Source: an uncultured Desulfobacteraceae bacterium
GTDB lineage: Bacteria > Desulfobacterota > Desulfobacteria > Desulfobacterales > JAABSP01
Assembly: GCA_964652715.1 (NCBI GenBank)
Contig: CAZZBE010000001.1
Coordinates: 1 to 59,753 of the forward strand
Reading direction: 5' to 3'
DNA length: 59,753 nucleotides
Positions 1 through 59,753 of the stretch are shown piece by piece (within the stretch, counting starts at the first letter, position 1; every line of letters begins with the position of its first letter). The notes beneath the pieces were generated by a model. The model ran no database searches, was not told where the DNA came from, and saw only the letters and a list, made by a program, of their open reading frames with translations. Position numbers and translations under genes: made by a program.

Positions 1-2
1 TC

Positions 3-179
3 GTGGAATCGGAAGTGGCGGAAAAGAACAAGGCGTTCGCCTCCTTCGAGACCATCAAAAAGGTGGTCGTGGTTCCCGAATTCACCATCGCCAACGCCAT
101 GATGACCCCCACCATGAAGCTCAAGAAGGGGACGATCCAGGAAGCCTACAAGGACGAGATCGCGGCCCTTTACGAGTGA
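3..179 (+). CDS. C-terminal end of an AMP-forming (long-chain) acyl-CoA synthetase, partial at window edge
   Basis: Open frame 3 runs off the 5' edge to TGA at 177-179. Translation ...FETIKKVVVVPEFTIANAMMTPTMKLKKGTIQEAYKDEIAALYE resembles the conserved tail (TPT-x-K-x-K) of acyl-CoA ligases. Confidence 0.55.
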   Translation: MESEVAEKNKAFASFETIKKVVVVPEFTIANAMMTPTMKLKKGTIQEAYKDEIAALYE

Positions 180-207
180 GAGAACGGCGGCCGGCCGACG
201 GGCGCGG

Positions 208-540
208 CTACCGCTTCCAGCCGCCCATGAGGTGGAGATGGAGGTGGAAGATCACCTGTCCTCCGCCTTTTTCCACGTTGAACAGGAGCTTATAGCCCGA
301 TTGATCGACGCCCTCCTTTTTGGCCATCTCCCCGGCCGCCATGAAAAGGTCGCCGAGGATGGACCGGTCGTCGTCGGTCAGGTCGTTGACGCTCCGGATA
401 TGCCGCCTGGGAACCAGCAGCAGGTGGACGGGCGCATGGGGCTTGATGTCCCGGAACACCACGAGCTTGTCGTCCTCGTAGAGAAATTCGGTGTCCGTCT
501 TGCCCTGGGCGATGTTGCAGAATAGACAGTCCTGGGTCAT
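208..540 (-). CDS. HIT-family (histidine triad) nucleotide hydrolase
   Basis: 110-aa ORF with the histidine-triad signature HLHLHLMGG near the C-terminus. The N-terminal CLFC and the size are typical of the family. Confidence 0.9.
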   Translation of the reverse strand: MTQDCLFCNIAQGKTDTEFLYEDDKLVVFRDIKPHAPVHLLLVPRRHIRSVNDLTDDDRSILGDLFMAAGEMAKKEGVDQSGYKLLFNVEKGGGQVIFHLHLHLMGGWKR

Positions 541-638
541 GGGCGCCTCCCTGGAAGGTTGGGCCCGGGGCGGGGTTGGGGACCCTCCCCGGGCCGTGGG
601 ATGCCATAAAAAAAGGTTAGCCGGGAGGGCTAACCTTT

Positions 639-783
639 AGAGCCTGTCCGAAAACCGCACCTTTTGGCCCCATGCGGCGTTCTCGCCCTTTTTCAATCCT
701 CGAAATAGTCACACTATTCCTCCGGTTGAAAAAGGGCTGCGGCCTTGCCTGGAACCAAAATTTACGGTTTTCGGACAGGCTCT
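639..783. repeat. 145-nt three-tier nested palindrome (possible structured RNA or MITE-like element)
   Basis: Outer arms 639-657 and 765-783 are 19/19 complementary (agagcctgtccgaaaaccg). Middle arms 685-696 and 726-737 are 12/12 (gccctttttcaa). The inner hairpin is aatagt-cac-actatt at 704-718. The two 27-nt segments between tiers are about half complementary. Confidence 0.9.
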
Positions 784-794
784 TAGTCTTCGAT

Positions 795-870
795 TGGTGG
801 AGCTGAGGGGGATCGAACCCCTGACCTCATGACTGCCAGTCATGCGCTCTCCCAGCTGAGCTACAGCCCC
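795..870 (-). tRNA. tRNA-Ala (anticodon GGC), CCA encoded
   Basis: The reverse complement GGGGCTGTAGCTCAGCTGGGAGAGCGCATGACTGGCAGTCATGAGGTCAGGGGTTCGATCCCCCTCAGCTCCACCA folds as a 76-nt cloverleaf. Anticodon loop is CTGGCAG, with GGC at positions 34-36. Confidence 0.95.
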
Positions 871-885
871 GTGTCAACAGAAGGC

Positions 886-914
886 TTTGTAGCAAAAGCG
901 GATGGGCCTGTCAA
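886..914 (-). promoter_or_regulatory. Candidate sigma70 promoter for tRNA-Ala
   Basis: On the minus strand: TTGACA (914-909), a 17-nt spacer, then TACAAA (891-886), about 15 nt upstream of the tRNA 5' end. Confidence 0.4.
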
Positions 915-1027
915 CAGGATTTTCATCTCAAATTATTCTCTTGAATTTTATCGTTCAAACGCATTATATAGGGCGGTGAATTCCGATATGTCGTCATATC
1001 GAACCCTATCCATGCGGAGAGCATAAC

Positions 1028-1927
1028 GTGTACAGAGAAAAAGAAAACGACGCCGACGCGTCCCACGAAGACGGCGGGGCGGGGACGATCGACCGGGAGG
1101 CCTATCACAAGGATTTCCAAACCCTGGAACTCTCCATCGATGCGTCGCCCGAAGAAGTGACCGAGGCCTACCGGCGGTTGAAGGAGGCCTATTCGCCCGA
1201 TCTGGTCTCCATGTCGTCGCCGGTGGGCTATGCCATCGAAAAAAAGCGCCGCCAGGACATGATCGGCCAGATCGAAGCCGCCTACCGGAGTCTCCAGCGG
1301 CTTTTCGAAAAGGAGGCGCCGGTCCGGTCGGAGGAGATCGCCGCCCGGGAGGACGAATCTCCCCCCGGGGAGGCGGTTCAGCCGGATGCGGTGGAGACCG
1401 GGCCCGTCGCCGGGGCCCCGGTGGCGGAAGCGGCGGCGGAAACCGACGCCATCCCCCGGGAGGAGACGCCGGAGGGCGCCGTGGAAACCGAAATCTCCTA
1501 CGGGGAGGCGATTCCGGAGGAGGTTGCGCCGGAAACCGCGCCGGACCCGACGCTGAAAGAGCCGGAGACCGAGGAGCGGCCCCTGGCGGACATCGCCGAT
1601 TTCAGCGGCCAGACCCTGAAGGATATCCGGGAAAAGCTGAAGGTCTCCCTGGAGGAGGTCTATGAGGAGACCAAGATCCGCATACCCACCCTCCAAAATC
1701 TGGAGACCGAAAATTTTCCGGACCTGCCCCCTGAAGTCTATGTCAAAGGGTTCGTGAAAAGCTATGCCCGGCGCCTCTCCCTGGACCCCGTCGCCACCGC
1801 CCGGGTCTACATGGAAAAATACCATGAATGGCAACGGCGAAAAGGGGGCAAAAAGCACCGACAGCAGCACCACGCGCCGTTTCGGTTCTCAAAGAAAAAA
1901 GGCGGAAAAGGGCAACTGGCGCTATAG
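1028..1927 (+). CDS. Protein with a degenerate J-like N-domain and a RodZ-like helix-turn-helix C-domain
   Basis: GTG start with GGAGAG 6 nt upstream. The N-terminal DFQTLELSIDASPEEVTEAYRRLKEAYSPD looks like a DnaJ J-domain but has SPD instead of HPD. An acidic/Pro-rich linker follows. The C-terminal LKDIREKLKVSLEEVYEETKIRIPTLQNLE...VYVKGFVKSYARRL resembles the RodZ/HTH_25 fold. Confidence 0.65.
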   Translation: MYREKENDADASHEDGGAGTIDREAYHKDFQTLELSIDASPEEVTEAYRRLKEAYSPDLVSMSSPVGYAIEKKRRQDMIGQIEAAYRSLQRLFEKEAPVRSEEIAAREDESPPGEAVQPDAVETGPVAGAPVAEAAAETDAIPREETPEGAVETEISYGEAIPEEVAPETAPDPTLKEPETEERPLADIADFSGQTLKDIREKLKVSLEEVYEETKIRIPTLQNLETENFPDLPPEVYVKGFVKSYARRLSLDPVATARVYMEKYHEWQRRKGGKKHRQQHHAPFRFSKKKGGKGQLAL

Positions 1928-2842
1928 GGATTCGGGGGTAAAGGCGACCACCTCGTCGATGGTTCCGGCGTCGGCCAGCAGCATCACCAGCCGGTCGACG
2001 CCCAATGCGTTGCCGCCGGCCGCCGGCATGTGGGCCAGGGCCTCCAGAAAGGGTTCCGGGCTGGGATACGGGGCGCGGCCGGCCCGGCGGCGAATGATCT
2101 CTTCCTTTTCGAACCGCTGGCGCTGCGCCGCCGGATCCGTTAGTTCGGTGAACGCGTTGCAGAGTTCCATGCCGGCGATGTAGAGTTCGAACCGTTCGGC
2201 CACCGTCGGGTCGTCGGCTCTTAATCGGGCCAGGGCCCCCGACGCCTCGGGGTAATCGTAGAGAAAGAGGGGCCGTTGAAACCCGAGACGGGGTTCGATC
2301 TCCAGGGCGATCACTTCGTCGAACCGGTCCGTTTCCAGGGATTTTTCCATGGTGACGGCGGCGTACCGTTCAAAGGCTTCCGCCACCCGCATCCGATCCC
2401 ACGGGCCTTCCAGGTCCACCTCGCGCCCGGCATAAGTGAGACGGGCCCCTTTGCCCGCGGCGTCGGCCGCGGATCGAATCATCGCTTCGGTCTCGTCCAT
2501 CATCCGGAAATAATCGCTCCCCGCCCGGTACCATTCCAGCAGGGTGAATTCGGTCAGATGGCGGCGGCCCCGCTCCTCCCGCCGGAAGCATTTGCAGATC
2601 TGGAAAATCCGTTCGCAACCCGCGGCCAGCAACCGCTTCATGCAGAGTTCCGGAGAGGTCTGGAGAAACCAACTTCCGGACGGGACGGCGTCGATATGGG
2701 CCTCGGGGGCCGGGGCCGGAATCCGGATGGGGGTTTCCACCTCCAGGTAGTCGCGGGCGGAGAAAAAGCCGCGGATGGCCGACAGGATGCGGGCCCGGAA
2801 ACGGAGGGTCTCCCGGGGGGATATGGCCTGTTGGGAAAACAA
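1922..2842 (-). CDS. epmA: Elongation factor P--(R)-beta-lysine ligase (class II LysRS paralogue, GenX/PoxA)
   Basis: 306 aa. Blocks IRGFFSARDYLEVETP, SPELCMKRLLAAGCERIFQICKCFRREERGRRHLTEFTLLEWY, AERFELYIAGMELCNAFTELTD and ALGVDRLVML match the EpmA/class II aaRS core. There is no anticodon-binding domain. Confidence 0.85.
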   Translation of the reverse strand: MFSQQAISPRETLRFRARILSAIRGFFSARDYLEVETPIRIPAPAPEAHIDAVPSGSWFLQTSPELCMKRLLAAGCERIFQICKCFRREERGRRHLTEFTLLEWYRAGSDYFRMMDETEAMIRSAADAAGKGARLTYAGREVDLEGPWDRMRVAEAFERYAAVTMEKSLETDRFDEVIALEIEPRLGFQRPLFLYDYPEASGALARLRADDPTVAERFELYIAGMELCNAFTELTDPAAQRQRFEKEEIIRRRAGRAPYPSPEPFLEALAHMPAAGGNALGVDRLVMLLADAGTIDEVVAFTPESL

Positions 2843-2855
2843 GGGGGGCGGACGG

Positions 2856-4196
2856 TTACAGCTTTTTGCTCAGGTATTTGTCCTCGGGACGATTTTGCAT
2901 GTAGGCGTAGCCGAACCGGGCCCCGTCCGCCGTTTCGTACCAGTGGCGTCCCTGGTCCCGGCAGGCGTCGCAGGCTTTCCGGGGGATATGCACCGCGAGA
3001 ATCCGGTTGCCCCGGTCCGACGAGGAGTCGATGCGGAGGGCGCCGCCGCAGTCCGAACAGATCCGGATCGTTTCCCCCTGCCGCTCCGTGATGCCGTCGG
3101 TGTCGTAGAAAATGGACCGGTCCCTTTCCATCACGTCTTTCCCCTCGCAAAGGTGATCCCGGACCTCGTCCCGGCGTGACCAGGCCAGCAGGATCTTTTC
3201 CCCGGTCTTTTCGATATAGCGGGTCACGTCTTTGCTCTGCCGGATCCGGCCCGGATCGTAATCGGGTTCCACCACGCCGCTGTAATCAAGGCCGGCCATG
3301 GCCATGATGATCCCCACATTGACGTAGGGCAGGGCGCCTTCGATGGCGTAGCCCCCTTCCAGAACGGCGATGTCCGGCTTCAGGATCGAGGTGAGTTTGG
3401 CGTATCCCTGGGCCGAAAAGTTCATGTTGGTGATGGGATCGGAGTAATGGTTGTCCTGGCCGGCGGAGTTGACGATCAGATCGGGCTTGAATTCTTCGAG
3501 AATGGGCATCACGATTTTTTCAGTGGCGTAGAGAAACCCGTCCTCGGAGGTGTTGGGGGGCAAGGGGATGTTGATGGTGCTTCCGGCGGCGTTGGGGCCG
3601 CCGAACTCGTTCATGAAGCCGGAGCCGGGATAAAGGGTGCGGCCGTCCTGGTGCATGGAGATGAACAGCGTGTCGGGATCATGCCAGTAGATGTCCTGGG
3701 TGCCGTCGCCATGGTGGCAGTCGGTGTCCACGATGGCCACCCGGTCGACGCCGTAGGCGGCCCGCAGAAATTCGATCATGACCGCCTCGATGTTGATGTT
3801 GCAAAAGCCCCGGGCCCCATGCACCACCCGCATGGCGTGATGTCCCGGCGGCCGGACCAGGGCGAACCCGCGTTCGATCCGCTTTTCCATCAGGGCCATG
3901 CCCACGGTTTTGGCCCCGCCCGCGCTGATGAAGTGGGATTCGGTGGCCGCCTCCCAGACGTCGGGCACGCAGAAATGGACCCGCTGAATGTCCTGGGCCC
4001 GGACCAGATCGGGTTTGAGTTCGGTGATGCCCTCGATATCGAAAAGCCCCTCCTCGAACACCTGGTCCTGGGTGTAGAGGAGCCGCTCCTCCCGCTCGGG
4101 GTGGGTCGGACTGATGGCCCAGTCGAAGGCCGGAAAAAAGACCAGACCGGTTTTATGGGCGGCTTGCAGCATGTCGGACTCCTGAATTTGCGTCAT
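2856..4196 (-). CDS. Histone deacetylase-family (arginase-fold) deacetylase with a C-terminal CxxC...CxxC zinc-ribbon-like tail
   Basis: 446 aa. HDAC motifs RPPGHHA, DTDCHHGDGTQ and EGGY are present. The C-terminal roughly 90 aa carries CSDCGG ... CDACRD. Confidence 0.85.
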   Translation of the reverse strand: MTQIQESDMLQAAHKTGLVFFPAFDWAISPTHPEREERLLYTQDQVFEEGLFDIEGITELKPDLVRAQDIQRVHFCVPDVWEAATESHFISAGGAKTVGMALMEKRIERGFALVRPPGHHAMRVVHGARGFCNINIEAVMIEFLRAAYGVDRVAIVDTDCHHGDGTQDIYWHDPDTLFISMHQDGRTLYPGSGFMNEFGGPNAAGSTINIPLPPNTSEDGFLYATEKIVMPILEEFKPDLIVNSAGQDNHYSDPITNMNFSAQGYAKLTSILKPDIAVLEGGYAIEGALPYVNVGIIMAMAGLDYSGVVEPDYDPGRIRQSKDVTRYIEKTGEKILLAWSRRDEVRDHLCEGKDVMERDRSIFYDTDGITERQGETIRICSDCGGALRIDSSSDRGNRILAVHIPRKACDACRDQGRHWYETADGARFGYAYMQNRPEDKYLSKKL

Positions 4197-4283
4197 CTGA
4201 TCGGGAGGGCCTTGAACACCCCCGGGCGCCGCATTAATATTACCCAGGATCGCAACTGAAAGTCAATATAAGGAGGTTTTTCG

Positions 4284-4478
4284 TTGGGTAAGATCATCAC
4301 CACAATTGTTCTCGTCGCGGCCATCGCCTTCGGGCTTCATTATTTTAATGTGGTTTACATCCCGTGGTTCGATTTTTCGGGCGGACCGGAGGTGAAATCC
4401 CCCCAATCGGTGGAAAGGGTCGTCGGCGGCAAAGACGCCACGCGAAAAGCGGCCGACGAGGCCCTGGGGGATAAATAG
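4284..4478 (+). CDS. Small predicted membrane protein, unknown function
   Basis: 64-aa ORF with a TTG start preceded by AAGGAGG. One hydrophobic helix (IITTIVLVAAIAFGLHYF). No recognisable family. Confidence 0.45.
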   Translation: MGKIITTIVLVAAIAFGLHYFNVVYIPWFDFSGGPEVKSPQSVERVVGGKDATRKAADEALGDK

Positions 4479-4526
4479 CCTATGCCCGACCGCTGATCCG
4501 TCGGGAACCGCTGATCCTTCGATTCG

Positions 4527-5600
4527 TCAGTTGACGGAGTAGATGAGCACGGGCCAGAACTCGTCCACCTTGTCCGGAAACTGAACGCTCAGTTTCAGCA
4601 CGCCGGGAGTGGGGCGGATCGTTCCTCTGTAGCGGTCCCCCCCGGACCTTTCCAGATCCTGCCATCGTCCCTCGTTGTACAGCGTGGCCCCGGAAATGCC
4701 CTCCGCATCCAGGGAAAACGAATAGGACGCGCCGCTTTCCAGGCGGCCGCTCAGGGGGGCTTCTTCGACGCGCATATCCAGATTTTCGTATTCGTAGGCT
4801 TCGGGAAATTCGCTGAAGTTCTTTCGTTTCATCTGCGCTCTCAAATCCTCTCCGGGGATGCCGATATTGTAAAAGGCCCGCAGGAGGGGACGCCCCGGAT
4901 AGGTCTGGGCTTCAAAGTCCGCCAGTTTCATCTTTTTCCCGACCAGCTGCCAGTCCGGATCGGCGGGGAGGTGATCGAACAGAAAATAGGCCGGCGGGGT
5001 GAGGAAATAGATGGCGTCGAATTTTTTTACGAAGCGGCCGCCTTCGATGATCCCCGCCCCCCAGGTGGGATCCATCAATCGCCAGTCGCCGTCGATTTTT
5101 ACCGCGATCCACTCATGATTGACGCCGTCGAAGCGCTTTCCCGGGTAATAGGAGTGGCCTTTGCTGTATCCTCGAATCCGGCGCGCCTCCAGGCCGGACC
5201 GCCGGGCCAATTCATAAAAAAGAGACGCGTAACCGTCGCATAACCCTTTACGGGTTTTAAGCGTTTGTTCGGCCGCGGCCTGGCTGCTTCTCCCCGAGAA
5301 AACCTTCGGCTGCACATCATAGGCGATGTTGTCCCCGATCCATCGATAGATGGCCCGGGCCTTTTCCGCGTCGTTTCGGGCGGGTCGGACCAGGTAGGCG
5401 GCCAGCCGGCCCAGGGATTTTTCGACAGACGGCGGGGCCTCCAGGGCGTGGCGATCAATGGCGGCATAGATGCCGTCGTCCACCGCTACGGCCGCCGGAG
5501 TGGGCGGCGCCGGCGCCCCTTTATCGGGCGCGCCGGCGCACCCCGCTGTCAACACGCCGCACAAACATCCCAACCATACCCATTTCAATAGCGCCTTCAT
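4527..5600 (-). CDS. Transglutaminase-like cysteine-protease-fold lipoprotein
   Basis: Start trimmed to ATG 5600 (MKALLKWVWLGCLCGVLTAGC, a signal peptide plus lipobox). Transglutaminase core: KGLCDGYASLF (Cys), NHEWIAV (His), LMDPTWG (Asp). Confidence 0.8.
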   Translation of the reverse strand: MKALLKWVWLGCLCGVLTAGCAGAPDKGAPAPPTPAAVAVDDGIYAAIDRHALEAPPSVEKSLGRLAAYLVRPARNDAEKARAIYRWIGDNIAYDVQPKVFSGRSSQAAAEQTLKTRKGLCDGYASLFYELARRSGLEARRIRGYSKGHSYYPGKRFDGVNHEWIAVKIDGDWRLMDPTWGAGIIEGGRFVKKFDAIYFLTPPAYFLFDHLPADPDWQLVGKKMKLADFEAQTYPGRPLLRAFYNIGIPGEDLRAQMKRKNFSEFPEAYEYENLDMRVEEAPLSGRLESGASYSFSLDAEGISGATLYNEGRWQDLERSGGDRYRGTIRPTPGVLKLSVQFPDKVDEFWPVLIYSVN

Positions 5601-5605
5601 AACCC

Positions 5606-6247
5606 TTACTCCCGGAATACCAGTCGGCCGCCCATGAGGCCGGCGATGACGGCGAACAGTAACGTAACCAAATGGAGCAGCAGGAAGATCCAGCCGGCGC
5701 CGCCCCCGCTGCTGGCCGCATCGGGGGCGATGATCCACCACATCAGCAAAAACGCCGAAAGCCCCGTCACCAGCACGCCGCAAATGATTTTCGTGAAGAA
5801 CAGGTCGGTTCGGGCCCCTTTATATTTGTATCGCCAGTTCTTGTAGCCGGTATAAAGCACCGCGGGCATGGCCAGGAGGACGATGGCCAGGTTGCAGATG
5901 GCAGCCGTCTCCAGGGTCGGGCATCCAAAAAGAAGAGCGATCAGTACAAACAGGACGGCGATGGGCAAGACGCCGTTGGGAACGTGAACGGTCATGGGAT
6001 GGGCATGGTATTTGACGATCACTTCAGAGAGCTTGTCTTTTTTCCCTTCTGTCTTCGAGACCGGGGCGCCGGTTTCCCGGGATTCAGCCTCTCCGGATTC
6101 AGCCTCCCCGGGTTCCGCCTTTTTCGGTTCCCCTTCGTCCGGCAGTTCGATAAATTTGCTTTTATCCGCACCGCAGACCGGACATTTCTCGGGAGGTTCT
6201 TCCCCCTCATGGATGTAGCCGCATACGATGCATTTCCATTTCTTCAT
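5606..6247 (-). CDS. Rubredoxin-like zinc-ribbon domain fused to a DUF2231-type multi-helix membrane domain
   Basis: Start trimmed to ATG 6247 (GGGAGG RBS). The N-terminus [32 protein letters not shown] is rubredoxin-like (2x CxxC). An acidic linker and four hydrophobic helices follow. The stop is 5 nt from the transglutaminase gene start. Confidence 0.8.
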
Positions 6248-6540
6248 TCCGTTCCTCCCGATTCGTTCAAATAGTGGCGATTTCCGACGGGTACGGGGAT
6301 GAAGACAGCCCACTCCCCACCCTCTAATCGCGCAGAGGCGTAGAATTATCAAAGATGGAAAAAATTGACAATAAAAAATGAGGCGGTCGTGGATGCGGAA
6401 AAGATGTAATCGTGTCCGCCCATGCACCGTTGGGCGGTGGGTTTGGCGTTGGCCCTGTGCCTTTGGTTTTGGCGCCCTGTAAAAGTTTCTCCGGTTCTTA
6501 ATTGAGATGTTGGGAAAGCGGGGCGGCGGGAGGCTCGGCT

Positions 6541-6858
6541 TCAACTATGTTGACGGTCCTCCGAATCACCGACTACATCTTTGAGGATTTCGTAATACTG
6601 AGGCCCTGTCATGGGGCAGTCGACCATGTCGTTGAATTGGTCGGCGTTCAGTTTTAAATCCGAGGCGATATACTGGGATTTGCTGTTTTTCATTATTCGT
6701 TGGTGCCCGTTCGGGATTTTTACCTTGGCGACCAGTTTTTCCTCTAAATAAATGTATCCTTTTTCATGCTTGCTTCTTTTGGTCTGGCCTTTTCGAGGTT
6801 TTATTTTGTTGAGGGTCTGTTTTCGAATGTCCTTTTCTTTATAGTCTTTTATCGGCAT
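6541..6858 (-). CDS. Small basic protein, HicA-like (putative toxin) - tentative
   Basis: 105 aa in low-GC DNA, overlapping the upstream gene by 10 nt. A Lys/Arg-rich N-terminus is followed by [47 protein letters not shown]. That pattern resembles the HicA strand-strand-His-helix layout (..vP.H...i....l..Il..l.l....F). Confidence 0.5.
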
Positions 6859-7370
6859 TTCGATATCAGCTTATTGAGAGTTCGTTTCCATGCCTTTGGT
6901 TCTTCGCCAAGTTCGTCGTCATCCATGTCGTTCAGGTCGTCGTAGAGGTCGAGCAACTGCATCTTCAAATCGTTTACGGCTTCGATTTCGTTATCCCCTT
7001 CCCCGTGAAGCGCCAGATCAGGAAACAACGAAATGACTTCGTCATCGTAGATTTTGAGAATAACGGTTATGGGTTGTTTAAGATCGTACTCGCCGGCCGG
7101 TAGACTGAAAATTTGAACGCTGGCGATGGCAGGCTTGTTTTCGGTCTCATTTTTAAGGGCCGTTTTTAATTCATGGATGTCCCATGATAATGTATCTAAA
7201 GTTCTGGCTGCTTTGAGATTTCCAGCAGTTGAAGGCCACTCTTCACGCAGCCAGCGTTCAAACTGTTCTTCAGGTTCCATTGAGAGGGGCGTGGTATCGG
7301 GTTCTGTTGGGTCTTGAAATGACGATAGCGCCCGCTCATTGATAACATTGATATAATCTGTAGAAGCCAT
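6849..7370 (-). CDS. HicB-like (UPF0150-fold) protein with a novel N-terminal extension (putative antitoxin) - tentative
   Basis: 173 aa. The C-terminal ITVILKIYDDEVISLFPDLALHGEGDNEIEAVNDLKMQLLDLYDDL matches the HicB N-domain pattern (..a..Pdl.g..g.G.t.eEAl.n..e.i....e). There is no RHH/HTH DNA-binding tail. The gene lies 8 nt after the upstream gene. Confidence 0.5.
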   Translation of the reverse strand: MASTDYINVINERALSSFQDPTEPDTTPLSMEPEEQFERWLREEWPSTAGNLKAARTLDTLSWDIHELKTALKNETENKPAIASVQIFSLPAGEYDLKQPITVILKIYDDEVISLFPDLALHGEGDNEIEAVNDLKMQLLDLYDDLNDMDDDELGEEPKAWKRTLNKLISKCR

Positions 7371-7378
7371 TTGGTTGC

Positions 7379-8029
7379 CTATTGGTTGATCTTTTCGGAG
7401 ATATTTCTCGCAATATTTTCAGCATCATCCCATTCCTTCAAAAATGCCAAAATTGCGTCGCAAGCATTATCTTCTGAAATATTCTTATGAAAATTAAAGG
7501 AGAATTGGAGTTTCTCAATATCCGGTGTGCCTGGTGCTTTCAAGGTCAGAGGTTTAACATCCATTCGCATTCGGCTGTCCATTATATTTTTGCTGAAATA
7601 ACCCCCGAACCGCGCATCATCATCATCGAATTCGTCGCACCATTTTGATCCTGCGTGGCAGAAAAGCGACTTCCCCAACTTTCCGATGTCGCCGTCCTCC
7701 GGCGTCACATGATAGGTAAAATTCAATCCTGCCGCCGTATATGGCGTATGGGGCAATTCCTCTATAATTTTTCCCACTTTTGAAATCAGTAAATTCTTTG
7801 CTCCATCATATTCCGGAGATATGGAAAATTGAAGTCGATCCGGCAGAAGCGTTAGCCTGAATTGGTTGGATCTGATTTCTATATAGTTTGGAAGCGCTCT
7901 GCCGTCTTTCAGCTCTTCTTCTGTAAAAATATTGTTTTTATACAACCACACGCTGTTGATAAGCGTAAGATTGAATGGGTTCGCAATGATGACGGCATTG
8001 CGATCTGTAGTTTCAATGCAGTTGGCCAT
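7379..8029 (-). CDS. Hypothetical protein, no recognisable domain (first gene of the low-GC cassette)
   Basis: 216-aa ORF starting MANCIETTDRN. It contains an acidic cluster CDEFDDDDARFGGYF. No nucleotide-binding, nuclease or HTH motif that I can recognise. The codon usage is AT-rich, unlike the flanks. Confidence 0.6.
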   Translation of the reverse strand: MANCIETTDRNAVIIANPFNLTLINSVWLYKNNIFTEEELKDGRALPNYIEIRSNQFRLTLLPDRLQFSISPEYDGAKNLLISKVGKIIEELPHTPYTAAGLNFTYHVTPEDGDIGKLGKSLFCHAGSKWCDEFDDDDARFGGYFSKNIMDSRMRMDVKPLTLKAPGTPDIEKLQFSFNFHKNISEDNACDAILAFLKEWDDAENIARNISEKINQ

Positions 8030-8097
8030 GGCTCCCTATGTATGATGCGTACTGGTAGACATTCTATGACATTTTAACGACTGATGTTAGAAGGCTT

Positions 8098-8126
8098 CCT
8101 ATAATGGGCCGCACTGCTTTTGTCAA
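8098..8126 (-). promoter_or_regulatory. Candidate sigma70 promoter of the three-gene cassette
   Basis: On the minus strand: TTGACA (8126-8121), 17 nt, TATAGG (8103-8098), about 70 nt upstream of ATG 8029. Confidence 0.5.
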
Positions 8127-8334
8127 TAGCAAACGCTGAAATAGAGCGTGTCGAAATGGGACGGATAAAATAATGGGGCGATATCCAGCCGGAGGGTGTC
8201 CAAAGCCGCCGACAACTATCAGAGGACCAGGTAAGGCGAACAGCCGTCAGTCATACAGCGTATCCTGCGGCATAAGGTGAATTACGGAAATGAATATCCC
8301 AACAAGGCGAATTCAAGGGATCGTTCGCCGCCGG

Positions 8335-8447
8335 CCGCGCGGGAGTGAACTCCCACGCTGTTTTATCATGTCCCTACAGGATATTTTGAAGCAATTCCAG
8401 TCCCATAGGTACGACGCATAATAGCGTGGGAATTCATTCCCGCGCGG
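8335..8447. repeat. 113-bp element bounded by 25-bp imperfect inverted repeats
   Basis: Left arm 8335-8359 is ccgcgcgggagtgaactcccacgct. The reverse complement of the right arm 8423-8447 is ccgcgcgggaatgaattcccacgct (23/25). Each arm also contains its own small hairpin (gggag-tgaa-ctccc; gggaat-tc-attccc). Confidence 0.9.
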
Positions 8448-8606
8448 TCGAGCGGGATCAAATTTGGTATAATTATTCCAGCAATTCGCCTAAAAACCCG
8501 TACACCAATGATCGCTGTCTCCGGCGGCTTTGCCTGGATGATGCCCGAAAAGGTTTGAGAAATCCATGGAAAGGCGTGATGACGTAATCGATTTCGATTT
8601 GAAAAG

Positions 8607-8654
8607 ACAAAAAAAGAACGGGGTAATTTGTGTTCGCGTCACAAACAACCCCGT
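8607..8654 (-). terminator. Rho-independent terminator downstream of tRNA-Glu
   Basis: Interrupted stem acggggt..tttgtg-ttcgcgt-cacaaa..accccgt (8618-8654). On the minus strand it is followed by a T-run (plus-strand A-run at 8607-8616). Confidence 0.6.
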
Positions 8655-8683
8655 AAGCAAGGTGTGAATCTCTTGATTTCTTT

Positions 8684-8761
8684 TGGCGTCCCCAAGGGGA
8701 TTTGAACCCCTGTCGCCGGCGTGAAAGGCCGGTGTCCTGGACCTGGCTAGACGATGGGGAC
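8684..8761 (-). tRNA. tRNA-Glu (anticodon UUC), CCA encoded
   Basis: The reverse complement GTCCCCATCGTCTAGCCAGGTCCAGGACACCGGCCTTTCACGCCGGCGACAGGGGTTCAAATCCCCTTGGGGACGCCA has the anticodon arm CCGGC-CTTTCAC-GCCGG. Confidence 0.93.
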
Positions 8762-8770
8762 GCAATCTGT

Positions 8771-8800
8771 TATGGGCCGTGCTGGTATGGGCCGTGCTGG
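8771..8800. repeat. Exact 15-bp tandem duplication of the tRNA-Lys 3' end
   Basis: tatgggccgtgctgg occurs at 8771-8785 and again at 8786-8800. The second copy forms the 3' T-stem and acceptor strand of tRNA-Lys. Confidence 0.95.
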
Positions 8801-8860
8801 GCTCGAACCAGCGACTCTCTGCTTAAAAGGCAGATACTCTACCGACTGAGTTAACGGCCC
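8788..8860 (-). tRNA. tRNA-Lys (anticodon UUU), CCA not encoded
   Basis: The reverse complement GGGCCGTTAACTCAGTCGGTAGAGTATCTGCCTTTTAAGCAGAGAGTCGCTGGTTCGAGCCCAGCACGGCCCA has the anticodon arm TCTGC-CTTTTAA-GCAGA. The next bases after discriminator A are TAC, not CCA. Confidence 0.93.
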
Positions 8861-8875
8861 TCAGTAAAAGGAAAC

Positions 8876-8903
8876 TATATAGCATGCTTTTTGGGGGTGT
8901 CAA
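8876..8903 (-). promoter_or_regulatory. Candidate sigma70 promoter of the tRNA-Lys/tRNA-Glu unit
   Basis: On the minus strand: TTGACA (8903-8898), 16 nt, TATATA (8881-8876), about 15 nt upstream of the tRNA-Lys 5' end. Confidence 0.55.
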
Positions 8904-9173
8904 CTAAAAAATGGCGCCGGGGCGAGAATTTTTTTGAAATGGATCGCCGAACCTTATATCGGAAGATGGGGAACGGCGGGGCGCCGCCGAATTTATGGAT
9001 TACGGTCTTGTCGTTCAGGGTAAAAGCTGCTATAAGCCGTCTTTTGGAACCCGCCTTCCTTCGATGGCCGGCGGGAGGAGGCAACGGGGAATGTCGCGCC
9101 GGGGTTGAGAATGTATGTGCGATTTCAGTTTTTTATGCGCCTAAAAAAAGCAAATGAGGGCTTCAGAAAAGTC

Positions 9174-9203
9174 TTGACAAGCCAAAAATACAAATGATAT
9201 ATG
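9174..9203 (+). promoter_or_regulatory. Candidate sigma70 promoter of aprBA (implies a 5' leader of roughly 235 nt)
   Basis: TTGACA at 9174-9179, then an AT-rich -10-like block gATATATg at 9196-9203 after 17-18 nt. Confidence 0.45.
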
Positions 9204-9442
9204 TGCTCTCTGTTTATCAGGTTATATGACTGAATTCAGAAGGAATCTCTATTGGCGGTTTACCCGGGCCATGGGTTGTAAGGATAGCGATTGTTTAGGG
9301 TTTTCGAGGTTAAGGTGAGCGGGTCAGAACGGTTTTGGACCATCTGAGATGAAGGGAGGTGCGAACAGTCAAGGATTGTACCGCAGCGTAACTGGAATCG
9401 ATAATGGTAACTTTATTAATCACAAGTCAGGAGGTATGATAA

Positions 9443-9880
9443 ATGCCGAGTTTTGTAATTAACGAGAAATGCGACGGCTGCAAGGGCGGCGACAAGACCG
9501 CGTGCATGTACATTTGCCCCAACGATTTGATGGTCCTGGAGCCCAACTCCATGAAGGCCTACAATCAGGAGCCCGATCAGTGCTGGGAATGCTTTTCCTG
9601 CGTCAAGATTTGCCCCACCCAGGCCATCGAGGTCAGAGGCTATGCCGACTTCGTGCCGCTGGGAAGCAGCATCATGCCGATGATGGGCACCGAGGACGTG
9701 ATGTGGACCTGCAAGTTCCGCAACGGCACCATCAAACGCTTCAAGTTCCCCATTCGGACCACCCCTGAAGGCCAGGCCAACGCCTATGCGGATCTGAAGG
9801 GCAAGGATCTGGACAGCGAACTGCTCAGCACCGAAGAGGCCGACGGCTACTCGGTTCCGAAACCCCAGGCGACAGCCTAA
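9443..9880 (+). CDS. aprB: Adenylylsulfate (APS) reductase beta subunit
   Basis: 145 aa with an AGGAGG RBS. Ferredoxin-type clusters CDGCKGGDKTACMYICP and CWECFSCVKICP, plus the AprB-type C-terminal tail. It lies directly upstream of aprA. Confidence 0.93.
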   Translation: MPSFVINEKCDGCKGGDKTACMYICPNDLMVLEPNSMKAYNQEPDQCWECFSCVKICPTQAIEVRGYADFVPLGSSIMPMMGTEDVMWTCKFRNGTIKRFKFPIRTTPEGQANAYADLKGKDLDSELLSTEEADGYSVPKPQATA

Positions 9881-9979
9881 GGGAGTTCCGTCACGCCATT
9901 TTTGTTATTTGGACAGGTTCGATCTATGAATAATTTCGGCCTGACGCGCGTCGGGCCACATTGCTAAGGAGGTTGTAGA

Positions 9980-11956
9980 ATGGCATTACCGAACAAACCC
10001 AAGGGTGAAACCAAGGCTGTCAGGGATCCTGAAGTCGAGGAGCGTGAAGTTGATATTCTGATCGTGGGCGGCGGCATGGCGGCTTGCGGCTCCGCGTTCG
10101 AGGTTAAAAAATGGATGTCCGACGACCAGAGCGTGCTGCTGGTGGACAAGGCCGCCATGGAGCGCTCCGGCGCCGTGGCCCAGGGCCTTTCCGCCATCAA
10201 CACCTACATCGGCGACAACACCGCCGACGACTATGTCCGGATGGTGAGAAACGACCTGATGGGCATCGTCCGTGAAGACCTGATCTTCGACCTGGGCTGC
10301 CACGTGGACGATTCCGTCCATCTGTTCGAAGAATGGGGCCTGCCGGTCTGGAAGAAGACCGACGACGGCAAAAACCTGGACGGCAAGAAGGGGCAGAAAC
10401 AGGGCACCCTGAAATCCGGCGCCACCCCGGTCCGCACCGGCAAATGGCAGATCATGATCAACGGCGAATCCTACAAGCGGATCGTGGCGGAAGCCGCCAA
10501 GCTCGCCTTGGGCGACGAAAACATCCTGGAGCGCGTCTTCATCGTCGAACTGCTCCTGGACGCCAAGAACGAAAATCAGATCGCCGGCGCGGTCGGGTTT
10601 TCCGTTCGCGAGAACAAGGTTTACATCATCAAGTGCAAGACCATGATGGTCGCCTGCGGCGGCGCCGTGAACATCTATCAGCCCCGTTCCGTCGGCGAGG
10701 GCAAGGGCCGGGCCTGGTATCCGGTATGGAACTCCGGTTCCACCTACACCCTCTGCATGAAAGTCGGCGCCGAGCTGTCCATGATGGAAAACCGGTTCAC
10801 CCCGGCCCGTTTCAAAGATGGTTACGGCCCGGTCGGCGCATGGTTCCTCCTGTTCAAGGCCAAGGCCCTCAACGGTCTGGGCGAAAACTACGTGGCCAGC
10901 GACGTCGCCAAGCAGGAACTCGAAAATTATGCGCCGTACGGCACCGCCGCCATCACCCCGACCTGTCTGCGGAACCACCTGATGCTGTTCGAGATGAAAG
11001 CGGGCCGCGGCCCCATCATCATGGACACCGTGACCGCGCTGGCCGAAATCGGCAAGACCATGGACAAGAAAGAACTCAAGCACCTTGAGTCCGAGGCCTG
11101 GGAAGACTTCCTCGACATGACCTGCGGCCAGGCCAACCTGTGGTGCGCCACCAACACCGAGCCCGAGAAGAAGAACTCCGAGATCATGCCCACCGAGCCC
11201 TACCTGCTGGGATCTCACTCCGGCTGCTGCGGTCTGTGGTGCTCCGGCCCCGATTACGACTGGGTCCCGGATTCCTACAAATGGGGTCACAACGGCAAAG
11301 TCTACAACCGGATGACCACCGTTGCCGGTCTGTTCAGCTCGGGCGACGGCGTCGGCTGCTCCGGCCACAAGTTCTCCTCCGGCTCCCACGCCGAAGGCCG
11401 CATGGCCGCCAAGGCGATGGTCAAGTTCGTGCGGGACAACAAGGACTTCACGCCGACCATCGCCCAGTCCAAGGAAGAGCTGGTGGACATGGTCTACAAA
11501 CCGGTCCGCGTCTTCCTGGACAACCATGAGTACACCACCGCCATCGACATCAACCCGAACTACCTCAAGCCCGAGGGCATGATGTACCGGCTGATGAAGG
11601 CGACCCACGAGTACGGCGCCGGAACGGCGACCTTCTACCAGACCACCTCCAAGAACCTCGAGATCGTCATGGATCTTCTGGAGACCATGCGGGAAGACTG
11701 CGAGAAGCTGGCCGCCGGAGACCTCCACGAGCTGATGAGAGCCTGGGAGATCTACCATCGCATCTGGACGGTGGAATCCCACCTGCGGCACATCCAGTTC
11801 CGGAAAGAGACCCGGTATCCGGGCTTCTACTATCAGTCCGACTATCCCAATCAGGATGACGCGAACTGGTTCTGCTTCACCAATTCCAAGTTCGATCCCA
11901 AGGCCAAAACCTGGGATACCTTCAAGCGGGATTACGTCAAAATTATCCCCGATTAA
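9980..11956 (+). CDS. aprA: Adenylylsulfate (APS) reductase alpha subunit (FAD flavoprotein)
   Basis: 658 aa with an AAGGAGG RBS. FAD fold ILIVGGGMAACGSAFE. Size and context (aprB upstream, qmoABC downstream) are diagnostic. Confidence 0.93.
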   Translation: MALPNKPKGETKAVRDPEVEEREVDILIVGGGMAACGSAFEVKKWMSDDQSVLLVDKAAMERSGAVAQGLSAINTYIGDNTADDYVRMVRNDLMGIVREDLIFDLGCHVDDSVHLFEEWGLPVWKKTDDGKNLDGKKGQKQGTLKSGATPVRTGKWQIMINGESYKRIVAEAAKLALGDENILERVFIVELLLDAKNENQIAGAVGFSVRENKVYIIKCKTMMVACGGAVNIYQPRSVGEGKGRAWYPVWNSGSTYTLCMKVGAELSMMENRFTPARFKDGYGPVGAWFLLFKAKALNGLGENYVASDVAKQELENYAPYGTAAITPTCLRNHLMLFEMKAGRGPIIMDTVTALAEIGKTMDKKELKHLESEAWEDFLDMTCGQANLWCATNTEPEKKNSEIMPTEPYLLGSHSGCCGLWCSGPDYDWVPDSYKWGHNGKVYNRMTTVAGLFSSGDGVGCSGHKFSSGSHAEGRMAAKAMVKFVRDNKDFTPTIAQSKEELVDMVYKPVRVFLDNHEYTTAIDINPNYLKPEGMMYRLMKATHEYGAGTATFYQTTSKNLEIVMDLLETMREDCEKLAAGDLHELMRAWEIYHRIWTVESHLRHIQFRKETRYPGFYYQSDYPNQDDANWFCFTNSKFDPKAKTWDTFKRDYVKIIPD

Positions 11957-12019
11957 TCAATGCGGCAGTCGAGATGCCGGTCATTAAGACGGTCGTCCGA
12001 GTGGATTGATTTGAGAATG

Positions 12020-12055
12020 CCTCCAGGTGTCGGAAGACGCCTGGAGGTTTTTATT
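12020..12055 (+). terminator. Rho-independent terminator or attenuator after aprA
   Basis: Stem cctccaggtgtc (12020-12031), loop ggaa, stem gacgcctggagg (12036-12047), followed by tttttatt. Confidence 0.7.
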
Positions 12056-12080
12056 AAGTAAGGGGGACATGGGACAGGTT

Positions 12081-12151
12081 GTGGGTCATGGGTGATAGGC
12101 GACCGCGCTTATCGCCTGTCACCCATAACCCATAACCCGTGACCTGTGACC
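12081..12151. repeat. Imperfect palindrome carrying tandem heptamers (ACCCATA x2, GTGACCT x2)
   Basis: The left arm gtgggtcatgggtgataggcga (12081-12102) pairs 19/22 with tcgcctgtcacccataacccat (12112-12133). Then acccataacccataacc (12121-12137) and gtgacctgtgacc (12139-12151). Confidence 0.85.
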
Positions 12152-12193
12152 GAAAACCCCTAAATCTATCACCGGATACAATGGAGGGATAGC

Positions 12194-13471
12194 ATGACAG
12201 ACGATAAACAAGCTCCCGCGAGCGGGTCCATCCTGGTCGTCGGAGGGGGCATCAGCGGCCTGACCACGGCCCTGGAAGCCGCGGAAGTCGGGTACGAGGT
12301 GTTCCTGGTCGAGAAAAACCCCTATCTCGGCGGCAGGGTTGCACAGTTGAAGCAGTATTTCCCCAAATTATGCCCCCCCACCTGCGGGCTGGAGATCAAT
12401 TTCCGCCGCATCAAGGACAATCCGAGAATTAAAGTGCTCACCATGGCGGACGTGGAGAAGGTCTCCGGATCTCCCGGCAACTACAAAGCGGAGATCAAGA
12501 TCAACCCCCGGTACGTCAACGAGAATTGCACCCTCTGCGGCGAATGCGCCAAAGCCTGCAAGATGGAGGTCGCAAACGACTTCAACTTCGGCATGGACCG
12601 GATCAAGGGGGCGTATCTGCCCCATGAGATGGCCTTCCCGGCCCGCTATGTGATCTCGCCCCAGATCATCGGCACCGAAGACGCCCAGCGGGCCAAGGAC
12701 GCCTGCAAATACGACGCGGTGGATCTGGACATGACGGCCAGGACCCTGAATCTGGACGTCGGCGCCGTGGTCTGGGCCACCGGCTGGCAGCCCTACGACG
12801 CCAACCGGATCGACAATCTCGGCTACGGCCGCTACCCCAACATCATCACCAACATGATGATGGAGCGGCTTTCGGCGCCCAACGGCCCCACCAAGGGCCA
12901 GATCCAGCGGCCCTCGGACGACAAGGCCCCCGAAAGCGTGGCCTTTGTCCAGTGCGCCGGGTCCAGGGATGAAAACCATCTGCCCTATTGTTCCTACATC
13001 TGCTGCATGGCCTCCCTGAAGCAGGCCACCTACGTGCGCGAGCAGTTTCCCGATGCCAAGATCTACATCTATTACATCGACATCCGCACCCCGGGCCAGC
13101 GGTATGAAAAATTCTATCAGGACATCAAGGCGGACGAGAACATCTTCCTCATCAAGGGCAAAGTGGCCGAAGTAGAGGAAGATCCGGATACCAAGAACAT
13201 CACCGTGGTGGCCGAAAACGCCGTGACCGGCGAAAAGACCCGTCAGACCGTCGACATGGTCGTCCTCGCCACCGGCATGCAGCCGACCGCCGCGACAACC
13301 CAACTTCCCGCGGATCTCACGTTCAATGCGGACGGCTTCATCGTCAACGACTTTGAAAAGGGCGGGATGTTTGCCGCGGGATGCGCCAACAAGCCGGCCG
13401 ACGTCATGTCGTCCAACCAGAACGCGACCGGTATGGCCCTGAAAGCGATACAAACCCTGGTGAGAAGGTAG
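12194..13471 (+). CDS. qmoA: Quinone-interacting membrane-bound oxidoreductase subunit A (HdrA-like flavoprotein)
   Basis: 425 aa. FAD fold ILVVGGGISGLTTALEAAEVG. HdrA-like Cys motifs. Position immediately after aprBA. Confidence 0.88.
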   Translation: MTDDKQAPASGSILVVGGGISGLTTALEAAEVGYEVFLVEKNPYLGGRVAQLKQYFPKLCPPTCGLEINFRRIKDNPRIKVLTMADVEKVSGSPGNYKAEIKINPRYVNENCTLCGECAKACKMEVANDFNFGMDRIKGAYLPHEMAFPARYVISPQIIGTEDAQRAKDACKYDAVDLDMTARTLNLDVGAVVWATGWQPYDANRIDNLGYGRYPNIITNMMMERLSAPNGPTKGQIQRPSDDKAPESVAFVQCAGSRDENHLPYCSYICCMASLKQATYVREQFPDAKIYIYYIDIRTPGQRYEKFYQDIKADENIFLIKGKVAEVEEDPDTKNITVVAENAVTGEKTRQTVDMVVLATGMQPTAATTQLPADLTFNADGFIVNDFEKGGMFAAGCANKPADVMSSNQNATGMALKAIQTLVRR

Positions 13472-13481
13472 GAGGCACTCA

Positions 13482-15815
13482 ATGGATAAAAAATTTGGCG
13501 TCTATATTTGCACCGGCTGCGGCATCGGGGAATCCCTCGACGTCGCCGCCATGTGCGACGTGGCAGAGGAAGAGGGGCTGACGTGCAAGACCCACTCCAT
13601 GTTCTGCGGCAAGGAGGGGGTGGACTTTCTGAAATCCGAGGTCGAGGGCGGCGTCAACACGCTGGTCATCGCCGCCTGCTCCCGGCGGGTCAATTACGAT
13701 GTGTTTCGGTTCGACGGCTGCATCGTCGACCGGGTCAACATCCGGGAAGGGGTGGTCTGGTCCCATCCGCGGTCCGAATTCCCCGCCCTGACCGAAGAGG
13801 AGAAGGAAGACGAGGAAAACTTCGACCGCGTTCAGATGATGGCCGAAGACTACCTGCGCATGGGCATGGCCCGGGTCGAGCGGATCAAGCTGCCCGAACC
13901 CTACAAGCTGGACACCCTCAACCGGAAGATCCTGGTCATCGGCGGCGGCGTCGCCGGCATGTCCGCGGCCGTGGATGCGGCCAAGGTCGGGTACGAGGTC
14001 ACCATCGTGGAAAAGAGCGCGACCCTGGGCGGCTATGCGGCCAAAATCCGGAAGCAGCTGCCCATGAAGGATCCCTACGAGACCCCCATTCCGCCCATCG
14101 TCCAGTCCTGCATCGACGAAGTGGAAAAGCAATCCAGCATCACGGTGCGCACCAACGCGGTGGTGGCCCGGATCGCCGGTCAGCCCGGCGAATTCACCGT
14201 CACCATGAAAAAACCCGGCGAGAAGATCGAATTCGACGTGCCCTATCCCCTGCCCGAGGAGATGACCGTCGATGAAAGCGGCAAGGAACTCGATCCGGAA
14301 ACCCTCCATCAGAAATTCATGGAGTACAACGAGGGCCGCCGCGACATACTGACTCTGGATCCCGACGGCGAGATGTTCGGCGCGGTGATTCTGGCGGCCG
14401 GATGGCGGCCCTACGAGCCGAAAAAGGACGAATTCGCCCATCTCGGCTACGGCGACCTGCCGGATGTGGTCACCAACCACAAGTTCGAAGAGATCGCCGC
14501 CCAGGGCAAGATCGTTCGTCCGTCGGACGGCAAGGAAGCCAAGTCGGTGGTCTTTATCCAGAGCCCCGGCCTGGAGAGCGACGCCGATTTCGACTACGCC
14601 GGGGCGGTCACCAGCATGGTGGCCCTCAAGCAGGCCACTTATGTCCGGGAGGATTTCGGGGACGGCAAGTCCTTCATCTTCTATCAGCACATGCGGACCC
14701 CCGGCCTGAGCGAAAACTTCTATAAAAAGGTCCAGCAGGACCCGGGCATCTTCATGACCAAGGGCAAGGTCGCGTCGGTGTCCAAAAACGGCGACGGCAT
14801 GATCGTCGAAGCCGAAGACACGCTGCTGGGCGAGAAGATCCGGGTGAAGGCCGACATGGTGGTCCTGGCCGCCGGCATGGCGCCCCTGACCAAGGACGAA
14901 CCCGTGGTCAACATGGCCTATCGCCAGGGACCGGCCTTCCGGGACATCGATCTGTTCAATGGGTATGTCGATTCCAACTTCATCTGCTTCCCCTACGAGA
15001 CCCAGCGGACCGGCATTTACGCCGCTGGCGCGGTCCGTCGGAGCATGACCATGGAAGAAGCCGTCGAGGACGCCTCCGGCGCCGCCCTGAAGGCCATCCA
15101 GTGCCTGGAGTCGGTCAACCGCGGCGTGTCGGTCCATCCCCGGTCCGGCGACATGACGTTCCCGGATTTCTTCTTCCAGCGCTGCACCCAGTGCAAGCGC
15201 TGCACCCAGGAATGCCCCTTCGGCGCCATCGACGACGACGCCAAGGGCACGCCGAAGCCGAATCCGACCCGCTGCCGGCGCTGCGGCACCTGCATGGGCG
15301 CCTGCCCGGAGCGGATCATTAACTTCTCCGATTACAGCATCGACTCCGTGGGTTCCATGGTCAAGGCGGTGGGCGTTCCTTCCGAAGACGACTACACCGA
15401 GCCGCCCTTCCGGATTCTCGGGCTGGTCTGCGAGAACGACGCCTACCCGACCCTGGACATCGCCGGTCTCAACCGCATCTCCTATTCGGCGGATGTTCGG
15501 ATCATTCCCATCCGCTGCCTGGGCTCCATGAACGTCATCTGGATCAAGGACGCCCTCTCGCAGGGGATGGACGGCGTCTTCCTCCTGGGGTGCAAGCATG
15601 GCGACGATTATCAGTGCCATTTTGTCAAAGGCTCCGAGCTGGCCGAAATCCGGGTCAAGAAGATCGGCGACGCCCTGGCCAGCCTGGCCCTGGAAGAGGA
15701 ACGGGTGGTCCAGTACGAAGTGGCCATCGACGATTATCCCAAGATCCCGCGGATCATCAACGATTTCGTGAAGCAGATCGAGGAACTCGGCCCGAACCCC
15801 TTCAAGGGCTTCTAA
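13482..15815 (+). CDS. qmoB: Qmo subunit B (HdrA-like, 2x[4Fe-4S], MvhD-like C-domain)
   Basis: 777 aa. FAD fold ILVIGGGVAGMSAAVDAAKVG. CTQCKRCTQECP and CRRCGTCMGACP motifs. The C-terminal Cys-containing domain is MvhD-like. Confidence 0.88.
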   Translation: MDKKFGVYICTGCGIGESLDVAAMCDVAEEEGLTCKTHSMFCGKEGVDFLKSEVEGGVNTLVIAACSRRVNYDVFRFDGCIVDRVNIREGVVWSHPRSEFPALTEEEKEDEENFDRVQMMAEDYLRMGMARVERIKLPEPYKLDTLNRKILVIGGGVAGMSAAVDAAKVGYEVTIVEKSATLGGYAAKIRKQLPMKDPYETPIPPIVQSCIDEVEKQSSITVRTNAVVARIAGQPGEFTVTMKKPGEKIEFDVPYPLPEEMTVDESGKELDPETLHQKFMEYNEGRRDILTLDPDGEMFGAVILAAGWRPYEPKKDEFAHLGYGDLPDVVTNHKFEEIAAQGKIVRPSDGKEAKSVVFIQSPGLESDADFDYAGAVTSMVALKQATYVREDFGDGKSFIFYQHMRTPGLSENFYKKVQQDPGIFMTKGKVASVSKNGDGMIVEAEDTLLGEKIRVKADMVVLAAGMAPLTKDEPVVNMAYRQGPAFRDIDLFNGYVDSNFICFPYETQRTGIYAAGAVRRSMTMEEAVEDASGAALKAIQCLESVNRGVSVHPRSGDMTFPDFFFQRCTQCKRCTQECPFGAIDDDAKGTPKPNPTRCRRCGTCMGACPERIINFSDYSIDSVGSMVKAVGVPSEDDYTEPPFRILGLVCENDAYPTLDIAGLNRISYSADVRIIPIRCLGSMNVIWIKDALSQGMDGVFLLGCKHGDDYQCHFVKGSELAEIRVKKIGDALASLALEEERVVQYEVAIDDYPKIPRIINDFVKQIEELGPNPFKGF

Positions 15816-15939
15816 TTCGACTGGATCCCGGTCGTCCGTCGTTTGTCATATCGGCGCCGGCCGCCCCGGGGCGGCCGGCCATGACAGAGGACAGCCAGGA
15901 GACTGGCGAACCCACAAATGACAATAAGGAGGTATTGGC

Positions 15940-17076
15940 ATGACGGATAAATACCTGGTGGAGCCTGACATTGGATTTTTAAATGAAGTGGTCGGGCTTG
16001 GGGGCGACACCCTGAAAAAATGTTATCAGTGCGCGACCTGTTCGGTCGCCTGCCCCATTTCACCGGACAACAAGCCCTTCCCCCGCAAAGAGATGATCGC
16101 GGCGGGCTGGGGTCTCAAGGACCGGCTGGTGAGCAATGCGGACGTCTGGCTGTGCCACAACTGCGGGGACTGCACCACCCTGTGTCCCCGGGACGCCAAA
16201 CCCGGCGACGTGATGGCGGCCATCCGTTCCTACGCCATCACGGAATACGCCCAGCCGAAATCCATCGCCAGGGCGGTGAACGATCCCAAGAAGCTCCCCA
16301 TCCTGCTGGCGATCCCCGCGCTGATCTTCATCGTGGTGGGCCTGATTACAGGGCTGCTCGACTTCACGCCGGGCGGCGGCGAGATTGTTCACGGCAAATT
16401 TTTCTCCACCTGGCTGGTGGACCTGATCATGATCCCGGCGTCCATCTGGATGGTGGTGATCTTCGCCCTCGGGCTCAAACGGTTTATCGGCGACATCCAC
16501 CAGAACGCACTTGATGCCGGAAAGACGGAAAAAGAGAAGATCGAACCCGTCGAATTCATCAAGGCCCTGGGCCGGGTGATCCCCCGGATCCTCAAGCACA
16601 CCAAATTCTCCCAGTGCGGCGAGAACGAAGAGCGGGCCACTTCCCATATGATGGTCTTTTTCGGATTCATCGGCCTGTTCATCGTCACCAGCATTTTCTT
16701 CGTGGTGCTCTACGTCTTCGGCATCCACGGGCCGTATTCCCAGCTCAATCCGGTGAAATGGCTGGCCAACATCGCCGGCGTCTCCCTGGTCATCGGGTCG
16801 GCCCTGATGATCAAAAACCGGATGGCCAAGACCGACCAGAACTCCACCTACAAGGACTGGTCCCTGATCGGGTTGGCCCTGGCCCTCGGGCTCACCGGCA
16901 TGTTGACCGAGATGACCCGCCTGGGCGGGGCGGCCGGGCTTTCCTACACGATGTATTTCATCCACCTGATCTTCGTGTTCGCCCTGTTCGCGTACCTGCC
17001 CTTCTCCAAACTTGCCCACCTGGTCTATCGCACCGTGGCCATGGCCTATGCGGAGTACAGCGGCCGGAAGTTCTAA
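15940..17076 (+). CDS. qmoC: Qmo subunit C (HdrC-like FeS domain fused to an HdrE/NarI-like membrane domain)
   Basis: 378 aa. CYQCATCSVACP and CHNCGDCTTLCP motifs, followed by about 6 hydrophobic helices. Confidence 0.88.
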   Translation: MTDKYLVEPDIGFLNEVVGLGGDTLKKCYQCATCSVACPISPDNKPFPRKEMIAAGWGLKDRLVSNADVWLCHNCGDCTTLCPRDAKPGDVMAAIRSYAITEYAQPKSIARAVNDPKKLPILLAIPALIFIVVGLITGLLDFTPGGGEIVHGKFFSTWLVDLIMIPASIWMVVIFALGLKRFIGDIHQNALDAGKTEKEKIEPVEFIKALGRVIPRILKHTKFSQCGENEERATSHMMVFFGFIGLFIVTSIFFVVLYVFGIHGPYSQLNPVKWLANIAGVSLVIGSALMIKNRMAKTDQNSTYKDWSLIGLALALGLTGMLTEMTRLGGAAGLSYTMYFIHLIFVFALFAYLPFSKLAHLVYRTVAMAYAEYSGRKF

Positions 17077-17082
17077 ATGTGT

Positions 17083-17106
17083 AGGGGCGAAAAATTTTTC
17101 GCCCCT
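17083..17106. terminator. Perfect 24-nt palindrome after qmoC (bidirectional terminator candidate)
   Basis: aggggcgaaaaatttttcgcccct begins 7 nt after the qmoC stop. Confidence 0.5.
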
Positions 17107-17177
17107 ATGGCTTCCGGTTAATTCATCCCTATGGTTTCAGCGTAAAAACAGGTGGTCTGATTTTTTAGAATTCCCTG

Positions 17178-17226
17178 AAGCCCGTAACGGCGTGCTCACT
17201 ATGGCCGCTTTTACGGGCTTTTTATC
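17178..17226 (+). terminator. Rho-independent terminator (second, after qmoC)
   Basis: 10-bp perfect stem aagcccgtaa (17178-17187) / ttacgggctt (17211-17220), running into a T-rich tract ctttttatctt. Confidence 0.6.
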
Positions 17227-17244
17227 TTGTGCAGGCCGGCATTC

Positions 17245-17283
17245 TGAAAAGAAAAAAGGGAGCAGGGGAAACCCCCCGCTCCC
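17245..17283 (-). terminator. Rho-independent terminator of sat
   Basis: Stem gggagcagggg / ccccccgctccc (17258-17283). On the minus strand it is followed by a long T-run (plus-strand A-run at 17245-17257). Confidence 0.65.
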
Positions 17284-17323
17284 TTTCTTGGTTCAGGAAC
17301 GTCTGACTATTGAAAACGCGGCG

Positions 17324-18598
17324 TTAGGCGCCCGTGGCCGCCTTGTGGGTCTTGATCTCGATCTTGTCGGTCAGGCCTTCATAGTACTGCCGAAGGATCT
17401 CGACGACTTCGTCGCGTCCGAAGTGATCGGGGAGTTCCCCGCCTTCGGAGAGGAGCTTTCTCAGCATGGTGCCGGAGAGCAGCACGCGGTCTTCCTTGGA
17501 ATGAGGGCAGGTCCGAAGGGAGGCCATGCCGTCGCACTTGTAGCAGAAGAAGGTCCAGTCGATCGTCAGGGGGGTGCAGAGAAGGGCCTTGCCGGGTTCG
17601 TCCGGGGTCGGGATCTTGTCGAAGATGGTCTGGGCTTCGAACATGCCGTAGAAGTCGCCCACGCCGGCGTGGTCGCGGCCGATGATCATCCGGGAGCAGC
17701 CGTAGTTCTGGCGGAAGGTGGCGTGGAGCAGGGCTTCGCGGGGACCGGCGTACCGCATATCCAGCGGATAGCCGCCCTGGACGACCTTGTCTTCCACGAA
17801 ATAGTTCTTCACCAGGGCGTCGATGCACTTGACGCGCACTTCGGCGGGAATGTCGCCGGGCTTCAGGTTGCCCACCAGGGAGTGGATGTAAACCCCGTCG
17901 CAGACTTCCACGGCGATCTTGGCCAGGTACTCGTGGGACCGGTGCATGGGGTTCCGGAGCTGCAGGGCGGCCACTTCTTTCCAACCGCGTTTCTCGAACT
18001 CTTTCCGGGATTCTTCCGGACGCTGATAGATGCCGGCGTACTTGATGGGGTATTCGCCTTCGCTGAGCACCTTGACGGGCCCGGCGAGGTTGTAATCGTG
18101 CTGATTCATGACCATCTGAACGCCCGGATGATCGTCTTTGGCGATCTTCCAGAATTCCTCCGGCGTCTTGGTCCCTTCGCCCATGTAGACCTTTTCGCAC
18201 TCGAACTTCTTGTTCTCTTCGGTCATCTGGAATTTCTCGGTGACCTTCATGGTGGCCATGATTTCGTTCCGGGCGGTGTCCAGGAGCGCGACCTCTTCGC
18301 CGTCCTTGATGCCCTCGGCGATCTCTTTTTCCACGGAAAGGGTCACCGGGATGGGCCAGAAGGCGCCGTCGGCCAGCAGACAATTGTCGCAGACGCTCTG
18401 CCAGTCGGCCTTGGTCATGAAGCCGGTGAGGGGGCTGAAACCGCCGATGCCCATCATGATCAGGTCGCCCTTTTCACGGGGAGAGATCGGCACTTTCTTG
18501 AGGTTTTCCGCTTTTTTCTTTTCGTCTTCGAGTTCCGCGCCTTCCAGCAGACAACAGGTCAGGCCTTTGCCTCCATGGGGAGGAATTAAGTTCGACAT
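17324..18598 (-). CDS. sat: Sulfate adenylyltransferase (ATP sulfurylase)
   Basis: Start trimmed to ATG 18598 ([10 protein letters not shown]; AGGAGA RBS). Motifs [13 protein letters not shown] and [10 protein letters not shown] are present. The gene is convergent with qmoC. Confidence 0.92.
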
Positions 18599-18720
18599 AG
18601 CCTTTTTTCTCCTTTCGAATGGTTTCTTGATTAACACGAGGTATCCCGTCGATACCATTTAGTCCGAATATAAAGAAGTAGTAACTAATAGGGATTAAGG
18701 GATTTGTCAAGAGCAATTAG

Positions 18721-18748
18721 GGACGCCGGCCGGGTTGGCGTCCTTTTT
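18721..18748 (+). terminator. Orphan terminator-like hairpin with no plus-strand gene upstream
   Basis: ggacgcc-ggccgggtt-ggcgtcc followed by ttttt. It lies about 10 nt outside a minus-strand TTGACA (18710-18705) that is the likely sat -35. Confidence 0.35.
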
Positions 18749-18876
18749 CGGGAGGTCCCATTTATAGACTTTATCTTTTGGAGTGAATTTGGTAAAATTT
18801 TCAATAAATTTTATTGTATTCAGAGGGCAAGTTCACCCGGCGGTCCAACTCATGTCCCCAAATAAGGAGGCGCACC

Positions 18877-19209
18877 ATGTTCAAAGAGATACGAAAAGGA
18901 TTGATGGCCGGCATCGGCGCCGTGCTGTTGACCCGGGAGAAGGTTGAAGAGGCGACCCGGAGGCTGGTGAAAGAGGCCAAATTGTCCGAAGAGGACGCCC
19001 GCCGGCTCACCGAGGAACTGGTGGAGAGCGGGGAAAAACAGTTCGCCAAGCTGGAGCAGGCCCTGAGCGACGCCTTCAAGGGGGGCCTGGACAATATCGG
19101 CGTGGGGCGTCAGGAAGCCATGGAACGGCTCAAGCATAAGGTGGACGCCCTGGAGATCCGGCTTTCCATCCTGGAAAAGGCCCGCGAGAGCCGAGGGGAA
19201 AAGGAATAA
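18877..19209 (+). CDS. Phasin-like coiled-coil protein (COG3937-type), tentative
   Basis: Start trimmed to ATG 18877 (AAGGAGG RBS). 110 aa, helical and charged (MFKEIRKGLMAGIGAVLLTREKVEEATRRLVKEAKLSEEDARRL...). The stop is 3 nt before the ABC1 kinase gene, a recurrent pairing. Confidence 0.5.
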   Translation: MFKEIRKGLMAGIGAVLLTREKVEEATRRLVKEAKLSEEDARRLTEELVESGEKQFAKLEQALSDAFKGGLDNIGVGRQEAMERLKHKVDALEIRLSILEKARESRGEKE

Positions 19210-19212
19210 GCG

Positions 19213-20871
19213 GTGGACATCAAGGCGCTGAGCAATCTGGGGCGGTTCAAGGACATCGTGTTCATCCTGTTGAAATACGGGTTTGAAGATCTGGTCGAAC
19301 GCCTCGATCTGCCGGGCCGGGGCATGACCGGGGCCCGGCAGCGGCAGGTGGCGTCGGGGCTGGGCTCCTACGAACGGCTGCGCATGGCGTTTGAAGAGCT
19401 GGGACCCACCTTTGTCAAGATGGGACAGATCATGAGCCTCCGGCCGGATCTCCTGCCGCCGAACCTCATCGTGGAGCTGGAAAAACTCCAGGACGATGTG
19501 GCGGAGGTCGACTTTTCAGAGGCCCGCAAGGTGATCGACCACAATCTGGGGAAACCCCTGGAGTCGGTCTTTCCGGTCTTCGATCCCGAGCCCATCGCGG
19601 CGGCCTCGTTGTCCCAGGTCTACCGGGCCGCGCTCACGCCCCAGGGGCCGGTGGTGGCCGTCAAGGTGCAGCGACCCAACATCCGCCACACCATGGAGAC
19701 GGATCTCAACATTTTTTCCGCCGTGGCCAAGCGGATCCACCAGCGGTTCGAAGAGATGCGTCTGTACGATTTGCCGGAACTGGTCCGGGTCACCCGGCGG
19801 ACCCTCATGCGGGAGCTGGATTTCAACCGGGAGGCCCGGTATCTGAGGATCGCCAAGTCCAACATGGCCGACCAGCCGGGCATCTACATCCCCGATGTCT
19901 ATCAGGAGTACTGCACCGCCCAGCTGCTGGTCATGGAGCACGTCAAAGGGGATCGTCTGAAAAAGGTCGATCTGTCGGCCCTTGAAGACGCCCATCTTAT
20001 GGCCCGGATCGGTCTCCGGGCCGGCATCAAGCAGATCTTCGGGGACGGGTTTTTCCACGCCGACCCCCATCCCGGCAATCTGATCCTCATGGAAGACCAT
20101 CGCTACTGCCTGGTCGACTGGGGAATGGTGGGCCGGTTGACCGCGGGCGACCGGTACGATCTCGTGGACATGATCCGCGCCCTGGCGGACCGGGACGGTC
20201 AGGCGTTGCTGGAGACCGTGGTGAAAATGTCCGTCCAGAAGGACGACGAGATCAACACCCGGAGCCTGGAACGGGAGCTGCTGGAGATCATCGACCTGTA
20301 CGCGGCCGTCCCCATCAAAGAACTCAACCTCGGCAATCTCCTCCTGGACATTACCGAGACGATGCGCGAACACCGGCTCGGCATCCGGCCGGATATGGCC
20401 ACCATGATCAAAGCCCTGATCACCCTGGAAGGCGTTGCGCGGTCGATCTATCCCGACCTGGACGTCGTCTCCGAGGCGGAGCCCTATGTCCGGCGGATCG
20501 CCGCCCGGCGCCACAGCCCCAAGGTTATCTGGCGGAATCTGACCGCCACGCTTTCCGATCTCTTCACCATGCGCGGCGGCGTGCCCCGGCGTCTGGCCAA
20601 GATCGTCCAGAAACTGGAACACGGGAAGCTCCACATCCGGTTCGAACACGAAAACCTCCAGGGGTTGCAGGACACCTTCGACAACATCGCCAATCGCCTG
20701 ACCTTCGGCATCATCATCGGCGCCCTGATCATCGGATCGTCCATGATCATCACCACCGGCGTCCGGCCCTATCTTTTCGGGTACCCGGCCTTCGGCATCA
20801 TCGGCTATGTCGTGTCGGCGATCCTGGGCCTGTGGCTGGTGTTCAATATCATTCGGTCCCGAAACTATTGA
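19213..20871 (+). CDS. ubiB: ABC1/UbiB-family atypical protein kinase with C-terminal TM helices
   Basis: 552 aa. Motifs AAASLSQVYRA, VAVKVQRP and FFHADPHPGNLIL are present. Two hydrophobic helices at the C-terminus. Confidence 0.85.
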   Translation: MDIKALSNLGRFKDIVFILLKYGFEDLVERLDLPGRGMTGARQRQVASGLGSYERLRMAFEELGPTFVKMGQIMSLRPDLLPPNLIVELEKLQDDVAEVDFSEARKVIDHNLGKPLESVFPVFDPEPIAAASLSQVYRAALTPQGPVVAVKVQRPNIRHTMETDLNIFSAVAKRIHQRFEEMRLYDLPELVRVTRRTLMRELDFNREARYLRIAKSNMADQPGIYIPDVYQEYCTAQLLVMEHVKGDRLKKVDLSALEDAHLMARIGLRAGIKQIFGDGFFHADPHPGNLILMEDHRYCLVDWGMVGRLTAGDRYDLVDMIRALADRDGQALLETVVKMSVQKDDEINTRSLERELLEIIDLYAAVPIKELNLGNLLLDITETMREHRLGIRPDMATMIKALITLEGVARSIYPDLDVVSEAEPYVRRIAARRHSPKVIWRNLTATLSDLFTMRGGVPRRLAKIVQKLEHGKLHIRFEHENLQGLQDTFDNIANRLTFGIIIGALIIGSSMIITTGVRPYLFGYPAFGIIGYVVSAILGLWLVFNIIRSRNY

Positions 20872-20953
20872 GGTGAAGAGGGGGCTTCGCGGGGTAGAAA
20901 TAAGAAAAGAATAATGAACCGAAAACTTGATATTTTACAGACGGAGCGGTCCT

Positions 20954-21961
20954 ATGACAAGCAGCAGGGAATATATTCGGCTATTGCGACGGGTCGCCGG
21001 CATCGTATTTCTGATCTTTTTTCTATCGGGATGCGCCGAAATGATGCAGCAGGGCGGCCCCCAACCGGCGCCGGCGTCCGGACCGGAGGCGATCAGACGG
21101 GACGATCAGTTGAAACGCTACAAGGACAGGGGGAAAGATTATGTCTCCCATAAAGTCCGTCCCGGGGAGACTCTTTCCGGCATCGCCATGTCCTATTACG
21201 ACACCTATTTGACGGATGTGGATTACCATGTGCCGCAACGGGCGTTCATGACGCCGGAGGTTAGCCGGCGATACGATACCGCCGAGGTCAGGCGGATGGG
21301 CAAGGTCTCCGATGTCGTCGCCAGGCTTAATAAACTCGATTCTTCCCGCCTCAAGGTGGGCGGCGAGATCATTTTGCCCCGGATACAGGGGCTGCCGTTT
21401 CGGGCGGGGATGAAGCCGGAGGACCGGAAACCGGACGAAAAAGAGCAGCCCAAAGCGACGGCGGCGCTCCCCGCCCCTGAAAAGCCGGAGCGGAACGACC
21501 CTGAAAACGACTTCCGGAACCTGCTCGACGAGGGGCGGAGATATTTCGAGCAAAACGGATACGCCGCGGCCATCGCTCCCCTGTCCAGGGCCCACCGGTT
21601 GAGGCCCCGGAATTCGACCGTCCGCGACTATCTGTACAGAAGCTATTTCGCCCTGGGGGAGGCGGCGCTGGCGAAAAAGGAATATCTGCGGGCGGCGCAG
21701 GCCTTTGGAGAGGCCCTGAAATACAATGAAGCGTGCAAGGCGTGCCGGGAGAAAAAGGCCGCCAGCGAAGCGCGTTACAAGGATCTTCACTATAAAAACG
21801 GCATCCGGCATTTTGAAAACGAGCAACTGGTGGAAGCCATCGAAGAATGGGAGAAGGTCCGGAAGATCGACCCGGATTACCAGAACGTGCAAAAAAATAT
21901 CAGGTTGGCGCGACGGTTGCTGAAACGGTTGGGAGAGATGGAAAAGGAGAAGAGCCGGTAG
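20954..21961 (+). CDS. LysM-domain / TPR-like lipoprotein
   Basis: ATG 20954 with GGAG 8 nt upstream is preferred over TTG 20927. Lipobox FFLSGC. LysM-like HKVRPGETLSGIAMSYY. TPR-like C-terminal helices. Confidence 0.7.
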   Translation: MTSSREYIRLLRRVAGIVFLIFFLSGCAEMMQQGGPQPAPASGPEAIRRDDQLKRYKDRGKDYVSHKVRPGETLSGIAMSYYDTYLTDVDYHVPQRAFMTPEVSRRYDTAEVRRMGKVSDVVARLNKLDSSRLKVGGEIILPRIQGLPFRAGMKPEDRKPDEKEQPKATAALPAPEKPERNDPENDFRNLLDEGRRYFEQNGYAAAIAPLSRAHRLRPRNSTVRDYLYRSYFALGEAALAKKEYLRAAQAFGEALKYNEACKACREKKAASEARYKDLHYKNGIRHFENEQLVEAIEEWEKVRKIDPDYQNVQKNIRLARRLLKRLGEMEKEKSR

Positions 21962-21962
21962 G

Positions 21963-22751
21963 TCAGATCGCGCCGATCTCCGATCCCTTCACCCAGCCGA
22001 TCTTGCCTTCTGAAAACCAGATCCGGTAAAATTCTTCCTTTTGCCCCTGAATCGCCACTTTGGCGCCGGCATGGAGAACGAACAGTTCGGTGGCGTCCTC
22101 CGACAAACCGGATCGCACCGAGATCGTTTCCGGCAACACAATCCCCTCCCGCAGACAGGCGGCTTCATAATAATTGTAAAGCGCGGTGGCCGTGAAAATG
22201 AGCGCCGCCGCCAACAGGGGATAGGCGACCCCTTTCATCACCCGTTTCCGCCGAAGAAAACGGACCGTCAGGGCGAGCCAGAACAAACCGTTGAAGACCA
22301 GGGCGACGGCCGCCGCCGCCCGGGGGCTCAGGAGGCGCCGCCAGAAGAACAGGATGCGATAGACGGGGGCGGATTCGTCTTCCCGCTCGTCTTTTACAAG
22401 AGAGGTTGCGTAGGCGTGGTTGAAAGCGAGGTCCGGGTCGTCCGGGGCCAGTTTCAACGCCCGCTCGTACCAAAGAATGGCCGGGCCCAGATCGCCGCTT
22501 TTGAGACAGGCGTTTCCCAGATTGTAGTAGAGGTGAGGGTTCCGGACGCCGGAGGCCGCGAGGGTCCTGAACGCGGCGACCGCGGCGCCGTATGCCCCCC
22601 GCCGGTAGGCTTCCACGCCCTCCAGGAACGTCCGGGCCGCCGCGGATCGGTCTTCGGCGGCGTCCGCCGGTCCCGCCAGGGCCAGCAGGCCGAGCATGAC
22701 GGCGGCGCACCCCCAGGCGGCAACGGTTCGTTTGGGCGGCCGGGCGCTCAC
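21963..22751 (-). CDS. batE: BatE-like TPR + SH3b-domain membrane protein
   Basis: 262 aa. Signal/TM segment, TPR repeats (YYNLGNACLKSGDLGPAILWYERALKLAP), internal TM helices and a C-terminal SH3b-like FYRIWFSEGKIGWVKGSEIG. It overlaps batD by 4 nt. Confidence 0.75.
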   Translation of the reverse strand: MSARPPKRTVAAWGCAAVMLGLLALAGPADAAEDRSAAARTFLEGVEAYRRGAYGAAVAAFRTLAASGVRNPHLYYNLGNACLKSGDLGPAILWYERALKLAPDDPDLAFNHAYATSLVKDEREDESAPVYRILFFWRRLLSPRAAAAVALVFNGLFWLALTVRFLRRKRVMKGVAYPLLAAALIFTATALYNYYEAACLREGIVLPETISVRSGLSEDATELFVLHAGAKVAIQGQKEEFYRIWFSEGKIGWVKGSEIGAI

Positions 22752-24556
22752 GATATCCGCCTGACAAGGCGCCGGGTCTCTGACAGCAGCCGCTCCCGAT
22801 CCCGGGGATCCAGGGAAGCGCCGCCGAATTTGGCGGATTCGATCCGCTCCAGAAGCCCCGCGGCCTGCTGGACGACTTCCGGAGGGTATCCCTGTCCGCG
22901 CAGAATCGTTTCGGCTTCGGCGCCGGTGAGGGATTCCCCCAAAGCCCCGGCCCTGGAGAGAATCGCCGACACCACTCCCCTGTAGAGGCAGGAGAGAAAG
23001 ACGTCCTCCCCGGTGCCGGAAGCGCCGGCCTTTTTCAGGGAAACATGGGCCCGACGCGCCATGCGGCCGGCCGGATCATCCCCCTTGCGAAGGGCGAGAA
23101 AGAGTCCGCCCACCCCCGCGAAAAGGGCCGCCGGGACGCCGAGAAGGGCCAGGAACCACTGGATGGAAAGCGGCCGCCGGGTCTCCAGCGCGCTCAGATC
23201 GTCCCGTATGGGCAGGATGTCCCGTCCCGTAAACGCCACTTTCTGCCTGGCGGTCCCGTTTCCGTCGGTGGGGGCCGAAACCACGGTCATCTCTTTTTCC
23301 GCTTCCCCCTTCTCAACGGTCAAAGAGAAAGACGCCGTTTCGCGGTGGACATAGGTCTCCGATCCGGTGTCGAAATAGGTCAGTTTCGCGGGCGGCAGTC
23401 GGTAGACGCCGGGTTCCAGTGGGACCAGGGCCGTCCGGAAGGTCTTTTTCCCGAAGTAGCCGTTGCTGTCCAGGGCGATCTCCTCCTGGGGCGCGTCCGC
23501 ATAAGCCTTGAACCCGTCCGGAACGTCGATGGCCGGGGCTTTGGCGTCCACGATATTGCCGGCGCCCTCGATAACGAGGGTCAGCGTGGCGGATTCTCCC
23601 GTCTTGAGGTTTGTTTTATCGAGGCTCGCCCGGATGTCCATCTTTCCCACCAGCCCGGAAAAGGGGTGGGCGCCCTGAGGGTCCGGCAGGGGAATAACGT
23701 CGATGTCGATGGCTTCCGTCCGCAGGACCCGGGTTTCCACCCGGCCCCCGCCGAAGAGGGAATCGAAATCGAAGGGCGAATTTCCGCCCCGATGATCCCG
23801 ATGGACCACGCCGCATTCCAGAACGGCGGGTTGGATGGTTTTCGGCCCGGCGGTCAGCGGGATCAGCACATAGGAGAGCGTGGTGGTGTGAAATCGTTTT
23901 CCGTCGATCACGGCGATGTCGGAGCGCTCTTCCCCGATCCCTTCGGCCGTGAACCCGGAAAAATCCGGCTTCCGGAACTGGGCTTCGGTGATCCGGAGAG
24001 TCCGGTGGAGACGGAAGGTGTAGACCAGCTGCTCTCCCGCATAGGGACGGTCGTTGGAAACCTCCGCCCTGACGAAGATGTCGCGATCCTCCGCGCTTTT
24101 TTGGGGTCGTTCGGAGACCGCGATGTCGATTTTCCGGGTCCTGTAGTCGCCCTCGGGGGTCCGGACGGTGAGGGGCGGAATCCGAAGGTCGCCGGCTTTC
24201 ACGGGGATGAGGGTGTAGTTGAAGAGGATCTCCCGGGACGCCGTTCCATTGACGACCCGGAGATTGGTGCTCCGGCCCCGGGGGATGACCTTGAAATCCC
24301 GGATCGGGGAGACATCCACGTCTCCGTCCCGGACCCCGGAGGCCGACACCCGGAGCTGGATGGATTCGCCCAGGGCCGCCGTGTTCCGATCCACTGTCGC
24401 CTGAACCGAAGCGGCTTCCGCCGGGGCGGCGAAGGGGCATAAAAGCATCGTCAGGCAGAGGCAGATAGTGGATAGTGGATAGTGGATAGTGATACCACAA
24501 GCCACAAGCCACAAGCCACAAACAAGCCACAAGCCACAAACAAGAGACAAGCTCAC
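22748..24556 (-). CDS. batD: BatD-like (oxygen-tolerance family) membrane protein
   Basis: 602 aa from GTG 24556, which overlaps the upstream stop by 4 nt (GTGA). The alternative ATG is 24448. The body has repeated beta-rich segments and a C-terminal TM + helical domain typical of BatD. The N-terminal 36 aa are encoded by heptamer repeats. Confidence 0.75.
   Translation of the reverse strand: MSLSLVCGLWLVCGLWLVACGITIHYPLSTICLCLTMLLCPFAAPAEAASVQATVDRNTAALGESIQLRVSASGVRDGDVDVSPIRDFKVIPRGRSTNLRVVNGTASREILFNYTLIPVKAGDLRIPPLTVRTPEGDYRTRKIDIAVSERPQKSAEDRDIFVRAEVSNDRPYAGEQLVYTFRLHRTLRITEAQFRKPDFSGFTAEGIGEERSDIAVIDGKRFHTTTLSYVLIPLTAGPKTIQPAVLECGVVHRDHRGGNSPFDFDSLFGGGRVETRVLRTEAIDIDVIPLPDPQGAHPFSGLVGKMDIRASLDKTNLKTGESATLTLVIEGAGNIVDAKAPAIDVPDGFKAYADAPQEEIALDSNGYFGKKTFRTALVPLEPGVYRLPPAKLTYFDTGSETYVHRETASFSLTVEKGEAEKEMTVVSAPTDGNGTARQKVAFTGRDILPIRDDLSALETRRPLSIQWFLALLGVPAALFAGVGGLFLALRKGDDPAGRMARRAHVSLKKAGASGTGEDVFLSCLYRGVVSAILSRAGALGESLTGAEAETILRGQGYPPEVVQQAAGLLERIESAKFGGASLDPRDRERLLSETRRLVRRIS
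24464..24551. repeat. Compound heptanucleotide microsatellite
   Basis: GATAGTG x4 (24464-24491), CCACAAG x3 (24495-24515), then CCACAAACAAG / CCACAAG / CCACAAACAAG / AGACAAG up to 24551. Confidence 0.95.
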
Positions 24557-26382
24557 CAGTCTTTCTCCACCGCCGGACGCCCATAGCGCGGCGCCGGCAT
24601 CAGCGCTTTTCCGGGCTGATCCTTCAGCCGGTTCAGGGCCCGCTTCGCCGCTTCGCGTTCGGCGTCGTCCGGAGGGGCTTCGGCGGCCGCTGTCGAAGGC
24701 GCCGCCTGAGCGCTCTCCTCCGGCGCGTCTTCATCCGCCTGGGGACCGGGCGGTTGCGCGTCGGTCATTTCGTCGCCGTACTCGGGGCCGGGCTTCGGGG
24801 CGTCCGGTCTCTGTTCCGGCCGCGGATCGGATCGCCGGCCGTCCTTGGATGCTTCGGAAGGCGCGTTTTGCTGTTCCGGTTCGTTCCGTTGAGGCGTTTC
24901 ATTTTCCTTTTTTGGGCCATCCCCTTCCTTGCCGGATTGCTGCTGTTGTTGTTCTTGCTGTTCCATCACCTTTCGGACGAACCGGAGATTCTCCTCCGCC
25001 TGTTGATCGTCGGGATCGATCTTCAGGGCGGCCTCGTAGGCCTTGATCGCCGCTTCGTACTCCTTGTTTCTGAAATGAGCGTTGCCTTTGTTGTACCGCG
25101 CTTTTTCTTCCAGTCCGGCCGGGTTCTTTTCCAAAGCCTGTTTGTAATGGGTCAGCGCGGCTTCGTAGTCCCCCAGTTTGTAGTAGGCGTTGCCGATGTT
25201 GTAGAGGATGTCGGGGCGGTCCGGCGCGTCGAGCTGGGCGTCGATGAAGCGTTTGAGGGCGGTTTCGTATTCCCCCCGGTCATAGGCTTCGACGCCCTCC
25301 TGCAACGGTCCGGCGAAGGTTGGAGAAGGGGATAATGTCCCCGCCAGGAGACACAGGATGCACAGGAGGCGCCCCATCGCAACGCCGGGCGTCCGCCGGA
25401 TCGGCCGCAGGAACAGATCGACGACCACGCAGAGAATGGCGAGGGCCAGGAACCATTGATACCGGTCCTCCCATACCTGCTTGCGGCCGCCGGCCAGGGC
25501 GGCCGCTTCCATTTTACCTCTGATCTCCTGGCGGTAGACGACGTCCAGGTCCATATCGCCGGCCACGGACCGGACGTAGGTTCCCCCGGTCAGCAGGGCC
25601 ATCCGCTGCAAGAGGTCTTCATCGAGCCGGGTCATGACGATCTGTCCTTCCCGATCCTTTTTGAACCCGCCGTCCGCGGCGGGCACCGGAACCCCCTCCT
25701 CGCCGCCGACGCCGATGCAAAACAGCGTGATCCCCGCTTCGTCCAGCTTTCGGGCCGCCGCCACCGGATCGCCCCGGCCGGTGTTCTCGCCGTCGGTGAT
25801 CAGAATCACCGCCTTTTCCGCCGCCGATTTGGGGTCGAACCCGTTCCGGGCCACGGTCAGGGCCCCGGTGATGTCGGTCCCGCCCACCGGCAGGTAATCC
25901 GGCGACAGGACTTCGAGGAACAGATGAAACGCCGCGTAGTCGAGGGTAAGAGGACACTGGAGAAAGGCGGTTCCGGAAAAGGCCGCCAGTCCCACCCGGT
26001 CCCCCTGGAGCATGGCGATGAGATCCAGCACCTCCCGTTTGGCCCGGTCGAGCCGGGTGGGTTGAAGGTCCCGGGCCAGCATGGATCGGGAGCAGTCCAG
26101 GGCGATGAGGATGTCCACCCCCCGGCGTTCGATTTCCTGCCAGCGAAAACCGTACCGCGGGCCGGAAAGGGACAGGGAGAGAAACGCCAGCCCGGCGATC
26201 AACAGTCCCCCTTTGACCCACCGCCTTCGGGCGGAGGAGGTCGGCGCGATGACGGCCAGCCCGTTTGGGGAGGCGAACCGGGAGAGGGCTTTCCGCCGCC
26301 GGCGCATGCCGTAGGCGACGATCAGGGCCAATACCGGCGCGGCCCAGATCAGAAAGAGCATTTCGATTCTGGCGAACGTCAT
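24553..26382 (-). CDS. batB: BatB-BatC fusion: VWA domain + TM + TPR domain + acidic/Pro-rich tail
   Basis: 609 aa. MIDAS motif VDILIALDCSRSM. TPR repeats (YNIGNAYYKLGDYEAALTHYKQALEKNP; YNKGNAHFRNKEYEAAIKAYEAALKIDP). Low-complexity Q/E/P C-terminus. Confidence 0.8.
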   Translation of the reverse strand: MTFARIEMLFLIWAAPVLALIVAYGMRRRRKALSRFASPNGLAVIAPTSSARRRWVKGGLLIAGLAFLSLSLSGPRYGFRWQEIERRGVDILIALDCSRSMLARDLQPTRLDRAKREVLDLIAMLQGDRVGLAAFSGTAFLQCPLTLDYAAFHLFLEVLSPDYLPVGGTDITGALTVARNGFDPKSAAEKAVILITDGENTGRGDPVAAARKLDEAGITLFCIGVGGEEGVPVPAADGGFKKDREGQIVMTRLDEDLLQRMALLTGGTYVRSVAGDMDLDVVYRQEIRGKMEAAALAGGRKQVWEDRYQWFLALAILCVVVDLFLRPIRRTPGVAMGRLLCILCLLAGTLSPSPTFAGPLQEGVEAYDRGEYETALKRFIDAQLDAPDRPDILYNIGNAYYKLGDYEAALTHYKQALEKNPAGLEEKARYNKGNAHFRNKEYEAAIKAYEAALKIDPDDQQAEENLRFVRKVMEQQEQQQQQSGKEGDGPKKENETPQRNEPEQQNAPSEASKDGRRSDPRPEQRPDAPKPGPEYGDEMTDAQPPGPQADEDAPEESAQAAPSTAAAEAPPDDAEREAAKRALNRLKDQPGKALMPAPRYGRPAVEKDW

Positions 26383-27377
26383 GGAATCCTCAGAAACCGG
26401 GTGTTGGCCAGCACGGCCCAGGCGGCGAGCAGGCCGAAGGCCGGCGACAGCATATAGGGATAAAGGTCGTTGAATTCGGAAAAGGTCTTTACTTCCACTT
26501 CGGTCTTTTCCAGGGCGTCGATCCGGTCGTAGATGGTGGCGAGGGCCTCGGTATCCTCGGCGCGGAAATAGAGGCCGCCGGTTTTTTCGGCGATGCGCTT
26601 CAGCGTCTCCTCGTCGATGTTCACCCGCTGGTAGACATACCGCTCGCCGAAGACCGGGTCCCTTACCAGGAAAGGGGCCCGCCCGCGCGTACCGACGCCG
26701 ATGGTATAGATCTTGACATGGTGTTCAACCGCGATTTCGCTGGCGGCCCCGGGGGAGAGCTGACCGGCGTTGCTCTGGCCGTCCGTCAGCAGGATGATGA
26801 TGTTCGACGCGCTCTCGATGTCGGAGAGTCGCTTGAGGGAGATGCCGATGGCGTCGCCGATGGCGGTGCTCTTTCCGACGGCCCCGATCTCCAGCCGGTC
26901 GAGCATGGCGGCGATGGCGTTGTAATCCCGGGTCAGCGGGAGTTGCGTGTACGCTTCATCGCCGAAGACCACCAGACCGATCCGGTCGCCCGTCCGCCGC
27001 TGGATAAAGGCCCCCACCACGCCTTTGACCGCTTCCAGCCGGTTGACGATTTTGCCCTCCCGCCGGAAGTCGAGGGCGGCCATGCTTTCGGACAGGTCCA
27101 CGGCCAAAACGATGTTGACGCCTTCGGTCAGCACCATCTCCCGACGGGTCCCCGACTGGGGGCGGGCCATGGCGACGATCATCAGGACCAGGGCCGCGTA
27201 TTTTAAAAACGGGACGATCCACCGGCATTTGAGCGCGGGGGACCGGGGGACCTCCCGGGCGGCCGCCAGGCTCGACATCCGAAGGGTCGGATGGGGGCGG
27301 CGGCGTCGACGGTACAACAACAGGGCCGGCACGACGGCCAGGAGCAGCAGGCAAAGGGGGTCGGCGAACCGGAACAT
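26379..27377 (-). CDS. batA: BatA-like VWA-domain membrane protein
   Basis: Start trimmed to ATG 27377 (MFRFADPLCLLLLAVVPALLLY). MIDAS motif VNIVLAVDLSESM. C-terminal TM helix. 4-nt overlap with batB. Confidence 0.85.
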   Translation of the reverse strand: MFRFADPLCLLLLAVVPALLLYRRRRRPHPTLRMSSLAAAREVPRSPALKCRWIVPFLKYAALVLMIVAMARPQSGTRREMVLTEGVNIVLAVDLSESMAALDFRREGKIVNRLEAVKGVVGAFIQRRTGDRIGLVVFGDEAYTQLPLTRDYNAIAAMLDRLEIGAVGKSTAIGDAIGISLKRLSDIESASNIIILLTDGQSNAGQLSPGAASEIAVEHHVKIYTIGVGTRGRAPFLVRDPVFGERYVYQRVNIDEETLKRIAEKTGGLYFRAEDTEALATIYDRIDALEKTEVEVKTFSEFNDLYPYMLSPAFGLLAAWAVLANTRFLRIP

Positions 27378-27379
27378 GG

Positions 27380-27955
27380 TTATGACGCCGTCTCCCGGAC
27401 AAACGCGACGGCGAAAGCGTGATCCGTTTCCATTTGCCGTTCGACGGTCGCGGCGGCCGCGAACTTGATGGGCTCGGCGGACCGAAAGAACGCCCGGAGT
27501 TTGCCTTGCAAATCCGTCGGCAGGTCCAGGCCCCCGATCCGGGGCAACAGCTCTTCGACGGTCATCCCGGGGGCGTCGATGCCGAATCGGCCCCTGATGT
27601 ATTCCCGGAGGATGGCCGACAGCCGGAAATAGAACTCCCGGCCTTCGAACCGTCCGACGTCGCGAAGGTCTTCCAGCGCCTGGAGGGCGCGCGGCGCCGG
27701 CGGCAACGAGGGAACGGACGGCGCCGGCTTCCGGCGTCTCGACCGCCGGAACATTCGGATCAGAAGGGCCAAAAGGCAGATGACCAGGACGCCGGCCAGG
27801 GCGTAGGAGATCCAGTTCGGATCGGCGGCGGGCCGTTCCGGCGGCTTGATGTCGTGGATGTCCGTCATGGGCGGATCGGTTTGGGATGCCGCCGGGAGCG
27901 CCGCCCCGAGGATCAGCCATCCGATCATCCCCAACACTAAGAGCCGCCGACCCAT
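27380..27955 (-). CDS. DUF4381-like small membrane protein of MoxR/Bat operons
   Basis: 191 aa from ATG 27955 (MGRRLLVLGMIGWLILGAALPAA). A second TM helix, then a helical domain. It sits between DUF58 and batA. Confidence 0.65.
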   Translation of the reverse strand: MGRRLLVLGMIGWLILGAALPAASQTDPPMTDIHDIKPPERPAADPNWISYALAGVLVICLLALLIRMFRRSRRRKPAPSVPSLPPAPRALQALEDLRDVGRFEGREFYFRLSAILREYIRGRFGIDAPGMTVEELLPRIGGLDLPTDLQGKLRAFFRSAEPIKFAAAATVERQMETDHAFAVAFVRETAS

Positions 27956-28856
27956 CACCGCTTTCGGCGCTCCCGGATTCTGAAATACCGGGCGAGGACA
28001 TCCCCGGCATCGCTGGTGGTTTCCATGGGGATGGCGTCGATGCGCGCCCGCTTGAGGCCCCCCAGGATCTCCGCGTATTCCCGGCGTTTTACGGATTCGT
28101 ACCGCTCCCGGGTCTTCCGGTCGGATCCATCCAGATGGTAAAGCGCGCCGGTCTCGGCATCCTCCACCAGCAGGATGCCCGTTTCCGGGAGCCGGAATTC
28201 GCCGGGATCCGACACCACCACGGCGATGAGTTCGTGTCGCATGGACGTCGACCGGAAGGCGCGGGCAGGATCGAAGGGGGCGTCCGGCCGGCGGTTCCGG
28301 ATCAGAAAATCGGAGATGAGAAACGCCGTGGTCCGCTTGCGGCAGACCCGGCCCAGGTAATCCACGGCCGCCTTCAGATCGGTGCCGCGATGGGCGGGCC
28401 GGAAGGAGAACATCTCCCGGATGACCCGCCAGACGTGGGCCGATCCTTTTTTGGGCGGGATGTATTTTTCGACGCCTTCGGTGAACAGAATGGCCCCCAC
28501 CTTGTCGTTGTTCCGGATGGCGTTGAAAGCCAGGATGGAAGCGATCTCGGCCGCGGTCTCTCTTTTGAGGGCATCCGAGGTGCCGAAGAGCCCCGATCCG
28601 CTCATGTCCAAAAGGAGCATGACCACCTGTTCCCGCTCCTCCTTGTACCGTTTCACGAAAGGGCGTCCCATGCGGGCGGAGACCTTCCAGTCGATGCTTT
28701 TGACTTCGTCGCCGGGAACGTATTCCCGCACCTCTTCGAATTCGATCCCCGACCCCCGGAACACCGATTTGTACTGGCCGGCCATGAGGGTGTTGACCCG
28801 TCGGCCGGCCTTGATGTGGATCTTTTTGATTTTTTTGATGATGTCGGTAGAAAGCA

Positions 28857-28857
<1 letters not shown>
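27955..28857 (-). CDS. DUF58-family protein (MoxR-associated, VWA-like)
   Basis: 300 aa. The signature GQYKSVFRGSGIEFEEVREYVPGDEVKSIDWKVSAR is present. Confidence 0.85.
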
Positions 28858-29861
<1,004 letters not shown>

Positions 29862-30011
29862 TTTTTCAACCCATCTAAATTAATGAATGATTCGGCAATG
29901 TCAAGGGCGCTCCCCGCCGCTGTCCAGTTCGGGGCCGGCAACGGGGAGAGTGCTTTTATGGAAACAAAAGGGGAAGGGGCAAAAAAGGAGAAAAGGGGCC
30001 GGCGCACCAGG

Positions 30012-32456
30012 TTATCGTATAACCATGAACCCTTCGGTGTCCCTGGAATCTTTCATGGTCCGCTTCAGAATGGTCTCCCGGGAGAGTTCGGCCCATCGGA
30101 GCACCTGCCGCACCTTGTCTTCCTCCTGATTGCCTGTGGCAAGGCGCATGAATCCCTGATCCGAATTGTTGATTCGGTCCAGCAGCGTCAAATCCGTCTC
30201 CGTGCCGATCCTGCCAAGGGCGCGGAGGATAACCTTCAAATGCTGCATGAGGGTAATCAGGTTTTTCCGACTGTCCTTGAGGCGATAGATATCCGCGGAC
30301 GGGTCGCCATAGGTATTGGCGGCGCTGCGCAGCAACCGGTGGGCGGTTCTTCCTTCCAGCAGCGCCAGGAAAATATAAACTTCCCGTTCAAGGGTGATTA
30401 GATATCGCAGCGGCATGGGAGACGTGTCGGCGCGGACGCCGCCAAGGACGATGCGCAGGTAATTCCGGATGGTCCGCATCTTTCTCATGAAACGATCCTG
30501 CGAGGCGTCGAGGACTTTTGAGACGGCGCTTGTGATTTTCCGGTCGACGCCCTCCCGGACCAGCAGAACTTCCTCGGGGGTCATTTCGATGTCGAGGTTC
30601 AGTTCCTTATTGTACTTCCGGATGAGCAGGTTCGAGAGCATGATGGCGTTTCGATCCGAAAAACTGACGATGGTCGGGTTTTTCAGAAAATCGGTCATCA
30701 GGACGCTGATGGCCTGTTGGGGCTGTTTCATGGAAGCGATCATATGCTGGAGGGAATTGAGAAACGCCACGCGATCCTGGCGACGGAACGTCCCCTTGAG
30801 ATAGTGCCACATGAATTCGAAGATTCGGCGCTCCCATCGGGTGAAGGCGGGGATGTTGGCCTCGAAGGTCTTGCGGAGGAATTGTCCCTCCTCGTTGAAG
30901 CATCTCTTTAGCAGCTCGACGATGTCTTTGGCATCCTTTACCGGGATATCGAAATCGTCCGCCAGGGCCTTATAGTCTCGCGCCGAGAATTGGGTCTTTC
31001 CGCGGACGAGGTTGCGCATTTTTTTTCGAATGCTGACGCGGCTCTTGCTGGCGGCAAGGGTCTTGACGAGTTTGGGGTTGATCTTCCCTAAACTGCCTTC
31101 CTTTCCGCCGACCCGGACTTTGAGAACGCCGTCCTGGACGGCGATGTCGCCCAAAACGCTTTCCGACACCTGCTCGATTCGGCCCTCTATATGATTCAGC
31201 ACCTCTTTGAGAATCTTTTCGCCTTCGGGGTGTTTCTCGATGGCATCCAGCAGTCGGCTGACCAGATAAATACGATTGGCCAGCTGTTGCGCATTGATCC
31301 GTTTGTAATCATTGCCATAGACGCCCTTGATCATGCCCTTGGCCTGCTGAGGCTCCTGGCTGAAATTTTCGCGGATGAGCTGGGTCAATCTGTCATTGGG
31401 CTCTTCTGACAGCATTTCTTCGATCTCCTCGATGTTTTCGCCGGCATCGACCTTTTTGTGATTTCGTTTGTGATTTTGGACATCAATGGGAATATGTTCA
31501 TTGGATCGGGCGGCCGCCCTTCTTTGCCGGCCGGCGCGAACGATTTCGTACTGGGATGTGTTGACTTCAAGGGACGGTCGTTTGAGTTTCCCTTTGGCGG
31601 TTTTGGCGGCGACAATGGCGCTGTAGATGCCGTCTTTCAGCGAAACATCGCCTTTTTCCGCGGCGTCCTGGGTGTTTTTGACAATTTTTTGCATGGCTGC
31701 CTGGCTCAGGCGGTTCAGGCCGGCCAGCATCGTCAGATTGGGATCGTACTGTCGCAGGTGGTTTTGGACCAGCGGCAGGGCCCTGGTTTCGCCGTCCTGT
31801 TCGATCCGGAGGGGGCCGCTCATCTTCGACGCCTGGTGGTATCGGGAGAGAATGAGAAGGCAGAGTTGCATGTCTTCCATCTGTCGCACCGAATCCGGGT
31901 CCGGGATATGGATGTCGAGGCTGTTGATGGAGTGGTTGGAAAGCACCTCGAAGGCCTTCAGGAGGCGCTTGTCCAGGTGCGACATCCGGACGCCCATCCG
32001 CTTGGCCATGGATTGCGCGACGCTGAGGTCGATCATGATCTCGCCGAACACCAGTTCGTAATCGAGTTCACCGGTTCGGGACGCGCTCGAGGTGAATCCG
32101 CGGTGGCAGATTTGAATGATATCGACGTCAATCGGGATGTCGGATATTTTTCGAAATACGTCTTCGAGCCGTGCGAATGAGGGCGGTTCTTTTTTCACGC
32201 CTTCCCGGAGCTGCTTTTCCAGGATGTGGGAAGCGATGATGTGGGCGGCTTCGATGAGAAGGGCGCGCCATGCATCCAGTTCGGTTTCCTTAACGGTTAA
32301 ACTAGGGAGGGCGCCGTACAGGGGACCTTCGTCTTCTGACGTGATATCGAGACTTTGGAACAGTTTGTCGGCCTGTTCGTCGAGTTTGAAGTCTTTTTTA
32401 TCGTTCATGGGATTGAGGGCATCCTTGCAATACGGTGTTGCCGACGGGTTTAACAT
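30012..32456 (-). CDS. Large hypothetical protein (814 aa), predicted all-helical, no recognisable motif
   Basis: Uninterrupted 814-aa ORF rich in K/R/E/L. I found no Walker A, metal-binding, nuclease, TM or signal motif. It has its own promoter. All overlapping ORFs are short shadows. Confidence 0.7.
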   Translation of the reverse strand: MLNPSATPYCKDALNPMNDKKDFKLDEQADKLFQSLDITSEDEGPLYGALPSLTVKETELDAWRALLIEAAHIIASHILEKQLREGVKKEPPSFARLEDVFRKISDIPIDVDIIQICHRGFTSSASRTGELDYELVFGEIMIDLSVAQSMAKRMGVRMSHLDKRLLKAFEVLSNHSINSLDIHIPDPDSVRQMEDMQLCLLILSRYHQASKMSGPLRIEQDGETRALPLVQNHLRQYDPNLTMLAGLNRLSQAAMQKIVKNTQDAAEKGDVSLKDGIYSAIVAAKTAKGKLKRPSLEVNTSQYEIVRAGRQRRAAARSNEHIPIDVQNHKRNHKKVDAGENIEEIEEMLSEEPNDRLTQLIRENFSQEPQQAKGMIKGVYGNDYKRINAQQLANRIYLVSRLLDAIEKHPEGEKILKEVLNHIEGRIEQVSESVLGDIAVQDGVLKVRVGGKEGSLGKINPKLVKTLAASKSRVSIRKKMRNLVRGKTQFSARDYKALADDFDIPVKDAKDIVELLKRCFNEEGQFLRKTFEANIPAFTRWERRIFEFMWHYLKGTFRRQDRVAFLNSLQHMIASMKQPQQAISVLMTDFLKNPTIVSFSDRNAIMLSNLLIRKYNKELNLDIEMTPEEVLLVREGVDRKITSAVSKVLDASQDRFMRKMRTIRNYLRIVLGGVRADTSPMPLRYLITLEREVYIFLALLEGRTAHRLLRSAANTYGDPSADIYRLKDSRKNLITLMQHLKVILRALGRIGTETDLTLLDRINNSDQGFMRLATGNQEEDKVRQVLRWAELSRETILKRTMKDSRDTEGFMVIR

Positions 32457-32471
32457 GGCGTACTGAAGGGG

Positions 32472-32500
32472 ATTATTTCAAAAAATGGAAAGTAAGTCAA
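32472..32500 (-). promoter_or_regulatory. Candidate extended -10 promoter of the 814-aa gene
   Basis: On the minus strand: TTGACT (32500-32495), 17 nt, TG-a-AATAAT (32477-32472). The -10 ends about 15 nt before ATG 32456 with no SD in between, implying a very short leader. Confidence 0.45.
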
Positions 32501-32637
32501 CGCAAAGAAACGGTTTCGATCTTATAAAAACCCTCTGGGAGGATGGGGCGTCCGCCTTTTTTTCGTAAGACTCGATGCGCTGGTTAAGGGCCTCGGCCTT
32601 CTGGTTGTATTCCCGGAGTTGGAAGTTCTCCACGGTT

Positions 32638-33489
32638 TCATGGGCCCCGGAGGTCTTTACGCTGGTCAGGCTTCCTATTGGTTTCCCGTATATAATGAAC
32701 GGCGTTCTCGAACAACCGGGTCCCCAAAATCATCGCCGTCCGCCCCCCGTCGCCGCCTCCCCGAGCCCCCTGTCGCGTCCAGTCCGGATGATTCGTCGGG
32801 TGATGGTATGCCTCCGGGTGGGGCATCAACCCGAACACACGGCCCGTCGGGTCGCAGATCCCCGCGATATCCCGAACCGATCCGTTCGGGTTGTGGGGGA
32901 ATCGGCCGCCGGCGGCATCGCCGCTGCGAGTCGCGTACCGCATCACCACCAGGTCATCGGCCGTCAGTCGGTCGATGACGGGGGCTTCAGCGAAAAATTT
33001 GCCTTCTCCATGGCGAACGGGCAGTTCGATTCCATCGATGTTCCGGGTGAAGACGCAGGGGGATTTCGGGTTCACCCGGAGGCGGACCCAGTCGTCCCGG
33101 AAATTGCCGCGGTCGTTGCCGGTCAGCGCCACCGACCGGGCGGTGTAGTCGCCGTCGAATCCCGGCAGGAGGCCCAGGTTGACCAGGGTCTGGAAGCCGT
33201 TGCAGATGCCCAGGACCAGGTTGCCCCGTTCGATGAACCGGAGGATCTCGTCGCCCAGATTCGTCTTCATCCGGACCGCCTGGATGACGCCGGCCCCGTG
33301 ATCGTCCCCCCAGCTGAAGCCGCCGCCGAAGACCAGTATCCGGAAAGGGTCCAGTGTCAGTTCCCTGTCGATAAGGGCATTGATGTGGCCCCGGGTCGCC
33401 TGGGCGCCGGCCAGTTCCAGGGCGTGGGCGGTTTCGTGGTCGCAGTTGAGGCCGTAGCCGGTGAGCACCAGCGCGTGAATCTGCTTCAT
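32638..33489 (-). CDS. purQ: Phosphoribosylformylglycinamidine synthase, glutaminase subunit
   Basis: 283 aa. Class I amidotransferase nucleophile elbow LGICNGFQ and the His/Glu pair in GLMPHPEAY. Confidence 0.85.
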   Translation of the reverse strand: MKQIHALVLTGYGLNCDHETAHALELAGAQATRGHINALIDRELTLDPFRILVFGGGFSWGDDHGAGVIQAVRMKTNLGDEILRFIERGNLVLGICNGFQTLVNLGLLPGFDGDYTARSVALTGNDRGNFRDDWVRLRVNPKSPCVFTRNIDGIELPVRHGEGKFFAEAPVIDRLTADDLVVMRYATRSGDAAGGRFPHNPNGSVRDIAGICDPTGRVFGLMPHPEAYHHPTNHPDWTRQGARGGGDGGRTAMILGTRLFENAVHYIRETNRKPDQRKDLRGP

Positions 33490-33505
33490 GGAACGATCCC
33501 TTCGG

Positions 33506-34336
33506 TTATTCTTCCGGAAATCCCAATGCCTTCAGTTTGGCGGCCAGACGGTCCGCTCTCGTTTTCTCCTGTTTCGCCCGTTTTATCTCTTCCTGATAGA
33601 AAGGAAGGACGAATCCCCGATAGACGGGGTCTTCCGCCATCTCCTTCGGGGAAGGCCGGCGATACAAATCGTCGATTCTGAATTGAAATCCGGGCAGCAC
33701 GTAGGAACGGATCAGGTTTTGTTCCGGCCCTTCCGCCGGCGGGATGGGCCTGTAAATGCTTTCCGGCCCCCGGCGGTAGAAGGCGGTGTGGATCCCTTTT
33801 CGGTCCAGGATGTAATATTCCCGGACCCCGGCCTGTTCGTATTCGGCGAACTTCACCCGGGTATCCCGTTCGAGTTCGCTCCGTTTGGAATCGGATACGA
33901 TTTCAACGCACAAGTCGAAAACGCCGGCAAAGCTCCGGTCATAGACGTCAAGATCGACCGGGTTCCGTAAAGAAAGAATCCCCAGATCGGGTTTGCGGAT
34001 GGTCGTCTTGTGGGGCAAAGCCAGGCGGAATCCGAATTCGAGGCCGACCATTTTTCCGATGGGGCGCAGATCCAGGAAATGGTTGAGCAGAGACAAAAAC
34101 CAGTTATAGACCAGGAATCTGCGATAATCGGACACAGGCTTTTCCTCTAAAACGCCGTCGTTCCATTCGTAGCTGAAATCGCAATTTTCATAGTATTCAG
34201 ACCAGTAAAGCGCTTCCGACACGCGTTTCCCGTCTTCGGACCCCATCTCCGGCGCCGCTGACGCCGCTGACGCCGTCGGATTTTTCTCCTCGTCCCGGGC
34301 CAGGGGATCCGGGACCATTTTTTCCGCGATGCTCAT
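33506..34336 (-). CDS. Uma2-family (DUF820) PD-(D/E)xK-fold protein, copy A
   Basis: 276 aa. Uma2-type core RKPDLGILS...FDLCVEIVSDS...KFAEYEQAGVREYYILD. The C-terminal tail is ..RADRLAAKLKALGFPEE. It is a paralogue of 37381-38226. Confidence 0.8.
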   Translation of the reverse strand: MSIAEKMVPDPLARDEEKNPTASAASAAPEMGSEDGKRVSEALYWSEYYENCDFSYEWNDGVLEEKPVSDYRRFLVYNWFLSLLNHFLDLRPIGKMVGLEFGFRLALPHKTTIRKPDLGILSLRNPVDLDVYDRSFAGVFDLCVEIVSDSKRSELERDTRVKFAEYEQAGVREYYILDRKGIHTAFYRRGPESIYRPIPPAEGPEQNLIRSYVLPGFQFRIDDLYRRPSPKEMAEDPVYRGFVLPFYQEEIKRAKQEKTRADRLAAKLKALGFPEE

Positions 34337-34345
34337 GGCTTCCTC

Positions 34346-37339
34346 CTACAGCCCGGCAAAGGGCGCTTTCCAGGCCGTTTTCAGGTCGGCGGTCGCCGCA
34401 TCGATGATCCGGCGACCGTCGATTCCGTTCACCCGGAACCGTCCGTCCGCCGTTGCCTCGCCGACGGAGGCGACGGGCAATCCTTTGAACCGTTGTTCAA
34501 ATTCTGTTCGGTGTTGCGCAGCCACCGTTACGATAAACCGTCCGGCGGATTCCGAAAACAGCAAAACGTCGTCCCGGTCCACGCCCTCGGACGGCACGGC
34601 GGCGAGATCGATCGTCATCCCCAGGTTGCCGGCCATGGCCGCCAGGGCCAGGTGGACGCCCAACCCGCCCCGATAAACCCCGTGAACCGACGCTGTCAGT
34701 TCCGATCCGATGCACCGGGCCATGGCCCGGTAAAGGGCTGAAAAGTCGTCCGCTCTCACCTGGGGCACGTTCAGCCCGACGTATCCGAACCGGTCGTAAA
34801 ATTCGGACCCCCCCAACTCGTTCCGCGTGATACCGACGACGTAAACCCGGTCGCCCGGCATCTTCGCGTCCAGGGTCGCGCACCGGTTGACGTCCTCCAC
34901 CACGCCGATAGCCGAAAACTGGATCGTTCCCAGGGCCGACACCTTGTGGGTTTCGCCGTAGCGGCCCGGCAGATGGCCGTCCACGTACATGCTGTCCTTG
35001 CCCGAGAGCAGAGGGATGCCGTAGGCCAGGCAGATGTCCTTCAACGCCCGGCACGAGCGGACCAGTTGGGCCGCCTTGAATTTGCCGTCGGGGTTGTCCA
35101 CGGGATGATACTGAATGTTGGGCCAGCAGAAATTGTCGACGCCGCCGATGTGGTCCGGATCGCCCCCCACGGCGATGAGCCGGCGCACGGCCTCGTCGAT
35201 GGTGCAGGCCGTCATGTGATAGGCGTCGATGGCTGAATAAAAGGGCAGCAGGGCCTGGGAAAAGGCCAGCCCTTTTTCGCTGGACAGGACCGGCCGGATG
35301 ACGGCGCCGTCGGAATGGACGTCCCGGTCCGCGCCCACCAGGGGCTTGATCACGCTGGTTCCCTGGACTTCATGGTCGTACTGGCGGGCGATCCACTCCT
35401 TGGAGCAGATGTTGGGCCGGGCCAGCATATCCTTCAGCAGCGCCTTGTAATTTTTCGGCGGCCTGAGCACCGGTTCCGTCAGCCCGCGGTCTTCGGGGGA
35501 ACGCCATTCGGCGTCGAACTCCCATTGGGGGAAACCGGCGGCGAGCAGGCTCAGATCGACGTGGGCGCAGGTGTCGCCGGCGTATGTGATGTGGAGTTTG
35601 CCGGAATCGGTGTATTGGCCGATCACCGTGCTCTCCACGGCGTGTTTGCGGGACAGCGCCATGAACCGGTCCCGGTCGTCGGGCCGGATCGCGACGGTCA
35701 TCCGCTCCTGGGATTCCGAGATCCAGATCTCCCACTGGTCGAGCCCCTCGTATTTGAGGGGCGCTTTTTCCAGTTCGATATGACATCCGTTTGAAAACAG
35801 GGCCGATTCCCCCACCGAGGACGACAGGCCGCCGCCGCCGTTGTCGGTGATGAACCGGATGAGCCCTTCGTCCCGGGCCTCCAGGAGAAAGTCGTGCATC
35901 TTTTTCTGGGTGTAGGGATCGCCGATCTGGACGTGGCCGGCGGGGGTGTGTTCGGAAAACACCTCCGAGGAGGCGGTGACGCCGTGGATGCCGTCCTTGC
36001 CGATCCGGCCGCCGCACATGATCACCAGGTCGCCGGGCTCGGTGGTTTTCAGCTCGGCCGGTTTCCCCTCCACCGTCGAGGGCATGATGCCCACGGCGGC
36101 GACGTAGACCAGGCATTTGCCCAGATAGCCGGGGTGGAACAGGACCTGCCCGAAGGGGGTCGGGATGCCGCTCTTGTTGCCGCCGTCCCGGACCCCTTCC
36201 ACGACGCCGTCCAGGAGCCGGCGGGGATGGAGCCGCGGCGTCAGGTCGCCGTCGTAGTCCCGCGGCCCCACGCAGTAGCCGTAGGACCCCATGACCAGTT
36301 TGGCGCCCTTGCCCGTGCCCAGCGGGTCCCGGTAGACGCCCACGATGCCGGTAATGGCGCCGCCGTAGGCCTCCATGTTCGATGGGGAATTATGGGTCTC
36401 CCCGGTGATGACGTAATAGTGGTCGTCGTCGAACCGCCCGGCGCCGGCGTTGTCCCACAGCACCGAAACCACCCAGTCTTTTTGGTCCTTTAACTTCAGG
36501 GTGGGATTTTTGATGCAGACGTCGAAGAGGTTGTCGATGACCTCCACCGGGCCGTCGGGGGATTCGCGGTACCGGAACAGCCCCTGGAACGTGTTGTGGT
36601 TGCAGTGGTCGCTGCGGGCCTGGGAGATGTATTCCAGTTCGATGTCCGTGGGATCGGACAGACCCGCGGCGGCCCGGTCCGCCCGCACCTTTTCGTCGAG
36701 AAAATAGGCGCGGATGGTGGGGATGTCGTTGGGGTTGAGGGCCAGGTTCCGCTCGTCGCTGACCCGCTTCAGGGTTTCGTCGCTGTCGATGGGGGCCGCG
36801 GCGACCGTCGGCGTGTGGTTCAGCATCACTTTGGGGACGATGAGGCCGATGCCTTCCTTCGGGTTCCAGTCGTCCCCCGAAAAGATCCGCCATTGCTGGA
36901 TGATGTCGTTGGCCAGCAGTTCGCCCGCGATGATGTCCGCATCGGTTCGGGTCAACTCGTCGGACTGGATGCAGTACCGCCGGGAGGTGTAGATGGATTC
37001 CCCCGGCGCGAATTTGATCCCCAGCACATCCTCCACCGCCTCGATGGCGGTGGCGCCGGGGTTGTCCCGGACGCCGGGCCGGTATCCCACCCAGATGATC
37101 CAGTCGAAGGGGACCGACAAGGGGGCATAGGCCGATATCTGGGTCACCGGGTTGGTGAAGATCTCCTTCCGGATCGTTTCCAGTTGATCTTCCGACAGCG
37201 CTTTGTCGAGGGTGAGGATGTGGACGGCCCGGACGGCGGCGAGGTCGAGGCCGAAATAAGCCCTGGCTTTTTTTCGGAGGCCTTCGCCCTCGGGGTCGGC
37301 CAGATCGGATCTGAGTGTGATTTCGAGTCGGGTTGGCAT
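34346..37339 (-). CDS. purL: Phosphoribosylformylglycinamidine synthase, PurS-like N-domain fused to PurL
   Basis: 997 aa. The N-terminal roughly 80 aa are PurS-like. AIR-synthase-related repeats follow, with the ETHNSPS and DNGGGGLSS blocks. Confidence 0.88.
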   Translation of the reverse strand: MPTRLEITLRSDLADPEGEGLRKKARAYFGLDLAAVRAVHILTLDKALSEDQLETIRKEIFTNPVTQISAYAPLSVPFDWIIWVGYRPGVRDNPGATAIEAVEDVLGIKFAPGESIYTSRRYCIQSDELTRTDADIIAGELLANDIIQQWRIFSGDDWNPKEGIGLIVPKVMLNHTPTVAAAPIDSDETLKRVSDERNLALNPNDIPTIRAYFLDEKVRADRAAAGLSDPTDIELEYISQARSDHCNHNTFQGLFRYRESPDGPVEVIDNLFDVCIKNPTLKLKDQKDWVVSVLWDNAGAGRFDDDHYYVITGETHNSPSNMEAYGGAITGIVGVYRDPLGTGKGAKLVMGSYGYCVGPRDYDGDLTPRLHPRRLLDGVVEGVRDGGNKSGIPTPFGQVLFHPGYLGKCLVYVAAVGIMPSTVEGKPAELKTTEPGDLVIMCGGRIGKDGIHGVTASSEVFSEHTPAGHVQIGDPYTQKKMHDFLLEARDEGLIRFITDNGGGGLSSSVGESALFSNGCHIELEKAPLKYEGLDQWEIWISESQERMTVAIRPDDRDRFMALSRKHAVESTVIGQYTDSGKLHITYAGDTCAHVDLSLLAAGFPQWEFDAEWRSPEDRGLTEPVLRPPKNYKALLKDMLARPNICSKEWIARQYDHEVQGTSVIKPLVGADRDVHSDGAVIRPVLSSEKGLAFSQALLPFYSAIDAYHMTACTIDEAVRRLIAVGGDPDHIGGVDNFCWPNIQYHPVDNPDGKFKAAQLVRSCRALKDICLAYGIPLLSGKDSMYVDGHLPGRYGETHKVSALGTIQFSAIGVVEDVNRCATLDAKMPGDRVYVVGITRNELGGSEFYDRFGYVGLNVPQVRADDFSALYRAMARCIGSELTASVHGVYRGGLGVHLALAAMAGNLGMTIDLAAVPSEGVDRDDVLLFSESAGRFIVTVAAQHRTEFEQRFKGLPVASVGEATADGRFRVNGIDGRRIIDAATADLKTAWKAPFAGL

Positions 37340-37380
37340 GGGCGTTTATCCGTTATCGGTTTTGGGATCGGCGCCCCGTC

Positions 37381-38226
37381 TCATTCTTCCGGGAATCCCA
37401 GTTGCTTGAGTTTTTCGGCCAGCCGCGCCGCCTTCGCCGCTTCGGCGTCCGCCCGCGCCGCTTCTTCGTCCGCCCTGGTTTTTTCGGCATCGGCCCTTTG
37501 CCGGCTTTCCTGATAAAATGGAAGCACAAACCCGCGATAAACGGGGTCTTCGGCCATTTCCCGCAGGGAAGGGCGGCGGTAGAGATCGTCGATTCTGAAC
37601 TGAAATCCGGGCAGCACGTCCGAGCGGATCAGGTCGGGTTCCGGCTCGTTTTCCGGAATGATCGGCGCGTAACGGCCGTCGGGCGTTCGGCGATAGAAGG
37701 CGGTATGGGTCCCTTTGCGGTCGAGGATGTAATATTCCCGGACCCCGGCCTGTTCATATTCCATGAACTTCACGCGCGTGTCCCGTTCGATTTCGCTTCG
37801 CTCTGAATCGGACAGGACTTCGATGCACAGGTCGAAGATTCCGGCGAAGCTTCGGTCGTAAAGATCGAGATCCGCCGGGTTTTGGGCGGAGAGAACGCCC
37901 AAATCGGGCTTGCGGATGGCGACCTTGTCCGGCAGCGCGAGGCGGAATCCGAATTCAAGGCCCACCATCTTGCCGATGGGATGGACGGTCAGAAACTGTT
38001 CCAGCAGGGAAACGAACCATAAATAGACCAGGAAGCCGGGATAATCGGACACCGGTTTTTCCTCCAGCACGCCGTCGTTCCATTCGTAGCCGATGTCGGA
38101 ATATTCATAGTATGCGTCCCAGTAAAGGGCTTCGGACACCCGCTTTCCGGCCTCGGACGCGAGGCCGTAGACATGCGCTTCTTCTTGAGCCGTCGATGGG
38201 GGAGGGATTTTTTCAGCGATGCTCAT
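37381..38226 (-). CDS. Uma2-family (DUF820) PD-(D/E)xK-fold protein, copy B
   Basis: 281 aa. It shares long identical blocks with copy A: YEWNDGVLEEKPVSDY, PIGKMVGLEFGFRLALP, EYEQAGVREYYILDRKG, VLPGFQFRIDDLYRRPS and EMAEDPVYRGFVLPFYQE. Confidence 0.8.
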   Translation of the reverse strand: MSIAEKIPPPSTAQEEAHVYGLASEAGKRVSEALYWDAYYEYSDIGYEWNDGVLEEKPVSDYPGFLVYLWFVSLLEQFLTVHPIGKMVGLEFGFRLALPDKVAIRKPDLGVLSAQNPADLDLYDRSFAGIFDLCIEVLSDSERSEIERDTRVKFMEYEQAGVREYYILDRKGTHTAFYRRTPDGRYAPIIPENEPEPDLIRSDVLPGFQFRIDDLYRRPSLREMAEDPVYRGFVLPFYQESRQRADAEKTRADEEAARADAEAAKAARLAEKLKQLGFPEE

Positions 38227-38370
38227 GATGTTCTCCTGTCGTCTGGCAAAGGCGCTTTCTATCTTTATATAACTAAAGCGCGCTTTGCGTCAACCGCCCG
38301 GCGGCGAGGATTGGCGGCGGGAAGCGAGGGAAAGGATAAGGGCGGCGGATGCCCGGAATCGACGGGGAAA

Positions 38371-39438
38371 TCAGCTGGTCAAAATTCGAACAATGTCGTT
38401 ATAGAAAACGAAGATCATGAGCATCATCAGCACGAAAAGCCCGGCCTGCTGGGCCACCTCCCGGATCCGGGTGTTGACGGGCCGGCCGGAGACCAGTTCG
38501 ATGCAGAAGAACAGCAGGTGACCGCCGTCCAGAACCGGGATGGGCAGGATGTTGAGGATGGCCAGGTTGACGCTCAAAAGGGCGATGAGGAAGATCAGGT
38601 TGGAAATCCCCTCCTTGGCCTGCTCCCCGGCCATCTGGGCGATCATGATGGGGCCGCCCAGGGTGTCGGTGGAGAGCGTCCCCCGGATCAGTTTGACGAT
38701 GCTGACCACGGTCAGTTCGGCGACTTTGTAGGTTTGAACGACGCTTTGCCCCAGAGATTCGAAAAGGCCCATGTCTTCGGAATGGTATTGGCCGCCGGCG
38801 GTGATGCCGATGACCCGGCGCTGGACCTCCTCCCCGAAGATGTTCTTAGTGTCCGTCATTTGGGGGGCGATCTTCGCTTCGAACGTCTCGCCGTCCCGGC
38901 TGACGCGGATCCGGACCGGCCGGCCCCCGCTCTCCTTGATCCGCCCGGACATGGCCTCCCAGGACTGGACTTCCCGGCCGTTGACCGCCGTGATCCGGTC
39001 CCCTTTCTGAAGACCCGCCGTTTCCGCCGGCATCCCCTCCTGGACCGATCCGATCACCGGCTCCAGGACGTACCGGCCCGACACGATAAAGAGAAGAAAG
39101 AAGATCAGCACCGCCAGGACCATGTTGAAGACGGGCCCGGCGGCGACGATCGCAATCCGTTTCAGCACATGCTTGTGGGTGAAAGAGTAGGGGACGTCCC
39201 GGGGGTCGATCTCGGCGTCGGGCTCTTCCCCCACCATCTTGACGTAGCCGCCCAGGGGGATGGCCGACACGCGGTAGTCGGTCCGGCCGACGGTGCGGCC
39301 GAAGATGCGCGGGCCGAATCCCAGGGAGAACTTCTCCACCCCGACCCCGAAGAGTTTGGCCAGGAGAAAATGGCCCAGTTCGTGAAAAAAGATGAGGACG
39401 CCGAGGACGACCACGAATGCAACGATGCTGCCGCTCAT
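38371..39438 (-). CDS. rseP: RIP metalloprotease (site-2 protease) RseP
   Basis: 355 aa. HELGHF zinc motif, a central PDZ-like segment and the LNILPIPVLDGGHLLF motif. Confidence 0.9.
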   Translation of the reverse strand: MSGSIVAFVVVLGVLIFFHELGHFLLAKLFGVGVEKFSLGFGPRIFGRTVGRTDYRVSAIPLGGYVKMVGEEPDAEIDPRDVPYSFTHKHVLKRIAIVAAGPVFNMVLAVLIFFLLFIVSGRYVLEPVIGSVQEGMPAETAGLQKGDRITAVNGREVQSWEAMSGRIKESGGRPVRIRVSRDGETFEAKIAPQMTDTKNIFGEEVQRRVIGITAGGQYHSEDMGLFESLGQSVVQTYKVAELTVVSIVKLIRGTLSTDTLGGPIMIAQMAGEQAKEGISNLIFLIALLSVNLAILNILPIPVLDGGHLLFFCIELVSGRPVNTRIREVAQQAGLFVLMMLMIFVFYNDIVRILTS

Positions 39439-39456
39439 ATAGATTTCCTGCTGTTA

Positions 39457-40625
39457 TTAATCGCTTTGCGCCCCCCTGTCGATCCGGTCTTGGGTGAAGG
39501 ACCGGGACCAGGCGTCGGCGGAAAGGATGTCGGATAAATCCGGGTCGCTCATGCCGGGATGGGCCGCCATGGCCTGGGCGATGAGCGCCGGGATGTCGGT
39601 GAAACGGATCTTCTCCCGGAGAAACGCCGCCACCGCGACCTCGTTGGCGCCGTTGAGCACCGCCGGCATCGCGCCGCCGGTCCGGCAGGCCCGGAAGGCC
39701 AGTTCCAGGCAGGGGAACCGGTCCGTATCCGGCGGTTCGAAGGAGAGCCCCCCAAGCGCGAAAAAGTCGGGGGCGGGCAGCCCCACCGGCAGCCGTTCCG
39801 GCCAGGAGAAGGCGTAGGCGATGGCCCCCTTCATGTCGGGAACCCCCATCTGGGCGATGACCGATCCGTCCCGGTAAGCGACCATGGAATGGACGATGCT
39901 CTCGGGGTGGACCACCACCGTAACGGCGTCCGGGGACGCGCCGAACAGATGAACCGCCTCGATGACCTCCAGCCCCTTGTTCATCAGGGTGGCCGAGTCG
40001 ATGGTGATCTTGGCGCCCATGGCCCAGTTGGGATGCTGGAGGGCGTCCGACGGTTGGATCGCGTCGAAGCGCTCCCTCGCCGTTTTCCGAAACGGGCCGC
40101 CCGAAGCGGTGAGGAGGATCCGATCCATGTCCGCCCGGCGGCCGGCGGCCAGGCACTGGAAGATGGCGCTGTGTTCGCTGTCCACCGGCAGAATCCGGAC
40201 GCCCTTTTCTTCGGCCCGGGCCATGACGATGTCCCCGGCCATCACCAGGGTCTCCTTGTTGGCCAGGGCGATATCCTTGCCCGCGTCGATGGCGGCCAGG
40301 GTCGGCTTCAGTCCGGCGGCGCCGACCACGGCGGTCAGGACCATCGCCGCGCCGGGGTGGGCCGCCGCCTGGAGGTAGCCCGCTTCGCCGTACACCACAT
40401 CGACCCCGGCGCCGGCCGGGAGCCGGCTTTCCAGATCCCGCGCCGCCTCGGCATCGTAAACCGCCGCCAGTTCCGGCCGGAATTCGGCGATCTGTTCGGA
40501 CAGCAGCACGGTGTTGCGCCGGGCGGTGAGGACCGTCGCGGAAAACCGGTCGGGAAACCGGCGGATGATCTCAAGGGCGTTGCGGCCGATGGAGCCGGTG
40601 GACCCCAGTATGGCGAGCCGCCGGG

Positions 40626-40629
<4 letters not shown>
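39457..40629 (-). CDS. dxr: 1-deoxy-D-xylulose-5-phosphate reductoisomerase
   Basis: GTG 40629 (VTRRLAILGSTGSIGRNAL) overlaps the cdsA stop by 4 nt. The blocks LANKE, PVDSEHSAIFQ and HPNW are present. Confidence 0.88.
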
Positions 40630-41444
<815 letters not shown>

Positions 41445-41460
41445 GGGGGTTCCGTCTGTA

Positions 41461-42219
41461 TCAGGTTTCCGAGACCTTGCCGAACCGTCGCTCCCGCCGG
41501 CCATAGGCCATCAGGATGTCGAGATATTCCTCCCGGTTGAAATCGGGCCACAGGGTGTCGGTCACGAAGATTTCGCTGTAGGCGATCTGCCACAGCAGGA
41601 AGTTGCTGATGCGCATTTCGCCGCTGGTGCGGATCAGCAGGTCCGGGTCGGGCATCTCCCGGGTGTAGAGATGATCCGCCACCGTCGCTTCGGAGATCGA
41701 CTCCGGATCAAGTTCGCCCCCGGCGGCTTTCCGGGCGATCTCCCGGACCGCGGAGACGATTTCGGCGCGGCCGCCATAGCTGAGGGAGAGGGTGAGGCAG
41801 AGCCCCATGTTGTCGGCGGTCGCCCGGAGGGTTTCGTCCAGGGCGGCCCGGACGTCCTCCGGCAGGCGGCCGATGTCGCCGATGACGTTGAGGCGGATGT
41901 CGTTTTCCATCATTTCCGCCCGTTCGCGGGTCAGGAACCGTTTGAGAAGCGACATGAGGGCCATCACCTCGGTTCGGGGTCGGGCCCAGTTTTCGGTGGA
42001 GAAAGCGTAGAGGGTCAGAAACGGGATGCCGACTTCCCGGGAGGTCCGGACAATGGTCCGGACGGTCTCGGTGCCCCGCTCGTGGCCCTTGACCCGGTTG
42101 AGCATCCGTTTCCGGGCCCACCGGCCGTTGCCGTCCATGATGACGGCCACGTGGCAAGGGATCCGTTCCAATGCGATGTCGGAGGTCTTTTCCGGCGCGG
42201 CGGGGCCGTTAGAACTCAA
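41461..42219 (-). CDS. uppS: Isoprenyl transferase (undecaprenyl-diphosphate synthase)
   Basis: 252 aa with the [13 protein letters not shown] and [10 protein letters not shown] blocks. Confidence 0.9.
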
Positions 42220-42766
42220 GAATCTCCTTCTCTTTCTCTTTGTAGAGGTCGTCGATTTTATTGACGTAGTCGTCGGTGATCTTCTGGATCTCCTCCTGGG
42301 CCTTGAAGGCGTCGTCTTCGGAGATCTCCCCTTCTTTCTTCATCTCCTTGAAGAAATCGTTGGCGTCCCGCCGGATGTTCCGGATGGCGACCTTGTATTC
42401 TTCGCAGGTCTTGTTGACGACCTTGACCAGTTCCTTGCGCCGTTCTTCGGTCAGCGGCGGCACGGTGATGCGGATGATTTTGCCGTCCGAGGAGGGGGTG
42501 AGGCCCAGATCCGATTTGAGGATGGCCTTTTCGATCTCCTTGATGGCCGAGACGTCCCAGGGCTGGATGGTGATGAGCCGGCTTTCTGGCACCGACATGG
42601 AGGCCATCTGGTTGAGCGGGGTGGGGGTCCCGTAGTAATCGGCCCGGACCCCGTCCAGGAGCGACAGGGAGGCGCGTCCGGTCCGGATCCGCTTCAATTC
42701 GTTCTTCAGGGCGGCGATGGACTTGTCCATCCGCTCTTTGGTTTCTTTATAGGTCGATTCGATCAT
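42209..42766 (-). CDS. frr: Ribosome recycling factor
   Basis: 185 aa. Typical RRF sequence ([17 protein letters not shown]...EERRKELVK) and pyrH-frr-uppS synteny. Confidence 0.92.
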
Positions 42767-42807
42767 GGTCTGTCCCTTATGTTGTAAGGTGTCGCGGCCT
42801 GCCGGGA

Positions 42808-43530
42808 TTAGACGTCGGCGTCGATCCGGGAACCGATTTCCTCGCCGCGGATCACCTTGCGGATGTTGCCCGCCTCGCTCAGATTGAAGATCACCAGGGG
42901 AAGCCGGTTGTCCATGGCCAGGGAGATGGCGGTCATGTCCATGACCTTGAGCCGCTTTTCCAGGGCTTCCATGTAGGTGATGCGGCGGACGAACCGGGCG
43001 TCCCGGTGGGTGACGGGGTCGGCGTCGTAGAGTCCGTCCACCTTGGTGGCCTTGAGCAGGATCTCCGCGTGGATCTCCTGGGCCCGCAGCACCGCCGCGG
43101 TGTCGGTGGTGAAGTAGGGGTTGCCGGTGCCGGCGGCGAAGATCACCACCCGGCCCTTCTCCAGATGACGGACCGCCCGGCGGCGGATATAGGGTTCCGC
43201 CACTTCGTGCATGGAGATGGCCGTCTGGACCCGGGTCTGGAGGCCGTGTTTTTCCAGGGCGTCCTGGAGGGCGATGCTGTTGATCACCGTGGCCAGCATG
43301 CCCATGTGGTCGGCGGAGGTCCGCTCCATGCCGTAGGAGGAGGCGGCGATCCCCCGGAAGATATTGCCGCCCCCCACCACGATGGCCACTTCGGCGCCGA
43401 GTTCCGTGACCGAGCGGAGTTCCCCGGCCACGTAAGTCAGCATATCAGGACTGATGCCGTAAGCGCCGCCGCCCATGAGGGCTTCGCCGCTCAGCTTCAA
43501 CAGGACCCGCCGGTGCCGGAGGGCGGCCAA
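42808..43530 (-). CDS. pyrH: UMP kinase
   Basis: 240 aa with the [10 protein letters not shown] and [10 protein letters not shown] blocks. Confidence 0.92.
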
Positions 43531-43533
43531 GGG

Positions 43534-44130
43534 TTATTCTCCCACCTGGAAGCGGGCGAACCGCCGGATGGTGATGTTTTCGCCGGTCTTGGCGATCACG
43601 TCGTTGAGGTAGTCCGCCACCGTGAGGTTGGGGTCCTTGACGTAGGGCTGGTTCATGAGGCAGCTCTCCTTGAAGAATTTGTTGAGCTTGCCTTCGGCGA
43701 TCTTGTCCACCATCTTTTCGGGTTTCCCCAGATCCAGGGCCTGGGCCCGGTAGATCTCTTTTTCTTTTTCGATGATCTCCGGGGGGACGTCCTCGGGGAC
43801 GATGCCCACCGGGCTGACGGCGGCCACGTGCATGGCGATGTTCCGGGCGAATTCCTTGAAATCGTCGGTCTTTGCCACGAAATCGGTCTCGCAGTTCACC
43901 TCGACCATCACGCCGATCTTTCCGCCCATGTGGATGTAGGACTCGACGACGCCTTCGCTCATGGCCCGGCCGGCCCGCTTCTGGGCGGTGGCCAGTCCCT
44001 TTTTCCGAAGGAACTCCACGGCTTTATCCAGATCGCCTTTGCTCTCGGCAAGGGCGGCCTTGCAATCCATGATCCCCGCCCCGGTTTTTTCCCGGAGCTG
44101 TTTTACCATTGATGCGCTGATCTCTCCCAT
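43534..44130 (-). CDS. tsf: Elongation factor Ts (short form)
   Basis: 198 aa. The N-terminal UBA-like block is VKQLREKTGAGIMDCKAAL. It follows rpsB. Confidence 0.92.
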   Translation of the reverse strand: MGEISASMVKQLREKTGAGIMDCKAALAESKGDLDKAVEFLRKKGLATAQKRAGRAMSEGVVESYIHMGGKIGVMVEVNCETDFVAKTDDFKEFARNIAMHVAAVSPVGIVPEDVPPEIIEKEKEIYRAQALDLGKPEKMVDKIAEGKLNKFFKESCLMNQPYVKDPNLTVADYLNDVIAKTGENITIRRFARFQVGE

Positions 44131-44134
44131 GCTG

Positions 44135-45034
44135 CTATTTTGCCTCCTGTGCCGCTTCCGCTTCGGTTGTTTCTTCCGTTTCGGCCGCTTTTTCGGCCGC
44201 GCTCCGCTTGATGATCTCCACCACCGGGCCTTCGGCGCCGTCCGAAATCACCTTCCGCTCGCCGGGCTTCATGTCGGCGCTGGCGCTGGAGAAATCCGGC
44301 TCTTCGGCCGCTTCCTCGCCCTTGTCCGCCTCGGCCTGACGGGCTTCTTCCAGCCGCTCTTTGCCGTCCTGGCAGGCGTCGGCCATTTTGGAGGTGATGA
44401 GCCGGATGGCCCGGATGGCGTCGTCGTTTCCCGGAATCACATAGTCGATGTCGTCCGGATCGCAGTTGGTGTCGACGATGGCGACGATGGGGATGCCCAG
44501 GCGTTGGCCCTCGCGCACGGCGATGGCCTCGTTCTTGGGATCGACGATGTAGATGGCCCCCGGAAGCTTGGTCATGGTCCGGATGCCGCCGAGGGTGGCG
44601 TCCAGCTTGAGCCGTTCCTTTTCCAGCTTGAGCCGCTCTTTTTTGGTGTAGAGATCGACGGATTCGTCGTTTTTGATGTCGTTTAAATGGTTGAGCCGGT
44701 CGATGGACTGCTTGACCGTCTGGAAATTGGTCAGCATGCCGCCCAGCCACCGGTTGTGGACGTAATACATCTCCGCCCGGTTGGCTTCTTCGTAGATGGC
44801 GTCCCGGGCCTGCTTCTTGGTGCCCACGAACAGAACCGACTTGCCGTTGGCCGCGGTGTCGGCGATGAAATCATAGGCATCCCTGAACATCCGGACCGTT
44901 TTCTGGAGGTCGATGATGTAGATGCCGTTGCGGGCCCCGAAGATGTAGGGTTTCATCTTGGGGTTCCACCGTTTGGTCTGATGACCGAAATGAACGCCTG
45001 CCTCCAAAAGTTCCTTCATTGTCACATACGCCAT
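44135..45034 (-). CDS. rpsB: 30S ribosomal protein S2 (with acidic C-terminal extension)
   Basis: 299 aa starting [27 protein letters not shown]. Confidence 0.93.
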
Positions 45035-45181
45035 GAAACTGTCCTTTCTCTGTTGGTTTTTCCACCGTCCCCTTCCACCCGGCCGCCAACTTTACGCTGT
45101 AAAGCACCCGGAAACCGGTCCGGAGACGTGCGACATTCAAAATCTACTTCTAATAGCAGACGATAAACAGGCGTGCAAGGA

Positions 45182-46072
45182 TTATTTGGCCCGTTTCCGG
45201 GCCAGGGCCACGCGGTCGCGTCCGGCGTCGTCCTTTTTTATGACGGGCGGGTCGTAGGCCCCGGTTTCTCCGATGATCGCGTTTACCGCCGGGCCCTGGG
45301 AGCATCCGATCTCCAGCAGCAGATGGCCGCCGGCCCGCAGGCGCTCCGGCGCTCCCCGGATAAGACGGCGGAGCGAGGACAGGCCGTCTTGTCCCCCGTC
45401 CAGGGCCAGGCGGGGCTCGTACGCCCGGACTTCCACCTGGAGTCCGTCGATGTCCTGTGTGGGAATATAGGGCGGATTGGAGAGGATCAGATCGAAGGGG
45501 GCCGACGCCGGCCGGAGGGGATGGAACCAGTCGCCGCAAAAGAAATCGACCCCCGAGGGGCCGGCGTTTTGTTGCGCCTGTCGCACGGCGTCGGGGCTCC
45601 GGTCCGACGCGACGTACCAATGACCGGGCCGTTCGGCCGCCAGGGCGAGGATGATGGCCCCGGCGCCCGTTCCCAGGTCCAGGACCCGTCGGGGCGACGC
45701 GGCGGCGTCGGCCGGCAGCAGGGCCAGGGCGGTTTCCACCAGGGTTTCGGTCTCCGGCCGGGGAATCAGCACCGATTCGCGGACCGACAGATCCAGGGTC
45801 CAGAAGCCTTGTTTCCCGGTGATGTAGGCCACCGGCTCCCCCCGCGCCCGCCGTTTGACGACCGCCTTGAACCGGGCCAGTTCCGCTTCGATGAGGGGCT
45901 GGTCGAACCGGACGTAGAGGTCGATGCGATCGCATCCCAGGGTTTCGGCCAGCAGGATCTCGGCGCCGGTTCTGGGGCTTTCGACCCGGTGGGTCCTAAA
46001 ATAGTCGGCGGTCCACTGAAGGAGGCTAAGGATGGTCCACGGCGGCGGGTTGGCCTTCGAAGGTGTCTGCAT
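45182..46072 (-). CDS. prmC: Release-factor glutamine N5-methyltransferase
   Basis: Start trimmed to ATG 46072, overlapping the prfA 3' end by 47 nt. SAM-binding site [11 protein letters not shown] and NPPY motif ([10 protein letters not shown]). Confidence 0.85.
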
Positions 46073-47129
46073 TGTGTTGAAGCGCCTGGGCCTGGTGAAA
46101 GGTGACCAGCTCGTCGATGACGGGATCAAGATCCCCCTGGAGGATGCTGTCGAGCTTGTAAAGGGTCAGTCCGATGCGGTGGTCCGTCACCCGGCCCTGG
46201 GGGAAGTTGTAGGTTCGGATCCGGCCGCTCCGGTCCCCGGTGCCGATCTGGCTTTTCCGTTCCTCGGAGCGCTGGTCGTTCTGCTCCTGGATCATCCCAT
46301 TCAGGAGCCGGGCCCGGAGCACCTTCATGGCCTTGGCCTTGTTCTTCCACTGGGACTTTTCATCCTGACAGGTGACCACCATCCCGGTGGGCAGGTGGGT
46401 GATCCGGACGGCGGAGTCGGTGGTGTTGACCGACTGGCCCCCCGGCCCGGTGGAACGGTAGACGTCGATCTTCAGTTCATTGGGATCGATGTTGAGTTCC
46501 ACTTCCTCGGCTTCCGGCAGCACCGCCACGGTCACCGCCGAGGTGTGGATCCGGCCCTGGGTCTCCGTGGCGGGGACCCGCTGGACCCGGTGGGTGCCGC
46601 TTTCGAACTTGAGGCGGCTGTAGGCGCCCCGGCCCTGGATCATGGCGATGACCTCCTTGAAGCCGCCGGCGCCGGTTTCGTGGTGATCCATCAGCTCCAC
46701 CTTCCACCGCTTGTTCTCGGCGTACCGGGCGTACATGCGGAAGAGGTCGCCGGCGAACAGTCCCGCCTCGTCGCCGCCGGCGCCGGCCCGGACTTCCAGC
46801 AGGACGTTTTTGGCGTCGTTGGGGTTCTTGGGCATGAGCAGCTGCTTCAGCCGCGCTTCCAGGACCTCCTTTTTTTCGGTGAGCCGATCCGCCTCGTCCC
46901 GGGCCAGTTCCTTGATGTCCGGGTCGGCGTCCCGGAGCAGCTCGACGCTCTCGTCGATTTCGCGGTCGGTCTGCCGGTATTCCCGAAACGCATCCACGAT
47001 CTCGCCGAGTTCGGAGTGTTCCCGGGCGTACTTCTGATAGGCGTCCTGGTCTTTGAGCACGTCCGGGTCGCTCAGGAGCCGCTCCAGCTCCCCGTAGCGT
47101 TTTTCAACGCCGTTGAGTTTATCGAACAT
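46026..47129 (-). CDS. prfA: Peptide chain release factor 1
   Basis: 367 aa. GGQ motif ([10 protein letters not shown]) and the RF1-type PAT tripeptide ([14 protein letters not shown]). Confidence 0.93.
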
Positions 47130-47144
47130 GGGCGGTTCCGGCCA

Positions 47145-47366
47145 TTACGTGTTGTCCTGCTGCTTCTGGAACTTGGCGTATTTCTTCCGGAAGCGCTCAA
47201 TGCGGCCGGCCGTGTCCACCAGCTTCTGTTTGCCGGTGAAAAAGGGATGGCACTGGGAGCAGATCTCCACGCGGATGTCGTCCCGGGTGGAGCCCACCTC
47301 AATGGCGTTGCCGCAGGCGCAGGTGATGGTCGTATCCCCGTATTCGGGATGGATGCCTTCTTTCAT
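47145..47366 (-). CDS. rpmE: 50S ribosomal protein L31
   Basis: Start taken at MKEGIHPEY, with AGGAGG 12 nt upstream. The TTG at 47378 abuts the SD and is too close. Zinc motif C-x-C...[10 protein letters not shown]. Confidence 0.88.
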
Positions 47367-47404
47367 TCGTATTTTCAACCTCCTGTGATGATAGCGTTGC
47401 CGCG

Positions 47405-48652
<1,248 letters not shown>

Positions 48653-48730
48653 TATGGGAACCTTCTTCTTTGGGGTTGACATCAAAACGATCCTTTTCGG
48701 TCCCACCACCGAAAAGGTCGCGTGGTCCAT

Positions 48731-49013
48731 CCGGTCTTGAAGTGTTTCTCACCAGAAGGGCGTCCGATAAAAAAGCGCTCCGATCGATCTCTAAATCCGG
48801 TTTTGGCGGTTTGCGTATGGTCTGTTTGTTTTAATGGCGAATCGGAATAGGTGGTTTATGGAATGATGGGTCCTTATTGGCGTTTGGAGATGTTTGGCTG
48901 TTTTTCTGATTCTGTTTCAGAAGAATGAAAAAACTTAGGTATTTTTTCAAAGGGGGGCCAAGAGCCTTGATCTTGTAAAAATCAAGGTAATACGATATCC
49001 AAGGGGCTGTCAA
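48731..49013 (-). promoter_or_regulatory. rho promoter candidate plus long C-rich/G-poor leader (rut-like autoregulatory attenuator candidate)
   Basis: On the minus strand: TTGACA (49013-49008), 15 nt, TATTAC (48992-48987). The leader is strongly C>G in the mRNA sense. My hand count for 48841-48900 gives 22 C against 5 G. Confidence 0.4.
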
Positions 49014-49070
49014 GTCCCAAAAGAGAATTTTTGTGGAAAATTGTACGAAAACCGGGTGGAAAACCGATAA

Positions 49071-50477
49071 ATGATAACGACCGACCCTGACCTTCGCCTC
49101 AACCTGTTGCCGGCGCCCTGCCGCGACCTCCTGCGCCAGTCGCCGGGGGCTTACCTGGTGGGCGGGTGCGTTCGGGACGCCCTCATCGGCAAATCCCCGG
49201 CCGATTACGACCTGGCGGTGAAAACGGACCCGGCCGGGTTCGCGGCGCGTCTGGCCCGGCGGGCCGGCGGCCGGGTGGTGGCCATGGGAAAGCCGGGGGC
49301 GCGGATCTACCGGGTTCCCTTCGGGGAGATCGTCTTCGATGTCTCGCCGTTAGATGGGCCGGACATCGAGGCGGATCTGCTGCGGCGGGATTTCACCATC
49401 AACGCCATGGCCCTGGAACCGGCCGCGGACCGGATCATCGATCCCACCGGCGGGCGGGCTGACCTGGGCCGGCGGATTCGAATGGTCTCCGGGGCCGCCT
49501 TCCGGCGGGACCCCCTCCGGATGCTCCGGGCTTTCCGCCTGGCCGCGGGCCTCGGGCTGTCCATCGAAGCGGGGACCTTGTCGGCCATCGCGGCCCACCG
49601 GGATCGGATCCGGACCATCGCCGGAGAACGGATCCGGGAGGAGCTGCTCAAGTTTTTCCGCTCCGGGGCATCCGCTCCCCATTTGGATCGGATGGCCGAC
49701 AGCGGACTCCTGGAAGCGATCCTGCCCGAGCTGACCCCCCTGCGCCGCTGTCGGCCCAATCGGCATCACCGGTTCGATGCCTTCACCCACACTTTGGCCG
49801 CCTACGGCCATCTGGAGCGCGTGTTGACTGCGCTGGCGGAAAATTTTCAGGGCATAAACCTCTCCATTCCGCCCAAGGAGGCGGCCCTGCTCAAGTGGAC
49901 GATGCTGCTCCACGACATCGGAAAGCCGGCCGCCGAGAAGGAGGATGCGTCCGGGGTGATCCGGTATAACGACCATTCGGTTCTCGGCGCCGACCTGGCG
50001 GCCGCCGTCTGTTGGCGGTTGCGGTGTTCACGGGAGGAGGAGCGGTTTGTAACGGAGGTGATCCGGCTTCACCTGCGCCCCCTTCAGCTTTTCACCCTCC
50101 ACGAAGGGGGACGGTTGAGCCGGCGGGCCGTCACCCGGTTTTTCATCCGGAGCGGCGACCGGACGCCCCATGTTTTGATCCACGGGCTGGGGGATTATCT
50201 GGGCAAAGGACGGTCCGACGCCGCGGAAACCCGCCGTTTCCGGGCGTTCGCCCGCATGATGATGGACCGGTTTTACGGGGATTTCAAAAAGGAATCCGGC
50301 CGGCCGCCCCTGATTACCGGCAGGGACCTGATCCGGGAACTGAAGCTGACCCCGTCGCCGGTGTTCAGCCGGATCCTTCAGGGCGTGGAAACGGCCCGCC
50401 TGGAAGGGACCGTCCGGACCCGGGAGGAGGCCCTCCGGATGGCGGCCGATTTACTGGCGGCGGCCGACGATGCTTGA
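49071..50477 (+). CDS. cca: CCA-adding tRNA nucleotidyltransferase / poly(A) polymerase family with HD domain
   Basis: 468 aa. GGCVRDALIG...DYDLAV nucleotidyltransferase motif, RRDFTINAM, and HD-domain LLHDIGKP. Confidence 0.85.
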   Translation: MITTDPDLRLNLLPAPCRDLLRQSPGAYLVGGCVRDALIGKSPADYDLAVKTDPAGFAARLARRAGGRVVAMGKPGARIYRVPFGEIVFDVSPLDGPDIEADLLRRDFTINAMALEPAADRIIDPTGGRADLGRRIRMVSGAAFRRDPLRMLRAFRLAAGLGLSIEAGTLSAIAAHRDRIRTIAGERIREELLKFFRSGASAPHLDRMADSGLLEAILPELTPLRRCRPNRHHRFDAFTHTLAAYGHLERVLTALAENFQGINLSIPPKEAALLKWTMLLHDIGKPAAEKEDASGVIRYNDHSVLGADLAAAVCWRLRCSREEERFVTEVIRLHLRPLQLFTLHEGGRLSRRAVTRFFIRSGDRTPHVLIHGLGDYLGKGRSDAAETRRFRAFARMMMDRFYGDFKKESGRPPLITGRDLIRELKLTPSPVFSRILQGVETARLEGTVRTREEALRMAADLLAAADDA

Positions 50478-50500
50478 CAACCCATGTCCATTTTTATAGT
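50474..50500 (+). promoter_or_regulatory. Candidate promoter of adk
   Basis: TTGACA (50474-50479, overlapping the cca stop), a short 15-nt spacer, then TATAGT (50495-50500). Confidence 0.35.
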
Positions 50501-50574
50501 AAGGTCCGAGCGATTTGCATAAGTCCAGGAAAAGGGTCTGCGAAAAGACCCCCATTCAATCTACAGGAGGAGAC

Positions 50575-51246
50575 ATGAACATTCTGTTTTTCGGTCCGAA
50601 CGGCAGCGGCAAAGGCACCCAGGGAGCGATCCTGAAGGACAAATACAACATTCCTCACATCGAATCCGGCGCCATTTTCCGGGACAACATTTCAAAAGGC
50701 ACCGAACTGGGCGCCAAGGCCAAGGAGTATATCGACCGCGGCGACCTGGTGCCCGACGAGATCACCATCCCCATGATCCTCGACCGGCTGAAGCAGGACG
50801 ACGCCAAAAACGGCTGGCTCCTGGACGGCTTTCCCCGAAACAAGAACCAGGCCATCAAGCTGGACGAAGCCCTGAACGCCGCGAACATGGCCCTGGACAT
50901 CGTGGTGGAGGTGATCCTCGACCGGGAAATCGCCAAGAAGCGGATCATGGGCCGACGGCTCTGCGTCAACGACAACAACCACCCCAACAACATCTACATC
51001 GACGCCATCAAGCCGGACGGGGATAAATGCCGGGTCTGCGGCGGGGACCTCAAAACCCGGGACGACGACCAGGACGAGGCCGCCATCGACAAGCGTCACT
51101 CCATCTATTACGACAGCGAGACCGGCACCCTGGCCGCCGCCTATTATTTCAAAGACAAGGCCAAAGACGGGTCCCTTAAATACATTGAGCTGGACGGCGC
51201 GCCCGGCGTCAAAGAGGTCGCGCAGCAACTGGTTTCCAAGCTGTAG
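50575..51246 (+). CDS. adk: Adenylate kinase (long LID form)
   Basis: Start trimmed to ATG 50575 (CAGGAGGAG RBS). P-loop FFGPNGSGKGTQ. Cys-containing LID (CVNDNNH...CRVCGG). Confidence 0.9.
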   Translation: MNILFFGPNGSGKGTQGAILKDKYNIPHIESGAIFRDNISKGTELGAKAKEYIDRGDLVPDEITIPMILDRLKQDDAKNGWLLDGFPRNKNQAIKLDEALNAANMALDIVVEVILDREIAKKRIMGRRLCVNDNNHPNNIYIDAIKPDGDKCRVCGGDLKTRDDDQDEAAIDKRHSIYYDSETGTLAAAYYFKDKAKDGSLKYIELDGAPGVKEVAQQLVSKL

Positions 51247-51272
51247 AACAGGTTTTACCCGGGCAACGCCGC

Positions 51273-51311
51273 AACGCCCGTTTTCTTCGGCGAAGGCGGG
51301 CGTTCGTTTTT
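51273..51311 (+). terminator. Rho-independent terminator after adk
   Basis: Stem aacgcccg (51273-51280) / cgggcgtt (51297-51304), with an inner cttcg-g-cgaag stem, followed by cgtttttc. Confidence 0.6.
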
Positions 51312-51350
51312 CAGGGACTTGGCCGTTTTTTGAAAAAGTCAAAATTTTCC

Positions 51351-51379
51351 TTGCCAAATCCTGATATTCGGTCTATATT
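51351..51379 (+). promoter_or_regulatory. Candidate sigma70 promoter of rpsU
   Basis: TTGCCA (51351-51356), 17 nt, TATATT (51374-51379). Confidence 0.5.
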
Positions 51380-51452
51380 GTTCTGATATCGAAATTGAGG
51401 AAAATAACCATGCGGGAGCGGGTCCCGCTGGGACGAAAGGGGCGAGGAGAGG

Positions 51453-51659
51453 TTGAAAAACATAGAGGTCAAAGTATTCGACAACGACCTTGAGAAGGCC
51501 ATGCGCATTCTGAAAAAGAAGATCCAGAACGACGGACTTTTCAAGCGGTTGAAACTCAAAAAGAGCTACGAAAAACCGAGCGAATACCGCCGTCGCAAAC
51601 AGCGGGAAGCCTTGCGCCGGCAGCGGATCGCCGCTGCCAGAAGCCGACGCTACCGCTAA
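51453..51659 (+). CDS. rpsU: 30S ribosomal protein S21
   Basis: 68 aa with a TTG start after GAGGAGAGG. Typical S21 sequence (VKVFDNDLEKAMRILKKKIQNDGLFKRLKLKKSYEKPSE) and a basic tail. Confidence 0.88.
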   Translation: MKNIEVKVFDNDLEKAMRILKKKIQNDGLFKRLKLKKSYEKPSEYRRRKQREALRRQRIAAARSRRYR

Positions 51660-51731
51660 CGCGCAACGAAAGAGAACACCGGCCCGGCACGATTCCATGC
51701 GTGTCGGGTTTTTTTGTGCAAGAGACGGGAT

Positions 51732-53027
51732 ATGAACACGCCGCGGGAATATGACGCCTGCCTGGATGCCATGTACGGCATGCGCCGATTCGGCATCAAG
51801 CTGGAGCTGGCCGCCATCCGGCGGATGCTCGGGGAGCTGGGCGACCCTCAGAAACGATTCCGGGCCATCCACGTGGCCGGCACCAACGGGAAGGGGTCCA
51901 TCGCCTCGGCGCTGGCCACGATTCTTCACCGGGCCGGATACCGGACCGGGCTGTTCACCTCCCCCCATCTGGTCCGGTTCAACGAGCGGATTCGGGTGGA
52001 CAACCGGGAAATCGACGACGACGCCGTGGTCCGGGCCTACAGAGCGGTCAAAGCGGTCGCCTCCGGCGAACGGGAGCCCACTTTTTTCGAATTCTCCACG
52101 GCCATGGCGTTTTATGAGTTCGCCCGACGGGGGGTCCAATGGGCCGTGGTGGAGACCGGCATGGGCGGTCGCATGGACGCCACCAATCTGTTGGAGCCGG
52201 CGGTGTCCATCATCTCCAACATCTCCATGGAACACCAGATGTACCTGGGGAACACCATCGCCCAAATCGCCGGGGAGAAGGCCGGGATCATCAAGCCGAA
52301 GACGCCGGTGGTGGCCGGCGCGCGGCAGAAGAGCGCCATCGGCGTGATCAAGGCGACCGCCCGGGAACGGTCGGCGCCGCTCCATCGCTACAAGACGGAT
52401 TTCCGGGTCCGTCGGGAAAAAAACGGCGCCTTCACCTACTACGGGCTGGACCACGTCTGGAAAGGGATGCGCAGCGGCCTGGCCGGCGGCTTCCAGACGG
52501 ACAACGCCGCCTTGACCCTGGCCGCATGCGAGGCCCTCATGCGGCGGGGCGTCCAATTGACCGTGGACGACATCCGGCGGGGGCTGATCACGAACCAGTG
52601 GCCGGGTCGGCTGGAGGTCGCATCGACCTCCCCCTACATCATCCTGGACGGCGCCCACAATTTCATGGCGGCCCGGAATCTGGGCCGGTTCCTGTCCGAA
52701 ACCCTCTCGGACCGGGACATCACCCTGGTGGCGGGCATTCTGGACGACAAGCCCTACAGGGCCATGCTCAAATCGATGCTGCCGGTCTGCAAGCGGGTCG
52801 TGCTGACCCAGGCCCGCACCGGCCGGGCCCTGCCGCCGGAAACCCTGGCGGAGGCGGCCGGCGAACGGGTCTCCGACATCACCCTGATCCCCGACGTGGC
52901 GGCGGCGGTGGATCATGCCGTCCGCGCGGCCGGCCCCCGGGACGCCGTCTGCATCGCCGGGTCCCTCTATGTGGTGGGGGAGGCGAGGGCGGCATTGGCG
53001 CAAGCCGGGTACATCAACGACCCCTGA
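51732..53027 (+). CDS. folC: Folylpolyglutamate synthase / dihydrofolate synthase
   Basis: ATG 51732 (MNTPREYDA) is preferred over the upstream GTG at 51714. Mur-ligase P-loop HVAGTNGKGS and the ILDGAHN block. Confidence 0.85.
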   Translation: MNTPREYDACLDAMYGMRRFGIKLELAAIRRMLGELGDPQKRFRAIHVAGTNGKGSIASALATILHRAGYRTGLFTSPHLVRFNERIRVDNREIDDDAVVRAYRAVKAVASGEREPTFFEFSTAMAFYEFARRGVQWAVVETGMGGRMDATNLLEPAVSIISNISMEHQMYLGNTIAQIAGEKAGIIKPKTPVVAGARQKSAIGVIKATARERSAPLHRYKTDFRVRREKNGAFTYYGLDHVWKGMRSGLAGGFQTDNAALTLAACEALMRRGVQLTVDDIRRGLITNQWPGRLEVASTSPYIILDGAHNFMAARNLGRFLSETLSDRDITLVAGILDDKPYRAMLKSMLPVCKRVVLTQARTGRALPPETLAEAAGERVSDITLIPDVAAAVDHAVRAAGPRDAVCIAGSLYVVGEARAALAQAGYINDP

Positions 53028-53043
53028 CCCATAACCCATAACC
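53027..53043. repeat. Second copy of the ACCCATAACCCATAACC heptamer element
   Basis: The 17-nt string is identical to 12121-12137. Both copies are followed within about 25 nt by cccctaaa. Confidence 0.9.
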
Positions 53044-53063
53044 TGTCCCCTAAAATTTGGGGC

Positions 53064-53092
53064 TTGACGAATTCGTTCCCCGCGTGTATAGA
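53064..53092 (+). promoter_or_regulatory. Candidate sigma70 promoter of tRNA-Arg
   Basis: TTGACG (53064-53069), 17 nt, TATAGA (53087-53092), about 30 nt upstream of the tRNA. Confidence 0.5.
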
Positions 53093-53121
53093 GAAAAGAG
53101 TTTCTGCGAATCCTTGAGTGT

Positions 53122-53197
53122 GCGCCCGTAGCTCAGAGGATAGAGCGTCAGCCTCCGGAGCTGAAAGCCGCTGGTTCGATCCCAGCCGGGCGTACCA
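53122..53197 (+). tRNA. tRNA-Arg (anticodon CCG), CCA encoded
   Basis: GCGCCCGTAGCTCAGAGGATAGAGCGTCAGCCTCCGGAGCTGAAAGCCGCTGGTTCGATCCCAGCCGGGCGTACCA has the anticodon arm TCAGC-CTCCGGA-GCTGA. The first acceptor pair is G1-U72. Confidence 0.9.
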
Positions 53198-53314
53198 TTC
53201 CCCTCCCTCAAGCGATCCCCGATGCCCCCATTTCCGAATCCGATCCGTCCGCATCCGTTCCCATGGCCAAGGCCCCTTGCATCTTCACCGCGGATGCTTA
53301 TACTTCAAGCCATT

Positions 53315-55090
53315 ATGACGCCACACAACGAAAAAATACCCAGCCCTAAAGAGCTGGAAAAGGAAATCGGAGAGTTTCTGGCGAAAAAATTCGGCGGAGA
53401 GGTGAAGATCGTCTCGCCGTCGAAACTGCCCAGGGCCCTGTCCGAAGAGGACGGCGCCGAGGAGTCCGCCAGAAAAAAGCACCGGATCGATTTCGATCTC
53501 AAACCCGAAGAACTGGTCGATTACCTCGACCAGTACATCGTCAAACAGGACGACGCCAAGGCCGTCCTGGCCACCAAGATCTGCACCCATTTCAACCGCA
53601 TCAAAAGGGCCCAGGAGCGCCCCGTCGAAGGGGGCGACTTAGTGGGCCGAATCAAGAACAACGTGCTGATGATCGGCCCCACCGGGGTCGGCAAGACTTA
53701 CATGATCCGGCTCATAGCCAAAAAACTGGGGGTCCCCTTCGTGAAGGGAGACGCCACCAAGTTCAGCGAAACCGGGTATGTGGGCGGCGACGTGGAGGAT
53801 CTCATCCGGGATCTCGTCCGGGAGGCCGACGGCGACATCGCCCTGGCGGAAAACGGCATCGTCTACATCGACGAGATCGACAAGATCGCGTCGAGTCAGA
53901 ATGTCGTCGGCGCCGACGTGTCGCGGACCGGGGTTCAGCGGGCCCTGCTCAAGCCCATGGAGGAGACCGAGGTCGAAATGAAGACGCCCCACGACCCCAT
54001 CTCCATGATGCAGGAGATCGAAAAGTTCCGCCGGACCGGACAGCGGGAGCAGCGCACGGTCAATACCCGGAACATCCTCTTTATCATGAGCGGGGCCTTC
54101 GGCGAACTGGCGGAGATCATCACCAAGCGGATGACCCAGCAGCCCATCGGGTTCGGGGCCCAGATCCGGACCGATAAGGATGCGGCCCGGATCCTGAGCC
54201 ATGTCCGGTCCGAGGATTTGACCCGCTTCGGGTTCGAAGCGGAGTTCATCGGGCGGCTGCCGGTTGTCTCCGTGTTCGAGAACCTGACGGAACCCGATCT
54301 CTTGGAGATCCTCAAAAACCCCAACAACCCGGTGATCCTGAGCAAAAAGCTCGATTTCGCCGCCTACGGCATCGATATCAAGTTCTCGGACGCCGTGCTC
54401 AAGCGGCTGGCCGCCGCGGCCTTGACCGAAGGGACCGGGGCCCGGGGTCTGGTCAGCGCCATCGAACGGGCCCTGCTGACCTTCGAGAAAGGACTGCCGT
54501 CCACGCCCATCCGAACCTTCGCTGTCACGGATGCGGTTCTCGCCGCGCCAAAGGCGGCGTTTCGGCGAATGGTCGAGGCGGAGACCGAAGCGGACATGGC
54601 GGCGGATTTCCAGCGGCTGTACGATGAAGAGAAGGCTGTCATCAAGGCCTATGTGACGGACCGCAAGCAGAAGCTCTCCATCAAATACGGCATCACCCTG
54701 ACGCCGCCCCACATCGACGCCATCGCCGACTATTACTGCCGCCACATCACCAACGTGGAGACAGTGGTCGAGAAGGTCAAACGGTTCTCCGACGAGATCA
54801 AAAAGATGGAACTCTATTTTTTCCAGAACCACGACATCAACATCGTTCTGGAAGACGACGCCATCCATTATTATATTCAGCAGTACATGGACGAAGAGAC
54901 CGACTTCGAGGAGATTTACCGGCGGTTCCGCGCCCGGTTCGAATACGGGCTGAAGCTGGTCCGGGAACGGATCGGCCGAAACCGGTTCTTCATCACAAAG
55001 GACGCCCTGGTCGACCCCGAAGCCTATATCGGCAACCTGCTCAAGGATGCGGACGATATCTCAGTGAACCCTCCCAATCCACAGGCCTGA
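53315..55090 (+). CDS. ClpX-like AAA+ unfoldase paralogue lacking the N-terminal zinc-binding domain, with a C-terminal extension of roughly 190 aa
   Basis: Walker A MIGPTGVGKTYM, Walker B VYIDEIDKI, pore-1 loop TGYVGGD, IGF-type loop QQPIGFGAQ and sensor-II GARGLVSAIE. There is no CxxC zinc finger at the N-terminus. The start is uncertain (ATG 53315, 53294 or 53222). Confidence 0.75.
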   Translation: MTPHNEKIPSPKELEKEIGEFLAKKFGGEVKIVSPSKLPRALSEEDGAEESARKKHRIDFDLKPEELVDYLDQYIVKQDDAKAVLATKICTHFNRIKRAQERPVEGGDLVGRIKNNVLMIGPTGVGKTYMIRLIAKKLGVPFVKGDATKFSETGYVGGDVEDLIRDLVREADGDIALAENGIVYIDEIDKIASSQNVVGADVSRTGVQRALLKPMEETEVEMKTPHDPISMMQEIEKFRRTGQREQRTVNTRNILFIMSGAFGELAEIITKRMTQQPIGFGAQIRTDKDAARILSHVRSEDLTRFGFEAEFIGRLPVVSVFENLTEPDLLEILKNPNNPVILSKKLDFAAYGIDIKFSDAVLKRLAAAALTEGTGARGLVSAIERALLTFEKGLPSTPIRTFAVTDAVLAAPKAAFRRMVEAETEADMAADFQRLYDEEKAVIKAYVTDRKQKLSIKYGITLTPPHIDAIADYYCRHITNVETVVEKVKRFSDEIKKMELYFFQNHDINIVLEDDAIHYYIQQYMDEETDFEEIYRRFRARFEYGLKLVRERIGRNRFFITKDALVDPEAYIGNLLKDADDISVNPPNPQA

Positions 55091-55091
55091 C

Positions 55092-56270
55092 ATGATCGGC
55101 ATATCGAAACTCTACTGCAAAACCGTGGAGCCGTCCGACGCCCTGCGGTACGGGCGCCATTCCGGACAGCTCCCTTCCCATTTGCTCCAGTTTTCCCAGG
55201 ACAAAAAACCGGTGGTGGTCTGGAACATGACCCGCCGGTGCAACCTGAAATGCGTTCACTGTTACGCCCAGGCCAGAGACGAGGCCTTCAAGAACGAAAT
55301 GTCCACCGACGAAGGCAAGGCGCTCATCGACGATCTGGCCGGATTCGGCGTGCCGGTCCTGCTTTTCTCCGGGGGCGAACCCCTGGTGCGCAAAGACCTG
55401 GCCGAGCTGGCGGGATATGCCGTGGAAAAGGGGATGCGGGCGGTGATCTCCACCAACGGCACCCTCATCACGCCGGAAAAGGCCCGGATTCTCAAGGAAA
55501 TCGGCTTGTCCTACGTGGGGGTGAGCCTGGACGGCATGGAGGCGATCCACGACCGGTTCCGGGGCGTCAAGGGGGCCTTCAAATCCGCCATGACCGGCAT
55601 CGAAAACTGCCAGGCGGCCGGAATCAAAGTGGGGCTCCGGTTCACCATCAACAAATTCAACGTCTCGGAGATCCCGGCGGTCTTCGATATTCTGGAATCC
55701 CGGGAGATCCCGCGCATCTGTTTCTACCACCTGGTCTATGCGGGCCGGGGGTCGGAACTGGTCAAGGACGACCTCACCCACGAGGAGACCCGGACCGCCG
55801 TGGACCTGATCATGGACCGGACCAGGGACCTCCACGACCGGGGCCTCCAGAAAGAGGTGCTCACCGTGGACAACCACGCCGACGGCCCCTACGTCTATCT
55901 CCGCCTTCAGAAGGAAGATCCGGATCGGGCCGCCGAGGTGCTGGAACTCCTGGAGATGAACGAGGGGAACAACTCGGGCCGGGGCATCGGCTGCGTAAGC
56001 TGGGACGGCGAGGTCCACGCCGATCAGTTCTGGCGCCACCACAGCTTCGGCAACGTCCGGAACCGGCCCTTTTCAGAGATCTGGACCGACCGGTCCGATC
56101 CTTTGCTGTCCAAACTCAAGGACAAAAAGCAGCACGTCAAAGGCCGCTGCGCCGGATGCCGGTGGCTCGACATCTGCGGCGGCAACTTCCGGGTGCGGGC
56201 CGAAGCCCTGTACGACGACGTCTGGGCCCCGGACCCGGCCTGCTACCTGACCGACGCGGAGATTGCGTGA
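55092..56270 (+). CDS. ahbC: Radical-SAM enzyme of the siroheme-dependent heme pathway (AhbC/NirJ-like, Fe-coproporphyrin synthase)
   Basis: 392 aa. CNLKCVHCY radical-SAM cluster and C-terminal SPASM-like CAGCRWLDICGG. The ahbC-hemB-ahbD order is as I recall it from Desulfovibrio. Confidence 0.7.
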   Translation: MIGISKLYCKTVEPSDALRYGRHSGQLPSHLLQFSQDKKPVVVWNMTRRCNLKCVHCYAQARDEAFKNEMSTDEGKALIDDLAGFGVPVLLFSGGEPLVRKDLAELAGYAVEKGMRAVISTNGTLITPEKARILKEIGLSYVGVSLDGMEAIHDRFRGVKGAFKSAMTGIENCQAAGIKVGLRFTINKFNVSEIPAVFDILESREIPRICFYHLVYAGRGSELVKDDLTHEETRTAVDLIMDRTRDLHDRGLQKEVLTVDNHADGPYVYLRLQKEDPDRAAEVLELLEMNEGNNSGRGIGCVSWDGEVHADQFWRHHSFGNVRNRPFSEIWTDRSDPLLSKLKDKKQHVKGRCAGCRWLDICGGNFRVRAEALYDDVWAPDPACYLTDAEIA

Positions 56271-56303
56271 TGTATGAAAGATTTGGCGAACAGGTAAAAC
56301 AAA

Positions 56304-56633
56304 ATGCGGATTGAAGATTATTTTGACTTCCACGCAGATAACGACATCCGGCTGAAAGACCACCGTATCGGTATTGAATCCGTACTCTATGAGTATATTC
56401 ACCGCGCGCAGACCCCGGAAGAGATCGCCGCGCGTTTTCCGACGCTGAGTCTGGAGCATGTTTACGCTGTCATTTTGTATTACCTGCGCAACAGAGAAAT
56501 GATTCATGACTATATGACGCAATGGATTGAACATGAAGATCGCAAATATGAGGAACAGATGAAAAATCCGACGCCGGAAATGATCCGACTGCGAAAAATA
56601 AAAGCCGAACGCGAGGTCAGGGAAAGCGTCTGA
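56304..56633 (+). CDS. DUF433-family protein (antitoxin-like)
   Basis: 109 aa. The DUF433 pattern IRLKDHRIGIESVLYEYIHRAQTPEEIAARFPTLSLEHVYAVILYYLRN is present. The DNA is lower in GC (27/60 in 56341-56400 by hand count). Confidence 0.7.
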   Translation: MRIEDYFDFHADNDIRLKDHRIGIESVLYEYIHRAQTPEEIAARFPTLSLEHVYAVILYYLRNREMIHDYMTQWIEHEDRKYEEQMKNPTPEMIRLRKIKAEREVRESV

Positions 56634-56645
56634 ACGCGGGGCGGA

Positions 56646-57014
56646 ATGAACGGGCGCAGATATTTGCTTGATGAAAATGTCGATCCTCGTCTGAAAAGAG
56701 CGCTGCTCCGTCATTCACCGGGCATGACGGTTTGGTGCGTCGGTGATTCAGGAACGCCGCCTCTTGAAACCAAAGATCCTGAAATTCTCTCTTGGTGCGA
56801 GAAAAAAGCGTTTACACTTGTGACGAACAACAGGGCGTCAATGCCTGTTCACCTGCGGGAACATCTTGAGGCGGGGAGACATGTTCCGGGAATATTCATA
56901 CTGAAACGCGGCATGACAATGAGAGAAATCGTTAATGATCTCAATTTGATATGGGAGGTCGCCGAATCTTCTGAATATGCTGACCAGATAAAATACCTGC
57001 CCATAACATTTTGA
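56646..57014 (+). CDS. DUF5615-family (PIN/Mut7-C-like) protein (toxin-like)
   Basis: 122 aa. [15 protein letters not shown]...[20 protein letters not shown] matches the DUF5615 layout (llDENv...l...l.....D.eil..a...g..lvT.D). It starts 12 nt after DUF433. Confidence 0.65.
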
Positions 57015-57039
57015 ATATGGCCTGAAAAGGAGATCCCTC

Positions 57040-58017
57040 ATGCTGTTCCCCGACTACCGCCCCCGCCGGATGCGCCAGAGCGACGCGTTTCGCCGGATGG
57101 TCCGCGAAACCGTCCTGACCCCCGACGACCTGATTCTGCCCCTCTTCGCCATCGGCGGCAAGAATGTGAAAAACCCCATCGCCTCCATGCCCGGCCATTT
57201 CCAGCTCTCCATCGATCACCTGACGAAGACGGCCAAGGCGGTCCATGAAGCGGGGGTCCCGGCGATTATGCTGTTCGGCATTCCCGACAAGAAAGATCCC
57301 CTGGCCACCGCCGCCTACGCCAAGGACGGCATCGTCCAGAAGGCGGTCCGGGAGATCAAAAACCGGGTTCCGGATCTGGCGGTCATCTCCGATGTCTGCC
57401 TCTGCCAGTACACGGACCACGGCCACTGCGGGGTGGTGGAAAAAGGGATCATCGACAACGACGCCTCCCTGGACCTGCTGGCCCGGACCGCCCTGTCCCA
57501 CGCCAAGGCCGGGGCCGACATGGTGGCCCCTTCGGACATGATGGACGGCCGGGTGGCCGAGATCCGGAACGTCCTGGATGAAAACGATCTGTCGTCGGTT
57601 CCCATCATGTCCTATGCGGCTAAATACTGCTCGGCCTTTTACGGGCCGTTCCGCCAGGCGGCCCATTCCGCGCCCCGGTTCGGGGACCGCCGCACCTACC
57701 AGATGGACCCGGCCAACGGCCAGGAGGCGATCCGGGAAGCCACCATGGACGCCGAGGAAGGGGCCGACATCCTCATGGTCAAACCGGCGCTGCCCTACCT
57801 GGACATCATCTACCGGATCCGCCAGGAACTGGACCTGCCGGTGGCCGCCTACCACGTGAGCGGCGAATACGCCATGATCAAGGCCGCCGAGGAGAAGGGC
57901 TGGGTGGACGGACCGCGGATCATGCTGGAGTCCCTGACCGCCATCAAACGGGCCGGGGCCGACACCATCCTCACCTACTTCGCCCTGGATGCGGCCAGGG
58001 CCCTCCGGGAAGGGTAG
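57040..58017 (+). CDS. hemB: Porphobilinogen synthase (ALA dehydratase), Zn-type
   Basis: 325 aa. Cys-rich Zn site [12 protein letters not shown], active-site Lys in [10 protein letters not shown], and SGEYAM. Confidence 0.92.
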
Positions 58018-58027
58018 GGGCGACATC

Positions 58028-59122
58028 ATGAAGCCATCCCCCGCCGCCCATCCCCAAGCCGGCCACGGCCACGGCAAATCCAACGGGCCCCGGCTGGTGG
58101 CCTGGGAGATCACCCGAAACTGCAACCTCTCCTGCGTCCACTGCCGGGCCGCGGCCACCCACGGCCCCTACAGCGGCGAACTGGACACCGACGCCTGCTT
58201 CGGTTTGCTGGACAGCATCGCCGACACCGGAAGCCCCATCGTCATCCTCACCGGCGGCGAGCCGTTGCTCCGGCCCGACATCTTCGAGGTGGCCCGGTAC
58301 GGGACCGACAAGGGCCTCCGGATGGTCATGGCGCCCAACGGCACCCTCATCACCCCGGAGACGGCACGGAAAATGGCCGACGCCGGGATCCAGCGCATCA
58401 GCGTCAGCCTGGACGGCGCCACCCGGGAGCGCCACGACGCATTCCGGGGGGTGGACGGGGCCTTCGACGGGGCCCTTAACGGGGTTCGCAACGCCCGGGA
58501 GGCCGGGGTCGAATTCCAGATCAACACCACCATCACCAAGGCCAATCTGGCGGAAATCCCCAAAATCCAGGAACTGGCGGTGGAACTGGGGGCCGTGGCC
58601 CACCACATCTTTCTGCTGGTGCCCACCGGCCGGGGCAAGTATCTCCTGGACGCCGAGATCGACGCCCGGGAATACGAAGAGACCCTCAACTGGTTTTACG
58701 ATCAACGGGAATACGCGCCGCTTCAGCTCAAGGCCACCTGCGCGCCCCACTACTACCGGATTTTGCGTCAGCGCGCCCGGGAAGAGGGGAAAAGCGTCAC
58801 CTTCGAGTCCCACGGCCTCGACGCCGTCACCCGGGGATGCCTCGGGGGCACGGGGTTTTGCTTTATTTCCCACCGGGGCCGGGTCCAGCCCTGCGGATTT
58901 CTCGACCTGGACTGCGGCAACGTGACCGAACGTCCGTTCGCCGACATCTGGCGCGGTTCGGAGGTCTTCCTGGCCCTGCGGGATTACGACAACCTCAAGG
59001 GGAAGTGCGGGGCCTGCGAGTACAAGCGGGTCTGCGGCGGCTGCCGGGCCCGGGCCTACGAGGCCACCGGCGATTATCTGGCCGAAGAACCGCTGTGCAG
59101 CTATCAGCCGGTTCGCAAATGA
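58028..59122 (+). CDS. ahbD: Radical-SAM heme synthase (AhbD-like)
   Basis: Start trimmed to ATG 58028, after the hemB stop. RLVAWEITRNCNLSCVHCR radical-SAM cluster and SPASM-type CGACEYKRVCGGCRARA. Confidence 0.72.
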   Translation: MKPSPAAHPQAGHGHGKSNGPRLVAWEITRNCNLSCVHCRAAATHGPYSGELDTDACFGLLDSIADTGSPIVILTGGEPLLRPDIFEVARYGTDKGLRMVMAPNGTLITPETARKMADAGIQRISVSLDGATRERHDAFRGVDGAFDGALNGVRNAREAGVEFQINTTITKANLAEIPKIQELAVELGAVAHHIFLLVPTGRGKYLLDAEIDAREYEETLNWFYDQREYAPLQLKATCAPHYYRILRQRAREEGKSVTFESHGLDAVTRGCLGGTGFCFISHRGRVQPCGFLDLDCGNVTERPFADIWRGSEVFLALRDYDNLKGKCGACEYKRVCGGCRARAYEATGDYLAEEPLCSYQPVRK

Positions 59123-59148
59123 CGGGTGAGAAAGGGGAGGAGTGATCG

Positions 59149-59258
59149 ATGAAAAAGGTGGTGTGCCACGGCGACAGCCTCACCGAAGGATCGGATCTGG
59201 ACCGGCAGGGGCCGCGGACGGGTTCCGGGCCGATTTTCTTTTCACGACCCCCTGAACA
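59149..59258 (+). pseudogene. Possible truncated remnant of an SGNH/GDSL hydrolase gene
   Basis: Strong RBS (GGGAGGAG) and an N-terminus MKKVVCHGDSLTEG, which is SGNH block I. The frame then turns into low-complexity sequence and runs antisense into the convergent 59259-59612 gene. There is no room for the usual protein of roughly 200 aa. Confidence 0.35.
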
Positions 59259-59612
59259 TTATTTCGTCAGTTCCGCCAGCCGTTTTTTGGCCAAATCCTT
59301 CACTTCCTGGGGCTCGTCGTCGTCCAGGACGATCTTCTCCAGCAGCATGGGATCCTTCAGCTTTTCCACCGCCTCCAGCCGCACCTCCAGGATGGTTTTC
59401 CCCTGCCGCTTGAGTTCCCCCCGCCGGGCCATGACCATGAAATAGAGACCCGCCAGGACAAAAACGGCCGCCAGCCCCATCAAATAAAACTTCCCCGGCG
59501 CCTCGGTTCTGAGAATCGGCGTCTCCACCACCGTCAGGAAGAGGAAAAACCCTCCCACCAGCGCGACGAAGCAGGAGACCAGAAACGGGAACACTTGTTT
59601 AGCGATGGCCAT
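59259..59612 (-). CDS. Small membrane protein, unknown function
   Basis: ATG 59612 with GAGG 9 nt upstream. Two hydrophobic helices, then a charged helical tail (..LLEKIVLDDDEPQEVKDLAKKRLAELTK). Confidence 0.55.
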   Translation of the reverse strand: MAIAKQVFPFLVSCFVALVGGFFLFLTVVETPILRTEAPGKFYLMGLAAVFVLAGLYFMVMARRGELKRQGKTILEVRLEAVEKLKDPMLLEKIVLDDDEPQEVKDLAKKRLAELTK

Positions 59613-59753
59613 CGGAACGCACCTCACTTTTCTTTAAAGATAATGGGGTTGCCTGTATTTTGCCCTTACCGCAATGCGTTTCTGTGCTTTTGAGGATCGC
59701 TTCGTCCCAGTCCATCGGCTCTTCAAGCCCGGCCTTGCGACGCGCCTCTGTGG
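59599..59753 (-). CDS. 3' end of an unidentified CDS entering from the window edge
   Basis: Open minus-strand frame from the edge to TAA at 59601-59599 (..TEARRKAGLEEPMDWDEAILKSTETHCGKGKIQ..). No family recognised. It overlaps the next gene's start by 14 nt. Confidence 0.3.
   Translation of the reverse strand, partial: TEARRKAGLEEPMDWDEAILKSTETHCGKGKIQATPLSLKKSEVRSDGHR

What the first reader, a model, noticed from the sequence alone, without database searches (positions are those of the whole stretch)
6541..8126. Low-GC three-gene cassette (216-aa unknown + HicB-like + HicA-like) with its own promoter, docked downstream of a tRNA-Lys/tRNA-Glu pair
**What the sequence shows**
- Three tightly packed minus-strand genes. 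The gap between the first and second is 8 nt, and the second and third overlap by 10 nt.
- A good TTGACA-17-TATAGG promoter (8126-8098) precedes them.
- The DNA is visibly AT-richer than the flanks. By hand count, 7381-7440 is 22/60 G+C, against 47/60 for 5461-5520.
- The block lies between a core-looking rubredoxin/transglutaminase pair and the 3' side of tRNA-Glu, a classic island position.

**Inference**
- The last two proteins look like a diverged HicB (no DNA-binding tail, novel N-extension of roughly 80 aa) and a diverged HicA (basic N-extension).
- The promoter-proximal 216-aa protein has no motif I recognise.
- A HicAB-like pair led by a third, unknown component is not a standard two-gene HicAB layout. 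It could be a tripartite toxin-antitoxin or abortive-infection-type module.
Basis: partly seen in the sequence, partly recalled or inferred. Interest (0 to 1): 0.72.

Follow-up and report, generated by a model that had tools for sequence, protein, structure and literature searches.

The report
HicBA toxin pair led by unknown hub
A foreign, AT-rich three-gene cassette encodes a diverged HicA RNase toxin, a short HicB-type antitoxin and, in front of them, a member of a large uncharacterised protein family that elsewhere heads the same kind of operon with quite different downstream gene pairs, pointing to an undescribed three-part toxin-antitoxin or defence architecture.

Summary

- **Composition.** The cassette has GC 0.436 against 0.603 for the window. 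It is the only stretch of that size below 0.50 GC in 59.7 kb.
- **B and C are a HicBA pair.** Direct Pfam, NCBIfam, PADLOC, PDB-profile and Foldseek searches give nothing for the window proteins. Profile-profile comparison does link them to the "Class 8" hicBA modules of Gerdes 2024: C versus Class 8 HicA, 97% probability, E 1e-10; B's C-terminal domain versus the Class 8 HicB fold, 97.6%, E 4e-12. Seven of the ten Class 8 HicAs I scanned hit Pfam HicA_toxin, and the one tabulated in full passes its threshold. The His that aligns with their invariant His is invariant in C's subfamily.
- **A is the new part.** A (216 aa) belongs to a family of more than 1,200 clusters with no Pfam, NCBIfam, PHROG or PADLOC model. 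Its confident predicted structure has no convincing PDB match.
- **A leads a conserved operon layout.** In Desulfobacterota, Planctomycetota and a Polyangiaceae MAG, A is followed by a tightly coupled B wherever enough contig remains, and usually by a C. B and C are swapped between loci: HicBA, GNAT, DUF7689 and several unknown families.

My best reading is a tripartite toxin-antitoxin or defence module in which A is a common hub acting through B. I rate it a new variant of a known kind, of moderately high interest.

The parts
8098..8126 (-). Promoter-like string TTGACA-17 nt-TATAGG, 69 nt upstream of the A start codon. Unverified.
   Evidence: Read directly. Not listed by the consensus scan because the -10 lacks the final T. 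It overlaps a weak 14/18 resemblance to the 3' end of tRNA-Lys (family D4).
7379..8029 (-). Gene A, 216 aa, acidic (pI 5.0). Lead gene and member of a large uncharacterised family, the proposed hub.
   Evidence: ORF. GGGAG lies 5 nt before the ATG. 33 close homologues. 1,234 clusters at E<=1e-3 in the representative library. No Pfam, NCBIfam, PADLOC or PHROG hit. AF2 model pLDDT 93.7 with no convincing PDB match.
7098..7370 (-). Gene B, N-terminal part (about aa 1-91). Poorly conserved acidic extension beginning with an S/T-rich segment (MASTDYINVI). Proposed A-contacting region; this is inference.
   Evidence: Alignment A5. The N-terminus is conserved in the nearest relative P0036, which supports the long start rather than the JGI call at M31. 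N-terminal motif comparison.
6861..7097 (-). Gene B, C-terminal HicB-fold domain (about aa 92-170), very acidic. No DNA-binding model matches it.
   Evidence: hhalign versus Class 8 HicB: 97.6%, E 3.9e-12. Versus canonical HicB: 51%, E 1.5e-4. Relatives hit PHROG 497 'HicB-like' at E 1.6e-3 and 0.02.
6849..7370 (-). Gene B as a whole, 173 aa, pI 4.3. Putative antitoxin or adaptor.
6541..6858 (-). Gene C, 105 aa, basic (pI 9.5). Class 8-type HicA-family protein and putative RNase toxin. The His31 codon lies at 6766-6768.
   Evidence: hhalign versus Class 8 HicA: 97%, E 9.6e-11. AF2 model with an alpha-beta-beta-beta-alpha core plus two helices, pLDDT 87.5. H31 invariant in 24 homologues. Relatives hit Pfam HicA_toxin at E 1e-3 and PHROG 353 'toxin' at E 1e-4.
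8684..8860 (-). tRNA-Lys(UUU) and tRNA-Glu(UUC) pair upstream of the cassette. Context only.
   Evidence: ARAGORN. Rfam tRNA hits.

Best explanation
The block is a horizontally acquired three-gene toxin-antitoxin-type module, most likely serving in phage or mobile-element defence or as an addiction module.

**C.** A HicA-family RNase toxin of the 'Class 8' kind: a dsRBD-like core that keeps the conserved His, plus two extra C-terminal helices.

**B.** Its antitoxin. The acidic C-terminal HicB-fold domain binds and neutralises C. B has no recognisable DNA-binding domain and carries an N-terminal extension of about 90 aa.

**A.** An acidic alpha/beta protein with no conserved catalytic-looking residue set. 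It belongs to a large uncharacterised family and is the constant subunit of the architecture. It is translationally coupled to B, and I propose that it binds B's N-terminal tail. Through that contact it would control the stability or activity of the antitoxin. It could act as a dedicated stabiliser, analogous to SecB in TAC systems, or as the sensor whose engagement releases the toxin.

**What is shown**
- The homology of B and C to HicB and HicA.
- The foreign composition of the cassette.
- Conservation of the A-B-C order.
- Swapping of the B-C pair behind a conserved A.

**What is inferred**
- Toxicity of C and neutralisation by B.
- A-B contact.
- The direction in which A acts.
For: **B-C is a HicBA pair**
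- Profile-profile matches to Class 8 HicA and HicB. Seven of ten Class 8 HicAs hit Pfam HicA_toxin.
- Independent sub-threshold hits of subtype-2 relatives to HicA_toxin, PHROG 'toxin' and PHROG 'HicB-like'. A subtype-1-only HMM finds subtype 2 at E 1e-8.
- His31 is invariant and aligns with the invariant His of Class 8 HicA.
- The charges fit a toxin-antitoxin pair: C pI 9.5, B pI 4.3.

**A belongs to the module**
- A+B+C recurs in different genomic contexts, next to HigB/HTH, MNT/HepT and methyltransferase/helicase genes.
- In about 27 distinct loci, every A with enough downstream sequence is followed by a same-strand B, and usually by a C.
- The A and B reading frames overlap by 4 nt in 10 of 22 loci.
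- A stays 30-50% identical while B and C fall into many unrelated BLAST clusters: HicA-like, a 236-275-aa family, GNAT, DUF7689 and others.
- An in-frame natural A~HicB-fold fusion exists (P0025, L014).
- Otherwise unrelated B proteins share an S/T-rich N-terminal segment, in 12 of 19 against 15% of background ORFs. This motif was defined post hoc.

**Foreign origin.** GC and GC3.

**Precedent.** A constant third protein serves several TA families in TAC, including HicAB (PMC5105189).
Against: - Nothing here shows that C is toxic, that B neutralises it, or that A contacts B. No complex prediction could be run.
- Foldseek did not recover any HicA structure for the C model.
- The window's own B and C hit no curated profile directly.
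- Subtype-2 C proteins lack the His. Catalysis may therefore differ, or some members may be inactive.
- A has no recognisable chaperone, sensor or enzyme signature.
- The A~HicB fusion looks like a recent deletion in one Desulfobacula population and may be a decaying allele.
- In this window the cassette is not in a defence island, and it sits at the same site in all 6 contigs shown, of 18 carrying the identical A protein.
- No integrase or att repeats were found.
Confidence: 0.6

Rival explanations
1. B-C is an ordinary two-gene hicBA module, and A is an unrelated neighbour that happens to sit upstream. It would be a hitch-hiking gene of separate function.
For: A has no detectable link to any TA component. 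Two-gene hicBA modules lacking a DNA-binding domain are already described as Classes 7 and 8 (PMC10865869).
Against: The A-B-C order and tight coupling are conserved across phyla and contexts. They persist even when B and C are replaced by unrelated proteins. All three genes share the same foreign composition. A is fused in frame to the HicB fold in L014/P0025.
Confidence: 0.07
2. A is the transcriptional regulator of the operon. It would supply the DNA-binding function that this short HicB lacks, as omega does in omega-epsilon-zeta or PaaR2 in paaR2-paaA2-parE2.
For: A is the promoter-proximal gene, and no DNA-binding model matches B. First-gene regulators are the usual third component of older tripartite TA systems; this rests on established knowledge and was not tested here.
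Against: A is acidic, with pI 5.0 and net charge about -9. It has no HTH or RHH hit in Pfam or NCBIfam. The model is a two-lobed beta-sheet/helix protein whose best, poor PDB matches are AdoMetDC-like and START-like folds rather than DNA binders. No conserved inverted repeat lies upstream of A in eight related loci.
Confidence: 0.1
3. A is itself an effector or second toxin, or an enzyme acting on a cellular target. B-C would then be an accessory or regulatory layer.
For: A is the most conserved component, and invariant polar residues exist (N20, N103, S146, N179). The fold has no convincing PDB counterpart, so an unrecognised activity cannot be excluded.
Against: The invariant positions are dominated by Gly, Pro, Phe, Trp and Asn, with no His/Asp/Glu/Cys/Lys set typical of a catalytic centre. 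The variable third genes include recognisable toxin-type proteins, HicA and GNAT, which fits C as the effector. Fusion of A to the antitoxin fold fits a regulatory domain better than a toxin.
Confidence: 0.1
4. The cassette is not a conflict system at all. It would be a domesticated RNA-processing or stress module fixed in this lineage, with the low GC as a relic.
For: It sits at the same chromosomal site, between housekeeping genes, in all 6 contigs shown. Those come from several stromatolite and microbial-mat samples, and 18 contigs in all carry the identical A protein. No mobility genes or att repeats flank it.
Against: Homologous cassettes lie in unrelated contexts beside other TA and restriction-type genes. 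One copy is visibly decayed (L027). The partner genes are shuffled. GC3 is 0.2-0.35 below that of the neighbours. These are all traits of mobile conflict modules.
Confidence: 0.08

Closest known systems
Class 8 hicBA modules (Gerdes 2024, mBio, PMC10865869; Thermococcus, Archaeoglobus, Methanoregula, Syntrophomonas)
   Same: - hicB-then-hicA order with close linkage or overlap.
- A HicA of about 95 aa with a dsRBD core plus two extra C-terminal helices and the FxDFVDCP motif.
- A HicB-fold domain at the C-terminus of the antitoxin.
- No recognisable DNA-binding domain.
- Homology shown by hhalign.
   Different: Class 8 HicB is one protein of 331-376 aa, with an unknown N-terminal domain and an OB-like middle domain. 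Here HicB is 173 aa and a separate 216-aa gene precedes it. The A-family profile shows no similarity to the Class 8 HicB N-terminal or middle domains. This module comes from bacteria, mainly Desulfobacterota, not archaea.
TAC (toxin-antitoxin-chaperone) systems with SecB-like chaperones, including the HicAB-type TAC of Methylomonas methanica (Bordes et al. 2016, PMC5105189)
   Same: - A three-gene operon.
- A constant third protein associated with several unrelated TA families.
- An antitoxin carrying a variable terminal extension.
- A third protein that is acidic.
   Different: - A is not SecB-like: no Pfam hit of any kind and no SecB among the 50 Foldseek matches listed.
- The antitoxin extension is N-terminal, not C-terminal.
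- A is encoded first, not last.
- No chaperone function was tested.
Canonical two-gene HicAB (e.g. E. coli K-12 hicAB; PDB 6HPB)
   Same: The toxin fold family and conserved His; the HicB N-domain-type fold that binds the toxin.
   Different: - Reversed gene order.
- No HTH or RHH domain in HicB.
- A longer HicA.
- An extra lead gene.
- Similarity to canonical HicA is undetectable directly, and to canonical HicB only moderate.
Hyper-promiscuous antitoxin hubs such as the Panacea (PanA) domain. This is recalled from the literature, not tested here.
   Same: One conserved component is paired with many unrelated toxin families.
   Different: PanA is a domain inside the antitoxin of two-gene systems. 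Here the conserved component is a separate protein, and a variable adaptor (B) stands between it and the toxin.

Membership tests
HicA toxin family (Pfam PF07927) | Significant match of the protein itself to the HicA_toxin profile | tested here: not met
   Window C has no Pfam hit at E<=1. Only divergent relatives give sub-threshold hits, at 19.5 bits against a 27-bit cut-off.
HicA toxin family (Pfam PF07927) | Homology to bona fide HicA proteins by profile-profile comparison | tested here: met
   The C-family profile matches the Class 8 HicA alignment at 97% probability, E 9.6e-11, over 85 columns. Seven of the ten Class 8 sequences hit PF07927, best E 4e-8; the T. litoralis member scores 30.8 bits against the 27-bit cut-off. 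Comparison with E. coli-type HicAs found nothing.
HicA toxin family (Pfam PF07927) | dsRBD-like alpha-beta-beta-beta-alpha fold | tested here: inconclusive
   The AF2 model (pLDDT 87.5) has elements H8-19, E22-24, E32-38, E41-48 and H58-67, followed by two helices. Foldseek against PDB and BFVD gave no significant match, only weak dsRBD and RNase III hits at E>1.
HicA toxin family (Pfam PF07927) | Conserved His at the start of the sheet. Its catalytic role is recalled from the HicA literature, not tested here. | tested here: met
   H31 is invariant in 24 subtype-1 homologues. It aligns with the invariant His of Class 8 HicA. It is absent from subtype-2 relatives.
HicA toxin family (Pfam PF07927) | RNase activity and growth inhibition neutralised by the partner | not testable with these tools
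   Requires expression and rescue assays.
HicB antitoxin family | HicB-fold (partial RNase H-like) toxin-binding domain | tested here: met
   B residues 92-170 match the Class 8 HicB C-terminal HicB fold at 97.6%, E 3.9e-12. B residues 97-163 match canonical HicB residues 1-65 at 51%, E 1.5e-4. There is no direct Pfam hit and no PDB-sequence hit. No structure was predicted for B.
HicB antitoxin family | C-terminal HTH or RHH (or N-terminal Phd/YefM) DNA-binding domain, as in Classes 3-6 | tested here: not met
   No DNA-binding model in Pfam or NCBIfam matches B. B ends about three residues after the HicB-fold match. The paper describes the same absence for Classes 7 and 8.
Class 8 hicBA (Gerdes 2024) | HicA of about 95 aa with two additional C-terminal helices; hicB upstream and closely linked | tested here: met
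   C is 105 aa with extra helices H72-80 and H85-104. The FND(M/L)(V/I)DCP motif aligns with FKDFVDCP. B and C overlap by 10 nt.
Class 8 hicBA (Gerdes 2024) | Very long three-domain HicB (331-376 aa) | tested here: not met
   B is 173 aa. The A-family profile shows no similarity to the N-terminal or middle domains of Class 8 HicB (<1% probability). In one search the only match came from the fused tail of P0025.
TAC (toxin-antitoxin-chaperone) | SecB-like chaperone as the third component | tested here: not met
   Neither A nor 26 relatives give any meaningful Pfam hit. No SecB appears among the 50 Foldseek matches listed; the best are AdoMetDC at TM 0.34.
TAC (toxin-antitoxin-chaperone) | Antitoxin carries a chaperone-addiction extension that the third protein binds | tested here: inconclusive
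   B has an N-terminal extension of about 90 aa that is poorly conserved. An S/T-rich N-terminal segment recurs among unrelated B proteins; it was defined post hoc. Binding was not tested.
   No NCBIfam hit for A at E<=1. Among 26 diverse relatives scanned at E<=0.1, only two unrelated single-member hits near the limit appeared.
Catalogued anti-phage defence systems (PADLOC-DB v2.0.0) | Match of any component to a PADLOC model | tested here: not met
   A and B have no hit. C gives only a Cas5b hit at E 0.0024, which I judge to be noise. Ten proteins from distant A-led loci give none, apart from a weak PDC-M32A hit in one B.

The most novel reading that the evidence does not exclude
The 216-aa protein A defines a large, unrecognised family: more than 1,200 clusters at 50% identity, no curated model, and no convincing structural match in the PDB. 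In this reading it is the constant 'hub' of a new class of tripartite toxin-antitoxin or defence operons. A hypervariable adaptor-antitoxin (B) would couple A to interchangeable effectors, including HicA, GNAT, DUF7689 and at least five families without any annotation. A would sense a trigger or stabilise B through a short N-terminal peptide of B. This mechanism and protein are unrelated to the SecB-based TAC systems.
Probability: 0.45. Interest if true: 0.78.

Novelty: new variant of a known kind. Interest (0 to 1): 0.63.

Why it matters
**What is new.** HicAB modules are well known, but none of the 14 genetic contexts catalogued for HicA domains in 2024 includes a conserved third gene of this kind.

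**A handle on dark matter.** If A is a required partner, it gives a way into a large block of unannotated genes: over a thousand A clusters, each followed by two mostly unannotated genes. It would also be a second, independent example, after SecB-based TAC, of one constant protein servicing many toxin-antitoxin families.

**Practical uses.**
- A could serve as a genomic beacon for finding new toxins and antitoxins.
- It would show how HicBA pairs lacking a DNA-binding domain are controlled.
- It would add a candidate defence architecture in Desulfobacterota and Planctomycetota, two phyla with few characterised systems.
- One carrier record, GCA_002197845.1, which I recall to be the cultured planctomycete Fimbriiglobus ruber SP5, could make experiments feasible.

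Tried and rejected
**Direct family scans**
- Pfam, NCBIfam, PADLOC and PHROGs on A, B and C gave nothing usable for the window proteins.

**PDB and structure searches**
- PDB sequence-profile searches with the C, A and B alignments found no HicA or HicB and nothing meaningful.
- Foldseek of the A model against PDB gave AdoMetDC/prozyme at best, with E 4e-4 but TM 0.34 and rmsd 17 Å. I do not accept this as a fold assignment.
- Foldseek of the C model against PDB and BFVD gave no significant match.

**Comparisons with canonical HicA**
- hhalign of the C profile against E. coli HicA alone, and against a 7-sequence alignment of plasmid-borne HicAs, found nothing.
- Only the subtype-2 sub-alignment gave a weak match (33%).

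**Is A the detached N-terminus of long Class 8 HicB?** No similarity was found.

**Synteny and empty-site test.** A metagenome scan with the rubredoxin protein recovered only rubredoxin-domain matches and no syntenic relatives.

**att-site search**
- The 15-nt 3' end of tRNA-Lys has no copy on the far side of the cassette.
- The 14/18 resemblance at 8099-8116 lies upstream of the cassette and is probably chance.

**The 8320-8460 hairpin.** I considered that it might belong to the module. It does not occur upstream of A in eight related loci.

**Literature.** Searches for a three-gene HicA system and for DUF7689 found nothing describing A.
Full report
**1. The observation**

All stated features are present at the stated coordinates.
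- The minus strand carries three ORFs: A (7379-8029, 216 aa), B (6849-7370, 173 aa) and C (6541-6858, 105 aa).
- The A-B gap is 8 nt and the B-C overlap is 10 nt.
- The string TTGACA-17-TATAGG lies at 8126-8098. It is only a plausible promoter. Its -10 lacks the conserved final T, so the consensus scan does not list it, and promoter-like sites are not enriched here.
- Both GC hand counts are exact.

The composition is strongly atypical.
- The cassette has GC 0.436; the window has 0.603.
- Same-size windows have sd 0.043, and only 0.26% of them are as low. Every window below 0.50 overlaps this locus.
- GC3 is 0.46-0.52 in the cassette, against 0.71-0.85 in the neighbouring rubredoxin/DUF2231, transglutaminase and aprBA genes.

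The position is as described. tRNA-Lys and tRNA-Glu lie on the same strand, with the 3' end of tRNA-Glu 654 nt upstream of A. Foreign origin is therefore well supported. However, there is no integrase and no direct repeat bounding the cassette.

The longer start of B is preferred over the JGI call at Met31. The first 30 residues are conserved in the nearest homologue, and relatives start B at or overlapping the A stop.

**2. What B and C are**

Direct searches fail.
- The window proteins have no Pfam, NCBIfam, PADLOC or PHROG match.
- Profile searches of PDB sequences give nothing.
- Foldseek of a good C model (pLDDT 87.5) finds nothing significant in PDB or BFVD. Only weak dsRBD and RNase III hits appear.

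Weak but consistent signals came from a divergent sub-family of the same cassette.
- Subtype 2 (for example L001 and L006) is 21-23% identical to C (L001, L005).
- A profile built only from subtype 1 detects it at E about 1e-8.
- Its C proteins hit Pfam HicA_toxin (E 1e-3, below threshold) and PHROG 353 'toxin' (E 1e-4).
- Its B proteins hit PHROG 497 'HicB-like' (E 1.6e-3).

The decisive link came from the literature. Gerdes (2024, PMC10865869) describes 'Class 8' hicBA loci.
- They occur in Euryarchaeota and Syntrophomonas.
- Their HicA is about 95 aa, with a dsRBD plus two extra C-terminal helices.
- Their HicB ends in a HicB fold and has no DNA-binding domain.

I built alignments from the sequences in that paper's Table S1 and compared them with the cassette families.
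- The C-family profile matches Class 8 HicA at 97% probability, E 9.6e-11, over 85 columns.
- The match includes the FxD(F/L/M)(V/I)DCP motif and aligns C's His31 with the invariant His of Class 8 HicA.
- B residues 92-170 match the Class 8 HicB fold at 97.6%, E 3.9e-12.
- Seven of the ten Class 8 HicAs hit Pfam HicA_toxin, best E 4e-8. The T. litoralis member scores 30.8 bits against the 27-bit threshold.
- B also aligns in register with the N-domain of canonical plasmid and E. coli HicBs (51%, E 1.5e-4).
- His31 is invariant in the 24 subtype-1 homologues.
- C is basic (pI 9.5) and B is very acidic (pI 4.3).

I conclude that B-C is a HicBA-type toxin-antitoxin pair of the Class 8 lineage. 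Its HicB is cut down to an N-terminal extension of about 90 aa plus the HicB fold. Toxicity and neutralisation are inferred, not shown.

**3. What A is, and why it belongs**

A has no match in any curated library, and neither do 26 diverse relatives.

The family is large.
- The word-based search found 33 homologues, nearly all about 217 aa. Those that carry a name come from Deltaproteobacteria, Proteobacteria or Pseudomonadota MAGs.
- An exhaustive profile search found 1,234 clusters at 50% identity with E<=1e-3, of which 324 have E<=1e-30. Nearly all of the 150 best listed are 205-230 aa.

The structure gives no fold assignment.
- The AF2 model is confident (pLDDT 93.7, pTM 0.89). It shows two beta-sheet/helix halves.
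- Foldseek against PDB gives no convincing match. The best hit is AdoMetDC/prozyme, with TM 0.34 and rmsd about 17 Å.

The sequence gives no sign of catalysis. Invariant positions are mostly Gly, Pro, Phe, Trp and Asn, with no obvious catalytic set. A is acidic (pI 5.0).

The context is the informative part.
- In three long Desulfobacterota contigs the same A-B-C trio sits in unrelated neighbourhoods. These lie beside HigB/HTH, MNT/HepT plus an integrase fragment, and a methyltransferase/helicase pair.
- A scan of species-representative genomes found A in Desulfobacterales and Desulfobacula, in many Planctomycetota and in a Polyangiaceae MAG.
- Across about 27 distinct loci, every A with enough downstream sequence is followed by a same-strand gene B of 129-300 aa. 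In 10 of 22 loci the two reading frames overlap by 4 nt. A third gene usually follows.

A stays 30-50% identical across these loci, but B and C do not. By BLAST, the third genes fall into these groups:
- a HicA-like cluster (9 loci, all those named being Desulfobacterota);
- a 236-275-aa family in six Planctomycetota loci;
- a family of about 180 aa shared by L053 and, by my reading of the sequences rather than a run comparison, L058;
- a DUF7689 protein;
- a GNAT acetyltransferase;
- several further singletons without annotation.

The B proteins are likewise unrelated to each other, apart from a recurring S/T-rich N-terminal segment (MASTDYINVI, MSTLSTDRTTYLV, MNRFSTDGLVVY and similar). It appears in 12 of 19 B proteins against 15% of background ORFs. 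I defined this motif post hoc, so it is only suggestive.

One Desulfobacula population carries an in-frame fusion (P0025, L014). It joins A, minus its last helices, to the HicB fold of B, minus B's N-terminal region, and an intact C follows.

The A-family profile is not detectably related to the N-terminal or middle domains of the long Class 8 HicBs. In one search the only match came from the fused tail of P0025.

**4. Mechanism**

The best-supported reading is a tripartite module.
- C is the HicA RNase toxin.
- B is an adaptor-antitoxin whose HicB fold sequesters C.
- A is the constant subunit, acting through B, probably on B's N-terminal tail.

The closest functional precedent is TAC. There a SecB-like chaperone serves HigBA, MqsRA and HicAB pairs through variable extensions on the antitoxins (PMC5105189). 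A is not SecB-like, the extension is at the other end of the antitoxin, and the gene order differs. This is therefore an analogy, not membership.

I cannot tell whether A stabilises B, as a chaperone would, or senses a trigger and releases C. A regulator role like that of omega or PaaR2 is disfavoured by A's acidity and its lack of any DNA-binding signature. An unrelated-neighbour role is disfavoured by the conserved coupling across swapped partners.

**5. Novelty and limits**

The HicBA part is a new member of a described class. The A-led architecture is not among the 14 HicA contexts catalogued in 2024, is not in PADLOC v2, and did not turn up in four full-text literature searches. I rate the whole as a new variant of a known kind, the tripartite toxin-antitoxin system.

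Several limits apply.
- The empty-site synteny test failed for lack of close relatives.
- In this organism the cassette sits at one site between housekeeping genes in all 6 contigs shown, which come from several stromatolite and microbial-mat metagenomes. Eighteen contigs in all carry the identical A protein.
- Subtype-2 C proteins lack the conserved His.

Noticed in passing
window 8771-8800 (minus strand): The last 15 nt of tRNA-Lys (CCAGCACGGCCCATA) are repeated perfectly in tandem, immediately after the gene and just before tRNA-Glu. This could be an integration or excision scar at the tRNA-Lys 3' end. No third copy flanks the cassette.
   Followed up: partly
window 8320-8460: A long imperfect palindrome lies between tRNA-Glu and the cassette promoter. 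Its arms are 8332-8381 and 8401-8450. It folds at -75.7 kcal/mol with z = -8.1. Both arms give sub-threshold Rfam hits to the Acido-Lenti-1 RNA motif: 30.5 and 23.9 bits against a gathering score of 37. It is unique in the window and absent upstream of A in eight related loci. Its function is unknown; it could be an insulator or terminator after the tRNA operon, or a small mobile element.
   Followed up: partly
L014 433-1278 (and protein P0025): A natural in-frame fusion of A (lacking its last helices) to the HicB-fold domain of B (lacking B's N-terminal region), followed by an intact 90-aa C. It yields a two-gene 'long HicB + HicA' layout reminiscent of Class 8.
   Followed up: partly
L001 7123-7395, L005 7123-7395, L006 9217-9585 and similar: Subtype-2 C proteins of the same cassette family lack the conserved His: GKEFNG replaces RSKHxKG, and IPKGR replaces IPNxH. 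They are nevertheless the members most similar to the Pfam HicA profile. They may use different catalytic residues or be non-catalytic.
   Followed up: no
L027 8001-8243, 9972-10112, 10665-11081: An apparently decayed copy of the cassette in a Desulfotignum MAG. An 80-aa N-terminal fragment of A and a second A fragment lie about 1.7 kb apart, and two short C-like fragments follow.
   Followed up: no
L018, L019, L020, L026, L028, L017 (third gene after A): A recurrent 236-275-aa protein family has conserved motifs (PLxQGDIL, SRPCV, DRFYLGQ, RDLHxRI). It occupies the 'toxin' slot in Planctomycetota versions of the operon and has no Pfam or PADLOC match. It is a candidate new effector.
   Followed up: partly
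L057, L058 (IMG/VR contigs); L053 (GCA_002197845.1): A-family operons also occur on two contigs of the viral collection. L058 carries the 295-aa B + 183-aa C variant. That variant resembles the pair in L053, from record GCA_002197845.1, which I recall to be the cultured planctomycete Fimbriiglobus ruber SP5. Whether the viral contigs are true prophages was not checked.
   Followed up: no
window 6075-6119: Three tandem 15-nt repeats lie inside the rubredoxin/DUF2231 gene. They encode a repeated acidic (P)GEAES-type linker between the rubredoxin and membrane domains.
   Followed up: no
window 9443-11956: aprB and aprA (adenylylsulfate reductase) lie divergently just beyond the tRNA pair. This marks the host as a sulfate reducer. 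The same arrangement is present in all 6 contigs shown, which come from stromatolite and microbial-mat metagenomes.
   Followed up: no

Follow-up and report, generated by a model that had tools for sequence, protein, structure and literature searches.

Among the described cytoplasmic partners of T2SS/T4P ATPases are the cytoplasmic domain of GspL/EpsL, PilM and the FimX-PilZ adaptors of PilB. Uncharacterised protein families that are specific to one lineage are common. Here, we have analyzed gene X, which is carried by a 59,753-nucleotide stretch of DNA (the window) from an uncultured Desulfobacteraceae bacterium, together with its homologs. The family of X is unannotated and matched no known family or fold. 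Its most common neighbor is an MshEN-T2SSE ATPase gene, which is found in a pilY1-DUF4124-X-mshE-lysM block, and in the window X adjoins a MoxR-DUF58-VWA (Bat) operon.

Coding region, promoter and distribution of X

Gene X (also labelled P0001) corresponds to the longest open reading frame, 30012..32456 on the minus strand, with 814 codons (814 amino acids plus a stop), as a previous reading based on the sequence only had described it. X is a genuine conserved gene under purifying selection: dN/dS was 0.13 against the orthologue of 80% identity and ranged from 0.13 to 0.29 over the comparisons made, and its homologs formed 71 clusters in one search and 316 clusters at 50% identity in another. 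The first ATG (32456) was not conserved. All homologs began at the equivalent of Met17 (ATG 32408), whose codon lies 48 nt further on, and residues 1-16 had no counterpart in homologs and an AlphaFold pLDDT below 40. Because the homologs start at this position and the start codons of relatives lie ∼60-100 nt past the promoter, protein X probably has 798 residues, beginning at ATG 32408, rather than 814.

Comparison of orthologs indicates that X has an extended -10 sigma-70 promoter of its own, which is conserved. The TTGACT-17-TGnAATAAT element that had been claimed was found, and orthologs with 80% and 55% identity had the block unchanged between diverged flanks (Table 1). A near-leaderless start was not confirmed. 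The -10 element does end 15 nt before the first ATG, but homologs use Met17 and two relatives that share the promoter have their start codon ∼60-100 nt downstream, and the X mRNA probably has a leader of ∼57 nt. In agreement with the sequence-only reading, a good Shine-Dalgarno sequence precedes neither of the two candidate ATGs of X in the window. An Rfam search of the leader and the spacer gave no match.

Of 401 Desulfobacterales species genomes, 122 carried X (62 of 174 genera). The cultured Desulfatibacillum alkenivorans DSM 16219 has at least one X copy (L160), and X is also present in Desulfonema limicola. In a sample covering the whole phylum, X occurred in three of 401 genomes, all from Desulfobacterales, and in none of the ∼387 sampled genomes from other orders. 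Thus, the X family is essentially confined to Desulfobacterales, where ∼30% of species have it. Two X paralogues per genome were common; in the genome from which the window comes, contig C358 carries a second copy, and HMMs of three X regions searched against the six-frame translation of this genome detected only these two copies and no distant paralogues.

Table 1. Features of gene X and its surroundings in the window
Feature	Position	Strand	Basis and remarks
Downstream neighbors moxR, DUF58, DUF4381, batA, batB/C, batD, batE	21963..29861	(-)	Pfam
X-moxR spacer with moxR promoter-like site	29862..30011	(-)	-35 TTGACA 29904..29899, -10-like TTAATT 29883..29878; spacer site conserved in the window, L088, L089, L091, L092
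Probable true coding region of X	30012..32408	(-)	798 aa from Met17, ATG 32408..32406
C-terminal all-helical core module (predicted), residues 485-807	30036..31004	(-)	Most conserved part of X
Middle region, residues 355-484	31005..31394	(-)	Alignment and AlphaFold model
Disordered charged insert (predicted), residues 303-354	31395..31550	(-)	pLDDT below 50; gap in most homologs
N-terminal alpha/beta domain (predicted), residues ∼55-300	31557..32294	(-)	AF2 pLDDT 88.7, pTM 0.87
Probable 5' leader of X, ∼57 nt	32409..32465	(-)	Promoter position and 60-100-nt leaders of relatives; includes the non-conserved ATG 32456
Predicted sigma-70 promoter of X	32472..32500	(-)	-35 TTGACT 32500..32495, 17-nt spacer, TG 32480..32479, -10 AATAAT 32477..32472; sequence scan, 10/12 matches; block invariant in L088, L090
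Weak terminator-like hairpin and T-run, after purQ	32530..32544	(-)	Sequence scan

Domain architecture and searches for known folds

According to the AlphaFold models and the alignment, X appears to consist of an alpha/beta domain at the N-terminus and an all-helical, highly conserved core at the C-terminus, joined by a variable linker (Table 1). Conserved residues of the N-domain are R119, G120, D132, Y133, D143, R153, D238, N240, L241, N248, E297 and N299. The charged insert that follows is specific to the window's clade, and in the middle region helices are accompanied by a beta-meander of three strands (438-458) and by a basic helix that is conserved (K471, R473, K479). The C-module carries the motifs RxDRVAFLNSLQ, SDRNA, RKYNKE, IExTPEEVL, LERE and YGxP, and residues R559, D561, R562, D601, R602, N603, E624, P627, E628, E629, E690, R691 and E692 are invariant. 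It was also found alone, as proteins of 318-472 aa, whereas the N-domain was never found without the C-module. The suggestion of a helical repeat or coiled-coil architecture was half right: the C-terminal core is modelled as all-helical, but the N-terminal third is modelled as alpha/beta and the middle contains a beta-meander. No transmembrane segment was present, as had been supposed, the Kyte-Doolittle maximum (19-residue window) being only 1.04; X is a soluble cytoplasmic protein.

The orphan status proposed for X was borne out. X and 40-50 relatives had no match in Pfam, NCBIfam, PADLOC or PHROGs, single-sequence and profile searches of PDB sequences returned nothing, and a literature search on X was likewise empty. 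The AlphaFold and Foldseek comparison that had been recommended gave a confident N-domain model and no credible fold match for either domain. The full model yielded only generic helical noise against PDB and BFVD, with top matches at TM-scores of 0.10-0.18 and RMSD above 20 Å; the N-domain model reached a best E of 0.46 and TM 0.17 against PDB, and the C-terminal core had no credible match. Judged from the models, neither domain appears to resemble a known fold. An ExN-like motif, together with weak matches to succinyl-CoA synthetase, had prompted the idea of an ATP-grasp N-domain; this candidate was rejected after hhalign against 19 SucC ATP-grasp domains gave a probability of 0.14%. Similarly, nucleic-acid binding, considered from the pI of X (9.3), was ruled out by a family-wide pI range of 4.8-9.6. 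Longer family members and long open frames contained no fusions to known domains, and a 1693-aa frame in genome G498 was a high-GC artefact.

Genomic neighborhoods of X

X and mshE were 28-1135 nt apart in 24 of the 49 genomes holding both, representing seven GTDB families. The MshEN-T2SSE ATPase gene lay immediately downstream of X on the same strand at loci L001, L003, L004 and L173, same-strand gaps went down to 19-51 nt in several families, and the adjacency recurred in three or more clades of the X family tree. In a further clade, an MshEN-T2SSE-REC ATPase gene was convergent to X. At locus L092, which belongs to the same family as the window, PilY1 and DUF4124 are still found upstream of X; purLQ lies near the block in L048 and L180, and its synteny with X is kept in the 80% orthologue. 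Several observations speak against an accessory role beside this ATPase. An ATPase orthologue was present in 59 of 122 genomes with X and in 144 of 279 without it, that is, no co-occurrence could be observed (odds ratio 0.88, p = 0.59). The pilY1-DUF4124-mshE-lysM block was intact in genomes lacking X, and the syntenic block also holds the housekeeping genes purLQ and groESL. Because such genes are included, the X-mshE adjacency, seen within a single order, may reflect inherited synteny rather than a functional tie. No orthologue of the mshE ATPase was found in the window's genome, where a lysM-groEL-groES block on contig C66 is without it, and two X copies persist there despite its absence. 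Moreover, 78 of 103 leaves of the X tree had neither an mshE nor a MoxR/Bat neighbor.

The sequence-only reading was correct in that X and moxR lie on one strand of the window, with X 150 nt upstream. Among ∼100 distinct loci, MoxR was directly downstream of X only in the window and four relatives (45-86% identity), with gaps of 125-168 nt in the window's clade; L093 and L094, from the same clade, lack the adjacency. The TTGACA promoter of moxR was conserved in all five X-moxR loci, and L092 has a canonical terminator between the two genes. In a distant second clade (Ca. Desulfacyla, P0048; L140, L181/L182), batE precedes X by 45-83 nt, both genes being on one strand, and no promoter or terminator was detected in the 45-nt batE-X gap of P0048 (L181), the only gap scanned. 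X lay 63-110 kb from batD in three other genomes, and none of the remaining ∼95 loci was near a Bat gene. BatD was present in 59 of the 122 X genomes and in 113 of the 279 others (odds ratio 1.38, p = 0.15); it was thus absent from 63 X genomes, and X from 113 BatD genomes. Pfam and hydropathy analyses of X revealed no VWA/MIDAS, TPR, BatD or transmembrane features.

The adjacency of X and MoxR/Bat is a lineage-specific arrangement, and X is no obligate part of the MoxR/Bat system. A linkage of the family to moxR/bat genes, which had been put forward as a check, was limited to two clades, and co-occurrence with BatD was not significant. The idea that X serves as a dedicated partner of the MoxR/VWA machinery found little support, in view of the clade-limited adjacency, the apparently separate promoters and the X genomes without BatD. 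A facultative link between X and Bat may nevertheless hold, because the second clade puts X just past batE on the same strand. A moxR neighbor in a single window is no ground for propagating a 'Bat/MoxR-associated' label to X.

Possible roles of X and comparison with known systems

We tentatively propose, with a probability of roughly 0.3-0.4, that ATPase-driven assemblies, of the envelope or of pilus type, use X as a facultative cytoplasmic accessory (adaptor or regulator), because X recurs beside MshEN-T2SSE, MshEN-T2SSE-REC and MoxR ATPases. The family would have arisen, and would mostly still sit, between DUF4124 and an MshEN-T2SSE (MshE/PilB-type) ATPase. The C-module, with its invariant Arg/Asp/Asn/Glu motifs, could form a binding or catalytic core, and the N-domain might be an addition that serves regulation. 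The window's lineage would have lost the mshE orthologue, and a rearrangement would then have placed the moxR-bat operon beside X, the ancestral purLQ side being retained. A more specific version, in which X founds a new family with two unseen folds, serves the MshE-type (c-di-GMP-sensing) secretion/pilus ATPases of Desulfobacterales as an undescribed cytoplasmic adaptor or regulator and has been re-used beside MoxR/Bat in some lineages, is rather unlikely; if true, X would represent a new class of accessory factor for ATPase-driven envelope assemblies. That Bat genes adjoin X in two separate clades may point to another or a wider association, and no activity or binding partner of X was readable from sequence or fold.

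It is also quite conceivable, if short of an even chance, that X works alone, as an enzyme or a ligand-binding regulator without a functional tie to either neighbor system, its neighbors being the outcome of synteny and chance rearrangement. The invariant polar motifs in both domains resemble active or ligand sites, X has its own putative promoter and overlaps dapB by 4 nt in another clade, and the many loci with neither neighbor, the lack of co-occurrence with MshE or BatD and the unrelated housekeeping genes in the block all fit such a protein. Less easily reconciled with it are the short same-strand gaps between X and mshE in several families, the second ATPase paralogue convergent to X and the two independent Bat juxtapositions, which would be improbable under random placement; in addition, a catalytic fold or motif was not recognized.

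A specific role of X as partner or scaffold for the MoxR-DUF58-VWA (Bat) machinery is unlikely. The X-moxR adjacency has been kept down to 45% identity, X was independently placed after batE, and three further genomes have it within 63-110 kb of batD, but moxR has its own conserved promoter, a terminator separates the genes in L092, two members of the same clade lack the adjacency, about half of the X genomes lack BatD, the great majority of loci are not near Bat genes, and X has none of the VWA, TPR or transmembrane features. The base composition of X (GC 54.9% versus 62-65% and GC3 0.71 versus 0.78-0.85 for its neighbors) and its patchy spread within the order could point to a recently acquired mobile element or an anti-phage defense system. 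Such an origin is highly improbable: PADLOC and PHROGs searches and BFVD fold comparison gave no match, no integrase or repeats were seen nearby, purLQ synteny is retained in the 80% orthologue, and the GC content of relatives is also slightly below that of their flanks, which is consistent with amino-acid composition.

A protein of ∼800 residues that purifying selection maintains in roughly one in three Desulfobacterales species, and that has confident AlphaFold models, is a well-defined structural and functional target. Its recurrent placement by the MshEN-T2SSE ATPase and, twice, by MoxR/Bat offers an entry to two sulfate-reducer envelope systems of which little is understood.

X was compared with the closest known systems. 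Succinyl-CoA synthetase beta, an ATP-grasp protein, recurred among the top weak Foldseek matches of the N-domain, in which an ExN-like 'IEVNN' strand is present and 'RYRG' is followed by a flexible Gly/Ser loop; however, these matches had E of 0.46 or worse and TM 0.17, with ∼100 columns aligned at 6.6 Å. HEAT/ARM scaffolds (importin-beta, FANCI) were the top Foldseek matches of a protein whose C-terminal half is likewise modelled as all-helical, but TM was 0.18 or lower, no HEAT, ARM or TPR repeat families were found by Pfam, and the conserved motifs of X are polar and unique rather than repeat-like. With respect to the MoxR-VWA/Bat aerotolerance operon, X adjoins it on the same strand in two clades and is possibly co-transcribed after batE in one of them, whereas X has none of the above-named domain features of its components (BatA-E, DUF58, DUF4381), Bat operons in general lack X, and X and moxR appear to have separate promoters in the window's clade. 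Finally, X differs from GspL, PilM and FimX in lacking a membrane anchor and any actin-like, PilZ, GGDEF or EAL domain; it shares no sequence or fold similarity with them (Pfam, NCBIfam, PDB sequences and Foldseek), and is missing from 144 genomes that have the ATPase. On the other hand, X is, like these T2SS/T4P ATPase partners, soluble and cytoplasmic, and in many genomes its gene directly precedes that of an MshEN-T2SSE ATPase, the locus also having PilY1, a pilin-like gene and one for a LysM protein.

Locus, promoter and start codon of X

In the window, X (the gene under study) is followed on the same strand by moxR (AAA_3 and AAA_lid_2 domains), whose start lies 150 nt downstream, and then by DUF58, DUF4381, batA, batB/C, batD and batE; purQ, a Uma2 gene and purL occupy its upstream side. 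The protein has no hydrophobic stretch (top Kyte-Doolittle 19-residue window 1.04) and is rich in L, R, K, I and E (pI 9.3). The sequence-only reading had described this ORF, its neighbours, its promoter, its composition and the absence of a transmembrane motif, and all of these were borne out. The basic character is not a family trait, because family members spanned pI 4.8–9.6. The dN/dS ratio was 0.13 against L088 and 0.27–0.29 against L090 (loci of its 80% and 55% orthologues), and X is a real, constrained gene. Its GC content (54.9%, GC3 0.71) was below that of moxR, purQ, purL and batB (62–65%, GC3 0.78–0.85), and the neighboring Uma2 gene was close to it (55.1%, GC3 0.66). It should also be noted that moxR probably starts at GTG 29837 (minus), with GGGAGGA at 29847..29841 ahead of it, rather than at ATG 29861; in L088 and L089 the moxR orthologues use the equivalent GTG, behind AGGAGG.

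Features of the X locus, the X protein and related loci
Feature	Position	Strand	Basis or remark
X ORF, 814 codons	30012..32456	minus	ORF in window
X promoter TTGACT-17-AATAAT, TG two bases ahead of -10	32500..32472	minus	consensus scan, 10/12 positions
Weak hairpin and T-run 3' of purQ	32544..32530	minus	window sequence
moxR start region	29835-29861	minus	Shine-Dalgarno-like GGGAGGA and orthologue starts
X alpha/beta domain	residues ~55-300		AlphaFold2 model
X disordered charged insert, peculiar to the window's clade	residues 303-354		AlphaFold2 model
X helices and three-strand meander (438-458), conserved basic helix	middle region		AlphaFold2 model
X all-helical C-terminal region	residues 485-807		AlphaFold2 model
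Second full-length X paralogue, ~773 aa	C358:1065-3461	plus	4.5-kb contig of the window's own genome
X directly after batE	L140:5983-8250; L181:3625-5877	same as batE	gap 45-83 nt

The consensus scan identified three promoter-type sites in the scanned region against 1.1 expected. The block TTGACTTAC-N7-TTTTTGnAATAAT upstream of X was unchanged across the window, L088 and L090 with diverged flanks, and on this comparison the promoter is judged real and conserved. The near-leaderless start proposed together with it, however, is doubtful. Homologues of X formed 71 clusters at 90% identity and 316 at 50%. The equivalent of Met17 was the first residue of every full-length homologue in the alignment, the start codon in L088 and L090 lay ∼60–100 nt 3' of the -10 element behind a G-rich Shine-Dalgarno sequence, and the 16 extra N-terminal residues were disordered in the AlphaFold2 model. 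Thus, the near-leaderless start probably arose artificially from choosing the longest ORF. The first ATG (32456) falls within what relatives have as 5'-UTR, and the leader from Met17 (ATG 32408) would be ∼57 nt. A good Shine-Dalgarno sequence was found at neither ATG, and the leader had no Rfam match.

Modules and distribution of the family

The full-length AlphaFold2 model, built on a 40-sequence alignment, had a pLDDT of 76.9 and a pTM of 0.48. An earlier guess of a helical protein (repeat or coiled coil) agreed with the modelled C-terminal region in its helical content but not with the alpha/beta domain or the meander. The C-terminal module was the conserved core (mean column identity 54%; motifs RxDRVAFLNSLQ, SDRNA, RKYNKE, IExTPEEVL, LERE and YGxP) and was also found alone, as proteins of 318–472 aa, in many Desulfobacterales. 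The N-domain was never found as a stand-alone protein, and no family member was found fused to a known domain.

The family occurred in 3 of 401 genomes sampled evenly across the phylum, each of the three being a member of the window's order. Within that order 122 of 401 genomes had it, spread over 62 of 174 genera and often in two copies, with carriers including Desulfatibacillum alkenivorans DSM 16219, Desulfonema limicola, Desulfobacula, Desulfosarcina, Ca. Magnetocorallium and the Olavius Delta-1 symbiont; it also turned up in a few MAGs of Desulfatiglandales and Desulfarculia. The paralogue in the window's own genome (45% identity in the C-terminal part, 33% in the N-terminal part; GC 63.9%) falls in another clade of the tree, and no distant paralogue was found beyond it in that genome.

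Gene neighbourhoods and possible role

We compared X neighbourhoods at ∼100 distinct loci. The idea that X is a dedicated MoxR/VWA partner had been prompted by the gene order of the window; the family proved to lie beside moxR or bat genes in two clades only. MoxR was directly downstream (125–168 nt) in one 7-member clade, namely in the window, L088 (80% identity), L089 (86%) and L091/L092 (45%); L093 and L094 of the same clade (44–45%) had no adjoining MoxR, and the flank of L090 was too short to judge. In addition, X and moxR are predicted to be separate transcription units, because each of the five MoxR-linked spacers carried a conserved moxR promoter with TTGACA and L092 showed a canonical terminator after X (8 base pairs, 7 GC, then TTTTT) and a promoter matching 11/12 positions ahead of moxR. 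BatD was absent from 63 of the 122 X genomes and from 6 of the 12 carriers with contiguous assemblies, and 113 genomes had BatD without X (odds ratio 1.38, p = 0.15, without phylogenetic correction). On these grounds a dedicated MoxR partner is improbable, and we conclude that X is no obligatory part of the Bat system. In a distant clade (L140, Ca. Desulfacyla; homologue P0048 in L181/L182), X followed batA-batB-(C)-batD-batE on the same strand, at 45 nt (L181) or 83 nt (L140) from batE, and the 45-nt gap contained no promoter-like or terminator-like site. In both Ca. Desulfacyla and a related metagenomic lineage, X could close the Bat operon as its final gene. Two independent juxtapositions are more than we would expect by chance; regional synteny may have eased them, since in three other genomes 63–110 kb separated X from batD. 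A facultative link is possible.

In many loci the next gene after X, in the same orientation, encoded a MshEN-T2SSE ATPase (∼600 aa). These loci usually had DUF4124 and PilY1 on the upstream side and, downstream, a LysM gene in convergent orientation together with groEL and groES. By coordinate cross-match, the two genes were 28–1135 nt apart in 24 of 49 genomes with both (7 GTDB families), and this adjacency spanned at least three clades of the family tree and included C-module-only forms (L003, L136, L173). The block in Desulfobacterales reads pilY1 - (small gene) - DUF4124 - [X] - MshEN-T2SSE ATPase - convergent LysM - groEL - groES - Zn-ribbon - Band_7 (from L001, L004, L048, L076, L077, L082, L173 and L175-L180); no platform protein (GspF/PilC) adjoined pilY1-DUF4124-mshE. 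In an additional clade a different MshEN-T2SSE-REC ATPase was convergent to X; in L155, L162, L166 and L167 (Desulfatiglandales/Desulfobacteraceae MAGs) it had 742 aa with a C-terminal response-regulator receiver domain and lay 12–17 nt from the X stop codon. The window copy looks like a positional descendant of an mshE-linked locus, because L092, of the window's own family, had PilY1 and DUF4124 upstream of X and MoxR downstream, and purLQ lay near the pilY1-DUF4124-X-mshE block in L048 and L180. The ATPase orthologue itself was gone from the window's genome (best match 45.6% identity, ATPase domain only; none passed E 1e-170), and contig C66 of that genome carried lysM-groEL-groES without it. 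This points to a probable loss of the mshE orthologue; the slot that mshE occupies in other genomes, convergent to lysM, is filled here by a 263-aa gene (C66:5161-5952, plus). Another context, in L172 and ∼13 loci of one clade, was PlsB - NTP_transferase/APH (MurU/AmgK-like) - DapB - X, with X overlapping the DapB-like gene by 4 nt and alaS, recA and ligT convergent.

X is an obligate partner of neither MoxR/Bat nor the MshE ATPase system. Taken together, our tentative reading is that X would serve ATPase-driven envelope or pilus-type assemblies as a facultative cytoplasmic accessory whose functional core is the helical C-module; we assign this a probability of about 0.3–0.4. The main alternative, about as probable, is that X acts alone as an enzyme or regulator and owes its neighbours to historical accident: the ATPase orthologue (at least 63% identity; found in 203 of the order's 401 genomes) did not co-occur with X (odds ratio 0.88, p = 0.59), DUF4124 directly abutted mshE in genomes without X, and the gene order shared inside this single order may reflect common descent, since the block includes housekeeping genes. 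The two Bat juxtapositions, however, speak against pure accident.

Comparison with known families and folds

Pfam-A, NCBIfam, PADLOC and PHROGs contained no family matching X or any of 40–50 relatives, and neither single-sequence nor profile searches matched PDB sequences. With the whole model, Foldseek found no match at E ≤0.001 in BFVD; HEAT/ARM-like proteins were the top PDB matches, but at TM 0.10–0.18 they were only noise. Modelled alone (61 sequences), the N-domain reached a pLDDT of 88.7 and a pTM of 0.87, and had no credible PDB neighbour (best E 0.46, TM 0.17). Because the succinyl-CoA synthetase ATP-grasp domain recurred among its weak matches and its 'IEVNN' strand resembles the ExN motif, we compared it by hhalign with 19 SucC ATP-grasp domains; the probability was 0.14% and this identity was rejected. 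The orphan status suggested from sequence thus stands: X is a soluble, lineage-restricted two-module protein with its own promoter that matched no known fold. By sequence and fold the family is new at the protein-family level, outside the curated families and solved structures compared (the AlphaFold DB lay outside this comparison). Dark families of this kind are not unusual, and the novelty claimed for X concerns the family.
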